A stretch of 58,006 nt of DNA from Chloroflexota bacterium (GCA_023512725.1 JAILZB010000003.1:1-58006); one strand, 5' to 3'. Shown: positions 1 through 58,006, counted from the stretch's first letter. Notes: generated from the sequence alone by a model not told the origin. Program-made: numbers and translations.

Positions 1-306
1 GTATTGGGCTTCCCAGACGACCAGGCGGCCGGGCTCCTGCACGTTGTAGCCGAACTCGAAGCCGATCGTGGCGAGCTCGGTGAGAGGGCTGTTGTGGATC
101 TCGAAGCTGGCCCTCGCCTGCGGGATCGCCTGGAGCGGCGTGTAGCGCTCGCCCGTCTCGACGTCGTGGAAGACGGCGTGGCGCTGGCTGAACGTGCCGC
201 GCTCGACGTCCTCGCCGGTGAGGCGGATCGGGATGCCATCCTCGAGGATCGAGGCGAAGGCCAGCTCCTCGGCCGTGGCCCAGTCGATGGTGCGCTCGTC
301 GCCATC
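1..306 (-). CDS. sucA: Internal fragment of 2-oxoglutarate dehydrogenase E1, joined in frame to aroC; runs off the window edge
   Basis: The minus strand reads [48 protein letters not shown]...[17 protein letters not shown]...LVVWEAQY, which are hallmark SucA motifs. Not in the ORF track because there is no stop before the edge. Confidence 0.9.
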
Positions 307-819
307 GATCACGGCGGTGTTCTGGACACCCCCAATGGCTACTGTGTGGGAGCGGACCGAGACGCCAAACTCATCCAAAAACCGACGGGCGACTGCCCCC
401 GCCGCGACTCGCGCGGCGGTCTCGCGGGCGCTCGCCCGTTCGAGGACGTTGCGGATGTCCTGGTGCTGGTACTTGATCGCGCCGGGCAGGTCAGCATGAC
501 CAGGGCGGACGCGGGTGACGGGAGGGATCTCTTCCTCCACCGGCGTCGGGCTCATCTTGGTGGTCCAGTTTGCCCAGTCCTTGTTCTCGATCCGCAGGGC
601 GATGGGGCTCCCGAGCGTCTCCCCGAAGCGAACGCCCCCCTCGATGACGGCGCGGTCTTTCTCGATCTGCTGGCGCGCACCCCGCCCATACCCCCACTGA
701 CGCCGCGCAAGGTCGCGCGCGATCCATTCTTCCGTCAACGGAATGCCCGCTGGCAGACCGTCGATAATGACAGTTAGGGCTGGCCCGTGCGACTCGCCGG
801 CAGTTAGGAAACGGAGCAT
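307..819 (-). CDS. aroC: Chorismate synthase, 5' half only (interrupted near 307)
   Basis: ATG at 819 reads [25 protein letters not shown]...[11 protein letters not shown]...RPGHADL...[18 protein letters not shown]. It overlaps the aroE stop. Confidence 0.93.
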
Positions 820-1685
820 TCCGGCGTTTCCTCCACCATCGCCATTGCCGCCGCTCGCATCTGGGCGAGGGGCGCCTCCTGGCCCGTCCAGAGCTCGAAG
901 GCAACTGCCCCTTGGTAGATGAGCATCGCGAGCCCTCCCAGGGTTGCCAACCCTGCCTGGCGGGCCGCGACCAACAGCGGCGTTTCCATCGGTCGGTACA
1001 CGAGATCGTACACCAGCGCCGAACGGGGGAGCCACCCAAGCGGAATCGGCAGGGCCGCGGGCGCTGGACCGCCCGCCATCCCTACCGCCGTTGCGTTCAC
1101 GACGAGGTCAGCGGCTTGGCAGGCGGCCGCAGCGGCCTCAGCGCTCGCTACCGTGACCCCAGGTAACTCCAGCTCCGCCACCAACCGCGCCGCGCGCTCG
1201 GGGCTCCGGTTGATGATGGTCACGTGGCGCGCTCCAGCCTGGGCGAGGGCGATCGCGCAGGCTCGCGCAGCGCCACCAGCACCGAGGATGACCGCCGCGC
1301 AGCCGCGTGGCTCGAAGCCGGCATCCTCCCGGAGCGCCCGGAGGAACCCGGCACTATCGGTGTTGTAGCCAATGAGCTGGCTTCCCCGGCGAACGATGGT
1401 GTTGACAGCCCGCGCCCGCGCTGCCTCCCCCACCAATTCATCCACCAGCTGGGCCACTTGCTCCTTGTAGGGAATGGTCACGTTCACCCCCAGCCAGGGT
1501 GGCTGGCGCACGGCGGCCACAAAGGTGGGCAGTGCCTCCGGTGGGAGGTCGATCGCCTCGTACCAGCCGGGAAAGCCGCTGGCCCGGAAGGCGGCGTTGT
1601 GCATCGCGGGCGAGAGCGAGTGCCCAACCGGGCTTCCGATCACGCCCGCGCGGTACCGTTCGGGTCGACCAGGTTCTGCTGCCAT
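804..1685 (-). CDS. aroE: Shikimate dehydrogenase
   Basis: Motifs [45 protein letters not shown] and GLAMLIYQG; adjacent to aroC. Confidence 0.96.
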
Positions 1686-1830
1686 CCTGAGCGGATGCTA
1701 CGCGCTCGCCGAGCACGCCGTCAAAGGTGCAATCTGCGCTCCGCGGGCCAGAGGGGAGGATATGTCCAGTGGCTGGTCGCCAGCGGTAGCACGCCTGGGC
1801 TCCGCGGGCTAGCAGGTAGGATTCCAGAGC

Positions 1831-2445
1831 ATGGCACGGCGCTGGCTCTTCGGCCTCTTTGCCCTGCTTGGCGCTGGCCTGGCCGGCGGGCTGGGTGCAG
1901 CAGCAGCAGTGGCGGCATTTTGCCAGGAGCCAGCCGCGGCGGATGCGGTGGTGGTGCTCGGCGCGAGCGTTTGGTCGGGAGGGCGCCCCTCGCCGGCTCT
2001 CCGGGCCCGCGCCGAGCGTGGGGTAGAACTGGTCCGCGCGGGCAGGGCCCCGGTGCTGGTCGGCACGGGGGGCGTGGGAGCATTCCCGCCCGCCGAGGGT
2101 GCGGTCATCGCGCAACTGGCCATTGAGCAGGGGGTGCCACCGGCCGCGGTGGTGATCGAGAACCGGGCCCGCAGCACCGAGGAGAGCGCTCTCTTTCTGC
2201 GCCAACTGGCGGATGGCTACGGCTGGCGCCGCCTGGTCCTAGTCTCCGATGCCTACCATCTGCCCCGCGCGGCCTGGCTGTTCCAGGAACGGGGGTTCGA
2301 AGTCCAGACGGCCTGCACCGATGCCAGTGGCTACCGCCGCGAGACGCTGGTCTACCAGGCGCTGCGTGAGGTCGCGGGCGTGCTTGCCTACGCTCTCACC
2401 CGCTGGCTGGTGATCCCTGGTTCCACCGGGCTAGGCAGCACATAG
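1831..2445 (+). CDS. YdcF/DUF218 (ElyC/SanA-like) membrane-anchored protein
   Basis: N-terminal TM segment, then DAVVVLG, TGG, ENRARSTEE, VSDAYHLPRA and LRE motifs. Confidence 0.9.
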   Translation: MARRWLFGLFALLGAGLAGGLGAAAAVAAFCQEPAAADAVVVLGASVWSGGRPSPALRARAERGVELVRAGRAPVLVGTGGVGAFPPAEGAVIAQLAIEQGVPPAAVVIENRARSTEESALFLRQLADGYGWRRLVLVSDAYHLPRAAWLFQERGFEVQTACTDASGYRRETLVYQALREVAGVLAYALTRWLVIPGSTGLGST

Positions 2446-2500
2446 ACGCTTCCGGCCCTGCGCCCCCACGGGCATCGACTGCCCAAGCTCGGAAGCGCCC

Positions 2501-2511
2501 TGTGGTAGAAT
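2501..2511 (+). promoter_or_regulatory. Extended -10 promoter element for the tRNA pair
   Basis: TGTGGTAGAAT (TGn-TAGAAT), 6 nt before the first tRNA. Confidence 0.6.
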
Positions 2512-2517
2512 CCGGGT

Positions 2518-2601
2518 GGAGAGATGTCCGAGTGGCTGAAGGAGCTCGTCTCGAAAACGAGTAGGCGATGAGCCTCGTGGGTTCGAATCCCACTCTCTCC
2601 G
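2518..2601 (+). tRNA. tRNA-Ser(CGA); CCA not encoded
   Basis: Acceptor stem GGAGAG/CTCTCC, anticodon arm CTCGT-CT-CGA-AA-ACGAG, long variable arm, T-loop GGTTCGAATCC. Confidence 0.95.
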
Positions 2602-2626
2602 CCGTCCGTTGCGTTCCCCGCCGTCC

Positions 2627-2716
2627 GGAGAGGTCGCTTAGTCTGGCCTAGAGCGCGCGACTGGAAATCGCGTGGGGCGTAAGCCCTCGTGGGTTCGAAT
2701 CCCACCCTCTCCGCCA
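2627..2716 (+). tRNA. tRNA-Ser(GGA); CCA encoded
   Basis: Acceptor stem GGAGAGG/CCTCTCC, anticodon arm CGCGA-CT-GGA-AA-TCGCG, long variable arm, GGTTCGAATCC, ends GCCA. Confidence 0.95.
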
Positions 2717-2764
2717 CGGGCGCCCACTGGGCGTACGCGTCTTCCTCCCGCGCGTGCTGGGCCG

Positions 2765-3238
2765 TTAGGCACCGGGGCGACGCTCCCCCTCCGCACCGTT
2801 CCCCGATGGTCGGCTCGCTGCCGCACCACCAGGCGGCCCGCCAGCCACCCCGGGCGGTGGGCTACCGACAGCCCCGGGTGGAGGCCCCCCGGCAACGCGC
2901 TGCGCATACTCGCGTTCAAGGTCCGCTCGGGTGGCTTCGGCGGCCTGGCGTCCCCGGGCCAAGGCCTGCTTGAGTTGAGTGGCCTTGGCAGCGCGCCAGT
3001 TCTTAAAGACCGTGTTCAGGTCGATGAGCGCCTCACGCGCAGTGGTGCGGAACTCGTCGAACTGGTCGGGGAACTCACCGAACCGCTCGCGCAGCGTCTG
3101 ACGCGTCTGGCGGCCGGGCCGGGGAGCAAACAGCACCCCCAGCGCTCCGCCGAGCGCCAGCCCCCAGAGGAGCCCGTTACGGAACGGGTGTCCCTTTTTC
3201 TTCGCCTTCGGTTCGTCGTTGGCTGGCTTCTTGGCCAT
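2765..3238 (-). CDS. YtxH domain-containing protein
   Basis: GLLWGLALGGALGVLFAPRPGRQTR is the YtxH signature, followed by a helical region. Confidence 0.85.
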   Translation of the reverse strand: MAKKPANDEPKAKKKGHPFRNGLLWGLALGGALGVLFAPRPGRQTRQTLRERFGEFPDQFDEFRTTAREALIDLNTVFKNWRAAKATQLKQALARGRQAAEATRADLEREYAQRVAGGPPPGAVGSPPPGVAGGPPGGAAASRPSGNGAEGERRPGA

Positions 3239-3590
3239 CGCTCTGCCCTCCTGTGATAACTGCTGCGAGCGCCTGGACCGTCGCTCGCGCTCCCGCGAAG
3301 AAACTCGCGATGGTGATGATCGGCTTGACCACCTTCTCCGAGGAGATCGCCGCCGCTACCTCCACCCGGTGGGCGGCCCGCTCGACGGCTTGGACCGAGC
3401 GCTGGGCAGTTTCCAGGATCGGTGGTACCTGGTCGATCAGTGGGGGCACCCGGTCGAGCACCGGCATCACCTTGCGCTGCAAGGTCCGCACCAGGAGAAA
3501 GAGGGCCACGGCAAGCGCCGTGATCGCCAGCGCCTGGATGATCGCAAAGACGGCGAGGATAATGATCGACAGATCGCGCGCTGTCTCCAC
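3177..3590 (-). CDS. DUF948/YtxG-like membrane coiled-coil protein
   Basis: N-terminal TM helix and heptad-like helix; directly upstream of the YtxH gene; SD GGAGG before the GTG. Confidence 0.65.
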   Translation of the reverse strand: METARDLSIIILAVFAIIQALAITALAVALFLLVRTLQRKVMPVLDRVPPLIDQVPPILETAQRSVQAVERAAHRVEVAAAISSEKVVKPIITIASFFAGARATVQALAAVITGGQSDGQEASQRRTEGEEKGTPVP

Positions 3591-3626
3591 GCGCTCGTCC
3601 TCCCGTGACCTGGTGGGGCGAGTATA

Positions 3627-4739
3627 TCACAGTGCCGGGCAATCGTTTGCCTGCTCGCTTACTTCCTGCTCGACCACCGCAATCACGCCCCCTCCCAGCA
3701 CTTCCTCCCCCTGGTAGAAGACCACCGCCTGCCCGGGGGAGAGGGCGCGCTGCGGCTCATCGAACTCGACGCGCGCGGTCGTTCCCGTCGCGATGACGGT
3801 TGCCGCCGCCTCGGGGGCCCGGTAGCGCACCTTTGCCTGGACGCGCAGGGGCTCGATCGGCGGCTGCCCAGCCACCCAGCGGACCTCCTCCGCCCAGAGC
3901 ACCCGCCGGAACAGCCGGGCTGCCGACCCGACCACGACCCGATTGCGCGCCGCGTCGACCTGGATGACGTAGCGTGGCTCGGCGGCTGCTACCCCGAGGC
4001 CCCGCCGCTGGCCGACCGTAAAATTTGCGGCTCCCGGGTGGTAGGCCAGCACCCGCCCCTGCTCATCGACAATTTCGCCCGTGGGCAGGCGCCCGAGCCG
4101 CTCGCGCAGAAAGTCGCGGTAGTCCTGCCCTTGGAGAAAACAGATCTCCTGGCTGTCGGGCTTCCCCGCCACCGGCAGGCCCAAGCGCGCGGCGATCGCC
4201 CGCACCTCGCTCTTGGGGTAGTGCCCGATCGGGAGCAGCAGCTGGGCCAGTTCCCGCTGGCCGAGGGGGTAGAGGACATACGACTGGTCCTTGGCCGCAT
4301 CGACCGCCTTGAGCAAGTGGAAGCGCCCATCCTGCTCCCGGATGCGCGCGTAGTGCCCGGTGGCGAGATAGTCGCAGCCAAGGGCGCGGGCCCGCCGGAG
4401 CAAGAGGTCGAACTTCAGGAACTGATTACAGGCCAGACAGGGGTTGGGCGTTCGGCCACGGGTGTATTCGGTGACGAACGTGTCGACGACGGTGCGCTCG
4501 AACTCGCGCTCGAAGTTGAGGACGTAGTACGGAAAGCCGAGCAGCCCGGCCACCCGGCGGGCATCATCCGTCTCTTCGATCGAGCAGCAGCCCCGATGAT
4601 GGGGCGGCGCATCCGGACGCTCCTTGGTCCATAAGCGCATGGTCACGCCGACGACCTCATAGCCCTGCTCGAGCAGCAACGCCGCCGCCACCGAGGAGTC
4701 GACCCCCCCGCTCATCGCCACCATCACGCGCTGCGCCAT
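3627..4739 (-). CDS. mnmA: tRNA 2-thiouridine(34) synthase
   Basis: Motifs AMSGGVDSS, TPNPCLACN, ATGHYA, KDQSY, DSQEICF, TVGQRRG and PGQAVVFY. Start trimmed to ATG 4739. Confidence 0.97.
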   Translation of the reverse strand: MAQRVMVAMSGGVDSSVAAALLLEQGYEVVGVTMRLWTKERPDAPPHHRGCCSIEETDDARRVAGLLGFPYYVLNFEREFERTVVDTFVTEYTRGRTPNPCLACNQFLKFDLLLRRARALGCDYLATGHYARIREQDGRFHLLKAVDAAKDQSYVLYPLGQRELAQLLLPIGHYPKSEVRAIAARLGLPVAGKPDSQEICFLQGQDYRDFLRERLGRLPTGEIVDEQGRVLAYHPGAANFTVGQRRGLGVAAAEPRYVIQVDAARNRVVVGSAARLFRRVLWAEEVRWVAGQPPIEPLRVQAKVRYRAPEAAATVIATGTTARVEFDEPQRALSPGQAVVFYQGEEVLGGGVIAVVEQEVSEQANDCPAL

Positions 4740-4824
4740 CGTGCGCCCTCTCTCCCGGCAAAACCTCAGGACTGTACCACGCCGGCCAACGGAGCAGCAA
4801 ACCGGTTGCCATGACGGGTAGTGA

Positions 4825-6514
<1,690 letters not shown>

Positions 6515-6518
<4 letters not shown>

Positions 6519-7861
6519 GACCGGTGCTGCTCCAGGGCGGGTGGGTTGTCGACCCGGCCAGCGAGCGCGAGGAACTCGCCGACGTGCTGCTGCGCGAGGG
6601 GTGCGTCGCTGCGGTGGGGCGTGGGCTGGGCACGCCCGACGATGCCCTCGTTATCGACTGCCGTGGCAAGGTCGTCGCCCCCGGCTTGATCGACCTGCAC
6701 TGCCACCTGCGAGACCCCGGCCTGACCGAGAAGGAGACGATCGCCACCGGCACGGCTGCTGCCGCCGCGGGCGGCTTCACCACCGTCTGCTGCATGCCGA
6801 ACACCGACCCCGTCGTCGACAGTGGAAGCGTGGTGGAGTCCATCCTGCGCACGGCAGCACGGGAGGGCAGCGTGCGAGTGCTGCCGATCGGCGCGGTGAC
6901 CAAAGGGCAGGCCGGGCGGGAGCTGGCCGAACTGGCGGACCTCGCGGCGGCGGGAGCGGTTGCCTTCTCCGATGATGGCCGACCAGTCGCGAGCGCTGCC
7001 CTGCTCCGCCACGCCCTGGAATACAGCCAGCTCGTCCAGCGTCCGATCATCGACCACTGCGAGGAGCCCAGCCTCACGGTGGGCGCGGTTGCTCATGAAG
7101 GTCCAGTCGCCACCTGCCTCGGCCTACGGGGCTGGCCCGCGGCCGCCGAAACGATCGCCATCGCCCGCGACCTGGAACTCGCCGCTCTCACTGGCGGGCG
7201 GCTCCATATTGCCCACGTCTCGACGGCCGGCGGGGTTGCCCTGATCCGCGAGGCGAAGCGACGCGGCCTGCCAGTCACCGCCGAGGTCACCCCCCACCAC
7301 CTGACCCTGACCGACGAGTGGTTGCTCGGCGAGGGCCTCCACTGGCCGGCGCTCGGCGGTGAGCCGCTCCCCCGACGGGCACCCTACGACCCGCGGACGA
7401 AGGTCAACCCGCCGCTGCGAGGTCGCGAGGATGTCGCCGCGCTCATCGCTGCGCTGGCCGACGGGACGATCGATGCTATCGCGACCGACCATGCTCCCCA
7501 TACGCTCACCGATAAGCTGTGCGAGTACGACCAGGCGGCCTTCGGGATCTCGGGCCTGGAAACGGCCCTCGCTGCGGTGCTGGCACTCGTCCGGAGCGGC
7601 GCGCTCTCGCTCCGTCGGGTGATCGCCGCGTTCTCGATCGGGCCGCGCCAGGTGCTTGGGGAAGGCGCGCGGGCAGCATCGCCCGGTCGGCTGGCACCCG
7701 GCGACCCAGCCGACGTGGTGGTGTTCGACCCTGACGCCAGCTGGGTGGTCGACCCCCACGCCTTCCGCTCCAAGGGGCAGAACACCCCGCTGGCGGGCGT
7801 CCGGCTCCAGGGGCGGGTCACGCATACCTTCGTCGCCGGAAGAGGGGTCCACGGTGAGTGA
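6515..7861 (+). CDS. pyrC: Dihydroorotase
   Basis: Motifs DLHCHLRDPG, MPNT, FSDDG, EVTPHHL, KVNPPLR and ATDHAPH. Confidence 0.96.
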
Positions 7862-8942
7862 GACGCAACCGGCCGTGCTGGTGCTGGAAGATGGCACCGT
7901 CTACCGCGGCCGCAGCATCGGCGCGCCGACCAGCGCCGTCGGCGAGTTGGTCTTCAATACTTCGATGTTCGGCTACCAGGAGATCCTGACCGACCCATCC
8001 TACGCCGGCCAGATCGTCCTGATGACCTATCCCCTGATCGGCAACTACGGCATCAACCTGGAAGACAGCGAGTCCCGCCGCATCCAGGTGGCGGGCTTCA
8101 TCGTGCGCGAGGCCTGCCGCGAGCCGAGCCACAACCGCGCCGTGGCCACCCTCCCGGAGTGGCTGCAAGCCCAGGGCATTCCTGCCATCGAAGGCGTGGA
8201 CACGCGTGCGATCACCCGGCGGCTTCGGATGCGCGGGGTGATGATGAGCGCGCTGGCCGTTGGCGAAGGGGTGGGGACGGTCCTCGAGCGGCTGCGCAGT
8301 GCTGAGCGCTACGAAACAGTCAACTACGTGCCGCTTGTCTCCACCGACCGCCCCTACGTTAGCACCAGCGCGGATGGGCAGCTGCACGTTGTCATCCTTG
8401 ACCTGGGCGTCAAGTACAACATCGAGCGCTCGTTGCGGCAGCTCGGCTGCCGGGTGACGGTGATGCCCGCCGAGACCAGCGCCGAGACCCTGCTCGCCCT
8501 CCGACCGGATGGCCTGGTGCTCTCCCCGGGTCCCGGCGACCCCGCCCAGCTGGATGGGATCGTCCGCGCGGTGCGGGCACTGCTTGGGCGGCTCCCGATC
8601 TTCGGGATCTGCCTCGGTCACCAGCTGCTCGCCCGCGCCCTCGGCGCGCAGACGTTCAAGCTGAAGTTCGGCCACCGGGGGGGCAACCACCCCGTCAAGG
8701 ACCTGCTAAGCGGCAAAGTCACGATCACCGCCCAGAACCATGGCTACGCGGTGGACCCAGATACCCTCCGGGGCGGGGCCGAAGTCAGCCAGATCAACTT
8801 GAACGATGGGACCGTCGAGGGGCTGACCCACCGGAGCCTGCCCTTGCTCTCGATCCAATACCACGCCGAGGCGTCGCCCGGCCCCTGGGAGAACCGGGAG
8901 GCCTTCGAGCGGTTCCTCGCGCTCATCCGGACGTTCCGATGA
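7854..8942 (+). CDS. carA: Carbamoyl-phosphate synthase small subunit
   Basis: Motifs [42 protein letters not shown] and [10 protein letters not shown]. Start trimmed to GTG 7854. Confidence 0.97.
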
Positions 8943-11900
8943 CCAAGCCTGAGAAGGTGCTCGTGATCGGCTCCGGGCCGATCGTGATCGGCCAGGCAGC
9001 CGAATTTGACTACGCCGGCACCCAGGCCTGCCGGGCCCTGCGGGAAGAAGGGGTCCGCACGGTCCTGGTCAACTCGAACCCGGCGACAATCATGACCGAT
9101 GAAGACGTGGCCGATGTGGTCTACATCGAGCCGCTGACGGTCGAGTTTCTGGAGCAGGTGATCGCCCGCGAGCGTCCCGACGGGCTGCTCCCCTCCCTGG
9201 GTGGCCAGACGGGACTGAATTTGGCGGTTGAGCTGGCTGAGGCCGGCATCCTTGACCGCTACCAGGTACGGGTGCTGGGCACCCCGCTTGGCGCGATTAA
9301 AGCGGCGGAGGACCGCCAGCTGTTCAAAGAGCTGCTGCTCCGGATCGGCGAACCGGTGCCGCCCAGCCGGACCTGCCACCGCTACGAGGAAGCGCTCGAA
9401 TTTGCCCGCCAGGTCGGCCTGCCGCTCATCGTTCGCCCGGCCTTCACCCTCGGGGGTACGGGAGGTGGGGTGGCGTCCACCTGGGAGGAGTTCGAGCGGA
9501 TCGTCACGGGTGGGCTTGCTGCCAGCCCGATCCACCAGGTGCTGGTCGAGACGAGCCTGCTGGGCTGGAAAGAGCTGGAATACGAGGTGATGCGGGATAG
9601 TGCCGACACCTGCATCATCGTCTGCAACATGGAGAACCTCGACCCGATGGGCGTCCACACGGGCGACTCCATCGTGGTCGCGCCGAGCCAGACCCTGACC
9701 GACAAAGAGCACCAGATGCTTCGCAGCGCGAGCCTGCGGATCATCCGGGCACTCGGCATCGAAGGGGGCTGCAATATCCAGTTCGCCCTGCCACCTCGCC
9801 GCCTCGACCGGACGGAACGGCGCTGCAGCCTCCCCGGCACCCGCGAGCCTGGCCCCGCGCCAGCGGCGGCCCCCCTGCCCGAGTACTACGTCATCGAGGT
9901 GAACCCGCGGGTCAGCCGCTCCTCGGCCCTGGCGAGCAAGGCCACGGGCTATCCGATCGCGCGTGTCTCCGCCAAGATCGCGATCGGGCGACGGCTGGAC
10001 GAGATCCCGAACGCCGTCACCCGCAAGACTCTTGCTGCCTTCGAACCAGCCCTTGACTACTGCGTGGTGAAGATCCCGCGTTGGCCGTTCGATAAGTTCG
10101 CTTCGGGCGACCGTGGGATCGGTACCCAGATGAAGTCGACCGGCGAGGTGATGGCGATCGGGCGCTCCTTCGAAGCGGCGCTCAATAAAGCGGTGCGCTC
10201 CCTCGAATTTGGCGGCCGCTCGCTTCAGTGGGAAGATGCCCGCTGGGCAGCGGAGTACCGTCGCCTCGCCGCAGCAGGAGAGAACCCGCTCGCAGCCTTT
10301 CCCCTCTTCCCGAACGACTTGCGGCTCTGGGCGCTGATGGCTGCGCTCCGGCGTGGCCATTCCATCGAGGAGCTGTTCCAGGTGACCAGCATCGACCCCT
10401 GGTTCCTCGCCAAGCTGCGCGGGCTGGTCCACCTGGAGGAGCGCTTGCTGCGGGAGCCACTCACCCCCGCGCTGCTCCGTGAGGCCAAGGCGGCCGGGAT
10501 GAGCGACAGCCAGATTGGTGTGCTCGCCGACCGCCTGCCCGAGCAAGTGCGGGCGTTGCGGCAGAGCTGGGGGATCCGGCCGGTCTATAAGATGGTCGAT
10601 ACCTGTGCCGCAGAGTTCGAGGCTGCCACGCCCTACTTCTACAGCAGCATCGACGAGGAGAATGAGGCGCTCCCCGAGGAAGGCCCAGCGGCTGCCGTCA
10701 TCGGCAGTGGCCCGATCCGGATTGGCCAGGGTATCGAGTTCGACTACTGCTCGGTCCATGCCGCCTGGGCCCTCCGCGATGCTGGCCACCGCAGCATCAT
10801 GATCAACTCCAACCCTGAGACCGTCTCGACCGACTTCGATACCTCTGACCGGCTGTACTTTGAGCCGCTCGATGAAGAAGCCGTGCGCGATGTGCTCGAA
10901 AACGAATCGGGTGGCAGCGAAGGCCGGGTACCGGTGGTGGTACAGTTCGGCGGGCAGACCGCAGTCAACTTGGCCGGGCCGCTTCACCGGGCGGGAGTGC
11001 CGATCCTCGGCTCGGGGGCGGAGGCGATCGACCTGGCGGAAGACCGGCGGCGGTTCGAACGTTTCCTGAGCGAACTCGGCATTCCCCAGCCGCCTGGTGG
11101 AGGGGTCGTCTCGGTCGAGCAGGGGCTGGCGGTGGCCGAAGCGATCGGGTACCCCGTGCTGGTCCGGCCGAGCTACGTCCTCGGCGGTCGAGCGATGGAG
11201 ATCGTCCAATCGCCGGAGGAACTGGTGCGGGTGCTCGGCCCGGCCCTCGAGCAGTCCGCGCCCCATCCGGTGCTGATCGATAAGTACCTGGAAGGGAAAG
11301 AGGTCGAGATCGACGCCATCTGTGACGGCGAGCAGGTGCTGATCCCGGGGGTGATGGAGCACATCGAGCGGGCTGGCGTCCACAGCGGCGATTCGATGAC
11401 GATCTACCCACCGCCGACGCTCCATCCCAGCGAGATCGCGCAGGTGGTCGATTCCAGCACCCGGATCGCCCTGGCGCTGGGCGTGCGCGGCCTGATGAAC
11501 GCCCAGTACGTGGTGGTGCGTGAGGGCGGCCCGACGGCGCCTGGTCCCGGCCAGGTCTACGTACTGGAGGTCAACCCGCGGGCCAGCCGGACTGTCCCCT
11601 ACCTGGCCAAGGCGAGTGGGGTGCCGATTGTGCGGGTGGCCACCCAGGTGATGCTGGGCCGCACCCTGGCCGAGCAGGGTTATCGCGGTGGCCTCTGGCC
11701 GGCACCACCGCTCTATGCTATCAAGGCGCCGGTCTTTTCTATGTCGAAGCTCGCTGGGGTCGATACCTTCCTGGGCCCCGAGATGAAGTCGACCGGTGAG
11801 GTGATGGGGATCGACCGCTCGCTACCGGCAGCACTGGCCAAGACGGTGCTCGCAGCAGGGATGCGCGTTCCGCCCGGGAGCGCGCTCCTCCTCTCGATCG

Positions 11901-12283
11901 CGGACCGCGACAAGCCCGCCTCCCTCCCGATCATCCGCGCCTTTGCGCGGGCGGGCTGCCGCTTCTTCGCCACCGAAGGCACTGCCGAGATGCTGCGGGC
12001 AGCCCAGATCCCGGTCGTCGAGGTGCCCAAGAAGCTTTCCGAGGGGCACCCGAACTGCGTCGATGTCATCCGCGATGGCACCGTGCAGGGGGTGATCAAC
12101 ACCCTAACTGGCCGCCCGACGCCCCTACGAGACGGGTTCGAGATCCGCCGCGCCGCCGCTGAACGCCGTATCCCCTGCTTCACCTCACTGGATACCGCGG
12201 CAGCCGCCGCCCAGGCGCTCCTAGCGGAAGGGATGCGCTACACCGTGCTCCCCCTCCCGGCGTACCGGCAGGCTGCCTCCTGA
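8939..12283 (+). CDS. carB: Carbamoyl-phosphate synthase large subunit
   Basis: [15 protein letters not shown], two ATP-grasp halves ([10 protein letters not shown] and EVNPRASRT) and a C-terminal MGS domain. Confidence 0.98.
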
Positions 12284-12556
12284 GGGAAGCCCCAGCACCA
12301 TCGATTGCCGGCCTGAGCTGTCCTTGCCAGGGAAGGATAGCCATGCTCGGAGGATCCTGAGCGCACCCAGACCCGTCCCCTGTACCAAGCAGCGAGCCCA
12401 GGCCTGTCCGCCCGGCGGCCAGCGCACACCCCGCGTGGAAGCAGGCCGCGCTGAGCCCGCCTCCTTCGGGAGATGCCACGGGGGGCAAGCGGATATTCAG
12501 CCGTCGGTCCTGCGGAGCGATCTCCTCCCGGGGGCCACGGCCAGGGCCAGCGGAAG

Positions 12557-12574
12557 ATGAGAAACTCATGAGAA
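12557..12574. promoter_or_regulatory. ATGAGAA direct repeat with an 11-bp period; candidate OmpR/PhoB-family operator
   Basis: ATGAGAA at 12557-63 and at 12568-74, in an intergenic region. Confidence 0.4.
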
Positions 12575-12587
12575 TCCGGGACCAAGT

Positions 12588-12608
12588 TGTGGATAAGTCT
12601 GTGGAAAA
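12588..12608 (-). promoter_or_regulatory. Tandem DnaA boxes
   Basis: TGTGGATAA (12588-96) is a perfect TTATCCACA on the minus strand. TGTGGAAAA (12600-08) has one mismatch. Same orientation, 3 bp apart. Confidence 0.7.
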
Positions 12609-12613
12609 GCCAC

Positions 12614-12642
12614 TGGAGAAGCTCGGACTGTCGGACTATCAT
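12614..12642 (+). promoter_or_regulatory. Putative sigma70 promoter
   Basis: TGGAGA-17 nt-TATCAT, just downstream of the DnaA boxes. Confidence 0.45.
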
Positions 12643-12791
12643 CCGCCCTGCTTCGACCGGGACGGGCCACTGAGCGGCATCCTCACCGGGTCCGCTGCCG
12701 CCAAGGTCGTCGGTAGCAGACCAGCCAAGGGCAGGCGACGAAGCGCAGGCTCGCGCGGGTGTTCCCGCCAAACATGCCGTGGAGGGTTCTC

Positions 12792-13121
12792 GTGCAGCGC
12801 ATCTATGGCAAGAGCTACCTAACGAGCCGGCTGGAGGTGCACAAGCCGATCGCCAGCCTGCCCACGGTGGCCGCGCTTCCTGGACCGAACAGCCCTACTC
12901 CGCGTCGCCGGCGCACCATCGTCTGCTCGAACCTGCTGGTCGAAGGCGAAAGCTGGGACCTGGAGACCGCCCGCGCCCGCATGAAGGAGACCCTTAAGGG
13001 CGATAAGGCCGACCTCCGCTGCAAGAAACGCCCTGGCGTGCTGATCCGCGCCGACTGGGCGCTCGACGTCTGCCTCTCGTCGTGGTGCCGCAACTGCCCC
13101 TTCCTCGACTCCGGCCACTGA
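12792..13121 (+). CDS. Small Cys-rich hypothetical protein (109 aa), putative Zn or Fe-S binding
   Basis: SD GGAGG (12781-85) then GTG; codon usage typical for this window; C...C-x16-C-x4-C-x2-CPF at the C-terminus. Confidence 0.7.
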   Translation: MQRIYGKSYLTSRLEVHKPIASLPTVAALPGPNSPTPRRRRTIVCSNLLVEGESWDLETARARMKETLKGDKADLRCKKRPGVLIRADWALDVCLSSWCRNCPFLDSGH

Positions 13122-13292
13122 GCAGGAACTCAACCCCGTCAGCGCAGCCCAGCGGGGCGGACCGCCCCAGGCACTGGATCACCAAAATATGGGAGCCAGG
13201 CAGCCCGGCGAGGGCCACGATCCTGGAGCCAGGCGGTCTTCCCGCTGCAGTCCAGACAGTCCGTACATGCACGGCGTACTAGCCCGATCGGA

Positions 13293-14381
13293 CTAGCCCA
13301 TCCCGTCAGTTCCTCCGTCCGCGCTCTTGCTCCCCAACCCGCTCACCGCCGCCAGCCCAGCCACACTCACCAGCGCAACAGCGAGCCCCGCGAGCATTCC
13401 CCCACTTCGCGCGGGTGGCATCCCGGTTCCGGCGAGGGTAGCGTAGCCGGGGACCTCCGCAGGTGAGCGGACCGCGCCGACTAGCTGGCCCCCACCCCGT
13501 AGCGGGGCCAGCGTAGTCTCGTCTCCCGCCGCGATCACCGCAATCGCTGGAGGGTTCCCGCCCGGGCGGAGCGTCCCGAGCCAGCGGGTAGCGCTGCCGG
13601 CCTCCGCCGCGACCACGACGATCAGCTCGAGCGGTCGGCCGTGGGTGGCTCGCCGAAGTGCGGGGTCGGTGGGGGCTCCAGAGGGGCGTTCTCGTCCGCC
13701 GAGGCGGCGGGCCGTTTCACTGCTTGTCGCAACCCGACCGAGGGAGGTCAGCCGCTCGCCGAGTTCCGCCGCCGCCCATTCCACGGGGAGCATGCTCTCG
13801 GTGGTGACCGCCACGATACTTGCCTCTCGAGCGGCGAGGTGGCGAAGGACACTCTGCTCTCCAGGGCGAAGAGCCGCTGCCTGTGCTTCCGAGTAGTCGA
13901 AGACGACGAGCACCGCCGCCCCTGGCTCCAGCCGGTCGATCGCGCTGTAGGCACGCACCACATCCGGAGAAGGAAGGTCCTCCTGAGGCGGAGGAAGCAG
14001 CATCAGCGCGCCTAGCAGGATCGCCGCCAGCACGACAGCCGCAGCCACCGTGCGCCAGGGTATCCGCCGCCGCGAGCTACCTCGCTGGGTGGCGACACGC
14101 GCTTTGCCAGGCCGCTCGTCGGAGAAGGTCGCTACCCGTGGGCGTGGGAGCGCGGTCGGCGAAGTGCTGGGAGGCGTCGGCGGTGTCAGCGGAACGGTTG
14201 GGTCGGGCAGAGGGGGCAGTGGCTCCGGCTCGGCAGCAGGCATTGCGGCCGAATCGGCGAGCAGCCATTCCGGGAGATCGGGAGAGGGCGAGGTCAGGAC
14301 GAGCGGCTCGCTGCCCTCACCCAACCAGGCAGGGAGGGGCGGAGCGACCAACGCAGGCTCACGTTCCGGCAGAGCGGTCAC
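13293..14381 (-). CDS. Hypothetical membrane protein with a Pro-rich N-terminus
   Basis: Low-complexity N-terminus with LPAWL/LPEWL, a central TM helix, an alpha/beta domain (VVFDYS) and a C-terminal TM helix. Confidence 0.7.
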   Translation of the reverse strand: MTALPEREPALVAPPLPAWLGEGSEPLVLTSPSPDLPEWLLADSAAMPAAEPEPLPPLPDPTVPLTPPTPPSTSPTALPRPRVATFSDERPGKARVATQRGSSRRRIPWRTVAAAVVLAAILLGALMLLPPPQEDLPSPDVVRAYSAIDRLEPGAAVLVVFDYSEAQAAALRPGEQSVLRHLAAREASIVAVTTESMLPVEWAAAELGERLTSLGRVATSSETARRLGGRERPSGAPTDPALRRATHGRPLELIVVVAAEAGSATRWLGTLRPGGNPPAIAVIAAGDETTLAPLRGGGQLVGAVRSPAEVPGYATLAGTGMPPARSGGMLAGLAVALVSVAGLAAVSGLGSKSADGGTDGMG

Positions 14382-14445
14382 CGCCTAGCGACTCTAGTGC
14401 GCCTGGTTAGCCGCTGCTAGAGGTTCGGAACTCAGGACAAGGGCT

Positions 14446-14682
14446 TTAGAGGGGCAGGTTGAGGAACTCGGCCATCACCTGCTGGAGCTGCTGGCGGTCT
14501 TCTGGGATCCCGAGGTTCAGGCCGTAGTGGTTGATCAGGCGCGGCATCAACACCATCCACTCGTTCCAGCAGTCCTGGCAGACCTGCTCCTGGATGATGG
14601 CCCCATACTTGCCCGGAGGCTTCATTGCCAGGCCCGGCTTGGTCTGCTGGCAGCGTGCGCAGAGGATATTCGTATGCGCCAC
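14446..14682 (-). CDS. Fe(II)-trafficking / oxidative-damage protection protein, YggX-like
   Basis: Pattern C..C...GL...P..G..I...VC..CW.EW...LIN.YGL.L...R..L...M.EFL; SD GGAGG. Confidence 0.85.
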   Translation of the reverse strand: MAHTNILCARCQQTKPGLAMKPPGKYGAIIQEQVCQDCWNEWMVLMPRLINHYGLNLGIPEDRQQLQQVMAEFLNLPL

Positions 14683-14724
14683 GAGGCCTCCCAGGAGCTG
14701 CTTCCGTCCCTTCCGCCCCTGCCC

Positions 14725-15672
14725 CTATTGTAGGGTCTCAGCGTAGAAGCGCAGCATTCGCTCGCGGTAGGCGAGCGGCTCCAGCAGGTAGGCGCGTGCG
14801 TGGAGCGCCCCAGGGACGATCCAGAACTGGTCGCGGGGGTTATTGGCCATCTCTTTCAGGTGGCGAGAGTGCTCTGCGGGGACGCGGGGGTCGTTACTGA
14901 CGTGGATATAGAACACCGGCCGGGGTGGGATCGCCGTCACGTGCCGGATCGGCGCGATGGCGTCCAGGTCGAGGCCATAGAGCAGGCGACCGAAGAGGGT
15001 CACCCCCGGACCGAAGATGGGGGGCAGGCCGGTTCGCCGGCTGACCTCACCACCAAGCACCGGCCGGATATCGGCAAAGGGACTATCGGCGATCACGCTC
15101 CTCACGTCGGGGAGTTCGGCGGCAGCATTGATAGCAGTCGCCGCCCCGTACGAGGTGCCGTGGAGGCCAACGGGCCCGCGGAAGCCCCGCTCTCGCAGAA
15201 AGGCGATCGCTCCGGCAACATCGCGTCGCTCTCCCCAGGCGAGGCCGAGCTGGTCTCCTCCCGAGTAGCCATGGCCACGCAGGTCGAACATCAGCACGGG
15301 GTAGCCCGCTTCGACTAGGTCACGCGCGATCTCAAGACTGGCAGTATTGGTCAGTGCGCGGTTGCCATCCAAGCCGTGGACCATCACCACCGGGCGATCG
15401 CCCTGGGCGGGAAGGTACCACCCACTGAGGGAGATGCCAGCTTCAGCGCTGGGAAACTGGACCGGCTGGTAGCGCAGACCGAGTTCAGCCGGGTTGCGGA
15501 GCACGAGGTTACGCCGCGGGTGGACCGCTTCGGTCGTGACATAGGCACTCAGCCCGAGATAGCCGAAGATCAGCAGCAGGACCAGTGCCAGGACGACGCT
15601 CAGCAGCGCCCGCCCGACGCTTGCCAGCAGCGGGAAGCGCAGCGAGCGGACGCGCTCAGCCTGAGAGGCCAT
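14725..15672 (-). CDS. Membrane-anchored alpha/beta hydrolase
   Basis: N-terminal TM, then VHG, DLRGHGYS, nucleophile elbow GTSYG, DPRVP and GALH. Confidence 0.9.
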   Translation of the reverse strand: MASQAERVRSLRFPLLASVGRALLSVVLALVLLLIFGYLGLSAYVTTEAVHPRRNLVLRNPAELGLRYQPVQFPSAEAGISLSGWYLPAQGDRPVVMVHGLDGNRALTNTASLEIARDLVEAGYPVLMFDLRGHGYSGGDQLGLAWGERRDVAGAIAFLRERGFRGPVGLHGTSYGAATAINAAAELPDVRSVIADSPFADIRPVLGGEVSRRTGLPPIFGPGVTLFGRLLYGLDLDAIAPIRHVTAIPPRPVFYIHVSNDPRVPAEHSRHLKEMANNPRDQFWIVPGALHARAYLLEPLAYRERMLRFYAETLQ

Positions 15673-15792
15673 GCTCACATTCTACCGGGTCTGGATGCTC
15701 TATACTGGAGGAAGAGGGCGACCGCCTCCGAGCAGGATCTCACCCCGCCAGGAACCGGTGTGGTCAGCCTGGGAGCAGGGAAGGAGTCCAGC

Positions 15793-18399
15793 GTGACCGA
15801 GCGCGAGCCCAATCAACTGCCAAGGCAGCGGTCGGCGCGTCCCCGGCGGGCGTGGCAGGAGCTGGATGCCACCCGCCGCGCGCTACAGGAACAGCTCGCC
15901 CAGGCAAGCACGGCGCGCGCGGCGCTCGAGCAGCTGGAAACGGTTGCCCGTGCCTGGCTGGGTATCCCCATCTCCCTCGTGCCGGCTACTGACCTGCTGC
16001 CGCCTGGCCAGCCGATCACCTGGCGCGGCCGCCCGGTCGGGGTGCTCCAGCTCGCTGAGGAGGCGGAGGTCACGGAGGAACAGCGGGCCGTGCTGAGCGT
16101 GGTGGCGGCACCTCTCCTTGCCGAGCTCGTCGCCGAGGAAGCGCTGGCCCAGCTGGAACGGGACCTCCGCCAGCGCGAGGCCGAACTGACGACCCTGCTT
16201 GACCTGTTGCCGATCGGGGTTGCCTACTGCTCAGCCGATCTCACGCGGCTACGCACTAACTCCGCAGCCGACCAGATCGCTGGTGCCGGTTCCTTCTCTC
16301 CCACCCGCCCGCCGGGCGTCCCGAGCCGTCTTCTCGATGCGCGCACCTACCAGCCACTCCCCCTTCGCCTCACTCCCCTGCGCCAGGCGTTAGCGGGGGT
16401 GGAGACACCCCTGCAGGAGTTCGTGGTCCGCCCCCCTCAATCGGCGCAGAACCGGTGGGTCCGCCTGGCGGCGCGCCCGGTTCGCTTTGGAGGGGAGATC
16501 ACCGGGGCGTTCGCAGTGTTCATCGATGCAACTGCGGAAGTCGCCGCCCAGCAGCTCGTGTTCGAGACGCTAACCTGTGGTGTGCTGGTCCATGGCCCCG
16601 CTGGACAGCTGCTCTTTGCCAACCGCGCGGCCGCGCGCCTGCTCGGCGCTTCCGACCCGGGGACGGTCGAGGAGATGCTGGCGCGTAGTGTCCAGCCCGT
16701 GCCTGCTGACGCTGCCCTCCCCTGGGAAGTCGTCCGCACGAGTGGCCGCGAAGCCGCTACTGGCCTCCTTGTCCTCGAGCGTGCTGGTCAGCCGGTCTAC
16801 CTTGAGGTAATGAGCTGCCCGGTCTGGCGCCCGGATGGGGTACTCGACCAGGTCGTCAGCACGCTGATCGAAGTAACGGCGAATTGGCAGGCTCGGGAAA
16901 CCCTGGCAGCCTCCGAGCACCGGCTGCGCGTGATCTTCGAGCAAGCGGCGATCGGGATCGCCGTCCTCGACCAGAGCGGTCGGATCACGGCGGTGAACCG
17001 GCGGCTCCAGCAGTTTCTCCAGCGTGAGGAGCCAGCGCTGCTTGGGCTGCCGTTTGTCGAGCTTGTCCATCCCGGTACCGCCTTCGACCTGGCCACGGTT
17101 CTCGACGACCTTCGCCAGGGGAGGGCCGAGTATCTCGAGCGGGAGCTGCGCTTCCTGAGTGCCGCCGGAGCACTTCGCTGGGGGCGAGCGACCGTTGTCA
17201 GCGTCCGTGACGAGCGGGGCGAGCAGTGGTTCTTCACCTGTGTCGAAGACGTGACGGACCAGCGCGAGGCCGAAAGCCGGCTGGAGGCGATGCTGCAAGC
17301 GGAGAAGCTGCGCGCGCTGGGGCAGATGGTGAGCGGCGTCGCGCATGACTTGAACCAGTACCTCGGCCTGATCTCTGGTCACAGCGAGCTCGTCCTCGGT
17401 GAGCTCGAGCGCGGCACGCTCGACCCGGAGCAGCTGCGGGAAGCCCTCGGCGTGGTCATCCAGGCCGCGATGGACGGCGCTGAAGTCGTGCGGCGCTTGC
17501 AGTCGTTCGGCCGGGGCCAGTCTGGGAGCTCACCCCAGCGGGTCGACCTTGGGGAGCTGCTGCGCGAGATCGCCAAGCTAACTGCCCCGAAATGGCGCGA
17601 TGCGCCGCAGCAGGAGGGGCGTCCGATCACCCTCCACGTCGAGACCGAGAGTGACCTAGTGATCGAAGGGTGGCCGGAGGAGCTCCGCGAGGCGCTGACC
17701 AACCTGGTCTTCAATGCCGTCGATGCCATGCCCCGGGGTGGCACCATCCGACTGGCGTCCAACCGGAGCGGCGACGAGGTGGAAGTGCTGGTGGCTGATG
17801 ATGGCGTGGGGATGCCACCTGAGGTCCAGCGCCGCGTGTTCGAGCCGTTCTTCACCACCAAGGGGGATCGGGGCTCCGGGCTGGGCCTCTCGATCGTCTA
17901 TGCCACCGTTGAGCGCCACCGCGGCCGGATCGCGCTTACCTCGGCCCCGGGCAGCGGCACCACCTTCCGACTGCTCTTTCCCGCCGCGCCCTCCCCTCAC
18001 CCGGCAGCTGCCAGTGCCCCGCCTCCGGTGAGCCAGCGGCGACTGCACGCCCTCGCGGTGGATGACGACCCCGCGCTCGCGCGGATGCTGGCGCTCATGC
18101 TCGAGAACGATGGCCACACCGTGACGGTCGCTCTGTCGGGCGAAGAGGCGCTCCGCTTGCTGGCGACCACGCCGGTCGACCTGGTGATCTCCGACCTGGG
18201 CATGGGCACCGGGATGAACGGCTGGGAGCTTGCCGAGCACGTCCGCCAGCGGTTCCCCGACCTCCCGGTGGTGTTCGCGACCGGCTGGGGATCGGAGATC
18301 GATAGCGAAGAGGCGCGCCGCCGTGGCATCGCGGGGATCATCAGCAAGCCGTACCGGCTGCACGACCTGCGCCGCCTGCTCGCCCAGCTCACCCGCTAA
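15793..18399 (+). CDS. Cytoplasmic hybrid sensor histidine kinase (about 3 PAS domains, HisKA, HATPase, REC)
   Basis: Motifs GVAHDLNQ, NLVFNAVDAM, DDGVGM, FEPFFTTKG and GLGLS; receiver domain VDDD..SD..KP. GTG start after AAGGAG. Confidence 0.93.
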   Translation: MTEREPNQLPRQRSARPRRAWQELDATRRALQEQLAQASTARAALEQLETVARAWLGIPISLVPATDLLPPGQPITWRGRPVGVLQLAEEAEVTEEQRAVLSVVAAPLLAELVAEEALAQLERDLRQREAELTTLLDLLPIGVAYCSADLTRLRTNSAADQIAGAGSFSPTRPPGVPSRLLDARTYQPLPLRLTPLRQALAGVETPLQEFVVRPPQSAQNRWVRLAARPVRFGGEITGAFAVFIDATAEVAAQQLVFETLTCGVLVHGPAGQLLFANRAAARLLGASDPGTVEEMLARSVQPVPADAALPWEVVRTSGREAATGLLVLERAGQPVYLEVMSCPVWRPDGVLDQVVSTLIEVTANWQARETLAASEHRLRVIFEQAAIGIAVLDQSGRITAVNRRLQQFLQREEPALLGLPFVELVHPGTAFDLATVLDDLRQGRAEYLERELRFLSAAGALRWGRATVVSVRDERGEQWFFTCVEDVTDQREAESRLEAMLQAEKLRALGQMVSGVAHDLNQYLGLISGHSELVLGELERGTLDPEQLREALGVVIQAAMDGAEVVRRLQSFGRGQSGSSPQRVDLGELLREIAKLTAPKWRDAPQQEGRPITLHVETESDLVIEGWPEELREALTNLVFNAVDAMPRGGTIRLASNRSGDEVEVLVADDGVGMPPEVQRRVFEPFFTTKGDRGSGLGLSIVYATVERHRGRIALTSAPGSGTTFRLLFPAAPSPHPAAASAPPPVSQRRLHALAVDDDPALARMLALMLENDGHTVTVALSGEEALRLLATTPVDLVISDLGMGTGMNGWELAEHVRQRFPDLPVVFATGWGSEIDSEEARRRGIAGIISKPYRLHDLRRLLAQLTR

Positions 18400-19262
18400 G
18401 CCGCGGTGGCGAGTGTCGTCGAGGGCACCCCAGCCGGCCAGCCCAGGTAGGCAGCGGCAGCTTCTCCCAGCACCAGCTGGCGCTCGCGCTCGTTCGCGAA
18501 AGGCAGCGCCTGGCGGAACAGATCGACTTCCTGGCGGTAGGTCGCGCGCCCACGGGCACGCTGCTGGGTGTGGTCCGTCCCGAAGAAGCAGCGCTCGGCG
18601 CCAAACGTTGCCACCACCCGCATGACCAGCGCGTGGACGTCGGGGAAGGGATAGCCCAGCCGCGAGCGGGAGGGGAGGGTCGAGAGCTTGACAGCGACGT
18701 TCGGATAGCGAGCCAGGGCGAGCAGGCCCGGCAGGTCGGGGTGCTCAGCGCTGACGTCGATCGGGGGCAGGCCAAGATGGTCGATGACCAGCTTGAGGTG
18801 CGGGAACCGCTCGAGCACGGCCGCGGCGACGGCGATATCTCCGGCGAGGAAGACTGCCACCGGTGTCTGGGTACGCTCGCAGGCGGCCCAGAACCGGTCG
18901 GCTGCACGCTCGTGCGGCCAGCGCGCCCGCTCGGCGGGGTGGAGATGGGTGCGGATGCCCAGCATTCCGGGCTGCTGGCGCCAGCGCACGACCTGCTCCT
19001 CGATCTCCTCAGCCAGGACGTCGATCAACCCCATGACGGCGAAGCGGTCCGGGTAGGCTGCCGCGCACTCCAGGGCGAAGCGGTTGTCCGTCCCCATGAT
19101 CCCAGGCGGGACGATAATGGCCCGGTCGACACCCGATTCGTCCATCAGGGGCAGGAACTCCTGCGGCCCGAACGGGGTGGGCAGGCTTGGCCGACGGTCC
19201 GGGCGCCAGGGGCGGTCCGGGCGTTCTGCCTCCCAGAGGTGGATCTGGGTGTCGAGGATCAT
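18396..19262 (-). CDS. Amidohydrolase_2 family protein (COG3618, lactonase-like)
   Basis: Motifs ILDTQIHLW, GIR, IDHLG, VKLS and FGTD. Confidence 0.88.
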   Translation of the reverse strand: MILDTQIHLWEAERPDRPWRPDRRPSLPTPFGPQEFLPLMDESGVDRAIIVPPGIMGTDNRFALECAAAYPDRFAVMGLIDVLAEEIEEQVVRWRQQPGMLGIRTHLHPAERARWPHERAADRFWAACERTQTPVAVFLAGDIAVAAAVLERFPHLKLVIDHLGLPPIDVSAEHPDLPGLLALARYPNVAVKLSTLPSRSRLGYPFPDVHALVMRVVATFGAERCFFGTDHTQQRARGRATYRQEVDLFRQALPFANERERQLVLGEAAAAYLGWPAGVPSTTLATAA

Positions 19263-19344
19263 GCGCTTCCCTCTGCCCAGCCTGGCCGGGCGACGGTGCT
19301 ATCATAGGCCCACTGGCCCGCTGGTGGGCGCGGTGGAGGTTGGT

Positions 19345-20940
19345 GTGACCCTCGAACAGTTTGGCCGGCGCCGCGCGGGTGGGGTGCTTTCCGCCCGCGA
19401 AGTCGAGCTGGCTGCCCGCAACGGGCGAACGCTCGTTCTTCCTGCTTCGACGCTGATCACTCCAGCAGCGCGTGACCGGGCCCGTGAACTCGGCGTGACG
19501 ATCCAACTTCAGCGCGAGGTTGCGCCGCTCGCTCCCCCCACGGCCGCGGTCACCACCCTGCCCGGCAGCTACGACCTGATCGAGCCGCTGGCGGCCTTCG
19601 TGCTGGCCGCGGCTTCCAACGAGCTCCCCCCCGGGGTGATCGAGACGACCAAAGTGCTCCTGCTCGATTCGATCGCCGTCGGCTACGCGGGTACCCTCGC
19701 TGAGGGCGTGCGTGCGGTCATCGCCGGGCTCTCGGCCCGCCGCCAGGCGGAACGCGGCCACGTGATCGGCCAGCGCCAGAAGCTGCCTCCCCCGGAAGCA
19801 GCGCTCTGCAACGGTGCCCTCATCCACTCACTCGAATTTGACTCCGCCTTCGACGAGGGGTTGATCCATCCGATGGCAGGAGTTGTCCCGGCAGCACTGG
19901 CGCTGGCAGACGAACTCCGCCTCAGCCGCGGGCTGCCGCTGCTCACTGCCATCGCGGTGGGTGGCGAGATCGCCTGTCGGATCTCCTATGCTGCCACCGG
20001 TACGCCTCCCTTCTACCGCTGCGGTGCCATGGCCGCCTTTGGCGGGGTTGCCGCTGCGGGAGTCTTGCTCGACCTCGACCAGGATGCGCTCGTCCGTGCC
20101 TTCGGGATCGCCTACCACCAGGCCGTGATGCCCTGGCTCGCGCACGAAGAGGGGTCTCCCATTCACGGCGCGTTGCCTGGCTTCGGTGCTCACGCCGCGG
20201 TGGTCGCAGCACGGCTGGCGGCGGGTGGCGCCAGTGGCCCCCGCCGCGTCCTGGAAGGCGAGGCGGGCTACTTCCGTGCCTGCGAGGGTGGCGCCTGGGA
20301 CCGCGCGCGCGCGCTGGATGGCCTGGGGGCCTCCTGGCTCCTCCAGGCGATCAGCCTGAAACCGTACCCCTCCGGTCGGCTGACCCACGGGGCGATCGAC
20401 GGTGTCCTCCAGCTGCGGGCGGCCCACGGACTGCGACCAGAGCAGGTCCGCCAGATCACCATCGCGGCGAGCCAGATCATCGCCCACCGAACTGGCCGCA
20501 AGCCGGAGCCATCTGCCTCGCTGGTCAACCAGCGGCTGAGCGTGCCCTTCGTGGTGGCGCAGGCCCTGCGACGCGGTGCCGTTGGCCTCGACTGCTTCGG
20601 CCCGGCTGAGGTCGCCCATCCTGAGGTCCAGGCGCTGATGGAGCGGGTTCAGGTAGTGGCTGCGCCCGACATCCCCCCGACCGACCTGGCGCCGGTGCGG
20701 GTCTGCATCGAGACGGTCGAGGGGGCCCGGCTCGAAACGGAGGTCCGCCAGCTGCTGGGGAGCCCTGCCCGCCCCCTGAGCCGCGAGGAGCGGCTGGCCA
20801 AGCTCGCCCACTGCTGGCAGGTCTCTGGCCAGCCTGCCTACCGCCGCCCGGCCCGACTGGCTGAGACGATCGAGCACCTGGATGAGGCGAACTCACTGGC
20901 GGCCTTCTGGGCCGCCGTCGCCCCCCAGGCTACCCCGTGA
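19345..20940 (+). CDS. MmgE/PrpD family protein with an extra N-terminal domain
   Basis: Motifs LLDSIAVGYAG, AALCNG..IHSLEFD..HP, LEGEAG, KPYPSG..TH and GSP..PLS. SD GGAGG before GTG 19345. Confidence 0.9.
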   Translation: MTLEQFGRRRAGGVLSAREVELAARNGRTLVLPASTLITPAARDRARELGVTIQLQREVAPLAPPTAAVTTLPGSYDLIEPLAAFVLAAASNELPPGVIETTKVLLLDSIAVGYAGTLAEGVRAVIAGLSARRQAERGHVIGQRQKLPPPEAALCNGALIHSLEFDSAFDEGLIHPMAGVVPAALALADELRLSRGLPLLTAIAVGGEIACRISYAATGTPPFYRCGAMAAFGGVAAAGVLLDLDQDALVRAFGIAYHQAVMPWLAHEEGSPIHGALPGFGAHAAVVAARLAAGGASGPRRVLEGEAGYFRACEGGAWDRARALDGLGASWLLQAISLKPYPSGRLTHGAIDGVLQLRAAHGLRPEQVRQITIAASQIIAHRTGRKPEPSASLVNQRLSVPFVVAQALRRGAVGLDCFGPAEVAHPEVQALMERVQVVAAPDIPPTDLAPVRVCIETVEGARLETEVRQLLGSPARPLSREERLAKLAHCWQVSGQPAYRRPARLAETIEHLDEANSLAAFWAAVAPQATP

Positions 20941-22496
20941 GGAACCCTATGCCATCGCTGCCTGCTACCGCTCAGACCCTGGTGATGCCGATCCGCCGCA
21001 GCTGGGTGAGCTTCGACGCTGACGCCCCGCGTCTTGGCGAAAGCGATCGTCCCGCCCCGCCGTACCACATCTCGCTCACGTTCTACGACCCCCTCGCGCT
21101 GCCTCGGGTCGTCCAGGACCCGGATGGTCAGTGGCGCGCTGACTTCTCGCAGATGGTCGGCTTTCTGGCCGAGCGCTGGGAAGCGAATGCCGATGCGAGC
21201 GAGTGGACGGTCACCCTCCGTCGTGGTGTGCGTAGTCACTTCGGCAACGAGCTGACCGCCGACGATGTGAAGTGGAGTTGGGACCGCGCCTATGCTCTCC
21301 GCGGCGTTGGGCTCTGGCGCAGCCGAGTTGTCGGGGGGCTCCCCACGAGCGAGGGCGTGATCGCCGCCGACCGCTGGACGGTCGTCTTCCGCCTGCCCGC
21401 GCCGAAACCAAGCTGGCCGAAGTTCTGGGCCTTCGCGACCAACTGCATCTTCGATTCGCGCGAGGCACGTCGGCACACCCGCGAGAGCGACCCCTGGGCG
21501 CTGGAGTTCCTAAGCGCCGTCCCCTGCGGCTTCGGCCCCTTCGCGCTGGAGCGGCAGGACCAGCACGAGCTGCTCGGCCGCGCGCGGGATGACTACTGGG
21601 CCGGCCGCCCCGGACTGGAGCGCGTGTGCTATGCCAGCGTCGCGACCCGTAGCGAGGCGATCGAGCAGTTCCTCGGCGGCGCGTTCAACCTGATCGGCGG
21701 GCTCTTCCCACGCGAGTTCCGTCGCCTGGAACAGTTGCCCGGGGTGGTACCGGTGATCGCCAAGACCAACCAGGCCCAGATCGACCTCGACTGGAAGACG
21801 CCGCCGCTCGACCAGCAGCCCCTGCGCCAGGCGATCCTGATGGCGATCCCCTACGACCGGATCATCCGGGAGGTGTACGACGGCCTCGCCCGCCCGAGCC
21901 GGGGGCCGATCCTCGATATCGCCAGCGATTACGACCCCGACGCGTGGCCTTATCCCTACGACCCGGCGCGGGCGCGGGAGCTGGTGCGCGCTGCTGGCGC
22001 CGAAGGGGCCGAACTGGACTTTGCGGTTGGTGAGGATGAAGAGAGCCAGCAGATCGCCGCGATCGTCGTTGCGGCGCTGGCCGAGATCGGCCTGCGACTC
22101 CGGGTTATCCCTCAACGGAGCGTCCCGCCTGGCCAGCTGACCCCCCTCTGGTTAAACCCGGAGACGAGTCACGGCATCGCCGATCCGCACTACAACATCG
22201 CCCACGAGTACGACCCACCGCGGGGGATGCACGGCGGGCGCTACATCCGCGACCGCGCCATCGTTGAGCGGCTGCGTGCCATCAACGAGCATCCGGACCC
22301 GGCTGCGAAGTCGGCGGAATACCGCCGCCTGGCGCGCGACCTGGTCGAGCTGGCGCCAAAGGTGTTCCTCGCCAACCTGACCTTCCTGCTCTGCTACCGC
22401 GCTGAGCTCGACCCCTGGCTGACCTCGGGCCAGTTTGCCGCTTATCAGAACTTGCTCTGGGCCGCTGGTCGCTCGCTCCTGCCCGATACCCCCTAG
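20937..22496 (+). CDS. ABC-type substrate-binding protein, family 5; no signal peptide visible
   Basis: Signature LAERWE..D..EWTVTLRRGV..H.GNELTADDVKWSWDR, plus GFGPF, LRQAI and YDPARARELV. Confidence 0.88.
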   Translation: MRNPMPSLPATAQTLVMPIRRSWVSFDADAPRLGESDRPAPPYHISLTFYDPLALPRVVQDPDGQWRADFSQMVGFLAERWEANADASEWTVTLRRGVRSHFGNELTADDVKWSWDRAYALRGVGLWRSRVVGGLPTSEGVIAADRWTVVFRLPAPKPSWPKFWAFATNCIFDSREARRHTRESDPWALEFLSAVPCGFGPFALERQDQHELLGRARDDYWAGRPGLERVCYASVATRSEAIEQFLGGAFNLIGGLFPREFRRLEQLPGVVPVIAKTNQAQIDLDWKTPPLDQQPLRQAILMAIPYDRIIREVYDGLARPSRGPILDIASDYDPDAWPYPYDPARARELVRAAGAEGAELDFAVGEDEESQQIAAIVVAALAEIGLRLRVIPQRSVPPGQLTPLWLNPETSHGIADPHYNIAHEYDPPRGMHGGRYIRDRAIVERLRAINEHPDPAAKSAEYRRLARDLVELAPKVFLANLTFLLCYRAELDPWLTSGQFAAYQNLLWAAGRSLLPDTP

Positions 22497-24478
22497 CGCT
22501 CGGGCCGACGCGCCGTGAGGTACTCCTCCAACGTCTGGCCCCGGGCGGCGATATCGTAGGCAAGCTCGCCGACGTAGCGGTACTGCCAGGGAGCGGCCTT
22601 GAATCCGAGCACCGGTTCTTTTCCGGGCGGAGCGCTCTGGATGAAGCCGTAGCGGGCCGCCTGCGTCTTCAGCCAGCGCCCCTCGGGGCTCTCGTCGAAG
22701 CGGTCATCCAGGCTGTAGCCTTGGCTGGCACTGACAAAATCGACCACTGTCCCCAACTGGTGCTCATCATAGCCAGGCTTCGGGGTCAGCTGCTCGGCCC
22801 GGCTCTGGCCATGCTGAGCGATGAGTGCGCTGAAGAGTGCGCGTTGCTCAGCGGGCGAGCGGTAGGCACCGGCCACGGCCGGCTCAAGCCCGGCGGCCCG
22901 CATCGCCTCGATCAAGCGACGGAAGGCATCCAGCATCGTCCGGCGGATTCGCAGCTCGGGCTTGAGGGTCTTGACCACCCCCTCCAGGGGGACGAGGTCG
23001 GCAGGCTGGTAGCTTTCCGGCACGCCCCGCTGGCGCGAGACGAGGTAGAGCAGCGAATTCGGGTCCGACTGGGGCGGCAGTGGCGGCGCGAGTGTCGGCG
23101 TGACCACCGCCCCTGAGCGCCCACTCGTGGTCACTCCGCCGCTGGCAGTAGGCACGGCCGTCGGGCTCAGGGTGGGCCGTGGGCCGGTGAGTGTGACCGT
23201 CGCCGTGGGGAGCGGCGTCAGGACGGAGGTGACGGTCAGGCCGGCGCTGGTGCTGATCACCGCCGGCGGTGGAAGTGCAGCGATGACCGGGGCCGCCGAC
23301 CGGCTGGGTGTGGGCGCGGCCGGCAGTGCCGGCGGCGGAGGGGGGAGAAAGTGGCCCACCGCTGCCGTGCGCACAGCGGCGTGGCCCGCCCCGACCAGGG
23401 TCGCGGTGGCCAGGAGAGTCAGGGCAAGCGCGGTCAGGGCGATACCGACGCGAGGGAGCCCACCGAGCGACCAGCAGCGAGCGCGGGACGTGGCCTCACC
23501 GGTCGGCGGTGCAGCGGGCGATGCCGCGGCCTGGTCGTCCTGCTCGTTCGGGTCCGAGGCTGGTGCAGTGGGAACCGTGGGAACGCTCGCTGGAATCCTT
23601 GCTGTAGCTGGGTCAGCCAGGGCGCTGGCAGTCGCGGCGGCCAGGGCAGGCGGCCCACTCCCAAGGGGTTGCCGCTGTTCCGCCAGGGCGGCTGCTCCCC
23701 CTAGGAAGGGAAGCAGCGCCTGGGCGACCTCAGCCAGGGTGGAATACCGCTCCTCCGGCCGCGGGGCGAGCAGGCGCAGGGCGATCTGGTCGAGGGCGCG
23801 GGGAACCTCCGGCCGCACCTGCGAGGGTGGCGGAGGCAGCTGCTGGCGCAGGGAGGCAGTTTCCCCGACCGAAGCGCCCCGGCAGGGGATGACCCCGCTG
23901 AGCAACTGGTAGAGCAGGACTCCGAGGGCGTAGCAATCGGCCGCTGCATCCCAAAGACCGCTTCGGGCGGCCTCGGGCGAGAGGTACGGCCAGGCGGGAC
24001 CAGCACGAGGGTCACACGCGAGCAGGGCGGCGAGGGCCACATCCATCACGCCGAGGCGGTTGCCCTCCCGGAGCGCCAGGTTGGCTGGGCGGAGGTCGCC
24101 GTGGACGAGGCCGCGCGCGTGGGCCTCCTGGAGCGCCTCCGCAAGCTGCCAAACCAACCACACCCGGGCCGAAAGGTCGAGCGCGAGGGGGTTGGCCTGG
24201 ACCAACGGCACTCCCGGCTCCAGGGTAGTCACGAGAAACGGCTGCCCACCTTCGACCCCCCAGTCCAGGGCGGGGTGAAGCGCTGGGTGACGGAGGGTCG
24301 CCAGCACCGGCGCGATCGCCTCCAGGCGTAGCCCGAGGTCGGCCGCGGCCGAGCGTGGCAGCAGCCGCACCGCCACTGGCAATTGGTCGCCGGCCAGGAC
24401 GGCCCGGTAGACCTCGCCGCTGGCGGAGCTGCCCAGCCGCTCCCGGAGGAGGTAGCGTCCAAAGCGCTGGTCGGGCAC
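22493..24478 (-). CDS. Ser/Thr kinase-like domain, TM helix, Pro/Thr linker and VanY/LdcB (M15B) D,D-carboxypeptidase-like domain; both domains degenerate
   Basis: Kinase part: HGDLRPAN, YLSPE, ADCYALGVLLY. Peptidase part: YRS..EQ, PG.DEHQLG..VD, RYGF, PW.YRYVG. GTG start after AAGGAG. Confidence 0.88.
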   Translation of the reverse strand: MPDQRFGRYLLRERLGSSASGEVYRAVLAGDQLPVAVRLLPRSAAADLGLRLEAIAPVLATLRHPALHPALDWGVEGGQPFLVTTLEPGVPLVQANPLALDLSARVWLVWQLAEALQEAHARGLVHGDLRPANLALREGNRLGVMDVALAALLACDPRAGPAWPYLSPEAARSGLWDAAADCYALGVLLYQLLSGVIPCRGASVGETASLRQQLPPPPSQVRPEVPRALDQIALRLLAPRPEERYSTLAEVAQALLPFLGGAAALAEQRQPLGSGPPALAAATASALADPATARIPASVPTVPTAPASDPNEQDDQAAASPAAPPTGEATSRARCWSLGGLPRVGIALTALALTLLATATLVGAGHAAVRTAAVGHFLPPPPPALPAAPTPSRSAAPVIAALPPPAVISTSAGLTVTSVLTPLPTATVTLTGPRPTLSPTAVPTASGGVTTSGRSGAVVTPTLAPPLPPQSDPNSLLYLVSRQRGVPESYQPADLVPLEGVVKTLKPELRIRRTMLDAFRRLIEAMRAAGLEPAVAGAYRSPAEQRALFSALIAQHGQSRAEQLTPKPGYDEHQLGTVVDFVSASQGYSLDDRFDESPEGRWLKTQAARYGFIQSAPPGKEPVLGFKAAPWQYRYVGELAYDIAARGQTLEEYLTARRPER

Positions 24479-24691
24479 GCGTGGCTCCTTCCCTTGCAAG
24501 CAGCCACACTATGCCAACCGCTCCGCCCGCTCGCAAGCAGCAAGCGACAGCCGTGCTGGAAACCACTGGGTGCGGGGGACGCTTGGCTGGGCGAGCGCGT
24601 TTTCCGGTATGGTGGATCGGGCATGCGGAATGCTGCTGCGCGGTTCGGACTGGCCCCCCGGGCTGGTGAACCGATCTCAGGAGGAGGAACG

Positions 24692-25015
24692 ATGTACGGT
24701 GTCCTGGTGCAATTTCCGGCCGAAGCCCCGCTGAGCACCGAGCAGTGTCGCCAGCGCTGGGAGGCGATTGCGCCCATGTTCGAGAAGGAACCTGGCTTCG
24801 TCCACAAGGCGTTCCTGCGCAGCCCGGATGGCATCACCTGGGGCGGGTTCTACCTCTGGCAGAGCCGTGAGGCGGCAGAGGCGTATTACACCCCCGAATG
24901 GCGCCAGCGCATGAGCGAGCGCTACGGGGCGGAGCCGAGCGTCACGTTCTTTGAGGTCCCCGCAGTAGCGGGTGCAAGTGTCCGCCCTGGACTGGAGGTT
25001 GCGCCTAGCCGATAG
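24692..25015 (+). CDS. YdhR-like monooxygenase (dimeric alpha-beta barrel)
   Basis: PGFVHKAFL...GGFYLWQSREAAEAYY; strong SD GGAGGAGG. Confidence 0.85.
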   Translation: MYGVLVQFPAEAPLSTEQCRQRWEAIAPMFEKEPGFVHKAFLRSPDGITWGGFYLWQSREAAEAYYTPEWRQRMSERYGAEPSVTFFEVPAVAGASVRPGLEVAPSR

Positions 25016-25451
25016 TCGCGAGCTGGAAGAGGAGGTAGGTGACAGCGAAAAAGACGCCCACACCGAGAGCCAGCAAGGCGAGCACCGCGAGTTGGAGGTA
25101 GCCCAGCACCAGGCCGGCGATCGCCAGGCTGCGCCCGGCGCGAGGAGTTGGGCTGAGCCGGAACTGGCGCAGAGCAAGATGCCCGCAGACCACTGCCGCT
25201 ACTGCGCCGAGCACGGGCAGCAGGAGCCACCCTAGCACCCCCAGCACCACGGCCGCGACCGCAAGCGGTACGAGGGGTGGCCCGCCCGGCGTTGGTCGCG
25301 TGGCTGGCTGACGCAGGACCACAGGCGGAGGGACTGCTGCGCTGATGAGCACCCCCCGGGCGGTGGGCGAGGTGCTAGGGTTGCGCCCACAGACACGACA
25401 GCTGGCGGCCTCCGGCGGGTTGGTGGCGCCACAGCTTCGGCAGCTCAGCAT
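25005..25451 (-). CDS. Zinc-ribbon plus DUF4190 membrane protein
   Basis: CRSCG..N......CRVCG ribbon; DUF4190 pattern GHLAL..AGRSLAIAGLVLGY. Confidence 0.85.
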   Translation of the reverse strand: MLSCRSCGATNPPEAASCRVCGRNPSTSPTARGVLISAAVPPPVVLRQPATRPTPGGPPLVPLAVAAVVLGVLGWLLLPVLGAVAAVVCGHLALRQFRLSPTPRAGRSLAIAGLVLGYLQLAVLALLALGVGVFFAVTYLLFQLATIG

Positions 25452-28300
25452 CGCGGATGGCTCTCCAGGAATTCGACGACGCGCGTGGGAATAGCGCTCG
25501 CCGGCACCGTTTCAACCGGGCAGGGAAGCGAACGCCGGAAGGCCGCTCCGTATCCCTTCGTCCGCAAGCGCGTGTCCAGCACAAGGACCACCCCGCGGTC
25601 CTGCTTGCTCCGGATCAGGCGGCCGAAGCCCTGGCGGAAGCGCAGGACCGCTTGCGGAACGGCGAATTGGAAGAACCCATCTGGGAACGCCTCTTGCCGC
25701 GCGGCAAAGAGCGGGTCGCTCGGCACCCCGAAGGGCAGCCGGGTGAGCACGACAACGCTCAGCGCCTCGCCGGGGATGTCCACCCCTTCCCAGAAGGAGG
25801 CTGCTCCCAATACCACCGTCCGGTCGTTCTCGCGCAGCCGGGTGAGCAGCTGGGTCCGGGGCCCGTCGATATTCTGCCCCAGCACGGCGATGTCGTGGCG
25901 CTCGAGCGGCCCGCGCACCAGCGTGCGGACACGCCGGAGGGAAGCGTTCGCCGTGAACAGCACGAGCATCCGCCCACCAGTTGCGATCGCCGTCTCCGTA
26001 ATGACGCGGGCGAGAGCAGCATCGTAGCCGGGCTGGGTCGGCTCCGGGAAGTCAGCGTCAGCGGGAACCAGCACGAGCGCCCGCTCCGCGAAGTTGAAGG
26101 GTGAGCCCAGCTGGAGTTCCTTGGCATCGAGCAGGCCGAGGCGCTGGCGTACGTAGGCGAAGCTGTTCTCGGCGCTGAGCGTCGCACTCGTCAGGACGAC
26201 ACTCTCTTTCTGGCTGAACAGCTCCGCACTGAGCCGGCCGGCCACCTCGAGGGGTGCTGCTGCCAGCACAGGGTCGCCGCCCACACCTTCGATCCAGGTC
26301 ACTAGCCCCGGCTCCGGCCCGAGCACCAGGTGCTGGAGCCCCTCGCGCAGTTCGACCGAGCGCCGGCGCAGGGAGGAGACTTCCAGGAGGAGGTCGCTCA
26401 GCGCTTCCTGGCGGGAGGAGGCATGGGGTTCGAGCAGCGTCTCAAGGCGAGCGAGATCGGCGGCCAGGCGTCCCAGGAGCGTATCGAGCGGCTCCCAGGC
26501 GGTCACCACCGCCTCCCAGAGCGCACTCTGGCGGACCTGCGGCGTGATCCGCGTGCGGTGATCGCCCTCACTCCCGCGGAGGAACGGGTCGAGGGCGGCC
26601 GCGAGCGCCGCCACGGCCGGGCGCGCCCGCTCACACTGCTCCTCGAGCTGGCCGAGCAGCTCATTCAGCGCCCCGCTCACCCACGCGGGGAGCTCGGCCG
26701 CACGGACGGCAACCGGTGCCTCCGCCACCAGGCCACGCCAACGGTCGTGGCCACGTCGCTCGGCGATCGCATCGAGCTGGCGCAGCAGGTCGCGCCGGGA
26801 GATGGTGAAGCCAAACTGGCGGGTCGCCTCGTCTTCGAGATGGTGGGCTTCGTCAATCACGAGCCGGCTGTACTCCGGGAGTACCCGGTAGTTAGCTGCC
26901 AGGTCGGAGAGCAGCAGGGCATGGTTGACCACCACCACATGCGCGTGCTCAGCGGCCCGGCGGGCCCGGTAGAGAAAGCAGGTCCCCCGCTTCTGAAAGG
27001 TACAGCGGCCGGTCAGGCAATCGTCCGCCTGGGCCGAGAGCCGCGCCCAGACGACCTGCTCGCCCGGCGCAAGGTTCAGCTCCGCGCGGTCGCCGGTAGC
27101 CGTCTGGGGCAGCCAGACAAGTAAGCGGCAGAGCAGGCGTACTTCATCGCGCGTCAGGCCGACCGGGGCACGGCGGAACTCGGCCCAGCGACGCAGGCAG
27201 AGGTAGTTGGTCCGCCCTTTGACGACGGCAGTCCGCAAGGGCGGCAGCGACTCGCCGTGCTGCTCCTCCCAGCGCTCCAGCAGGGCGGCAACTTTGGGGA
27301 GGTCGTGCTTGACCAACTGCTCCTGGAGGGTGAGGGTCGCCGTCGAAATGACGACCCGGTTTCCGGTGCGGCGGGCCCACTCGGCGCTCGGGAGAAGGTA
27401 GGCAAGGGATTTTCCCGTTCCCGTGCCTGCCTCGACCAGCAGGTGCTCCCCCCGGACGACCGCTTCCTGGACGGCCGTGAGCATCTCCACCTGCTCGGGG
27501 CGGTACTCGAAGCCGGGGACGGTCTCGCTTCCCAGGCTGCCCGGTTCGAGGAGCTGGGCTATGGGCGCGGGCTCGCTGGCGGCAGGAGCGGGCTCAAGCG
27601 ATGGCAAGCGGTCGGGCGCGCGGGTCAGGAAGTCCAGATTGGCCACGTCGAGCCCGGCCTTGCTCGCCAGGATGGCTCCCAGCGAGCTACCGGTCGTGCG
27701 CTTGCTGACCTCGCGCTCAAGCTGCTGGAAGAGCTGCTTGAGCGGCCAGTCGGTTAGCGAAGCGAGCTGGACGATCTCGGCTAGGGTCTGGGGGTCGAGG
27801 GAACGGCCGACCGCCAGCAAGGCGAGAAAGACCTCTTTGGTGGTCAGGGCATCGGCGAGCGCACGGTGCGCTTGAGTGACGGTCACGCCCAGTCGGCTGG
27901 CGATTGCGCTCAAGCGGTAGCTCGGGAGGTCGGGCAGGAGGATGCTCGCGAGTTCGAAGGTATCGAAGACGGGATTGGTGAGGGGCAGCCCCTGACGCTC
28001 GAGCGCCTCCAGGTCACGCGCGGGGCTCTGACCGACCAGGGGGGCCTCCCCGACGAAGGTGCGGAAGGCATCGCGGACCTCGGCGAAGGTGGGAGCCTGC
28101 TGGAGATCACGCTGGTGCAAGCCGGTCAGCCGGGCAACTGCGAGCGGCAGCGCTCCAGTCGGCCGGACCAGGGTCTGGAAGCGGGCCAGCTCGCGGTGGG
28201 GGTCGAACTTGACAGCAGCAAGTTCGATAATCTCGTCGCGGGGGTCGAGCCCCGTCAGTTCGAGGTCAAACGCAACGTAGACTGGGCGCAAGGGGGTCAC
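25445..28300 (-). CDS. dinG: DinG-family helicase with an N-terminal DEDDh 3'-5' exonuclease
   Basis: Exonuclease DLELTG...HRALAD; Q motif RPEQ; EAGTGTGKS; four Cys Fe-S ligands; DEAH, TSATL, FWEGVD and QGFGRLIR. Confidence 0.94.
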   Translation of the reverse strand: MTPLRPVYVAFDLELTGLDPRDEIIELAAVKFDPHRELARFQTLVRPTGALPLAVARLTGLHQRDLQQAPTFAEVRDAFRTFVGEAPLVGQSPARDLEALERQGLPLTNPVFDTFELASILLPDLPSYRLSAIASRLGVTVTQAHRALADALTTKEVFLALLAVGRSLDPQTLAEIVQLASLTDWPLKQLFQQLEREVSKRTTGSSLGAILASKAGLDVANLDFLTRAPDRLPSLEPAPAASEPAPIAQLLEPGSLGSETVPGFEYRPEQVEMLTAVQEAVVRGEHLLVEAGTGTGKSLAYLLPSAEWARRTGNRVVISTATLTLQEQLVKHDLPKVAALLERWEEQHGESLPPLRTAVVKGRTNYLCLRRWAEFRRAPVGLTRDEVRLLCRLLVWLPQTATGDRAELNLAPGEQVVWARLSAQADDCLTGRCTFQKRGTCFLYRARRAAEHAHVVVVNHALLLSDLAANYRVLPEYSRLVIDEAHHLEDEATRQFGFTISRRDLLRQLDAIAERRGHDRWRGLVAEAPVAVRAAELPAWVSGALNELLGQLEEQCERARPAVAALAAALDPFLRGSEGDHRTRITPQVRQSALWEAVVTAWEPLDTLLGRLAADLARLETLLEPHASSRQEALSDLLLEVSSLRRRSVELREGLQHLVLGPEPGLVTWIEGVGGDPVLAAAPLEVAGRLSAELFSQKESVVLTSATLSAENSFAYVRQRLGLLDAKELQLGSPFNFAERALVLVPADADFPEPTQPGYDAALARVITETAIATGGRMLVLFTANASLRRVRTLVRGPLERHDIAVLGQNIDGPRTQLLTRLRENDRTVVLGAASFWEGVDIPGEALSVVVLTRLPFGVPSDPLFAARQEAFPDGFFQFAVPQAVLRFRQGFGRLIRSKQDRGVVLVLDTRLRTKGYGAAFRRSLPCPVETVPASAIPTRVVEFLESHPRC

Positions 28301-28378
28301 CGGCAATTCTAGGCGGCGCCCGGGTGGCACGTCAATCGCCGGGGCCAGCTAGAATGGCAGGCACAGCAGGGGAGGGAA

Positions 28379-29170
28379 GTGATGCTCCGCGGGTACGTAG
28401 ATACCTTTCTCGGGCAAGTCCATTATCGCGAGGTTGGCACGGGCGAGCCGTTGGTGCTCCTTCACCAGACGGCCGACTCCAGCCGGATGTACACCGAGGT
28501 CTTTCCATGCCTGGCCGAGCACTTTCGCGTGGTTGCGCCGGACACCCCGGGCTTCGGCGATTCCGACAAGCCGAGCGCACCGCCCGGGATCGAGGGCTAC
28601 GCACGGGCGCTCGCAGAGGTCTTGACGGCGCTGGGCATTCCCCAGGCGCACCTGCTCGGCCACCACACGGGCGCCTCCATCGCCGTCGAGGTTGCGGCTA
28701 CCTTCCCGGAACGCGTGAACCGCCTGGTGCTTTCCGGCTGCCCAGACTATGACCCAGAAGTCCGCCAGCAGAAGCTGGCCGGCATCCAGCCGGCCCCCAT
28801 CGAACCGAGTGGGGAGCACCTGCTGCGCGCCTGGGAGCGCGTGAGCGCCGGCATGAAAGGCTGGGCCACCCTGGAGCAGATCCACCGCTCAGCGATCGAT
28901 ACCCTCAAAGCTGGACCCGAGTACTACTACGCCTACCTGGCCGTGTTCACCCAGGATGTGCGGACGCGGATCCCGAAGATCACCGCCCCGACCTTGCTGA
29001 TGAGCGGCGAGCGTGACCTGTTCGTCGAGCGTCAGGAGCAGCTCCGCCCGCTCTTTCGCCAGGCGGAGACCTACGTGTTCCGGGGCGCTGGTGCCCTCAC
29101 GATGATGGAGCGGCCGCAGGAGTTCTGTCAGGTCGTGACGCGCTTCCTCCAGGGGCAGCCCGCGGCGTAG
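28379..29170 (+). CDS. Alpha/beta hydrolase fold protein with a non-canonical active site
   Basis: Motifs PLVLLHQ and APDTPGFGDS; elbow is GHHTG; P.RV..LVL; PTLLMSGERD. Confidence 0.88.
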   Translation: MMLRGYVDTFLGQVHYREVGTGEPLVLLHQTADSSRMYTEVFPCLAEHFRVVAPDTPGFGDSDKPSAPPGIEGYARALAEVLTALGIPQAHLLGHHTGASIAVEVAATFPERVNRLVLSGCPDYDPEVRQQKLAGIQPAPIEPSGEHLLRAWERVSAGMKGWATLEQIHRSAIDTLKAGPEYYYAYLAVFTQDVRTRIPKITAPTLLMSGERDLFVERQEQLRPLFRQAETYVFRGAGALTMMERPQEFCQVVTRFLQGQPAA

Positions 29171-29225
29171 CGCGACGGGACTGGGCACGCTTGCCACGCA
29201 CTGCTGGCGGGGTGGAGCAGGCTGG

Positions 29226-29756
29226 TTACCGGCTGGAGACGGGGGCGATCTCCTCTTTCAGCAAGCTCATCGCGTTCTCCAGGTCTCCTTCGAGAAAGCT
29301 GGTGAACGCCAGGTCGAGGGCGCGCAGGAGGTGACGGAGGTCGGCCAACCGCTCGCGGAACGCCTCGCCCTCGGCACCGTCGCTGACCGCCTGATAGAGC
29401 GTTTCGACTTCGTGCAAGGTTGGGTCGAACTCGCGGCGCTTGCGCTCGGCCAGAATGACCCGGAACAGGCGGTTGACATCGGCGATCGAGGCAAAGTACT
29501 CACGTCGCTCGCCGGGCTTATGGATCCGGCGCACCAGTCCCCAGTCGATCAGGTTGCGGAGGGTTACCGAGACATTCCCGCGACTGATATGCAGCCGCGC
29601 CATGATCTCTTCCGCGCTCCATTCCCGCCCCGTCACGAACAGCAGGGCGTGCACCTGCCCCATCGTCTTGTTGATCCCCCAGGCCTGGGCCATCTCGCCG
29701 CAGTGGAGGATGAAGCGGTCCTCAGCTTGGCGTACCGTCAGCGATCGTTCGGTCAC
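29226..29756 (-). CDS. GbsR/MarR family transcriptional regulator
   Basis: WGINKTMGQVHALL...ISRGNVS..L..L..WGLV...GERREYF. Confidence 0.9.
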   Translation of the reverse strand: MTERSLTVRQAEDRFILHCGEMAQAWGINKTMGQVHALLFVTGREWSAEEIMARLHISRGNVSVTLRNLIDWGLVRRIHKPGERREYFASIADVNRLFRVILAERKRREFDPTLHEVETLYQAVSDGAEGEAFRERLADLRHLLRALDLAFTSFLEGDLENAMSLLKEEIAPVSSR

Positions 29757-29841
29757 TTGTGAAACCTCGAAAAGAGCCTAGGGCGAGAGCGGCTGGCGCG
29801 TCAAGAGGGAGTGCGAAGTATTCTTCCCACGGGAAGGCACG

Positions 29842-30621
29842 ATGATTGTCCAGGCGTTTGGTGAACGGGTCCGGCTGATCGCGCAGCACGACCATGCCCT
29901 TCAGGCGGGCGTCCTCGCTCAAGCGTGGGGTGGACCGCCGTTTGACCCTCCCTCGCCCTTGCTGGTGCGCGCCACTGCTCTGCACGATGCTGGCTGGCAG
30001 GCGTGGGATGACCGGCCCCGGGTCGATCCTGCCACTGGGCTCCCTTACCGCTTTTTCGAGATGCCGGTGGCAGAACACCTGGCCATCTTCCGGCGCAGCG
30101 TGGCTGCAGCATTCGCGGAAGGCGATTTTGCCGGCCTACTGGTGAGTCTCCACACCCAGGGGCTGTACAACGGTCGCTTTGGCTTGGTCGATGTGGGAGG
30201 GGCTAGGGTGGTAGCACCGGCGGAGGAGGCGCTGCTCGTCCAGTTCCTAGGCGAGCAGGTCCGGCTGCAGGATGCCGCCCGGGCTCGCCTCGGCCTGAGC
30301 GCGATCGACCCCGAGCTGTGGCGCTGCTACCGCTTGCTCCAGGTGTGGGATATCCTCTCCCTCTTTTCGCTCATTCCCCAGGCCGCACCGCGGCGGCTCC
30401 CCGCCGTGCCTGTGGGCAGTAGCGAGGTCGCCCTTGAGCTGGTGCCGCTCTCGCCCGGCGTCTTCACGGTGACACCCTGGCCGTTCCACGAGGCGGAAGT
30501 CGAGACGCGGATTCCCATCCGTGAGGTTCCGTTCCAGCGCTACGACGACCAGAGCCTGGGCGCTGCCCTCGCCGCTGCACGCCCGGACGAGCTGCGGGTG
30601 CGTTTCCTCCAGTGTGCCTAG
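29842..30621 (+). CDS. DUF3891 family protein
   Basis: MIV...LIAQHDHA..AG.LA..W...HDAGW..WD..P...P..F...LLVSLH...LLQVWD.LSL. Confidence 0.85.
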   Translation: MIVQAFGERVRLIAQHDHALQAGVLAQAWGGPPFDPPSPLLVRATALHDAGWQAWDDRPRVDPATGLPYRFFEMPVAEHLAIFRRSVAAAFAEGDFAGLLVSLHTQGLYNGRFGLVDVGGARVVAPAEEALLVQFLGEQVRLQDAARARLGLSAIDPELWRCYRLLQVWDILSLFSLIPQAAPRRLPAVPVGSSEVALELVPLSPGVFTVTPWPFHEAEVETRIPIREVPFQRYDDQSLGAALAAARPDELRVRFLQCA

Positions 30622-31460
30622 TCGGCTGGCTGCCAGCGATAGCTCGCTCCCCAGTGCTCGGCATAGCCGAATGGGGTTGGGTGGTGGTAGGCGACGAGGA
30701 GAAGCCGCTCCGCCGCGGCCTGCTGGAGCACCCGCAATCGCGTACGGTACGCCTGCTCGGGGGCACTGTCGAAGGCGCTGCTCCAGTTCGGCTTCTGAAA
30801 GTGCAGGGGGTGGTGGGAGAGGTCGCCCATGACAAGTGCCGTGGTCTTCCCGGAGCTCATCAGGACGCTGCGATGCCCGGGGGTATGGCCAGGAGTCTCA
30901 AGCAGCCGGATGCCTGGTGCAATCTCTACCTCCCCTTCCGGAAGCTCCAGCTGACCGGAAGCTGCCAGCACGGGCAGGTGGTCGCGGAGGGCGGGCACCG
31001 TCGCAAGGAACTGGGGCTGGGTCCAGTGGCGAAACTCAGGGCCAGCGAGCCAGTAGCGGGCGTGTGGGAAGGTCGGGCGGCGTTGCCCCGCTACCACGCT
31101 CGTGCTCCAACCGAGGTGGTCGGGATGGGCGTGGCTCAGCACCACGTCGCTAATGGCGGTGGGCGCGATCCCAGCTTGGGCAAGACCGTCGAGCAGCGTG
31201 CCTGGCTGCGCCCGGAGCGGTGAACTGGGGCCGAGCCCGGTATCGACCAGGATGAGCCGCTGGCCTGCGCGAATGACCAAGACGTGCATCGGCAGGATCG
31301 CGTGCCCCTGGGCATTCACCGGCTGGAGGAAGGGCGCGCTCCGCGCAACCGGCACGTCGCGGAAGAGCCGTTCCGGCGCGATCGCGAGGTCGCCATCGCT
31401 GCAGGTCAACAGGACGACGTCGCCAAGGGTGCGGGGGCCAGGAGGGGTCATCGGCGGCAC
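30618..31460 (-). CDS. Metallo-beta-lactamase fold hydrolase
   Basis: Motifs [24 protein letters not shown] and AYH. Confidence 0.92.
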
Positions 31461-31595
31461 CTTTCTCCCGTTCCGGCTCGACGGGGAGGAACGGGATCCG
31501 GTACGATAGGGCAGCGCTTCCCGCCAGCGCCATCAGAGAAGTGTTGCGCGAGCCTGCCAGCCGTTCTGCGGTCTGATGGGGTTCCCGGAGGATTC

Positions 31596-31886
31596 ATGGC
31601 CTACGTGATTACCGAGAACTGCATCGACACCCTCGACAAGTCGTGCGTCGAGGTCTGCCCGGTCGATTGTATCTACCACGAAGAGGGTGTCGACCGGATG
31701 CTGTACATCCACCCGGATGAATGCATCGACTGTGGAGCCTGCGAGCCGGCCTGTCCGGTGACGGCGATCTTCGCCGAAGATGAGGTGCCCGAGGACCAGC
31801 GCCACTTCATCGAGATCAACGCCCTCTATTTCACCGACCGGGAGGCCGCGCGGGCGCGCACCAACGCCGTCAAACCGGTTGCCTAG
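31596..31886 (+). CDS. fdxA: 7Fe/8Fe ferredoxin
   Basis: [22 protein letters not shown]...[13 protein letters not shown]; SD GGAGG. Confidence 0.93.
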
Positions 31887-31955
31887 CGCGAGCGGTGCTG
31901 CCCCGCCGGCGTCGGGGGATAGTGTCGCCTGGTGGGCAGGAAGGAACGCGAGGGG

Positions 31956-32381
31956 GTGATCCCGCCAGCGGCAGTTCCATTTGTTGCCCAGGCCCGGGTC
32001 GGGCGCCTGGCGACGATCGGCGAGGACGGGCTTCCCTATCTGGTGCCGTTCTGCTACGTCCTCTGGCAGGGGGATCTCTGGTCACCGCTGGATACCAAGC
32101 CGAAACGGGTGCCGGTCGAGCGGCTGCGCCGGGTGCAGAACATCGTCGCCCGGCCGGGCGTTGGGGTGGTGATCGACCGGTGGTCGGAAGACTGGAGCGA
32201 GCTGGCCTACGTCCAGATCCGCGGCCACGCTCGGCTCGTCACGAGTGCTGAGGCGCGCGCGGCGGTCGTTCCGCTCCTTCGGGAGAAATACCCCCAGTAC
32301 CGGTCGATGCCGGCCCTAGATGAGAACCCGCTGCTCCAGATCACTCCGCTGGCGGTCGCGGTTTGGGGCCGTCTTGGGTAA
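31956..32381 (+). CDS. PPOX-class, probably F420-dependent, oxidoreductase (TIGR03668-like)
   Basis: RLATI...P.LVP...D.KPK...LRR..NI...DRWSEDWSEL..V..RG...KYPQY. Confidence 0.88.
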   Translation: MIPPAAVPFVAQARVGRLATIGEDGLPYLVPFCYVLWQGDLWSPLDTKPKRVPVERLRRVQNIVARPGVGVVIDRWSEDWSELAYVQIRGHARLVTSAEARAAVVPLLREKYPQYRSMPALDENPLLQITPLAVAVWGRLG

Positions 32382-32901
32382 CCACTTCGACCTCGCCGCA
32401 CCGGATCGCCGTGATGATGGCATCTCCCGTGCGCTCACCCACCTCCACGATGATCCAGGCTCGATTGATCATCTCGGGAGCGTGACAATCGTCTGAGGCG
32501 ACCCGGGGCCAGGAGAGCGCTTCGTAGCGCGGGCAGTAGCTCCCCTGGTTGGTGATTTCAAAGGCATCGAGCCGATGGTCGCGTAAGGCCCGGTGCACTT
32601 CCTCAGCCGTCATGTTGTAGCGCTGCGGGTGATTGAGGACCCGCAGGAGCTGAGTCTCCCCCCAGATGTAGCCGACGTGCTGCCAGCCGAGCTGCCGGTA
32701 GGAGACTTCGCACCCGCGCAGTACGAGCAGCCCATCGGGGATGATGAGCCGGTCGCGCTCTTCTTCGGTCAGCTCCTGGTCGTGGTCGGTGATAGCTACC
32801 GCATCGAAGCCATGCTCAGCGTAGCGGCGGAGCAGCTCATTGGGGGTGAGGGTGCCATCACTGCGGACGGTATGGGTGTGGAGGGCAACTTTCAGGAGCA
32901 T
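32341..32901 (-). CDS. Stand-alone PHP-domain phosphoesterase
   Basis: Motifs LHTHT..SDG, AITDHD, GCE, NHP and SDDCH. Start trimmed to ATG 32901. Confidence 0.85.
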   Translation of the reverse strand: MLLKVALHTHTVRSDGTLTPNELLRRYAEHGFDAVAITDHDQELTEEERDRLIIPDGLLVLRGCEVSYRQLGWQHVGYIWGETQLLRVLNHPQRYNMTAEEVHRALRDHRLDAFEITNQGSYCPRYEALSWPRVASDDCHAPEMINRAWIIVEVGERTGDAIITAIRCGEVEVVTQDGPKPRPPAE

Positions 32902-33071
32902 CTCGCCTGCTGAGGTACCGGGAGTCCAGAGTGTCGCTACACCCGCGGGGGAGCCACCCGGCAGTATACCATCCCTGTCCTGCGCTGGCTCCCCGTGCCT
33001 GGATGCTTGTTCCCTGCTCGGCTGGCCGGCATAATCCCCCACGCTCGCACCATCGCCTGGAGGGGACCACT

Positions 33072-34883
33072 GTGCGCATGCTCCTGCCGCTGCTGCTCAC
33101 GACGCTGACCCTCGGCAACACCCTGGCCCCAGCGGCTGCCCAGCAGCCACGGAACCTGATCGTTAATTTCGGCTTCGAGCAGGGCTTCGACCCCTCCGCC
33201 GGGGGTGAGGTCGGCAAAGGCTGGACGCCCTTTGTGCTGAGCGGCTCGCTGGCGTTCCGGGATACCGCTGGCCTCAGCCCCGGCTTCGTGGAGCGGATCG
33301 AGGGGATCACCTCCCAGACGCTCTGGTCGGATGGCTCGCCCTTTGTTGCCGGCCTCTGGCAGCGGCGCGGCGTCACCCCGGGCAAGTTCTATAAGGCATG
33401 GTATGCCACGGCTGCCAAAGTCCGGGGGGGGGGGCCGATGGTGCGGACCCTTGGCCTCGACCCGACCGGGGGCCAGGACCCGACTGCCCCAAGCGTCGTC
33501 TGGGGGTCGCGCTACGACGGCGAGAAATGGGCCACCATCGAGCAGGGCAATGCGCCGGTCGTGCGAGTAGCAGCCCAGGGCGACCGGTTGACCGTCTTCC
33601 TGAAGGTCGAGAACAGCGGTGGCGGCCCAAACCAGGCCTACCTCGATGCCGTCTTCCTGGTGGAGGATGGCGATGCGCCGGCCATCCAGCAGCCTGCTGT
33701 CGCCAACCAGCCCGGCAGCCAGCAGAGCCCGCCCCAGCAGGCGCCGACCCCGACCCCCCTGCCACCAACCCGCCCGCCGGGCACCGAAGGGCGGGATGAC
33801 TACCCGGTCGAGGGAGGGTGGTTCTATAGCCAGGCGAACGGCCGCGATGCGGGTGGGGTCTATGGCTACGCGGTGACCGATAATGATGGGGTCCCCTTCT
33901 GGAGCTGGTTCCAGCGCTACGGCGGCGTGACCGTGGTTGGTTACCCTGTCTCGCACCGCTTCCTCTGGGATGGGTTTGTCAGTCAAGCGTTCCAGAAGGT
34001 CATCTTCCAGTACCGACCGGACCAGGGCGGCGCGGTGGTGTTTGTCAACGTCTTCGACCAGCTCAGCAAAGCCGGCAAGGACGACTGGCTGCTGACCATC
34101 CGCAATGTCCCCAAGTCGCAGGACTGGTCGATCGATACGGGCAAAGAGTGGCCCACGATTGTGCAGAACCATCAGAAACTCCTCGACCCCTACCCGGCCA
34201 TCCGCAGCGCCTACTTGGCGGCTGCCGACCCGGTCACCCAGTTCGGGTTGCCGATGGGGGTGCAGGAGTTCAGCAATGTCATCGTGGTGCGAGCGCAGCG
34301 GACGGTGTTCCAGCAATGGAAGGTCGATGTGCCATGGGCGCGGGCCGGGCAGGTGGTGCTTGCGAACGGTGGTGATGTCGCCAAGGAAGCGGGGATCCTG
34401 CCCGCGGAGGCGATCGCTCCCCAGCCCTTCACCTACCGACCGAGCACGCTGCCCAGCGTGAGCCTGGCTGCACCGGCTGCCCCTTCGCCGACCGCTGCCC
34501 CGCCGGCGGCTCCGGCCGCCACGCCGACCCCCACGAGCAGCCTGCCCTACCGGGTGGAAAATGTGAGCTACCTGCCCAACTGCGGGCTGACCCAGTTGCG
34601 GGTGCTGGTCCGGGATGCTGGCGGTGCCCCCGTGAACGGGCTCATCGCGCGGATCGAGTGGGCCGACCAGAAACTGGAGTCCAACCCCACCGGCAAGCCG
34701 GGTGCCTACGATCCGGGGTGGACCGACATCGTGCTCCGCACTGGCACCGTCGCGAATAGCTGGCGGGTTTCGATCTGGGAAGGCGGCAACCTCGTCGGTG
34801 GGCCGGTCGAAGTCCAGACGACCGACTTCTGCCAGGGGCCGGATGCCAAGCAGATCGTCACCGTGACCTTCCGCCGGCGCTAG
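33072..34883 (+). CDS. Secreted multidomain surface protein (CBM-like N-domain, central surface domain, Pro/Thr linkers, C-terminal Ig/CarboxypepD-reg-like domain)
   Basis: Signal peptide ending AAA; jelly-roll pattern N.GFE...GW..F...YLDAV.L; central F.RYGG...GYP.S motif; C-terminal VRD..G.PV.G domain with a Cys pair. Confidence 0.8.
   Translation: MRMLLPLLLTTLTLGNTLAPAAAQQPRNLIVNFGFEQGFDPSAGGEVGKGWTPFVLSGSLAFRDTAGLSPGFVERIEGITSQTLWSDGSPFVAGLWQRRGVTPGKFYKAWYATAAKVRGGGPMVRTLGLDPTGGQDPTAPSVVWGSRYDGEKWATIEQGNAPVVRVAAQGDRLTVFLKVENSGGGPNQAYLDAVFLVEDGDAPAIQQPAVANQPGSQQSPPQQAPTPTPLPPTRPPGTEGRDDYPVEGGWFYSQANGRDAGGVYGYAVTDNDGVPFWSWFQRYGGVTVVGYPVSHRFLWDGFVSQAFQKVIFQYRPDQGGAVVFVNVFDQLSKAGKDDWLLTIRNVPKSQDWSIDTGKEWPTIVQNHQKLLDPYPAIRSAYLAAADPVTQFGLPMGVQEFSNVIVVRAQRTVFQQWKVDVPWARAGQVVLANGGDVAKEAGILPAEAIAPQPFTYRPSTLPSVSLAAPAAPSPTAAPPAAPAATPTPTSSLPYRVENVSYLPNCGLTQLRVLVRDAGGAPVNGLIARIEWADQKLESNPTGKPGAYDPGWTDIVLRTGTVANSWRVSIWEGGNLVGGPVEVQTTDFCQGPDAKQIVTVTFRRR
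33424..33434 (+). repeat. G11 homopolymer inside the surface-protein gene
   Basis: TCC-G11-CCG, encoding RGGGP. Confidence 0.9.
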
Positions 34884-34921
34884 CCGGTGGCGGCGTTGCC
34901 ACCTCGCCGGGAAGAGCCCTC

Positions 34922-37228
34922 CTACTCGCGGTAGGCGAGGCGGTACAGGTAGTAGAAGGTGCCGACCGAGCGGACGTAGCTGGACGTCTCGCGGTAGGTG
35001 ATCCGTTCGAGGAAGAGGTCGGAGTCGGTGGCGGCCAGGCCGGTGGTCCAACGCGGGACGGCCGCCGGGCCGGCGTTATACGCCGCGAGCGCCTGGTAGA
35101 CGTTGCCATTGAAGCGCTTGAGCTGCTCGGCCAGGTAATAGGCCCCGAACTCGAGCGCTACCTCCGGACGGTAGAGGTCGGCGGCGGTGAAGGAAGTCCG
35201 GCCAAGCGCCCGGGCGATCCCCGCTCCGGTAGCGGACATCACCTGGGTGAGCCCGTGCGCTCCCGCACTCGAACGCGCGTAGCGGTCGTAGGCGCTCTCT
35301 TGCCGGACCAGCGCGAGGAGCAACAGCGGGTCGACCCCGTAGCGGCGCGCGGCGTCCTCCACCAGCGAGCGGTACGGGGTGGGCAGCACGAGCCGCAGCA
35401 GTTTCCGCGGCGCCTCGACGAGCGAACGCTCGGGCGCCGCCGCCACCAGTTGTTCGGCAGCGAAGGCGCTTGCGCGCGGAAGCGGTTGCTCATCGAGCCA
35501 GAGGACTAGCTGATAGAGCGTCAGCGGGTCGGTGCGGAGGGTGGTCGCGAGTTCCCGGAACTCTTCGGTCGCCTCGCGGTAGAACCCCGCCCGCAGCAGC
35601 TCCTCCCCTCGCTGGAAGGCTGGCTGGTTCAGGAGGGCTGGGCCCGGCCGGCGGAGCTCGGCCGTGACCGTGATACCAGCCAGGGCGCCCACCCAGCGGT
35701 CAAGGGCGAGGAGATCGGCCGCGTCTTCGAGGGCGACTGTTACCCCGGCGCGCGGTGGCGCCTGGGGAACGACTTCCCCCTGGCGGAGGGCGCGGGCGCG
35801 CAGCCCCGCCAGATCCCCGGGCGCGGTTGCCTCGGCCGCCTGCCAGAAGGCATCCGCCTGGGCGCGGTTCCCACTCGCCGCGGCGAGTTTCCCCAACCAC
35901 AGGTTGGCAGCGGCCTGCCAGGGAGGGGCAGCCGCGCGGGCAAGTTCGGCGAAGGTGGCCTGGGCAGTGGACTGGTCGCCGAGTTCGAGCGCAAGGAGGG
36001 CCGCCCGGTAGCGGGCCTCCTCGCGGCGACTGCTGCGGGGAAAGCGGTCCGCCAGCCGCTGGTAGACGCTGATGGCCTCGCGACCACGGCCGAGGGACTC
36101 GAGTAACTGCCCAGCCTGAAAGAGCGCCTCATCGGCGCTTTTCTGCCCGGGATAGCTACTGGCAGCCCGCTCGAAGTCGGCGAGCGCGCGGTCCGGCTGC
36201 CCGAGGTAGCGGTAGGCGAGGCCGCGGTGGAGCAAGGCATCGGCCGCGAGGGCGGAGCCCGGTTCGCGGGTGAGGAATTCGGTGAGGGCGCTCACAGCGT
36301 CGGCTTCGCGGTCGGCGGTGTACCAGCTAATGCCGCGCAGGTAGGGCCCGGGGTCGCCCCCCAGCCGGGCGAGCTCGCGCACCGCAGCGGCGGCCCAGCC
36401 GGTGTGGGGGTAGCGCTGCACGACTTCGAGGAAGAGGGCGGCTGCCTCGCTGCCGCGACCAAGCCGGGCGAGTGCGGCGGCGCGACGGTAGCGCACCTCG
36501 GCCTGGTAGACGTCGGCCTGGGCGAGCGACTGCAGCCGCTGCCAGGTCTGGGCAACCGCCTGGTCGTTACCCAGCCGCTCGTAGACGCTCGCGAGCTGCT
36601 CCAGGGCGGCGATCGTGCTCAGGCGGGCGAGCCCCGCGCTCGCGGCTGCCTCCAGCTCGGGAACTGCCTCATTCAGCCGACCGAGCGCTCCTAAGGATTC
36701 CCCAATCTCAAGCGCAAGGTAGCCGCCGATGGCCGTTGGCGCCGCGCGGTACTCGCGGAACAGGCGGACCGCCTCGTCGTGGGCACCGACGATCTGGCTG
36801 GCTTTCGCCAGGATCCCGATCGCGGCGAGCCGGCGGGGGTCATCGGGGGCGCGCGTGACGAACGCTGCCAGCACTGGGATCGCCTCGCCATCCCGGTCAT
36901 CGAGGTAGAGCGCCTCACCGAGCAAGAACTGGGCGCTCCGCTGGATTGCCTCACTGGCCGGGCGGTCGAGGACCGCCCGGTAGCGCTCGACGGCAGCAGC
37001 GTAGCGTCCTTGCTGCTGGAGCAGCTTCCCCTCCTCGAGGAGCCGCTCGGCCTCGCGATCGTTGGCAGCGGCTGGCGCGGGCCAGAGCAGCAGCTCGAGG
37101 CCCCACCTGATCGGCAACGGCGGTGGAGGTGCGAAAATCAGCAGGGCGAGGGCCAGGAGAGGGGCCAGCAGGAAGAGGGAGAGATGCAAGGCGCGAACCA
37201 GGCGCGCGACCATCGGCTGAAGTGGCAC
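34922..37228 (-). CDS. TPR-repeat soluble lytic transglycosylase (Slt70-like)
   Basis: Many TPR repeats; catalytic motifs ALVRQES, GAHGLTQVM, AAYNAG and ET..YV. Start is GTG 37228 (GGAG upstream) or ATG 37213. Confidence 0.92.
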   Translation of the reverse strand: MPLQPMVARLVRALHLSLFLLAPLLALALLIFAPPPPLPIRWGLELLLWPAPAAANDREAERLLEEGKLLQQQGRYAAAVERYRAVLDRPASEAIQRSAQFLLGEALYLDDRDGEAIPVLAAFVTRAPDDPRRLAAIGILAKASQIVGAHDEAVRLFREYRAAPTAIGGYLALEIGESLGALGRLNEAVPELEAAASAGLARLSTIAALEQLASVYERLGNDQAVAQTWQRLQSLAQADVYQAEVRYRRAAALARLGRGSEAAALFLEVVQRYPHTGWAAAAVRELARLGGDPGPYLRGISWYTADREADAVSALTEFLTREPGSALAADALLHRGLAYRYLGQPDRALADFERAASSYPGQKSADEALFQAGQLLESLGRGREAISVYQRLADRFPRSSRREEARYRAALLALELGDQSTAQATFAELARAAAPPWQAAANLWLGKLAAASGNRAQADAFWQAAEATAPGDLAGLRARALRQGEVVPQAPPRAGVTVALEDAADLLALDRWVGALAGITVTAELRRPGPALLNQPAFQRGEELLRAGFYREATEEFRELATTLRTDPLTLYQLVLWLDEQPLPRASAFAAEQLVAAAPERSLVEAPRKLLRLVLPTPYRSLVEDAARRYGVDPLLLLALVRQESAYDRYARSSAGAHGLTQVMSATGAGIARALGRTSFTAADLYRPEVALEFGAYYLAEQLKRFNGNVYQALAAYNAGPAAVPRWTTGLAATDSDLFLERITYRETSSYVRSVGTFYYLYRLAYRE

Positions 37229-37247
37229 GCTGCTCCACCACAGCGCC

Positions 37248-38225
37248 GTGACTGAGACGAGGGGCGCCGTGAGGCCAAGTATAGCCGCCGAGCAAGCGAG
37301 CCTCAATGAGAAGGGGTCACCTTGCAGCGAAGGTGTCTTCCCTCCACTCCCCGAGCGGGTCGCCCAGCTGACCCAGATTGCGCGTGCTGACCTGATCGCC
37401 GCCCTCGGCTGGCTCGGTCGCGGTCCGGCGCGCTGGCTGGTGGCCCGTGCTGGCGACGCGGCGGCGGCGGCCTTTGCCCGCGACCTGCTCGCCTTCGACC
37501 AGGGGATTGCTGAGCACGGTCTAACCGCCGCTGCGCGCCAGCTCCTTGCTCGCCACGTTGGGGAGCTGCGGGTGCGCGGCCGGGAGCACCTTCCCCCTCG
37601 CGGGCCGGTGCTGCTGATCGCCAATCACCCCGGCCTGAGCGATGCCCTCGCCCTGATCGTGGCCGTCGGGGACGACACCTTGCAGCTCGTTGCGGCAGCG
37701 CGGCCGTTCTTCACTGCCCTGCCCGCCCTCAGCAAGCAGCTCATCCTGGTGGGGAACGCTGGGGAGTACGGAACTGCCCGCGCCATCCTCAGCCGCTTGC
37801 GAGCTGGAGGCCGGGTGGCGACTTTTCCTGCTGGAGCCATCGAACCTGACCCGCTGCGCCACCCAGCGGCCCTGCTCGGACCGAAGCCGTGGCTCCCACG
37901 GGTAGCGACCTTTGCCCGCCGACTGCCTGCTGTCGCCGTGATCCCTGTTGTTATTGGCGGGGTGTTGACCCCGCTCGCATTGCGACAGCCGCTGGCGCGG
38001 GTGCACTGGTCACGCGCCGCCCGGGAGCGGGCTGCGGCGATGCTCCAGGTCCTGCGCCCCTCGCTCCGACCAGCAGCGGTGCGGCTTGTTTTCGGGCCAC
38101 CCCTGCGTGAGTGGAGCCCGGAGACGCTTGATGCGACCTACCGAGCTCTCGACCAGGCCCTCCGCGCTCCCACGGGCTGGACGGTACTCCCGCTCGCCGG
38201 CGCACGCCCAGCTACGTCGAGCTGA
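37248..38225 (+). CDS. PlsC-like glycerolipid acyltransferase (start uncertain)
   Basis: GREHLP..GPVLLIANHPGLSD (HxxxxD motif), FPAG and FG.P. Confidence 0.82.
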   Translation: MTETRGAVRPSIAAEQASLNEKGSPCSEGVFPPLPERVAQLTQIARADLIAALGWLGRGPARWLVARAGDAAAAAFARDLLAFDQGIAEHGLTAAARQLLARHVGELRVRGREHLPPRGPVLLIANHPGLSDALALIVAVGDDTLQLVAAARPFFTALPALSKQLILVGNAGEYGTARAILSRLRAGGRVATFPAGAIEPDPLRHPAALLGPKPWLPRVATFARRLPAVAVIPVVIGGVLTPLALRQPLARVHWSRAARERAAAMLQVLRPSLRPAAVRLVFGPPLREWSPETLDATYRALDQALRAPTGWTVLPLAGARPATSS

Positions 38226-39007
38226 TGGACGATGAGCACCAGCTCACCGGCCGCAATCTGGCGTTGGCGCGCGAGCAGCCAGCGCTCGAACGCAGTCGGG
38301 CCGACCACGGCTGCAGTCGCCTGACGGTGGAACTCCAACATCGTCTCGAGGACCACCAGCTCGTCGGCGGTATAGCCCCCCTCGCGTGCTGCGATCACCC
38401 AGTCGGAGCTGCCGATAGCGCCGAGCTGAGCGCCCGCTGCCCGGAGGGCTGCTAGGAGCCGCCGACCCGTCTGGCTGCGCTGTTCACCTGCCTGGTCCAT
38501 TGAGGCGTGGTAGGCTGCGCCAATCGTCCGGTCGAGCGCAAGGGGCGGGAACCACTCAGTCAGGCCATCGAAGTTCAGGGTTGCCCAGAAGACGCCGCCC
38601 GGCCGGAGCAGGCGCAGCAGGTCGGCGACTGCTGAGGAGAGGGGCAGCAGGTCAAGGAGGTGGTGGGCAATGACGAAGTCGAATTGGCCGCTCGCCCGTT
38701 CGGCAAGCTCCGCTAGCGAGGCCACGTCGAACTCTATCCGCCAACGCGGCGGGAGTGTTCTGAGCTGCCGGGTAGCAGCAACGAGATTGGCATCAGGGTC
38801 GACGGCAAGAAGCCGGACAGACCGCTTAGGGGAGAGCAGTCTCCAACGCAGCAAGCGCTCGACCATCGCCCCCTGGCCGCAGCCGACATCGGCGACGCTC
38901 AGGGCAGTACGACCAGCTACAGCCGCGCGTACCCACCCGACAACCCCCTGGTTGAGGGCGCGGTCATCGAGGGAGGCCTTGGCAGTGAGGTACCGCGGGT
39001 AGTCTAT
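38138..39007 (-). CDS. Class I SAM-dependent methyltransferase with a probable ATA start codon
   Basis: The frame reads (ATA)DYPRYLTAKASLDDRALN...ADVGCGQG before the first ATG at 38866. SD AGGAG lies 8 nt upstream of the ATA. Also FD.VIAH.LLD and G.SDW. Confidence 0.85.
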   Translation of the reverse strand: MDYPRYLTAKASLDDRALNQGVVGWVRAAVAGRTALSVADVGCGQGAMVERLLRWRLLSPKRSVRLLAVDPDANLVAATRQLRTLPPRWRIEFDVASLAELAERASGQFDFVIAHHLLDLLPLSSAVADLLRLLRPGGVFWATLNFDGLTEWFPPLALDRTIGAAYHASMDQAGEQRSQTGRRLLAALRAAGAQLGAIGSSDWVIAAREGGYTADELVVLETMLEFHRQATAAVVGPTAFERWLLARQRQIAAGELVLIVHQLDVAGRAPASGSTVQPVGARRAWSRAR

Positions 39008-39339
39008 GGTTTCCGCTCCTGTCGCAGGCTGAGGACTAGAAAGAACACGAGCAGCAGCTCGAGCAGCTTATCGAGATAGCCGATCAGGCTGCGTTCCCCG
39101 ACAGCGACCCAGGCCAGGATCGTGATGACGGTATAGCCCAAGAAGATCCCGTGCAGCAGCTGCCGCCGCTCCGGGCCGAGCGGACGTTCGGTGAGGTAGG
39201 CGAACGCCAGGGCCAGGTAGCCGAGGCCGTTGAGAAAGAAGAGGAGGTCAGGGAGCTGGAGTAGGAGCGACCAGTGGATCAGGGCAGTTGCTACCGCGAG
39301 CAGCGCGACAATCCAGCGAACACTCTGGCGCGACATCAT
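39004..39339 (-). CDS. Small 4-TM membrane protein
   Basis: TA.IH...F.LNGLGY...YT..TI.AW...GY.DK..E; ATGA-coupled to the upstream GT gene. Confidence 0.8.
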   Translation of the reverse strand: MMSRQSVRWIVALLAVATALIHWSLLLQLPDLLFFLNGLGYLALAFAYLTERPLGPERRQLLHGIFLGYTVITILAWVAVGERSLIGYLDKLLELLLVFFLVLSLRQERKP

Positions 39340-40424
39340 CCCTCCTTCGCCGCCACGAGCGCGCGGAGAAACTGACGGGCCTGCTGGCCCGCCTCCTGCC
39401 ACGTTGGATGGCAATTGTAGTGGGCAAGCGCTGCCTCGCTCATCGCCGCAAGTCGCTGGCGGTCCAACAGGGAGCGGAGCGCGGTAGCGAGGCCTGCCAG
39501 GTCGTCCGGGGAGACGACGAGTCCGGAGACCCCTTCCTCGATGACGGTGCGGCCACCGCCTGCGCTCGAAACGATCGCCGGCAGCCCGAAGCCGAGCCCC
39601 TCTAGAGCCGCGATGCCGAACCCTTCGTACCACGAAGGCTGGGCGAGCACATCGTGGGTGGGAAGCAACCCCCTGAGAGTGGCATCATCCACCTGCCCGG
39701 TCAACCGTACTGCGCCTGCGAGCCCCTGACGAACGATGAGCCGCTGCAACCGCCGGACAAACGCCCGGTCACGGTCGAGTGGTCCGACGACCGTGAGTTG
39801 CCAGCTCCCGGCGGGTAGGGTCGCGAGCGCCCGGAGGAGGCCATCGAGATTCTTCCGCCGCTCGACCGTGCCGACGCTGAGGATGCGCAGTGGGCCCGGT
39901 CGGCAAGCGCGCGCCAGCACCGCGACCCGTTCCAATGGTGGGCCCAGGCGGTCGCGACCGGGTGGAACGAGGGCATTGGCCGGCTGGTCGCGGCGCCAGG
40001 CGAGCACTGCCATCCGGCTGGCTTCGGACGGGAAGAGAAAAGCTTCGACCGAATCCAGGAAGCGCGGCTCGAGCAGGCGGGTGAGCAGCCCCGTTAGGCC
40101 GGTGGGCCGTTCACACTGGCGGAGGTGATGGACGATGGCAACCACCGGCGCCCGGACCTGCCGCCGGATGAAGCGATTTGCCCAGGCGAGTGCCGAGAAG
40201 GCCAGCTCATCTTCGAGCACCACCGCTGGCTGCAGCCGTGCCAGCTGGTGGACCAGGCGCACCGCCAGGCTGCCTAGCACTGCCACTCCGAACGGGAGAA
40301 GCGGGAGGGAGATGACGATGACTTCATCGCCGGCTGCGCGGAGCTGCTCGACCAGGATCCGGTCGTAGAGATAGCCACCGGAAAGCCGGTCGAGCCGGCC
40401 GGGCAGCACGAGGGCCAGCCGCAC
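39336..40424 (-). CDS. Glycosyltransferase family 4
   Basis: Motifs SGGYLYDR, VHH, RKN and PSWYEGFGIAALE. Confidence 0.92.
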   Translation of the reverse strand: MRLALVLPGRLDRLSGGYLYDRILVEQLRAAGDEVIVISLPLLPFGVAVLGSLAVRLVHQLARLQPAVVLEDELAFSALAWANRFIRRQVRAPVVAIVHHLRQCERPTGLTGLLTRLLEPRFLDSVEAFLFPSEASRMAVLAWRRDQPANALVPPGRDRLGPPLERVAVLARACRPGPLRILSVGTVERRKNLDGLLRALATLPAGSWQLTVVGPLDRDRAFVRRLQRLIVRQGLAGAVRLTGQVDDATLRGLLPTHDVLAQPSWYEGFGIAALEGLGFGLPAIVSSAGGGRTVIEEGVSGLVVSPDDLAGLATALRSLLDRQRLAAMSEAALAHYNCHPTWQEAGQQARQFLRALVAAKEG

Positions 40425-40425
40425 C

Positions 40426-40803
40426 TCACCGCTCCAGCCGGGCAGCCGCCCAGGCAGAGGGACTTTCCCAGACGGTGACGGTGAGAGCCCGCAGCCCGGG
40501 GCGTGCAAGACGGTCCTGTAGTGTCTCGGCCAGCACCTGTGCCAAGCGTTCAGTGCTGGGGTTGAGGCCAGCGAACTCTGGGAGGTCGTTCAGCAACCGG
40601 TCCTGGTAGCGACCCAATGCGGCTGCGAGCGCTGCCTCGACCGCAGTGATGTCGGCAAGAAACCCATGCTGGTCGAGCTGGTCGCCTTCGAGGCGGAGTT
40701 CGACACGGTAGTGGTGAGCGTGAGGCAGGTTTTCAGCGCCCCAGTCACCTCCGGTCAATGCATGCTGGCAGGTGAACTCACGCCAAACCCCAAGGGAAAA
40801 CAT
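40426..40803 (-). CDS. QueD/PTPS (COG0720) family protein lacking the canonical catalytic Cys
   Basis: F...H...WGAEN..HAHHY...D...LN.LPEF.G.NPSTE...VWES. Confidence 0.88.
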   Translation of the reverse strand: MFSLGVWREFTCQHALTGGDWGAENLPHAHHYRVELRLEGDQLDQHGFLADITAVEAALAAALGRYQDRLLNDLPEFAGLNPSTERLAQVLAETLQDRLARPGLRALTVTVWESPSAWAAARLER

Positions 40804-41834
40804 CAGGCTTCCTCCTCGTCCGGCCCGGCCGCGGTAACGAACAGGGCCTGCAGGACCGTTGGATCACCTTGGTCGAGCTGCTGGTAGAGAGTCGGGGCAG
40901 CGGTCAGCGGTAGGCGATGCGTGATCAGCTGCTCAGGCTGAAGCATCGGCACCAGCTCCCAAGTGAACGCAGTTCGCCGCTCGCGACTCCAGCGACCGGT
41001 CAGGGCGGGCGCGATCGTACTGACCTGGCTCGCCTCGATACGCACCCGGTCGCGGTGGAACCGTCCTCCGAGGTCGAGGGAGACTGGACGGGTGCCGTAC
41101 CAAGACCCTACCAGGAGCCGGCTCTGAAAGCCGAGCAGCGTTTGGGCCAAGGCCAATCCCGCCGGCTGGCCACTCACCTCGATAACAAGGTCAGCCGCAG
41201 CCGGGCCAAGCTGTTCCTGCAGATGGGCGGACTCAGCGGGTGTTCCCGCCCACTGAGCCCCAAGGGTTGCCGACCAGCGCAGCCGCTCTGGGCGTGGATC
41301 GACGGCGGCGAGCAAGGCGAGGGGAAAGCGGGCGAGCAGCGCGATGACCAGCAGCCCGATTACCCCCTGGCCGACTACCACCACCCGTTCACCGGCCAGT
41401 GGCCGGGCATCGAGCACCAGAGTGAGCGCGGTTTCCACGCTTGGATAGAGTGCGGCTGCCTCCGGCACGAGTGCTGGCGGCACGGGGAGCAGGCTCGCGA
41501 GCGGAGCAACGAAGTGGGTGGCGTGCGGTTGGAAGGCGAAGACGCGGCGACCAAGCCAGGCGCGGTCTTCCCTTGCGCCGACGGCCACCACCCGCCCGGT
41601 CGCCGCGTAGCCGTAGCGGAACGGATACTGGGCAGGGCCAGCGAGAGCAGCCAGGGTGGTATCAAGCGGCAGGTCGGCCGGCACCGCTCCCTGGTAGGCG
41701 AGCAGCTCGCTCCCCGCGCTCACGGCTGAGCACTCGACCGCGACGAGCCCCTCCCCCGCGGCCGGTGGGAGCAGCTCCAGTGGCCGCACCTCGACGTGGC
41801 GCGGCGCCACGAACCAGAGCGCCCGGGCGATCAT
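40803..41834 (-). CDS. Zn-binding alcohol-dehydrogenase (MDR) family oxidoreductase
   Basis: Motifs SAVSAGSE, YPFRYGY, FAFQPH, GQGVIG, GSWYG and SQV. Start ATG 41834 is coupled to the RibD-C stop. Confidence 0.9.
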   Translation of the reverse strand: MIARALWFVAPRHVEVRPLELLPPAAGEGLVAVECSAVSAGSELLAYQGAVPADLPLDTTLAALAGPAQYPFRYGYAATGRVVAVGAREDRAWLGRRVFAFQPHATHFVAPLASLLPVPPALVPEAAALYPSVETALTLVLDARPLAGERVVVVGQGVIGLLVIALLARFPLALLAAVDPRPERLRWSATLGAQWAGTPAESAHLQEQLGPAAADLVIEVSGQPAGLALAQTLLGFQSRLLVGSWYGTRPVSLDLGGRFHRDRVRIEASQVSTIAPALTGRWSRERRTAFTWELVPMLQPEQLITHRLPLTAAPTLYQQLDQGDPTVLQALFVTAAGPDEEEA

Positions 41835-42541
41835 CCCTGGCCTGCCAGTTCGCCCCGAACGATCAGGTCGTCCCCACAGGGCGAGACACTGAGGTTGGCA
41901 AGCCGGAGGGAGTGTCCAGTGGGTGTTGCCAGCGGCGACTCCACCGCACGCAGGCCCCCCACGAGCAGCGGCGCGATCGTGAGGATGACCTGATTGACTG
42001 AGCCCTGCGCGAGAAAGCTGGTGATGATTCGGCTGCCTCCCTCGACCATCAGCGAGTTCACGTCCGCCGCTCCGAGCCAGTCGAGCAGGGCACCGAGGTC
42101 GACCCAACCGTTGGGTAAGGCAGGGAGCGGCACTGGGCGCGCGCCGGAGCGTTCCAAAGCCTGGGCACGCCCCCGGTCGGCAGCAGCGGTCGTTGCCAGC
42201 CAGGGGCCACGCTCAGCGCGCAAGACCTGGGCGGAGAGTGGAGTCCGCAGCTGGCTATCGACGATGACGACTTGCGGGTTCGGGCCGGTGACCAGGCGGA
42301 CGGTCAGCCGGGGATTGTCGCTGATCACCGTTCCTATGCCGACCAGGATCGCATCATGGAGCGCGCGGAGCTGGTGGGTAAACTGCTGTGCCATCGGACC
42401 GCTGATGGCAAGCGGCGCCCCGCGCCGCCGGGCGATGCTCCCATCGAGGGACTGGGCGTAGCTCAGGGTGATGTAAGGACGGCCTACCTGCCGGCGATAG
42501 TCTGCCGCCTGGCTGAGCACCGCGCGAACCGTCTCGATCAC
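41831..42541 (-). CDS. RibD C-terminal (pyrimidine reductase) domain protein
   Basis: Motifs YAQSLDG.IA, H.LRA.HDAILVGIGTV..DNP.L.VR and MVEGG. Confidence 0.92.
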   Translation of the reverse strand: MIETVRAVLSQAADYRRQVGRPYITLSYAQSLDGSIARRRGAPLAISGPMAQQFTHQLRALHDAILVGIGTVISDNPRLTVRLVTGPNPQVVIVDSQLRTPLSAQVLRAERGPWLATTAAADRGRAQALERSGARPVPLPALPNGWVDLGALLDWLGAADVNSLMVEGGSRIITSFLAQGSVNQVILTIAPLLVGGLRAVESPLATPTGHSLRLANLSVSPCGDDLIVRGELAGQG

Positions 42542-42636
42542 GGGCGTGTTCGGTCGGACGCTCCCATCATCCTACTCGCCTGTGGCATCTGCGGCCGTTC
42601 TGCACAGGGCTGACCGGCGCTCCCTGTCGAGGCCAG

Positions 42637-42642
42637 TATAAT
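42637..42642 (+). promoter_or_regulatory. Consensus -10 box; the downstream gene is probably leaderless
   Basis: TATAAT ends 7 nt before ATG 42650, with no SD. Confidence 0.6.
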
Positions 42643-42649
42643 CCGCGCG

Positions 42650-44122
42650 ATGCTGCGCCTTCTCCCCGGCACCCTCACCTCGCCTCGCCGGGGGATCTTC
42701 TTGGCCGCCTTGCCGCAGCGCGACCGGCTCGCTTGCGGGGCCCTCCTGCTGGGGGCTGCCCTCTGGGTGCTTGCTCCCTTCCCGCTGGCTGGGGGAGGCG
42801 CGGCTCTCTTCTTCCTGGGGGCCATCCTCCGGCTTGACCTTGCGCTGATTGCGGTCGTCCTGGCCTGCCCGTTCTATCTCCCCGTGGCGGCGAACCCTCT
42901 CCCCCCCAAGCCGATCGGCCCCTACCGCTTCAGCCTGCTCGAAGTGGCAACTCTGCTCTGCGGAGCGGCCTGGCTGGTGCGTGCCCTCATCGACCGGCCG
43001 GCGACGATCGACCGGCTGCGGCAGGCGGGCTGGGCGCTTGTTCCCCCGCTGCTCTTTCTGCTCGCCGCTACCCTCTCGACGCTGGCAGCCGTCAATCGGC
43101 ACGAGGCTCTGCGCGAACTCCGGACGGTGGCTATCGAGCCGGTGCTATTCGGCCTGCTGGTGCTCAGCACGCTTGACCGCCGCGGTGTCGCTCGGTTGGT
43201 GGTGGCTGGCGTCGCGCTCGGGGCTACGGTGGCCGCCTACAGCTTCTATCACTATGTGGTGGTTAGGGTCGTCGAGGAGGCTGACGGGGTCCGACGGGTG
43301 CTGGCGGTCTACCACTCCCCTAACCAGTTAGCGCTCCTCTTCGACCGGCTGCTCCCGCTCACCGTGGCCCTTGCCCTTCCGGCACCAGCCGAACCCTGGC
43401 GACGCTGGCTCCGGCGGGGTATGCCAGCCGGGGTGGCAGCAGTGATCATGGCTGGTGCGCTGGTACTCACCTACTCGCGAGGAGCCTACCTGGCGGTCGC
43501 CGTGGCGACTCTGGCCATCCTGGCCTGGCGCGGTTGGCGCTTCTTGCTGCCGGCAGTGGTTCTCGGCATGCTGGGCAGCGGCCTGCTGCTCACCCAGCTC
43601 TCGCCCGCCCGTCTCGTCTCGGAGCAGACTTCCGTCGGGCGGCTGACGCTCTGGAGCGCGGCCTGGCGGATGGTCCTGGACCACCCGCTGCTCGGCGTCG
43701 GGCCGGACAACTTTCTCTACGCCTACCGTGACCGCGGCTACCTGCCGCCGGAAGGCTGGCGCGAACCGGATACTTCTCACCCTCACAACCTGCTGCTCGA
43801 CGCTTGGCTCCGGACGGGCATCCTGGGCTTCGGCGCGCTTGCTGCTGCAGCGGCGCTGTTCTGGCGCGCTGCGGTGCGTCTGCTGCGTTCCCGTTCTGAC
43901 CCCTCCTGGCCGACGGCGCTCGCGCTCGCCGGGGGGATGCTGGCCGCGCTCACGCACGGGCTGTTCGACAACGGCTACTTTCTCCCCGACCTGGCAGTGC
44001 TGTTCTGGCTGGCCGTAGCCGGGATGGCCGTGCTGGCCCGACCGTCGGCCCCAGCAGCCCACCCAGCTCCTCCGCCAGCTTCCCCGCTCGCCGCCAGCGC
44101 GCCGCCTCCCGTGCCGCGCTAG
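42650..44122 (+). CDS. O-antigen ligase/polymerase (Wzy_C) family membrane protein
   Basis: Polytopic; SPNQLA, LTYSRGA, R..LW..A..M..DHPLLGVGP.NF, HPHN..L and HGLFD. Confidence 0.9.
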   Translation: MLRLLPGTLTSPRRGIFLAALPQRDRLACGALLLGAALWVLAPFPLAGGGAALFFLGAILRLDLALIAVVLACPFYLPVAANPLPPKPIGPYRFSLLEVATLLCGAAWLVRALIDRPATIDRLRQAGWALVPPLLFLLAATLSTLAAVNRHEALRELRTVAIEPVLFGLLVLSTLDRRGVARLVVAGVALGATVAAYSFYHYVVVRVVEEADGVRRVLAVYHSPNQLALLFDRLLPLTVALALPAPAEPWRRWLRRGMPAGVAAVIMAGALVLTYSRGAYLAVAVATLAILAWRGWRFLLPAVVLGMLGSGLLLTQLSPARLVSEQTSVGRLTLWSAAWRMVLDHPLLGVGPDNFLYAYRDRGYLPPEGWREPDTSHPHNLLLDAWLRTGILGFGALAAAAALFWRAAVRLLRSRSDPSWPTALALAGGMLAALTHGLFDNGYFLPDLAVLFWLAVAGMAVLARPSAPAAHPAPPPASPLAASAPPPVPR

Positions 44123-44333
44123 GGGTGGCGACACGAGCCAGCGCGGGTTGGCAAATCCTGGCAGGTTCGTTGGCGAGTGCTACGATTCGGGACGGATCCC
44201 GCTGGCTGCGGGCACTGGCCGGTGGGAGACTGGCCGCGCTCAGGCACGACGCCACTTGTCGCGTTCCCCTCCCAAGCCTGCCCCGCGGGGGAGCATGGCT
44301 GAGTGGGGGCGGCGACCGGAGGACAACAGACCA

Positions 44334-45299
44334 ATGCAGATCGTCATCAGCGGCGGGGCCGGGTTCATCGGTTCTCACCTGGTCGATGCCTGCCTGACCC
44401 GTGGCCACCGGGTGATCGTGATCGATAACCTGTTGACCGGGCGGCGGGAGAACCTGGCGCACCTGGCGGACCATCCCCGGCTGCGCTTCCTCGAACGTGA
44501 CGTGATCGAGCCGCTGCCAGAGGTCGAAGGCGAGCTGTATCTGCACCTGGCGAGTCCGGCCAGCCCGGTCGGCTACGCCCGCTATCCCATCGAGACGATG
44601 CTCGCGAACTCGCTTGGCACCCAGCGGCTGCTCGACCTCACCCGGCGGGACGGCGCGACCTTTCTGTTCGCCTCGACCTCCGAGGCCTACGGCGACCCGC
44701 TGGTCCACCCCCAGCCGGAGGAGTACTGGGGCAACGTCAACCCCGTCGGGCCGCGCGCCTGCTACGACGAGTCCAAGCGGTACGGCGAAGCGCTCACCGT
44801 CACATACGTGCGGCAGTTTGGCCTCGATGGGCGGATCGTCCGGATCTTCAATACCTATGGCCCGCGGAACGACCCCCGCGACGGTCGGATCGTGCCAAAC
44901 TTCATCACCCAGGCGCTGCGGGGCGAGCCGATCACGGTCTACGGGGATGGCACCCAGACCCGCTCCTACTGCTACGTCTCCGACCTGGTCGAGGGGATCC
45001 TCCGCGCTGCCCTCACCCCGGGGCTGGCGGGTGAGGTGATCAACCTCGGCAACCCGCTGGAATACTCGGCGGTCGAGCTCGCTGTCCTGATCCGACGACT
45101 GGCGGGCTCCTCCTCCCCGATCGTGCACGCGCCTCCGCGGCCAGAGGAGATCGCGCGCCGGCGCCCGGAGATCAGCAAAGCGCGGCGTCTGCTCGGCTGG
45201 GAACCCCAGGTGGGTATCGAGGAGGGCCTGCTCCAGACGATCGCCTGGTTCCGGGAGCAGCTGGCACTGCCAGCCTCCGCTGTGGTCGACGGCACGTGA
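44334..45299 (+). CDS. UDP-glucuronate decarboxylase (UDP-xylose synthase)-like SDR
   Basis: Motifs GGAGFIGSH, HLASPASP, ASTSE.YGDP..HPQ.E.YWGNVNP.GPRACYDESKR and RIFNTYGP. Confidence 0.92.
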   Translation: MQIVISGGAGFIGSHLVDACLTRGHRVIVIDNLLTGRRENLAHLADHPRLRFLERDVIEPLPEVEGELYLHLASPASPVGYARYPIETMLANSLGTQRLLDLTRRDGATFLFASTSEAYGDPLVHPQPEEYWGNVNPVGPRACYDESKRYGEALTVTYVRQFGLDGRIVRIFNTYGPRNDPRDGRIVPNFITQALRGEPITVYGDGTQTRSYCYVSDLVEGILRAALTPGLAGEVINLGNPLEYSAVELAVLIRRLAGSSSPIVHAPPRPEEIARRRPEISKARRLLGWEPQVGIEEGLLQTIAWFREQLALPASAVVDGT

Positions 45300-46864
45300 C
45301 GCTGCTGGCGCGCCCCCCTCTCGCTGCCCGCGCAAGCGCCTGGTGGCGGGCTGCGCGCGTTGAACTCGCTGATTGGTTCCTCCCACCCTGGGAACGGGGG
45401 TTGCTCTCGCCGCGGGCCACCGTGCTCGTAGGTATCGTGCTGGTGGGCCTCGCCCTCGTGATCGCGACCCAGCCGCTCCGGGTGCTGGTGGCCGGGCTGG
45501 CTGCGGCCGTCTTCTTCGTGCTCTCCCTCGTCCGTCCCGTAGTTGGGTTGGGGCTTATCCTGTTCTCGGTTCCCTTTGGAACGCTCGCGCCGGTTGACGT
45601 GCGCGGCATCACCCTCACCGCCACCGAGCCGCTGATCGGCCTGGTTACCCTTGCCTGGCTGCTGCGGGTGGCCGCAGCACGCCAGCTCGACTGGCGCTGG
45701 TCGCCGCTGGTAGTGCCGCTCGTGCTCTTTCTGCTCCTCGAGGCCCAGTCAGTGGCGGTCGCTCCGGCGTTCACGCTAGCGGCAAAAGAGTACGCCAAGT
45801 GGCTGGAAGCGCTGGCGCTGCTCGTGGTGACGGCGCAGGTCGTGCGTCGGCAGGAGCAGGTCGTGTTTCTGGTTGCCTGCCTGCTCGGCGCGGGGACGCT
45901 AGCTGCCCTGCAGGGGTGGTACCAGTTCTTCTTCCGCCAGGGGCCGGAGGGGTTCCTCATTGCTGAACGGTTCATCCGGGCCTATGGCGAGTTCGGTCAA
46001 CCGAACCCGTACGCTGGCTTCTTGAACCTCAGCCTCCCGTTTGCCCTGGCTGTGCTGCTGGTCGCCTTGCTCCGCCCACCGGCGGCCCGTGGGAGAGCGC
46101 CGCAGGCGCTGCTCCTCGCGGTAGCCGGCGTGGCAGGGGTCATTGCAGCGGCCGAAGCGATGACCTTCTCCCGGGCGGCGTGGCTGGGCCTGGCGGTGGC
46201 CGTCGTGGCAATGCTGGCGGTCTGCAGCCGGCGCACCCTCGGACTCCTGCTCGGTGGGCTCACGGTGGGGTTGGTCATCTGGCTCCTGGGCGCGCTCGAC
46301 CTGCTCCCCGCGGTGGCGCTCGAGCGGTTACGGCCGCTCGCCGAGAGTGTCAGTCTCTTTGACGTCAGCGCAGTGGAGCTGACGCCGGAGAACTGGTCGG
46401 TCGTCGAGCGCGTCGTCACCTGGCAGACGGCGCTTGAGATGGCCGCGACGAACCCCTGGTACGGCATTGGGCCGGGAAGCTTTCAGGTCCGCTGGCCCGA
46501 GTTTGCCCCGCTCGAGTGGGTCTTGCGCGGGTCCAACCCGCCCCACGCCCATAACTTCTACCTGAACCAGCTGGCCGAGAGCGGGATCATCGGCCTGGCG
46601 GCCTATCTCATCCTCATCGGGGCGGCCTTCGCCTATACTACCGTCCGGGTCCGAGCGGCCCAGCGGCTCGGTCGCTGGCAAGGGCATCTCCTTGCTCACC
46701 CGTTCGCGCTTGCGCTCGGGCTGCTCGGGGTGCTGCTTGCACTTTCGGTGCACAACGTGTTCGATGCGCTCTTCGTCCATGGGATGACAGCCCAACTTGG
46801 GTTGACACTTGGGCTCGTCGAAGCGAGCTGGCAGGCCCGAGCACAACACGCCGAGGGGGCATGA
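45296..46864 (+). CDS. Second O-antigen ligase (Wzy_C) family protein
   Basis: Motifs RAYG.FGQPNPYAG, TFSRAAW, ER...W..A, GIGPG.F, HAHN.YL..LAE.G and HN.FD. Confidence 0.9.
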   Translation: MTLLARPPLAARASAWWRAARVELADWFLPPWERGLLSPRATVLVGIVLVGLALVIATQPLRVLVAGLAAAVFFVLSLVRPVVGLGLILFSVPFGTLAPVDVRGITLTATEPLIGLVTLAWLLRVAAARQLDWRWSPLVVPLVLFLLLEAQSVAVAPAFTLAAKEYAKWLEALALLVVTAQVVRRQEQVVFLVACLLGAGTLAALQGWYQFFFRQGPEGFLIAERFIRAYGEFGQPNPYAGFLNLSLPFALAVLLVALLRPPAARGRAPQALLLAVAGVAGVIAAAEAMTFSRAAWLGLAVAVVAMLAVCSRRTLGLLLGGLTVGLVIWLLGALDLLPAVALERLRPLAESVSLFDVSAVELTPENWSVVERVVTWQTALEMAATNPWYGIGPGSFQVRWPEFAPLEWVLRGSNPPHAHNFYLNQLAESGIIGLAAYLILIGAAFAYTTVRVRAAQRLGRWQGHLLAHPFALALGLLGVLLALSVHNVFDALFVHGMTAQLGLTLGLVEASWQARAQHAEGA

Positions 46865-47949
46865 TCATCCGCCAGCCAAGCATGGGGCACGAGGCAGCAC
46901 CATCACTGCCGCTGACCGAGACGGCACCCCCCGAGGAAGCGAGTGGGGATCTTTCCCTGCGGCGGCGCGTCTTCCGGCTGCGGACGCTGGTCTCGTTTCT
47001 GGCGGCCGGGGCCATCCTCTGGTTCTTGGTCACCCGCCTGAACGTGAATCTGGCCGACCTCTGGGCGCAGCTGCGCCAGACCAACCTGGGCTTGTTCCTG
47101 CTGGCACTCTTCGTCTACTACCTGGGCTTTCCCCTCCGGGCCCTCCGCTGGCGATTGCTGCTGGAGCAGGTCGAGCAGAGCGACCATCGCGCCCGGGAGC
47201 GCGCGGTCCACCCGAGCGTAGCGCGGCTGAGTGAGATCCTGGTGCTGGGCTGGTTTGCCAATTGCGTCGTGCCGGCCAAGATCGGCGATTTTTACCGCGC
47301 CTACCTGCTCAAGGACGCCTGCGGGGTGAGTTTTGCGCGCACCACCGGCACGATCGTGGCCGAGCGGATGATCGACTTGATCGTCCTCTTTGTCCTGCTC
47401 TTGCTCTCGGCGGTCGGGGTCATCCGGGGAATGACGACTGACCACGCCCTGGTGACCGAGCACATCTTGCTGGTCGGCCTCGTGCTGGTGGGGCTGCTCG
47501 TCCTGGTGCTGCTCGGCCTGCGGCTGTTCGGGCGGCGGTTGGAAAGGGTGCTGCCAGCGCGGCTGGGTGGGTTCTGGTACCGCTTCCAGCACGGGATTGT
47601 CGGAAGCTTCCAGCTCCGCCAGTTCCCCCTGGTGGCCGTGCTCACGATAGCAGTCTGGCTGACTGAAGCAGGCCGCCTCTACTTCGTCAGCCAGTCGCTT
47701 GGCGTGCCGCTGGGGCTTGCGGTGATCGTGTTTGTGGCGCTGGCCAACTCGCTCCTCACCGCTGTACCAGCCACGCCTGGGGGGCTGGGTGTGGTCGAGG
47801 TAGGGGTGATCACCCTCTTTGCCCTCATCGGGGTGAGCGACGATGCCGCCGCTGCCGTGACCCTGCTCGACCGTACCATCTCCTACTGGAGTCTGATCGC
47901 CGTCGGGCTGGTCGCGTACCTGTTCGCCTTCCGCCACCGGCGGGCATGA
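46861..47949 (+). CDS. LPG-synthase TM / flippase-like protein (UPF0104)
   Basis: Motifs RA.RW..LL, N.V.PA..GD..R, ER..D, P.TPGGLG.VE and R...YW. Confidence 0.9.
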   Translation: MIIRQPSMGHEAAPSLPLTETAPPEEASGDLSLRRRVFRLRTLVSFLAAGAILWFLVTRLNVNLADLWAQLRQTNLGLFLLALFVYYLGFPLRALRWRLLLEQVEQSDHRARERAVHPSVARLSEILVLGWFANCVVPAKIGDFYRAYLLKDACGVSFARTTGTIVAERMIDLIVLFVLLLLSAVGVIRGMTTDHALVTEHILLVGLVLVGLLVLVLLGLRLFGRRLERVLPARLGGFWYRFQHGIVGSFQLRQFPLVAVLTIAVWLTEAGRLYFVSQSLGVPLGLAVIVFVALANSLLTAVPATPGGLGVVEVGVITLFALIGVSDDAAAAVTLLDRTISYWSLIAVGLVAYLFAFRHRRA

Positions 47950-49055
47950 AGGTCGCGATCGAGTACACCCCGGCCGTACGCCAGCGGGCCGGCATTGGGC
48001 GCTTTGTCCGCGAGCTGACTGCTGCCGTCCTCGCCCTGGGCGAGGAGTGCTCCGTCACCCTGGTCCTGACGCGTGACGCTCCTCCCCCTCCCCTGCCGGC
48101 CCGGGTTGTCCAGTTGCCGCTCACCGAGCGTCAGGCGCTCGTGCTCTGGCACCGCTGGCGGCTCCCCCTCCCGATCGACCGCTGGCTCGGCCCGGTCGAC
48201 CTCTTCCACGGTACCAACTTCCTGCTCCCACCCCTCCGCCGACCGCGGGCGGTCGTGACGGTGCACGACCTCAGCTTTCTGCTCTACCCCCAGTTCGCCG
48301 AGCCGGCCCTGGTGGCGTTCTTGCGGGCAGCGGTGCCACGCTCGCTCCAACGTGCTCATGCTATCTGCGCCGACTCCGCGGCCACCAAGCGCGACCTGAT
48401 CCAGCACCTGGGCGTGGCAGCGGCGCGGATCACCGTCATCCCCGGCGGGGTCGACCCCCGTTTCCGACCGGCTCCTCCCGCGGAACTGGCACAGGTCCGT
48501 CAGCGCTACCCCCTGGACCGACCCTTTCTCCTCGCCCTGGGCACGCGTGAGCCGCGCAAGAACCTGGCAGGGCTGCTGGCGGCCTATCAGCTCGTGCGCC
48601 AACGCGGCGCCACGGTGCGCCTGCTGATCGCGGGGCCACCCGGCTGGCGGGAGGCGCCTTTTGCCGCCGCGCTGGCGAGCGCTCCGTACCGCGAGGATGT
48701 CATCGCGCTCGGCTACGTCCCCGATGAGGACTTGCCGGCCTTGCTCAGCGCTTGTGCGTGCTTCGTCTACCCGAGCTTCTACGAGGGGTTCGGTCTCCCG
48801 GTGGGGGAGGCGCTCGCCTGCGGCGCACCCGTCGTTTGCTCGGCGACCAGTTCGTTACCCGAGGTAGCGGGCGAGGCTGCCTTGCTCGTTCCGCCAGATG
48901 ACCCCGCGGCCATCGCGGAGGCGATCCTGCGGGTGCTGGAGGATGAGACGCTCGCCGCCAGGCTCCGCAGCGCTGGCCCGCGCCAGGCAGCGACCTTGCG
49001 CTGGGAAGATTCCGCCCGGGCGCTCCTCGCGCTCTACCACCAGGTCGTAGCGTGA
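47946..49055 (+). CDS. Glycosyltransferase family 4
   Basis: Motifs GIGR, TVHDL, EPRKN and YPSFYEGFGLPV.EA.ACG.P. Confidence 0.94.
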   Translation: MKVAIEYTPAVRQRAGIGRFVRELTAAVLALGEECSVTLVLTRDAPPPPLPARVVQLPLTERQALVLWHRWRLPLPIDRWLGPVDLFHGTNFLLPPLRRPRAVVTVHDLSFLLYPQFAEPALVAFLRAAVPRSLQRAHAICADSAATKRDLIQHLGVAAARITVIPGGVDPRFRPAPPAELAQVRQRYPLDRPFLLALGTREPRKNLAGLLAAYQLVRQRGATVRLLIAGPPGWREAPFAAALASAPYREDVIALGYVPDEDLPALLSACACFVYPSFYEGFGLPVGEALACGAPVVCSATSSLPEVAGEAALLVPPDDPAAIAEAILRVLEDETLAARLRSAGPRQAATLRWEDSARALLALYHQVVA

Positions 49056-50116
49056 AGGTCGGGCTCAGCGGGGAGTTCCTGCGCCGCCCCTGGACCGGGA
49101 GCGGGCAATACACCCTGCATCTTGCGGCGCAGCTTCGCCAGCTGCTGGGGGACCAGCAGGTAGTGCTGCTCGGCCAGGGAACGGGCAGGCCACTCGCCAA
49201 GCTCTGGTGGGAGCAGGTCGGGGTGGTCCGCGCGGCGCGCGCTGCTGGGGTGGAGCTGCTGCACGTGCCCTACTTTGGCCCGCCGCTCCGCTCTCCCCTG
49301 CCGCTGGTGGTGACCGTCCACGACCTGATCATGCTGGCGTTGCCCGAGCACCGGGGACCGCTGCTTTACCGCCTCTATACCCACCTGGCGCTGGTCGGAG
49401 CGCAGCGCGCCGACCTCGTGCTGGCGGATTCCGCCGCGACCGCCCGCGACCTCACCCGGCGCGGGGGCATTGCGTCCGCGCGCATCGCCATCGTTCCGCT
49501 CGGCTACGATGAGCGGCTGGCGGAGCCGGTCTCGAGCGAGGCGGTCGAACGCTACCGGACGCAGCGCGGGCTGCCCCCCTCCTTCGTGCTCTACCTTGGC
49601 GGGTTCGATGCGCGCAAGAACGTGCCCCTGCTGCTCCGCGCTGCCCAGCGCGGTGGTTGGCCACTCGTCATCGCTGGGGACCCCCCCCCACCCCGACCAC
49701 CGCTCTACCCCTCGCTGCCCACGACGAGCGCACGGGTGCACTGGCTCGGCCGCGTGGCGGAAGAGGAGAAACCGCTGCTTTACCGGGCAGCCAGCCTCTT
49801 CTGCTACCCGAGCCGGTACGAAGGCTTCGGCCTGCCAGTGCTGGAGGCGATGGCGTGCGGGGTGCCGGTCGTGGCGGCGGCCGCGACGAGTATCCCCGAG
49901 GTGGTGGGTGAGGCTGCCGTGCTGGTGCCGCCGGACGATGAACTGGCGCTGGTAGAGGCAGTCACCGCTCTACTGGGCGACTCTGAGCGGCGCGCCGAGC
50001 TGGCCGAGCAGGGTCAGGCGCGGGCTCGCCAGTTCAGCTGGGAGCGGACGGCACGCGAGACGCTCGCTGCCTACCAGCGGGTGCTCAGCCACGCCCCGGC
50101 ACGAGTGGTAGGATAG
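49052..50116 (+). CDS. Glycosyltransferase family 4
   Basis: Motifs TVHDL, RKN, YPSRYEGFGLPVLEAMACG.P and FSWE. Confidence 0.94.
   Translation: MKVGLSGEFLRRPWTGSGQYTLHLAAQLRQLLGDQQVVLLGQGTGRPLAKLWWEQVGVVRAARAAGVELLHVPYFGPPLRSPLPLVVTVHDLIMLALPEHRGPLLYRLYTHLALVGAQRADLVLADSAATARDLTRRGGIASARIAIVPLGYDERLAEPVSSEAVERYRTQRGLPPSFVLYLGGFDARKNVPLLLRAAQRGGWPLVIAGDPPPPRPPLYPSLPTTSARVHWLGRVAEEEKPLLYRAASLFCYPSRYEGFGLPVLEAMACGVPVVAAAATSIPEVVGEAAVLVPPDDELALVEAVTALLGDSERRAELAEQGQARARQFSWERTARETLAAYQRVLSHAPARVVG
49681..49689 (+). repeat. C9 homopolymer inside the GT4 gene
   Basis: GGGGA-C9-A, encoding DPPP. Confidence 0.85.
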
Positions 50117-50131
50117 CCCAGCGGAGGACGT

Positions 50132-51133
50132 GTGAGAGCGATTGTGATCGACCAGTACGGCGAGCCCGAGGTGATGCGCTGGGGAGAGGTGCCAACGCCC
50201 GAACCGGCGCCAGGCGAGATCCTGGTGCGGGTCCAGGCAGCAGGTGTCAACCAGGCCGACCTCACCGCGCGGGCCGGCCGCTATCCGGAACGTCTCCCCG
50301 TGCCGGGCATCTACTTCTATCCCCTTCGCACGCTGCCGGCGGTCGTTGGCATCGAGGCGGCCGGGGTGGTGGCAGCGCTCGGGCCTGGCGCGCGCGGCTG
50401 GCAAGTCGGCGACCGGGTCTGTGGTTTCACCGGCTCGGGGGCCTATGCCGAATACGCCACCATGCTCGACTGGGTGGCGCTGCCCATTCCGGAGGGGATG
50501 AGCTTCGTCGAAGGGGCGGCAATTCCCGTCGCTTTTCTGACCGCCTGGTTGGCGCTCTGTGAACTGATGAACGTGCGCCGCGGCGAGACCCTGCTCGTCC
50601 ACGCGGTCGGGGCAGGGGTGGGGCAGGCGATGGTCCAGTTGGGAGTGCTGCTGGGCGCCCGCGTGATCGGCACAGAAGCGGTGGATGAGAAGCTGGAGCG
50701 GGCAGCCGCGCTGGGGCTGGCGGCTGGCTGTAATGCCCGCCAGCAGGACTTCGTGGCCTGGGCGCTGGAGCAGACGGGCGGGCGCGGTGTCGATGCCCTT
50801 GTTGATACCCTCGGGGGACCCGTGTTCGCCGCGAGCCTGCGCGCGCTCGCCCTCAACGGGCGGCTCGTTCCCCTCTCGACCTCGCTCGGGGGGACGCCCG
50901 AGATCGAGCTGGGGCAGATCATTGGCAAACATCTGAAGGTGTTCGGGATGTCGGCAGCGGCCATGCTGAGCCCGGACCGGATTGCTCGCTTTCGGCGGGA
51001 AGTGCTCTCCGCGCTGCCGACCCTGCTGCGCCCGGTCGTCGACCGGGTGTTCCCGATCGAGCAAGCGGCCGCGGCCCACCGCTACCTGGCGGGTGCCACC
51101 CACTTCGGGAAAGTCGTGCTTGCGCTCCCATGA
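50132..51133 (+). CDS. NADPH:quinone oxidoreductase (MDR family)
   Basis: Motifs G.PEV, AAGVN.AD, G.EAAG, GAYAEY, GRGVD and HFGKVVL. Confidence 0.9.
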   Translation: MRAIVIDQYGEPEVMRWGEVPTPEPAPGEILVRVQAAGVNQADLTARAGRYPERLPVPGIYFYPLRTLPAVVGIEAAGVVAALGPGARGWQVGDRVCGFTGSGAYAEYATMLDWVALPIPEGMSFVEGAAIPVAFLTAWLALCELMNVRRGETLLVHAVGAGVGQAMVQLGVLLGARVIGTEAVDEKLERAAALGLAAGCNARQQDFVAWALEQTGGRGVDALVDTLGGPVFAASLRALALNGRLVPLSTSLGGTPEIELGQIIGKHLKVFGMSAAAMLSPDRIARFRREVLSALPTLLRPVVDRVFPIEQAAAAHRYLAGATHFGKVVLALP

Positions 51134-52608
51134 GCCGGATCCGTCTGCGCTGCGGTGAGCTGATCGCCTTCGATGGCCAGCGGCACCGCCTCCTCCGCAA
51201 CGTCGACCTGGTCCTGCGTGACGACCGGGTCGAAGCGATCGGTGGCCACGTGCGGGGGCCCTTCGACCGCGAGATCGATGCCAGTCGCCAGCTGGTCGCC
51301 CCGGGCTTTGTCAACCTGCACGTGCATTCTGGCTCCACTGTCCCCACGCGGCTCGTGACCGAACGGCGCTATCCGGCCCTCTTCAACGCAAGCTATCTCG
51401 CCTTTAGCCCCCGGCGGGGCGCGCGGCCGATCGGGAGCTGGGAACGCGCGGACGCCGGCGGGCTGGCCACCGCGATCGAGCTGCTCAAGGCCGGCTGCAC
51501 GACGGTCGTCGACCTTGGACAGGGCATCGACCCGGCGGCAATGGTTGCGATCTATGGTCAGCTTGGCCTCCGCGCGTACCTCGCCCCCGGGTTTCGCTCG
51601 GGCGCCCATGTCTTCGTCGCGGGACGGCTGGTGATCGATTGGCTACCCGACGAGGGGCGAGCAGCTCTGCAGCAGGCAGTCGCCTTTCTCGAGCGCTATG
51701 CTGGGAGTTACGGGGGCAGGATCCAGGGAATGCTGTTCCCCTACCAGGGCGATACCTGTAGTGACCAGCTACTGCGCGAGACGAAGACAGCCGCACGGGC
51801 GCTTGGTGTTCGCATCCAGATGCACGCCGCCCAGAGCCTCTTCGAACTGCACGAGATGGTACGGCGGACGGGGCGGACGACCATCCAGCACTTTGCGGCC
51901 CTTGGCTTCCTCGGGCCGGAGGTCATCCTGGCGCACTGCCCGTTCATCACCGGCCATCCTGCGACCGGTCTGCCGGGTGACGAAGACCTCCGCCTCCTTG
52001 CCGCGCACGGTGTGACCGTCTGCCACAACCCGACCACCCTGCTCCGGCGCGGCCATCTCCTCTGCTCGTTCGACCGCTACCGGGCAGCGGGGGTCAACCT
52101 GGCGCTCGGGACCGACCACTTCCCGCGGGACATGTTTCAGGAGATGCGACTGGCCTCGATCATGGGGAAGGTGGCAGAGGGGGACCCTGGCGCAGCCGAT
52201 TCGCTCGCGGTCTACCACGCGGCCACCATCGGCGGGGCGGATGCACTCGGTCGGCCTGACCTCGGTCGGGTGTTTCCCGGCGCCAAAGCCGACCTGATCG
52301 TGGTTGACCTCAACCGGCTGGGGGCGTTGCCCCGCCGTGACCCCGTCCAGGACCTCGTCCTCTGTGGCCAGCCGAGCGACATCCAACTCGTGATCATCGA
52401 TGGACGGGTCGTCTGCGAGCGGGGCCAGGTACCGGGGATCGATGAGGAGCAAGTGGCAGCGGCCCTCCAGACAAACGCCGAGGAGATCTACGCCAGCGTC
52501 CCGGAATGGCACGCGACTGGGGCCACGGTCGAGGAGATGGCGCCCCGCTTCCTCGAGCCGATGAGCGAATACCACTACACCCCGCCAGCGGGGTCGCAGC
52601 CACATTAG
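51130..52608 (+). CDS. Amidohydrolase of the chlorohydrolase/deaminase (TrzA/AtzA/SsnA) group
   Basis: Motifs PGFVNLHVH, QMHAAQ, LAHC, LGTD, AT.GGA.ALGR and G.KAD. Confidence 0.88.
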   Translation: MSRIRLRCGELIAFDGQRHRLLRNVDLVLRDDRVEAIGGHVRGPFDREIDASRQLVAPGFVNLHVHSGSTVPTRLVTERRYPALFNASYLAFSPRRGARPIGSWERADAGGLATAIELLKAGCTTVVDLGQGIDPAAMVAIYGQLGLRAYLAPGFRSGAHVFVAGRLVIDWLPDEGRAALQQAVAFLERYAGSYGGRIQGMLFPYQGDTCSDQLLRETKTAARALGVRIQMHAAQSLFELHEMVRRTGRTTIQHFAALGFLGPEVILAHCPFITGHPATGLPGDEDLRLLAAHGVTVCHNPTTLLRRGHLLCSFDRYRAAGVNLALGTDHFPRDMFQEMRLASIMGKVAEGDPGAADSLAVYHAATIGGADALGRPDLGRVFPGAKADLIVVDLNRLGALPRRDPVQDLVLCGQPSDIQLVIIDGRVVCERGQVPGIDEEQVAAALQTNAEEIYASVPEWHATGATVEEMAPRFLEPMSEYHYTPPAGSQPH

Positions 52609-54458
52609 GGCTGCGCTGCCGGCCGAACCCCCACCAGGGCGCGCACTGCTGCCACGATGTGGTCGGCATCGATGCCCGCTGCCGCCCGGAGCTGAGCGGG
52701 CGTTCCCGAACCGGGCAGCTCACGGACGGCCAGACGCGTCACCCGGGGTAAGGCCACTCCCGCATCGGCCAGGCAATCGAGGACGGCGCTCCCCAGCCCC
52801 CCCTCCGGATGGTGGTCTTCCGCCACCACCAGGCCTGCCGTCTCCCGGGCCGCAGCGAGCAGCACCTGCCGATCCAGCGGCTTGACCGAATAGGCATCGA
52901 TCACGCGGATGGGCAGCCCCTCGGCCCGTAACGCCTCGTAGGCACGCAAGGCCTCGAAGACAGTCACCCCCGCTGCCACGACGGTCGCGCGGTCGCGCTC
53001 GCTCTGGCGCAGCACCTTCGCTCCGCCAATCGGGAACGCTTCGTCGGGCGGGTAGAGGGGCGGGGTTTTCTCGCGCGTCGTCCGCAGGTAGACGATCCCA
53101 CGGTGGGTGGCTGCCTCGCGGACAAGAGCAGCAGTCTGGTTGCCATCGCAGGGATAGAGCACGGTACTGCCTGCCACGGCCCGCATCATGGCGAGGTCCT
53201 CCAGCGCCATCTGAGAGGGACCATCCTCCCCGATCGAGACCCCCGCATGGGAGCCGCAGAGTATCAGGGTGGCGCGTGAGATCGCCGCCATCCGGATGAA
53301 GTCGAAGGCGCGGGTCACGAAGGCCCCGAATGTCGCCGCGAACGGCTTCCAGCCACGACTTTGCAGGCCGACGGCCGCGGCTACCATCAGTTGCTCGCGG
53401 ATATAGAGCTGGAAGAAACGCTCAGGCGCCGTCCGCTCGACCAGCTCGCTGTAGGTAGAATTCCCCACCTCGGCATCGAGCACAACGAGGGTGGGGTCCT
53501 GGGTAACGAGGGCCGCCAGGGTGCGACCGTAGGCCTCGCGGGTGGCGATTGGCTCGTGAAAGGTCGGCAGCGGCTGAGGTGGCGGAGCCGGCAGCGGGTG
53601 GCCCGGTTGCGGATTGGGCAACGGGGGAGTGAATTGGACGGGCGGGCGGAGGCCGCCCAGTTCCTGGTAGGCGCGCGCCGCTTCCTCGGGTGTCAGCGCA
53701 CGACCATGCCAGCCGTTGCGGTCTTCGAGGAACGAGACCCCTTTGCCTTTGAGTGTCCGCGCCACGATTACGGTCGGGCCATCGCCAGCGATTGCGGCCT
53801 CGTAGGCCGCTGCGATCGCCGGATAGTCGTGGCCATCGATTACGAGTGGTCGCCAGCCGAAGGCGCGGGCCCGCTCGGCGTAGGCCGCAAGGTTCCATCC
53901 CAGCGCCGTCTCGCCCGTCTGGCCGAGCCGGTTGACATCGATGATCGCGATGAGGTTGCGCAGCTTCAGGCCAGCTGCGGCATCGAACGCTTCCCAGACT
54001 GATCCTTCGGCCATCTCGCTATCGCCCAGTAGCACCCAGACCCGGATGGCCCGGCCCTCGAGGTACTGCGCTGCCAGGGCCATCCCAACCCCTGCCCCGA
54101 TCCCCTGGCCGAGCGAGCCAGTGGCGACCTTCACCCAGGGGAGAACAGGCGCCGGGTGCCCCTGCAGCCGGCTCCCGAGCTTGCGGTAGGTCAGGAACTC
54201 TTCCTCCGAGACTACGCCCACGGCGCGAAACATGCTGTAGAGCAGGGGAGAGGCATGGCCCTTGGAGAAGATCAACTGGTCGTTGTCGACGCGCTCCGGG
54301 TGCTGCCAATCGTAGCGGAGGTAGCTTGCCAGCAGCACGGCCATCAGGTCAGCGGCGGAGAGTGAGGAGGTCGGATGGCCAGACCCCGCCGCGGTCGAAC
54401 AGCGGATGCTATCGACCCGCAGCTGCCGCGCGAGGTCCTGCCATAACTGGGAGTTCAT
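52605..54458 (-). CDS. tkt: Transketolase, single chain (about 617 aa)
   Basis: Motifs SGHPTSS, SKGHASP, TGSLGQG, ThDP motif GDSEMAEG..N, and GEDGPSQM. Confidence 0.95.
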   Translation of the reverse strand: MNSQLWQDLARQLRVDSIRCSTAAGSGHPTSSLSAADLMAVLLASYLRYDWQHPERVDNDQLIFSKGHASPLLYSMFRAVGVVSEEEFLTYRKLGSRLQGHPAPVLPWVKVATGSLGQGIGAGVGMALAAQYLEGRAIRVWVLLGDSEMAEGSVWEAFDAAAGLKLRNLIAIIDVNRLGQTGETALGWNLAAYAERARAFGWRPLVIDGHDYPAIAAAYEAAIAGDGPTVIVARTLKGKGVSFLEDRNGWHGRALTPEEAARAYQELGGLRPPVQFTPPLPNPQPGHPLPAPPPQPLPTFHEPIATREAYGRTLAALVTQDPTLVVLDAEVGNSTYSELVERTAPERFFQLYIREQLMVAAAVGLQSRGWKPFAATFGAFVTRAFDFIRMAAISRATLILCGSHAGVSIGEDGPSQMALEDLAMMRAVAGSTVLYPCDGNQTAALVREAATHRGIVYLRTTREKTPPLYPPDEAFPIGGAKVLRQSERDRATVVAAGVTVFEALRAYEALRAEGLPIRVIDAYSVKPLDRQVLLAAARETAGLVVAEDHHPEGGLGSAVLDCLADAGVALPRVTRLAVRELPGSGTPAQLRAAAGIDADHIVAAVRALVGVRPAAQP

Positions 54459-54542
54459 TCGCGGCGTTCCTAGGCTATCGAAATGGGAGCGCCGAAGCGC
54501 CAGGGGCATTATGCCAGGGAAGCCCCGACCGCTGCTGCCCGC

Positions 54543-55001
54543 TCAGCGACGGAGCGCTTCCGGCGGGTCGACGATGGCGAAGCTGAGCTCGCCGGAGGCC
54601 ACCAGCTTCTCGGCGACCGTCGCCACGGCCTGGGCGGTGCCGAAGCGCCCGCGGGTGCGGAGGACGCGCGTTTCCAACCGCAGCCGGTCGCCCGGTCGGG
54701 CAGGGTGGCGGAACTTCCAGCCATCGAGCCCGGTCAAGAGGGCGAGCTTCCCCCGGTTCTCCGGCAGGCCGAGCGCAGCGACCGCCCCCACCTCGGCCAG
54801 CGCCTCGACGATGATCGCGCCCGGGAGGACGGGAAAGGCCGGAAAGTGGCCACGCAGGACGTGCTCGTAGTACTGGCCAACGTCATCGATCTCGCCGATG
54901 GCATACTGGCCGAACTCGCACTCGAGGATGCGGTCGAGGAAGAGAAACGGCTCGCGGTGGGGCAGTAGTGCTTCGATCTCAGCCCGGGTCAAGCTTGGCA
55001 T
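54543..55001 (-). CDS. fabZ: 3-hydroxyacyl-ACP dehydratase
   Basis: Motifs LPHREPFLFLD, GHFP..PVLPG.IIVEALA and F..P..PGD.L. Confidence 0.92.
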   Translation of the reverse strand: MPSLTRAEIEALLPHREPFLFLDRILECEFGQYAIGEIDDVGQYYEHVLRGHFPAFPVLPGAIIVEALAEVGAVAALGLPENRGKLALLTGLDGWKFRHPARPGDRLRLETRVLRTRGRFGTAQAVATVAEKLVASGELSFAIVDPPEALRR

Positions 55002-55004
55002 GGC

Positions 55005-55853
55005 TTACTTCAGCTGAGCGATGAAGTCGAGGATGGCCGCGATAGCTTCCGCTGCTTTCCCTGTGTAGAAGTGATCTGCTCCTTCGATGGTGGCAATGGC
55101 CGAGGGCTGTGCCTGGATGGCCGCTGCCTGGAACGCCTCGAGGAGCCCATCCGGGATGAGTTCGCGCTCGGCACTGCCGCGCAGGAAGATGGTGGGGACG
55201 GTAATCCCCCCGGCGAGCGCGAGGGTATCGTAGCGGTCGTCGGCGTTGCGGTCGAGAAAGGCCCGTGGCGTGAAGTAGCTACGGCCCTGGAGACTTTCAA
55301 AGAGCAGCAGCTCCTCTGCCCGGCCAGCGGCACTGAGCTCTTGCGCGCGTTGCACTTCGCGCGCGAGCGTCTCCCGCTGGGGGGAGGCTTCCCAGCGCGA
55401 GCGACCGATCCGCGGACCCGAGACCTGGGCGAAGGCGACCACGCGCGGGTCGCCGCCCTGGGCCAGGAAGTAGCTCCCCTTGATCGCCCCCATGCTATGG
55501 CCGAGGAGCCCCACATGGCGAAAGCCGCGTCGTTCGAGTTCGGCGAGGGCGGCGCGGATATCCCAGCTGGCCTCGTGGATTACCTCAGCCGCCGAACCGT
55601 ACAGCTTCCCATTCGGCCGGTTGACCCAGGCGAGGTCATGGCCACGGGTCGAAAGGGTCAGCACCGGGTAGCCGGCGTCGGCGAAGGCGCTCGCGAACGG
55701 CCCCTGAACCTGGCTGTAGAAGGAACCGCCAATCCCTGGCAAGAGCAGCCAGGCTGCCACTGCTCCGCCAGGCCAGGGCGCCCGCGGTTCCCAGAACCCG
55801 CCAAAAATCTGGACTCCATCCTCGGTAACAAGCGGCACCACTTCGAGCTTCAT
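55005..55853 (-). CDS. Alpha/beta hydrolase (DUF1749-like)
   Basis: Motifs T.DGV...G, G.GG.FY, RGHD, GHSMG and GADHFY; SD GGAGG before ATG 55853. Confidence 0.85.
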   Translation of the reverse strand: MKLEVVPLVTEDGVQIFGGFWEPRAPWPGGAVAAWLLLPGIGGSFYSQVQGPFASAFADAGYPVLTLSTRGHDLAWVNRPNGKLYGSAAEVIHEASWDIRAALAELERRGFRHVGLLGHSMGAIKGSYFLAQGGDPRVVAFAQVSGPRIGRSRWEASPQRETLAREVQRAQELSAAGRAEELLLFESLQGRSYFTPRAFLDRNADDRYDTLALAGGITVPTIFLRGSAERELIPDGLLEAFQAAAIQAQPSAIATIEGADHFYTGKAAEAIAAILDFIAQLK

Positions 55854-55980
55854 CCGCTCACTCCTCCCCTCGGCTGGGCGTGGGCGCGGCCAGGCTGCCC
55901 CAAAGGCAGGGCTAGGCCCTCGCCCACGGTGGCGCCAGTATAACGGGAGGCGACGCCTGGCAATGGTAGACTGGGCTGCG

Positions 55981-58006
55981 ATGTCACCACGGACCGCCCC
56001 TCCCTTGCTTGCCGGCCTGCAGGTGCTGGCGACGGCCGACCGATCGGCGCTGGTCGCGGCGCGGCTGCTTGCCGACCTTGGTGCCAAAGTCACCATCCTC
56101 GAGCCCCTAGGGGGAAGCCCACTGCGTACCGTGCCACCGTTGGTAGGAGGTACCGGGGTGGGCTGGTGGGAACTCACACGGGGAGCAACGGTGGTGGCAG
56201 GCGGTGACGCAGAGCTCGCCGAGCTTGCCCAGGCAGCCGACGTGCTGTTCGATGGTCGCAGCCCTCCCCGCCCTGCCCTGTCTTCCCACCCCGGCCTCAT
56301 CAGCGTCCAGCTGACACCCTTCGGGCAAAGCGGGCCGCGGGCCCACTGGAAAGGGGGAGAGCTGATCGTCGCCGCGGCCAGTGGCTTGCTCTCGTTGGTG
56401 GGCGACCCCGACCGAGCGCCCGTGCGGATCGGTGGTGACCCGCTGGGTGCGCTCACGGGCGCCTGCGCGGCGACTGCTGCCTGCCTCGCCCTCCTCGACC
56501 CCGCACGAGCCTGCCGGCAGATCGAGGTATCAGCGCAGGCCGCGGCCGCCTGGGCCACCCACCCGACGCGCCAGCTCTGGCTGCTTGCCGGCCAGCTCAC
56601 CCGACGCTCGGGGCCCTGGCGGCCTTTCGGACAAGCTCGGCGCCGCCTGATCTTCCCCTGTGCCGATGGCTACATTGCGCTCCACGGCGTGCTCGGCCGC
56701 GAATGGCCAGCCTTCCTCGCCTGGCTCGCCGAGGAAGGGCAGGCCGCACCGTTCGCAGACCCGCGCTACGCCGCCGCTGCGGCCAGTGCCAGTCTCACCC
56801 CCGGCGGAATTGATCAGGAGCTAGTCGATGAGGTCGATGGGAAGATCGCGCTGTTCTTCCAGCGCTACCCCAAGCGGCTGCTCGCCGCCGAAGGGCAGCG
56901 CCGGCGCATCATCATTTTTCCGGTCAACACGCCATCCGACCTGCTGGCCGACCGACAGTTGCAGGCCCGGGGCTTCTTCCAGCCGGTCGCAGCGCCGGAT
57001 GGCCAACCGCTGCAGGTCCCTGGGGTGCCCGCTCGGATTGAACTGGGCCCGACGGCAGCGCCACCACCGCCGCGCCCGCCTACCCGGGGCCAGCCCCTCG
57101 CGGGGGTGCGGGTGCTCGATTTCTCCTGGGTGGGCGCTGGCCCACTGCTTACGCTCCAGCTGGCGGTCTACGGCGCCGAGGTCATTCGTATCGAGTCCAC
57201 GCTGCGGCCGGATGTCTTGCGGCTGAACCCACCCTACGCCCGCGGCGAGCCCGACCTGGAAGCAAGCGGCTACTTCGCTCCTCTCAATGCCAGCAAGCGG
57301 AGCGTCCGGCTCAACTTGAGCATCCCCGCAGGGCAAGCGCTGGCACGTCGACTCGTCCAGCGTTGTGACGTGGTAGTGGAGAGCTTTACTCCCCAGGTGA
57401 TGGAGCGCTGGGGGCTGGACTACCCCTCGCTCGCGCGGGAGGCGCCGGGGATCATCATGCTGAGCTTCTCCTTGCACGGCGCCACCGGTCCGGACCGCGC
57501 TGTGCTCGGCTTCGGAACCGTCCTCTCGGCGGAGGCTGGCTTCGCTGCCCTTACCGGTTGGCCGGACCGCGACCCGGTTGTGCCCGGGGTTCCCTTCACC
57601 GACTGGCTCGCACCCTATGCGGTGCTGCCGGCGCTCCTGGCTGCGCTCGCCCAGCGGCAGCGTACCGGCCAAGGCTGCTACTTGGACTGCTCGCAGCTCG
57701 AAGCGACGCTGGCGCTCTTGCGCGAGCCGCTCCTAGCTGCCCAGCTCGGGCTGCCCGCCGAGCGACTGGGCAACCGCCTGGCTATCGCCGGGAGAGACCT
57801 CGTCGTCCCCCATAACGTCTACCGCTGCCAGGGGGAGGAGAGTTGGGTTGCGATCGCGTGCTACGCAGAAGCGGAGTGGCAGCGGCTGGCGAGCATAGTT
57901 GGTGACCCGCCGGTCGCCGCGCAGGCGCCGCTGCCCGTGCGCCAGGCACAGCGGGAGGCGATCGATGCCTGGCTCGCCACCTGGTGCGGTGGGCGCACGG
58001 CGGAGG
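55981..58006 (+). CDS. Class III CoA-transferase (CaiB/BaiF), two fused domains, truncated by the window end
   Basis: Open frame from ATG 55981. First domain: ARLLADLGA.V..LEP..G.PLR. Second domain: PLAGVRVLDFSWVGAGP...YGAEVIRIES...N..KRS..LNL...DVVVE.F.P.VMERWGL...PFTD. Confidence 0.9.
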   Translation, partial: MSPRTAPPLLAGLQVLATADRSALVAARLLADLGAKVTILEPLGGSPLRTVPPLVGGTGVGWWELTRGATVVAGGDAELAELAQAADVLFDGRSPPRPALSSHPGLISVQLTPFGQSGPRAHWKGGELIVAAASGLLSLVGDPDRAPVRIGGDPLGALTGACAATAACLALLDPARACRQIEVSAQAAAAWATHPTRQLWLLAGQLTRRSGPWRPFGQARRRLIFPCADGYIALHGVLGREWPAFLAWLAEEGQAAPFADPRYAAAAASASLTPGGIDQELVDEVDGKIALFFQRYPKRLLAAEGQRRRIIIFPVNTPSDLLADRQLQARGFFQPVAAPDGQPLQVPGVPARIELGPTAAPPPPRPPTRGQPLAGVRVLDFSWVGAGPLLTLQLAVYGAEVIRIESTLRPDVLRLNPPYARGEPDLEASGYFAPLNASKRSVRLNLSIPAGQALARRLVQRCDVVVESFTPQVMERWGLDYPSLAREAPGIIMLSFSLHGATGPDRAVLGFGTVLSAEAGFAALTGWPDRDPVVPGVPFTDWLAPYAVLPALLAALAQRQRTGQGCYLDCSQLEATLALLREPLLAAQLGLPAERLGNRLAIAGRDLVVPHNVYRCQGEESWVAIACYAEAEWQRLASIVGDPPVAAQAPLPVRQAQREAIDAWLATWCGGRTAE

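Follow-up and report, generated by a model that had tools for sequence, protein, structure and literature searches.

The bacterial proteins closest to the one described here belong to several groups. The LdcB/DacB and VanY carboxypeptidases (MEROPS family M15B, LAS superfamily; structures 4ox3, 4mph and 4ox5) are extracytoplasmic and membrane-anchored. In SpLdcB, the S1/S1' and zinc sites comprise Arg120, Ser151, Tyr191, Tyr201, Glu204 and His207; residue 120 (Arg or Lys) is linked by a salt bridge to the substrate carboxylate, the zinc triad H153, D160 and H207 is described as conserved in every LdcB, and activity is abolished by EDTA. The PASTA kinases (PknB, StkP and PrkC) combine a Hanks fold, one transmembrane helix and a peptidoglycan-related extracellular domain. 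Bacterial pseudokinase families, as given in the available part of a review (PMC12599244), are ActPs1-3 including MviN, GLW, CP1, DYD and DLHK, and EssB/YukC. Finally, the inactive LytM factors EnvC, NlpD and DipM carry LAS-superfamily peptidase domains that have become non-enzymatic envelope regulators, according to the available parts of two reports (PMC8416486, PMC10336132).

We analysed a gene that lies within a stretch of 58,006 nucleotides from a Chloroflexota bacterium (hereafter the window) and whose product resembles each of these groups in part. Its outer domain has the LdcB fold, and the YRS, xEHQxG...D and PW.YRY motifs of LdcB are recognisable; relative to SpLdcB, however, Glu204 has become Ala, His207 Gln and Ser151 Asp, Tyr191, Tyr201 and Tyr132 are replaced, and the domain is joined to a cytoplasmic kinase-like domain. 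The overall logic is that of the PASTA kinases, and PknB is the best-matching solved kinase, but the fusion is devoid of PASTA repeats, catalytic Lys, canonical αC Glu, DFG and activation-loop Thr. As in MviN and EssB/YukC, the pseudokinase sits in the membrane and part of the protein is extracytoplasmic, and with DYD it shares membrane association, Arg in place of the β3 Lys and the lack of a canonical αC Glu; it differs in having D-[VTAP]-A rather than D-Y-D, the second Asp of which is proposed to pair with the β3 Arg (available part of PMC12599244). Unlike the described pseudokinase families, it occurs in Chloroflexota, not in Actinobacteria or Firmicutes, and has no MurJ or T7SS context. 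EnvC, NlpD and DipM differ from it in being M23 proteins, periplasmic in diderms, with no kinase-like fusion. The available part of the review PMC12599244 contains no occurrence of "carboxypeptidase", "VanY", "peptidase" or "Chloroflex". We put at about an even chance the reading that the fusion protein is a conserved adaptor or receptor that crosses the membrane once and was put together from two former enzymes. Judging from its sequence, its role is probably to bind and relay, not to catalyse, because key catalytic residues have been lost in both the kinase and the peptidase domains.

Layout of the fusion gene

The reading frame spans 22493..24499 on the minus strand and encodes 668 amino acids when begun at TTG 24499; residue numbers used here follow this frame. 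A start at GTG 24478 agrees with the database version of the protein (P0001, 661 amino acids, beginning MPDQ), and the first-pass annotation, which had claimed some 660 intact codons behind a good Shine-Dalgarno sequence, is borne out by the length and by the AAGGAG at 6 nt (Table 1). From the N to the C terminus, the protein consists of a PknB-like kinase domain, one transmembrane helix, a Pro/Thr-rich stalk and an LdcB/VanY (M15B) domain. Residues 351-371 are the sole region with a 19-residue Kyte-Doolittle mean of at least 1.6, indicating a single pass, and the stalk holds 22 Pro and 17 Thr among its 103 residues, so that the helix and stalk already annotated were recovered by hydropathy and composition. 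Kinase motifs were taken from a residue-by-residue alignment to PknB (3f61) and peptidase motifs from an alignment to BsLdcB (4ox3); all the substitutions listed by the annotation were found in them. In all four genomes carrying the gene, its neighbours are a divergent ydhR-like gene and a convergent SBP_bac_5 gene. No operon partner was seen in these four genomes, and nothing in the gene's surroundings connects it with the cell wall.

Table 1. Positions of the fusion gene and its features in the window
Feature	Position	Strand	Remarks
Fusion gene, kinase-like/LdcB-like	22493..24478	-	661 aa from GTG at 24478
Shine-Dalgarno-like AAGGAG	24485..24490	-	spacer 6 nt to GTG 24478, read directly
Hanks-type (PknB-like) kinase fold, cytoplasmic	23705..24460	-	residues 14-265; Pfam, PDB phmmer, AF2, Foldseek
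Gly-rich loop GSSASG	24416..24433	-	residues 23-28; middle Gly lost; orthologues GAGxxG
R45 replacing β3 Lys	24365..24367	-	invariant in 8/8 rows of A1; Thr in P0129
Catalytic loop HGDLRPAN	24080..24103	-	residues 133-140; HRD to HGD, loop Lys to Arg
DVA replacing DFG	24035..24043	-	residues 153-155; D153 and A155 invariant in A1
Single transmembrane helix	23387..23449	-	residues 351-371; Kyte-Doolittle scan
Extracellular Pro/Thr/Ala-rich stalk	23075..23383	-	residues 373-475
Conserved stalk motif PV[VI]AALPPP[AV]V	23252-23290	-	residues 404-416
LdcB/VanY (MEROPS M15B, LAS fold) domain, extracellular	22505..23074	-	residues 476-665; Pfam, PDB, AF2, Foldseek
R547, equivalent of SpLdcB Arg120 (carboxylate clamp)	22859..22861	-	Leu in 5/8 family rows, Arg at 636 there
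D578-E-H580...D587	22739..22768	-	SxH to DxH; first two zinc ligands present
A636-P-W-Q639 replacing E-P-W-H	22583..22594	-	residues 636-639; catalytic Glu and third zinc ligand positions

The outer LdcB-like domain

The M15B assignment was confirmed by profile and by structure. Pfam VanY (PF02557) matches residues 517-644 (E 2.9e-27; 95.5 bits, the cut-off being 25), the PDB match to 4ox3 has an E value of 5e-30, and the AF2 model (pLDDT 93.2) retrieves BaLdcB and BsLdcB in Foldseek (4mph/4ox3/4jid) with TM scores of 0.81-0.90 at 33% identity. The score against the NCBIfam equivalog LD_carboxy_LdcB (82.9 bits) lies below its cut-off of 275. In the former active site, DEH stands in place of the SEH of BsLdcB and APWQ in place of EPWH, the latter exactly at the coordinates first annotated. 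The loss of the general base and of one zinc ligand read from this motif also stands, as A636 and Q639; the other two ligands are retained as H580 and D587, so the window protein has Q639 as the third member of what is the zinc triad in SpLdcB. With its catalytic Glu gone, and one zinc ligand or more, the outer domain, an LdcB-type LD-carboxypeptidase fold held on the stalk, should not cleave peptidoglycan stem peptides.

The cleft appears to have been remodelled, not simply eroded. Five positions are invariant in the eight fusion rows and unlike at least five of six stand-alone rows, and three of the five map to the SpLdcB cleft: L559 (Tyr132), D578 (Ser151) and Q639 (His207), all fixed. The Tyr191 position (623) is A, Q, Y or H and the Tyr201 position (633) F, V or L in the fusion family. 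At positions 547 and 636 the residue pairs are R/A, R/Q, L/R in five rows and R/A, with R/Q in the distant member P0129, which leaves exactly one Arg in 9/9 members. Because the tree does not resolve the order of the eight close members, this swap may have been a single evolutionary event and is therefore weak as covariation. Since the S1/S1' and zinc-site residues of SpLdcB are replaced or variable in the family, a canonical LdcB-like binding mode is unlikely; the one Arg always retained beside the former catalytic centre hints at a remodelled anion-binding pocket. The annotated role in binding D-Ala-ended stem peptides is therefore unlikely in its canonical form, and keeps a possible basis in the remodelled pocket.

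Alternatively, the dead LdcB domain might work by protein-protein contact and bind no ligand, controlling or placing a wall hydrolase or synthase much as inactive LytM factors such as EnvC, NlpD and DipM act on amidases and other autolysins, with the pseudokinase serving as a cytoplasmic input (inside-out) or as an anchor, a reading that we find doubtful but worth weighing. Although the domain as a whole is strongly conserved, the residues of its former active site rank among its most variable, which fits a functional surface elsewhere, and congeners possess an intact membrane-anchored LdcB paralogue: the two intact stand-alone copies of the genus (G047 and G003) retain YRS, SEH..D and EPWH. 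Regulation of hydrolases by inactive LAS-type domains is established, as the available parts of PMC8416486 and PMC10336132 describe, but LytM (M23) and LdcB (M15B) are different families. Moreover, several cleft positions were switched and then fixed and one Arg was kept, which would be unexpected for an irrelevant cleft. We know of no M15B-family regulator. The genome of the window has no second VanY-family gene (one match in total), although this point is weak in an assembly that is 90.7% complete.

The inner kinase-like domain

Pfam Pkinase (PF00069) matches residues 18-254 (E 9.8e-16; 58.4 bits against a cut-off of 31.7), a phmmer search of the PDB finds PknB (E 3e-26), and PknB is also the best Foldseek match (E 2e-18) of the AF2 model (pLDDT 92.6), so that the annotated Hanks fold is secure. 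The score against the NCBIfam equivalog PknB_PASTA_kin, 128 bits, is below the cut-off of 450, and Pfam detected no PASTA repeats in the fusion protein.

Against PknB, VAVK reads VAVR, with R45 aligned to K40, and HRDVKPAN reads HGDLRPAN, with Asp135 and Asn140 retained; DFG reads DVA, and D[VTAP]A across the family. These three changes had been annotated, and the eight rows of alignment A1 share them as Arg45, H133-G134 and D153-x-A155. Other annotated features held in part. The Gly loop is indeed degraded in the window protein (LGSSASGEV against LGFGGMSEV in PknB), but this is peculiar to the window organism and not a family trait, the six orthologues having an intact GxGxxG (GAGxxGS). The canonical αC Glu position is occupied by I62 (F, L or V in orthologues), with the nuance that an acidic residue stands two positions earlier in all aligned rows (E60; D in P0002, P0005 and P0129). 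The activation segment, DVALAALLACDPRAGPAWPYLSPE, has 8 residues fewer than that of PknB and is free of Thr, as annotated, but it does hold one Ser, within the SPE motif.

Among the residues of a competent kinase, the window protein thus has D135, N140 and D153 and lacks the β3 Lys, the canonical αC Glu and GxGxxG. In A1, Asn140 and the DFG Asp are present in 8/8 rows and the catalytic-loop Asp in 7/8, the exception being P0003 (HGG), whereas P0129 has lost the HRD Asp, the Asn and the DFG Asp alike. A pseudokinase is defined by sequence as missing at least one of the β3 Lys, HRD Asp and DFG Asp (available part of PMC13519141), and by this definition the domain is one, its β3 Lys being absent. 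Efficient phosphotransfer would not be expected, because the β3 Lys, the canonical αC Glu and the Phe-Gly of DFG are missing and the segment is short and Thr-less. Nucleotide binding or weak activity may nevertheless persist, since the orthologues keep GxGxxG, the HxD Asp, the Asn and the DFG Asp; the pseudokinase scaffold first annotated is correct by the sequence definition. Outside the kinase fold, A1 has no invariant cytoplasmic Thr, and therefore a docking site for FHA domains on phospho-Thr, as in MviN, is not evident. Among the ten other Hanks kinases of the genome, eight are canonical (G-loop, VAxK, αC Glu, HRD..N and DFG) and nine have the β3 Lys, which is lacking only in the degenerate C430 copy (L046).

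It is unlikely, in our view, that the domain is still an atypical enzyme in which Arg45 and E60 replace the Lys-Glu pair, which would make the protein a genuine receptor kinase whose sensor domain is a dead peptidase. The exchange of Lys for Arg is the classical kinase-dead change, whereas HGD (non-RD) kinases have no need of activation-loop phosphorylation, which would suit such an enzyme, as would the GxGxxG of the orthologues and the conservation of Asn140, Asp153 and, in seven of eight rows, Asp135. A β3 Arg is also found in the DYD and ActPs2 families, in EphB6 and in KSR1, and the last two reportedly still bind ATP or small molecules (available part of PMC12599244). However, the DxA of the fusion is without the second Asp proposed for DYD (same source), the catalytic Asp is lost in P0003, the middle Gly of the loop is lost in the window protein, and P0129 maintains the same architecture without G-loop, Lys, HRD Asp, Asn or DFG Asp.

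Conservation of the family and possible function

The fusion is very rare: among 401 genomes of the class it turned up in 4, which all belong to one genus of uncultured hot-spring Chloroflexota (source label "Dehalococcoidia"), and the large protein libraries hold a handful of clusters; none of the genomes and libraries searched yielded a fusion whose domains are catalytically intact. The Lys to Arg change, HGD, DxA and PWQ are common to six orthologues at 47-50% identity, with R45, H133, G134, N140, D153, A155 and Q639 invariant in 8/8 rows of A1, and the seventh member, P0129 (35% identity), is degenerate at other residues with the architecture kept. In the tree, a branch supported at 93/95 has all nine fusion rows on the same side, which suggests a single origin of the fused outer domain. 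Within the small set compared, this domain is closest to the intact LdcB proteins that the genus itself carries anchored in its membrane (40-50% identity).

The outer domain is very unlikely to remain a zinc carboxypeptidase in which Gln639 would bind the metal and some other residue would be the base. Gln at this position does occur elsewhere, in the EPWQ of the stand-alone VanY-family protein P0122, and residual activity persisted in SpLdcB with the E204A change; but P0122 retains its Glu, whereas position 636 is A, Q or R in 9/9 fusion members. At position 639 the eight close rows all have Gln, and P0129 has His; Arg takes the place of H580 in P0006 and P0007, as Tyr does in P0129; P0007 has Ala for D587; and the Arg120 equivalent is Leu in five rows, in an enzyme family whose zinc ligands are described as universally conserved and whose activity EDTA abolishes.

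The fusion gene is intact, conserved and under purifying selection, and it is not a sequencing error. Identity across the family is 64-77% in the VanY domain, whereas the juxtamembrane segment and stalk show 19-50%. The pseudo-peptidase domain changes at the same slow pace as the intact LdcB of the genus: in one genome pair it is 68% identical where the intact LdcB is 72%. NG86 dN/dS values are below 1 in both domains, as the annotation had anticipated (VanY domain 0.07-0.20, kinase domain 0.18-0.45, intact LdcB 0.15), at a dS of at least 1, which is saturated. In a near-identical strain contig, the folded domains differ by 6 synonymous and 1 non-synonymous changes and the juxtamembrane segment by 2 and 4. 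Contigs of runs X2-X4 show no difference over the G-loop, R45, HGD, DVA, H580 and APWQ. Recent decay toward loss, or assembly error, is thus scarcely credible, and the earlier argument against simple decay is upheld: the loss of the middle Gly in the window protein alone would fit it, but frames are intact in 4/4 genomes of the genus, the substitutions are shared at 47-50% identity with dN/dS well below 1, changes within the species are mostly synonymous in the folded domains, contigs of four runs from two studies match the window over the stretches covered, and orthologues with VAxK, DFG or EPWH, which were sought, were not found.

We return to the adaptor or receptor reading, in which both domains are predicted to be non-catalytic. 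Outside, the domain with D578, L559 and Q639 fixed and exactly one Arg, on one side or the other of the former catalytic centre, would hold a cell-wall-derived, carboxylate-bearing ligand uncleaved, a peptidoglycan peptide being the likeliest. Inside, the kinase fold would probably act through contacts with proteins, perhaps as a switch that binds nucleotide, and its likely targets would belong to the Ser/Thr-phosphorylation network of the same genome (Hanks kinases and FHA proteins). This genome encodes eight canonical Hanks kinases, two of them with PASTA repeats, and has 12 FHA-domain matches; its 8 transpeptidase matches and 7 Mur-ligase matches show that a cell wall is present. A more specific version, which we advance only tentatively and consider rather improbable as a whole, is a receptor dead on both sides, whose pocket, deprived of its Glu and metal site but always with one Arg clamp, would capture the free carboxylate of uncross-linked stem peptides uncut and would signal its occupancy through the membrane to a non-phosphorylating, nucleotide-binding kinase fold, which would tune the PASTA/Hanks network; the family would then have been born by duplication of the organism's own wall-trimming enzyme.

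The weight of these findings is limited by the very small size of the family, by its confinement to uncultured hot-spring Chloroflexota and by a function that is predicted. Pseudoenzymes are usually studied single domain by single domain; in this case a membrane separates two enzyme folds, unrelated to each other, that both appear to have turned non-catalytic and are kept by purifying selection. The fusion is a candidate addition to the short list of bacterial pseudokinase families, and Chloroflexota are not mentioned in the available part of PMC12599244. Should the receptor dead on both sides prove true, it would be the first M15B-based sensor domain, in an undescribed Chloroflexota pseudokinase family. 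Were the outer domain to sense what state peptidoglycan stem peptides are in, kinase-like receptors would have a second solution to wall sensing besides PASTA, and the fusion would be a natural case of a wall-trimming enzyme turned into a binding module.

Architecture and setting of the fusion gene

The window gene considered here encodes a kinase-like domain fused to an LdcB/VanY (M15B)-like domain (residues are numbered in its 668-aa frame). The GTG at 24478 is the likely start, because it is preceded by a well-spaced AAGGAG and because P0001, the 661-aa database version (99% identical), begins at the same position; the first-pass annotation had given the gene these same limits. Scanning 22300-24800 for promoter and terminator consensus sequences yielded 0 sites of each kind, under sigma-70 rules that may not suit this phylum. 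In the window protein, Pfam recognizes Pkinase (residues 18-254) and VanY (residues 517-644), both above the curated cut-offs, and the NCBIfam equivalogs for PknB-PASTA kinases (128 bits, cut-off 450) and for LdcB (83 bits, cut-off 275) fall far short. A Kyte-Doolittle scan gives a single hydrophobic segment (residues 351-371), followed by a stalk of 103 residues with 22 Pro and 17 Thr. Given this one segment and the stalk, the kinase-like domain is predicted to lie inside the cell and the LdcB-like domain outside. A motif, PV[VI]AALPPP[AV]V, is conserved amid the variable stalk; its A408, L409, P410-P412 and V414 do not vary across A1, the eight-row alignment of the fusion family, and PPP also occurs in P0129, a distant member. 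The AlphaFold2 models of both domains are confident (pLDDT 92.6 for the kinase-like and 93.2 for the LdcB-like domain). Structural matching ranks the PknB kinase domain first for the former and the LdcB carboxypeptidases BaLdcB and BsLdcB first for the latter (TM 0.81-0.90).

Coordinates of the fusion gene, its motifs and its neighbours in the window
Feature	Position	Strand	Remarks
Hybrid histidine kinase	15376-18399	+	1007 aa; PAS, HisKA, HATPase_c and receiver domains
PrpD/MmgE-family gene	19084-20940		SBP_bac_5 gene directly after
SBP_bac_5 gene	20937-22496	+	peptide-type ABC solute-binding; convergent with fusion gene
Fusion-gene ORF	22493-24499	-	668 aa from TTG
Fusion gene, likely GTG start	22493-24478	-	AAGGAG 5' of GTG, 6-nt spacer
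APWQ motif	22583-22594		EPWH in active enzymes
Conserved stalk motif	23252-23290		residues 404-416
G37-D38	24386-24391		aligns with PknB Leu33
ydhR-like ORF (PF08803)	24692-25015	+	small; divergent to fusion gene
DUF4190 membrane protein	25005-25451	-	148 aa; N-terminal CxxC...CxxC, zinc-ribbon-like
RNase_T-type exonuclease and DinG-like helicase	25445-28330	-	961 aa; DEAD_2, Helicase_C_2

The order DinG-like, DUF4190, opposite-strand ydhR-like, fusion gene, convergent SBP_bac_5 is common to all four genomes of the genus. The ydhR-like ORF holds the same place in the three congeners (78-82% identity). The SBP_bac_5 gene (73-81% identity in the congeners) overlaps the fusion-gene end by 4 bases, and the DUF4190 gene, syntenic in 4/4 genomes, shares 7 bases with the DinG-like gene at that gene's end. 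Since its flanks are an opposed ydhR-like gene and a convergent SBP_bac_5 gene, the fusion gene looks monocistronic, and its neighbours look uninformative on its role; an operon partner was rejected on the same ground, the ydhR-like gene standing between DUF4190 and the fusion gene. Of 401 genomes sampled across the class, in each of which the three best candidates were scored against the A1 profile, 4 gave a full-length match: the window's own and the remaining 3 of its genus. The other 397 gave none. The orthologue source label is 'Dehalococcoidia bacterium'. The gene-carrying runs examined are labelled hot-springs metagenomes; none of the 19 runs listed is RNA, and they have no bearing on expression.

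Loss of catalytic residues and conservation of the family

Alignment of the inner domain to PknB places LGSSASGEV against LGFGGMSEV in the Gly loop, VAVR against VAVK in beta3, HGDLRPAN against HRDVKPAN in the catalytic loop and DVA against DFG; every kinase substitution read in these four elements on first inspection was thus recovered. The alphaC Glu had been called missing, and the canonical position is indeed I62, with the nuance that an acidic E60 stands two residues before. The activation segment, described as short and free of Ser/Thr, is 8 residues shorter than that of PknB and lacks Thr, so the description holds for length and Thr. The inner domain has the Hanks fold and fails the tests of a competent kinase; the sequence definition makes it a pseudokinase. 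The window's assembly (4.08 Mb, 461 contigs, 90.7% complete) encodes ten other Hanks-type kinases, eight of which are canonical in Gly loop, VAxK, alphaC Glu, HRD..N and DFG. The other two appear degenerate: G000:C430 (L046; 773 aa) reads LALYR, VHGGLEPAV and GGFG, and G000:C42 (L008) reads HRN and DFS with its Lys kept. Two kinases of this genome carry PASTA repeats. On the outer side, the noted changes of SxH to DxH and of EPWH to APWQ are correct, and the domain fails the tests of an active LdcB, though it belongs to the VanY/M15B fold.

The same losses extend through the family. Among 5.8 billion clusters, a word-seeded search gave 255 hits; of the 120 listed, seven have both Pfam labels, namely the window's own cluster, P0001, plus six orthologues (47-50% identity). 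In A1, R45, H133, G134, N140, D153, A155 and Q639 are invariant in 8/8 rows and the catalytic Glu position is A, Q or R: the orthologues share these substitutions and do not keep VAxK, DFG or EPWH. When all 1.84 billion representatives were run through HMMER, one further member emerged, P0129 (35% identity), the only one of the other top matches (P0126-P0272, 147 proteins) with a VanY-like domain; Pfam on 21 of them concurs, the remainder of these 21 being tandem kinases. P0129 has lost the Gly loop and the Asn, its Lys is Thr, HRD has become HAA and DFG has become NPG; in its peptidase domain SEH reads SEY and EPWH reads QPWH. The catalytic Glu is therefore absent in 9/9 fusion members and the zinc ligands fail at differing positions per branch, as would be expected had catalysis been lost long ago. 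A catalytically intact kinase and LdcB fusion was found neither in the cluster search nor in the HMMER pass. In a VanY-domain tree, a branch with support 93/95 sets the nine fusion rows apart from the other sequences, P0129 being basal. A word-based search for short VanY-domain relatives returned 3 proteins and missed the genus's intact LdcB, and is not a measure of rarity.

The first-pass annotation had argued against simple decay, and several results uphold this view. Among the four genomes of the genus, identity is 64-77% in the VanY domain, 54-66% in the kinase domain, 35-50% in the stalk and 19-33% in the juxtamembrane segment. Nei-Gojobori estimates of dN/dS fall at 0.07-0.20 (VanY domain) and 0.18-0.45 (kinase domain), as against 0.15 for intact LdcB, the ratios being rough with dS of at least 1; values below 1 in both domains show purifying selection. 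In the congeners G003 and G047, the pseudo-domain is 68% identical and the intact stand-alone LdcB 72%. At low divergence, 13 sites separate the window gene from a 14-kb contig of sequencing run X1, with 6 synonymous and 1 non-synonymous change in the two folded domains and 2 synonymous and 4 non-synonymous in the juxtamembrane segment. Moreover, short contigs from three runs of another study (X2-X4) show the Gly loop, R45, HGD, DVA, H580 and APWQ without difference. With the substitutions family-wide, dN/dS below 1 and contigs from other runs in agreement, the changes read as neither decay nor sequencing error. Sequences and models together show two confidently predicted folds, one predicted transmembrane helix and a family-wide loss of catalysis residues on both sides.

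A putative remodelled cleft in the LdcB-like domain

Peptidoglycan synthesis is encoded in the window's genome (8 transpeptidase and 7 Mur-ligase matches), and this 90.7% complete assembly has no VanY-family match besides the fusion gene. Each of the three congeners has a second VanY-family gene. In G047 and G003 its product is membrane-anchored, has a Pro/Thr stalk and keeps YRS, SEH..D and EPWH intact; these are the closest intact relatives found (40-50% identity to the pseudo-domains), and the tree places them, with weak support (65/40), beside the fusion clade. In G073 (10 contigs, 80% complete; loci L038/L040 and L030), the intact LdcB appears split by frameshifts. Loss of that gene was set aside, since the neighbouring SBP_bac_5 gene likewise appears split and both are probably assembly indel errors. 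A complex prediction pairing the G047 pseudo-LdcB and intact LdcB domains (A6, A7) scored 0.00 and speaks for neither side.

Zinc-ligand numbering was taken from Hoyland et al. 2014 (PMC4087270), combined with an alignment to BsLdcB; the remaining equivalences came from a second alignment, via the protein P0123, to SpLdcB 4ox5. R547, L559, D578, H580, D587, A623, F633, A636, W638 and Q639 thereby correspond to Arg120, Tyr132, Ser151, His153, Asp160, Tyr191, Tyr201, Glu204, Trp206 and His207 of SpLdcB. Equating Glu107 with residue 534 was dropped, as the 4ox5 alignment begins past it. Glu204 is invariant, the E204A variant performs far less well as an enzyme, activity is abolished by EDTA, and Arg120 and Glu204 (547 and 636 in the fusion) flank the catalytic centre (PMC4087270).

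Positions of the zinc, S1 and S1' sites are replaced or variable in the fusion family (623 is A, Q, Y or H; 633 is F, V or L), and H580 is Arg in two A1 rows. We infer from this that the canonical mode of holding D-Ala-ended peptides is probably gone, and the proposal of stem-peptide binding is not supported in that form. Its broader sense may survive in the Arg that is kept. Five positions are invariant in the eight fusion rows and differ from at least five of six stand-alone rows, three of them (559, 578 and 639) being SpLdcB cleft positions. In addition, the 547/636 pairs read R/A, R/Q, L/R (five rows), R/A and, in P0129, R/Q, so that exactly one Arg occurs in 9/9 members. On these grounds we read the cleft as not merely eroded but remodelled into a putative anion-binding pocket, most simply for a wall-peptide carboxylate. 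However, the Arg swap may be one single event, which would make it weak as covariation. The stand-alone VanY-family protein P0122 (367 aa) has EPWQ, with Glu kept and Gln as third zinc ligand, and SEHH for SEHQ; by its sequence, the His-to-Gln change is not confined to the fusion family.

Possible roles and known relatives

Several kinase features are kept: GxGxxG is intact in orthologues, Asn140 and Asp153 are conserved, and Asp135 is present in 7/8 A1 rows. These leave room for nucleotide binding, which may occur, and which O'Boyle et al. 2025 (PMC12599244) discuss for other beta3-Arg families. Invariant A1 columns number 42/86 in the N-lobe against 39/166 in the C-lobe, and this roughly twofold difference in conservation hints that the N-lobe is the centre of the domain's role, be it in interaction or linked to nucleotide. 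In the alignment, PknB Leu33 falls at the invariant pair G37-D38; 'L33D' PknB entries carry Asp in its place. This mutation reportedly disrupts the back-to-back dimer that PknB forms through its N-lobe, in which case the fusion family would not dimerise in the PknB fashion. As a partner for the inner domain, the genome's canonical kinases would be the obvious, purely conjectural candidates. The idea that an FHA protein docks on a phospho-Thr, as with MviN, finds no support: A1 has no invariant cytoplasmic Thr beyond the kinase fold, although the genome has 12 FHA-domain matches.

With the DYD family the window protein has in common a beta3 Arg, membrane association and the lack of an alphaC Glu; it does not have the motif that defines DYD, and it is from a different phylum. 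Membrane pseudokinases have precedents in MviN and EssB/YukC, and dead LAS-type domains with regulatory roles have them in the inactive LytM factors. No published description of a kinase-like/M15B fusion was found in open-access text. Altogether, the first-pass annotation stands in its observations, the substitutions and an intact conserved gene, and its interpretation as a stem-peptide receptor on a pseudokinase scaffold is supported in part. The fusion protein is confirmed as a real, conserved, doubly degenerate transmembrane protein, in which known kinds, the Hanks kinase fold and the VanY/M15B fold, are newly combined in variant form.
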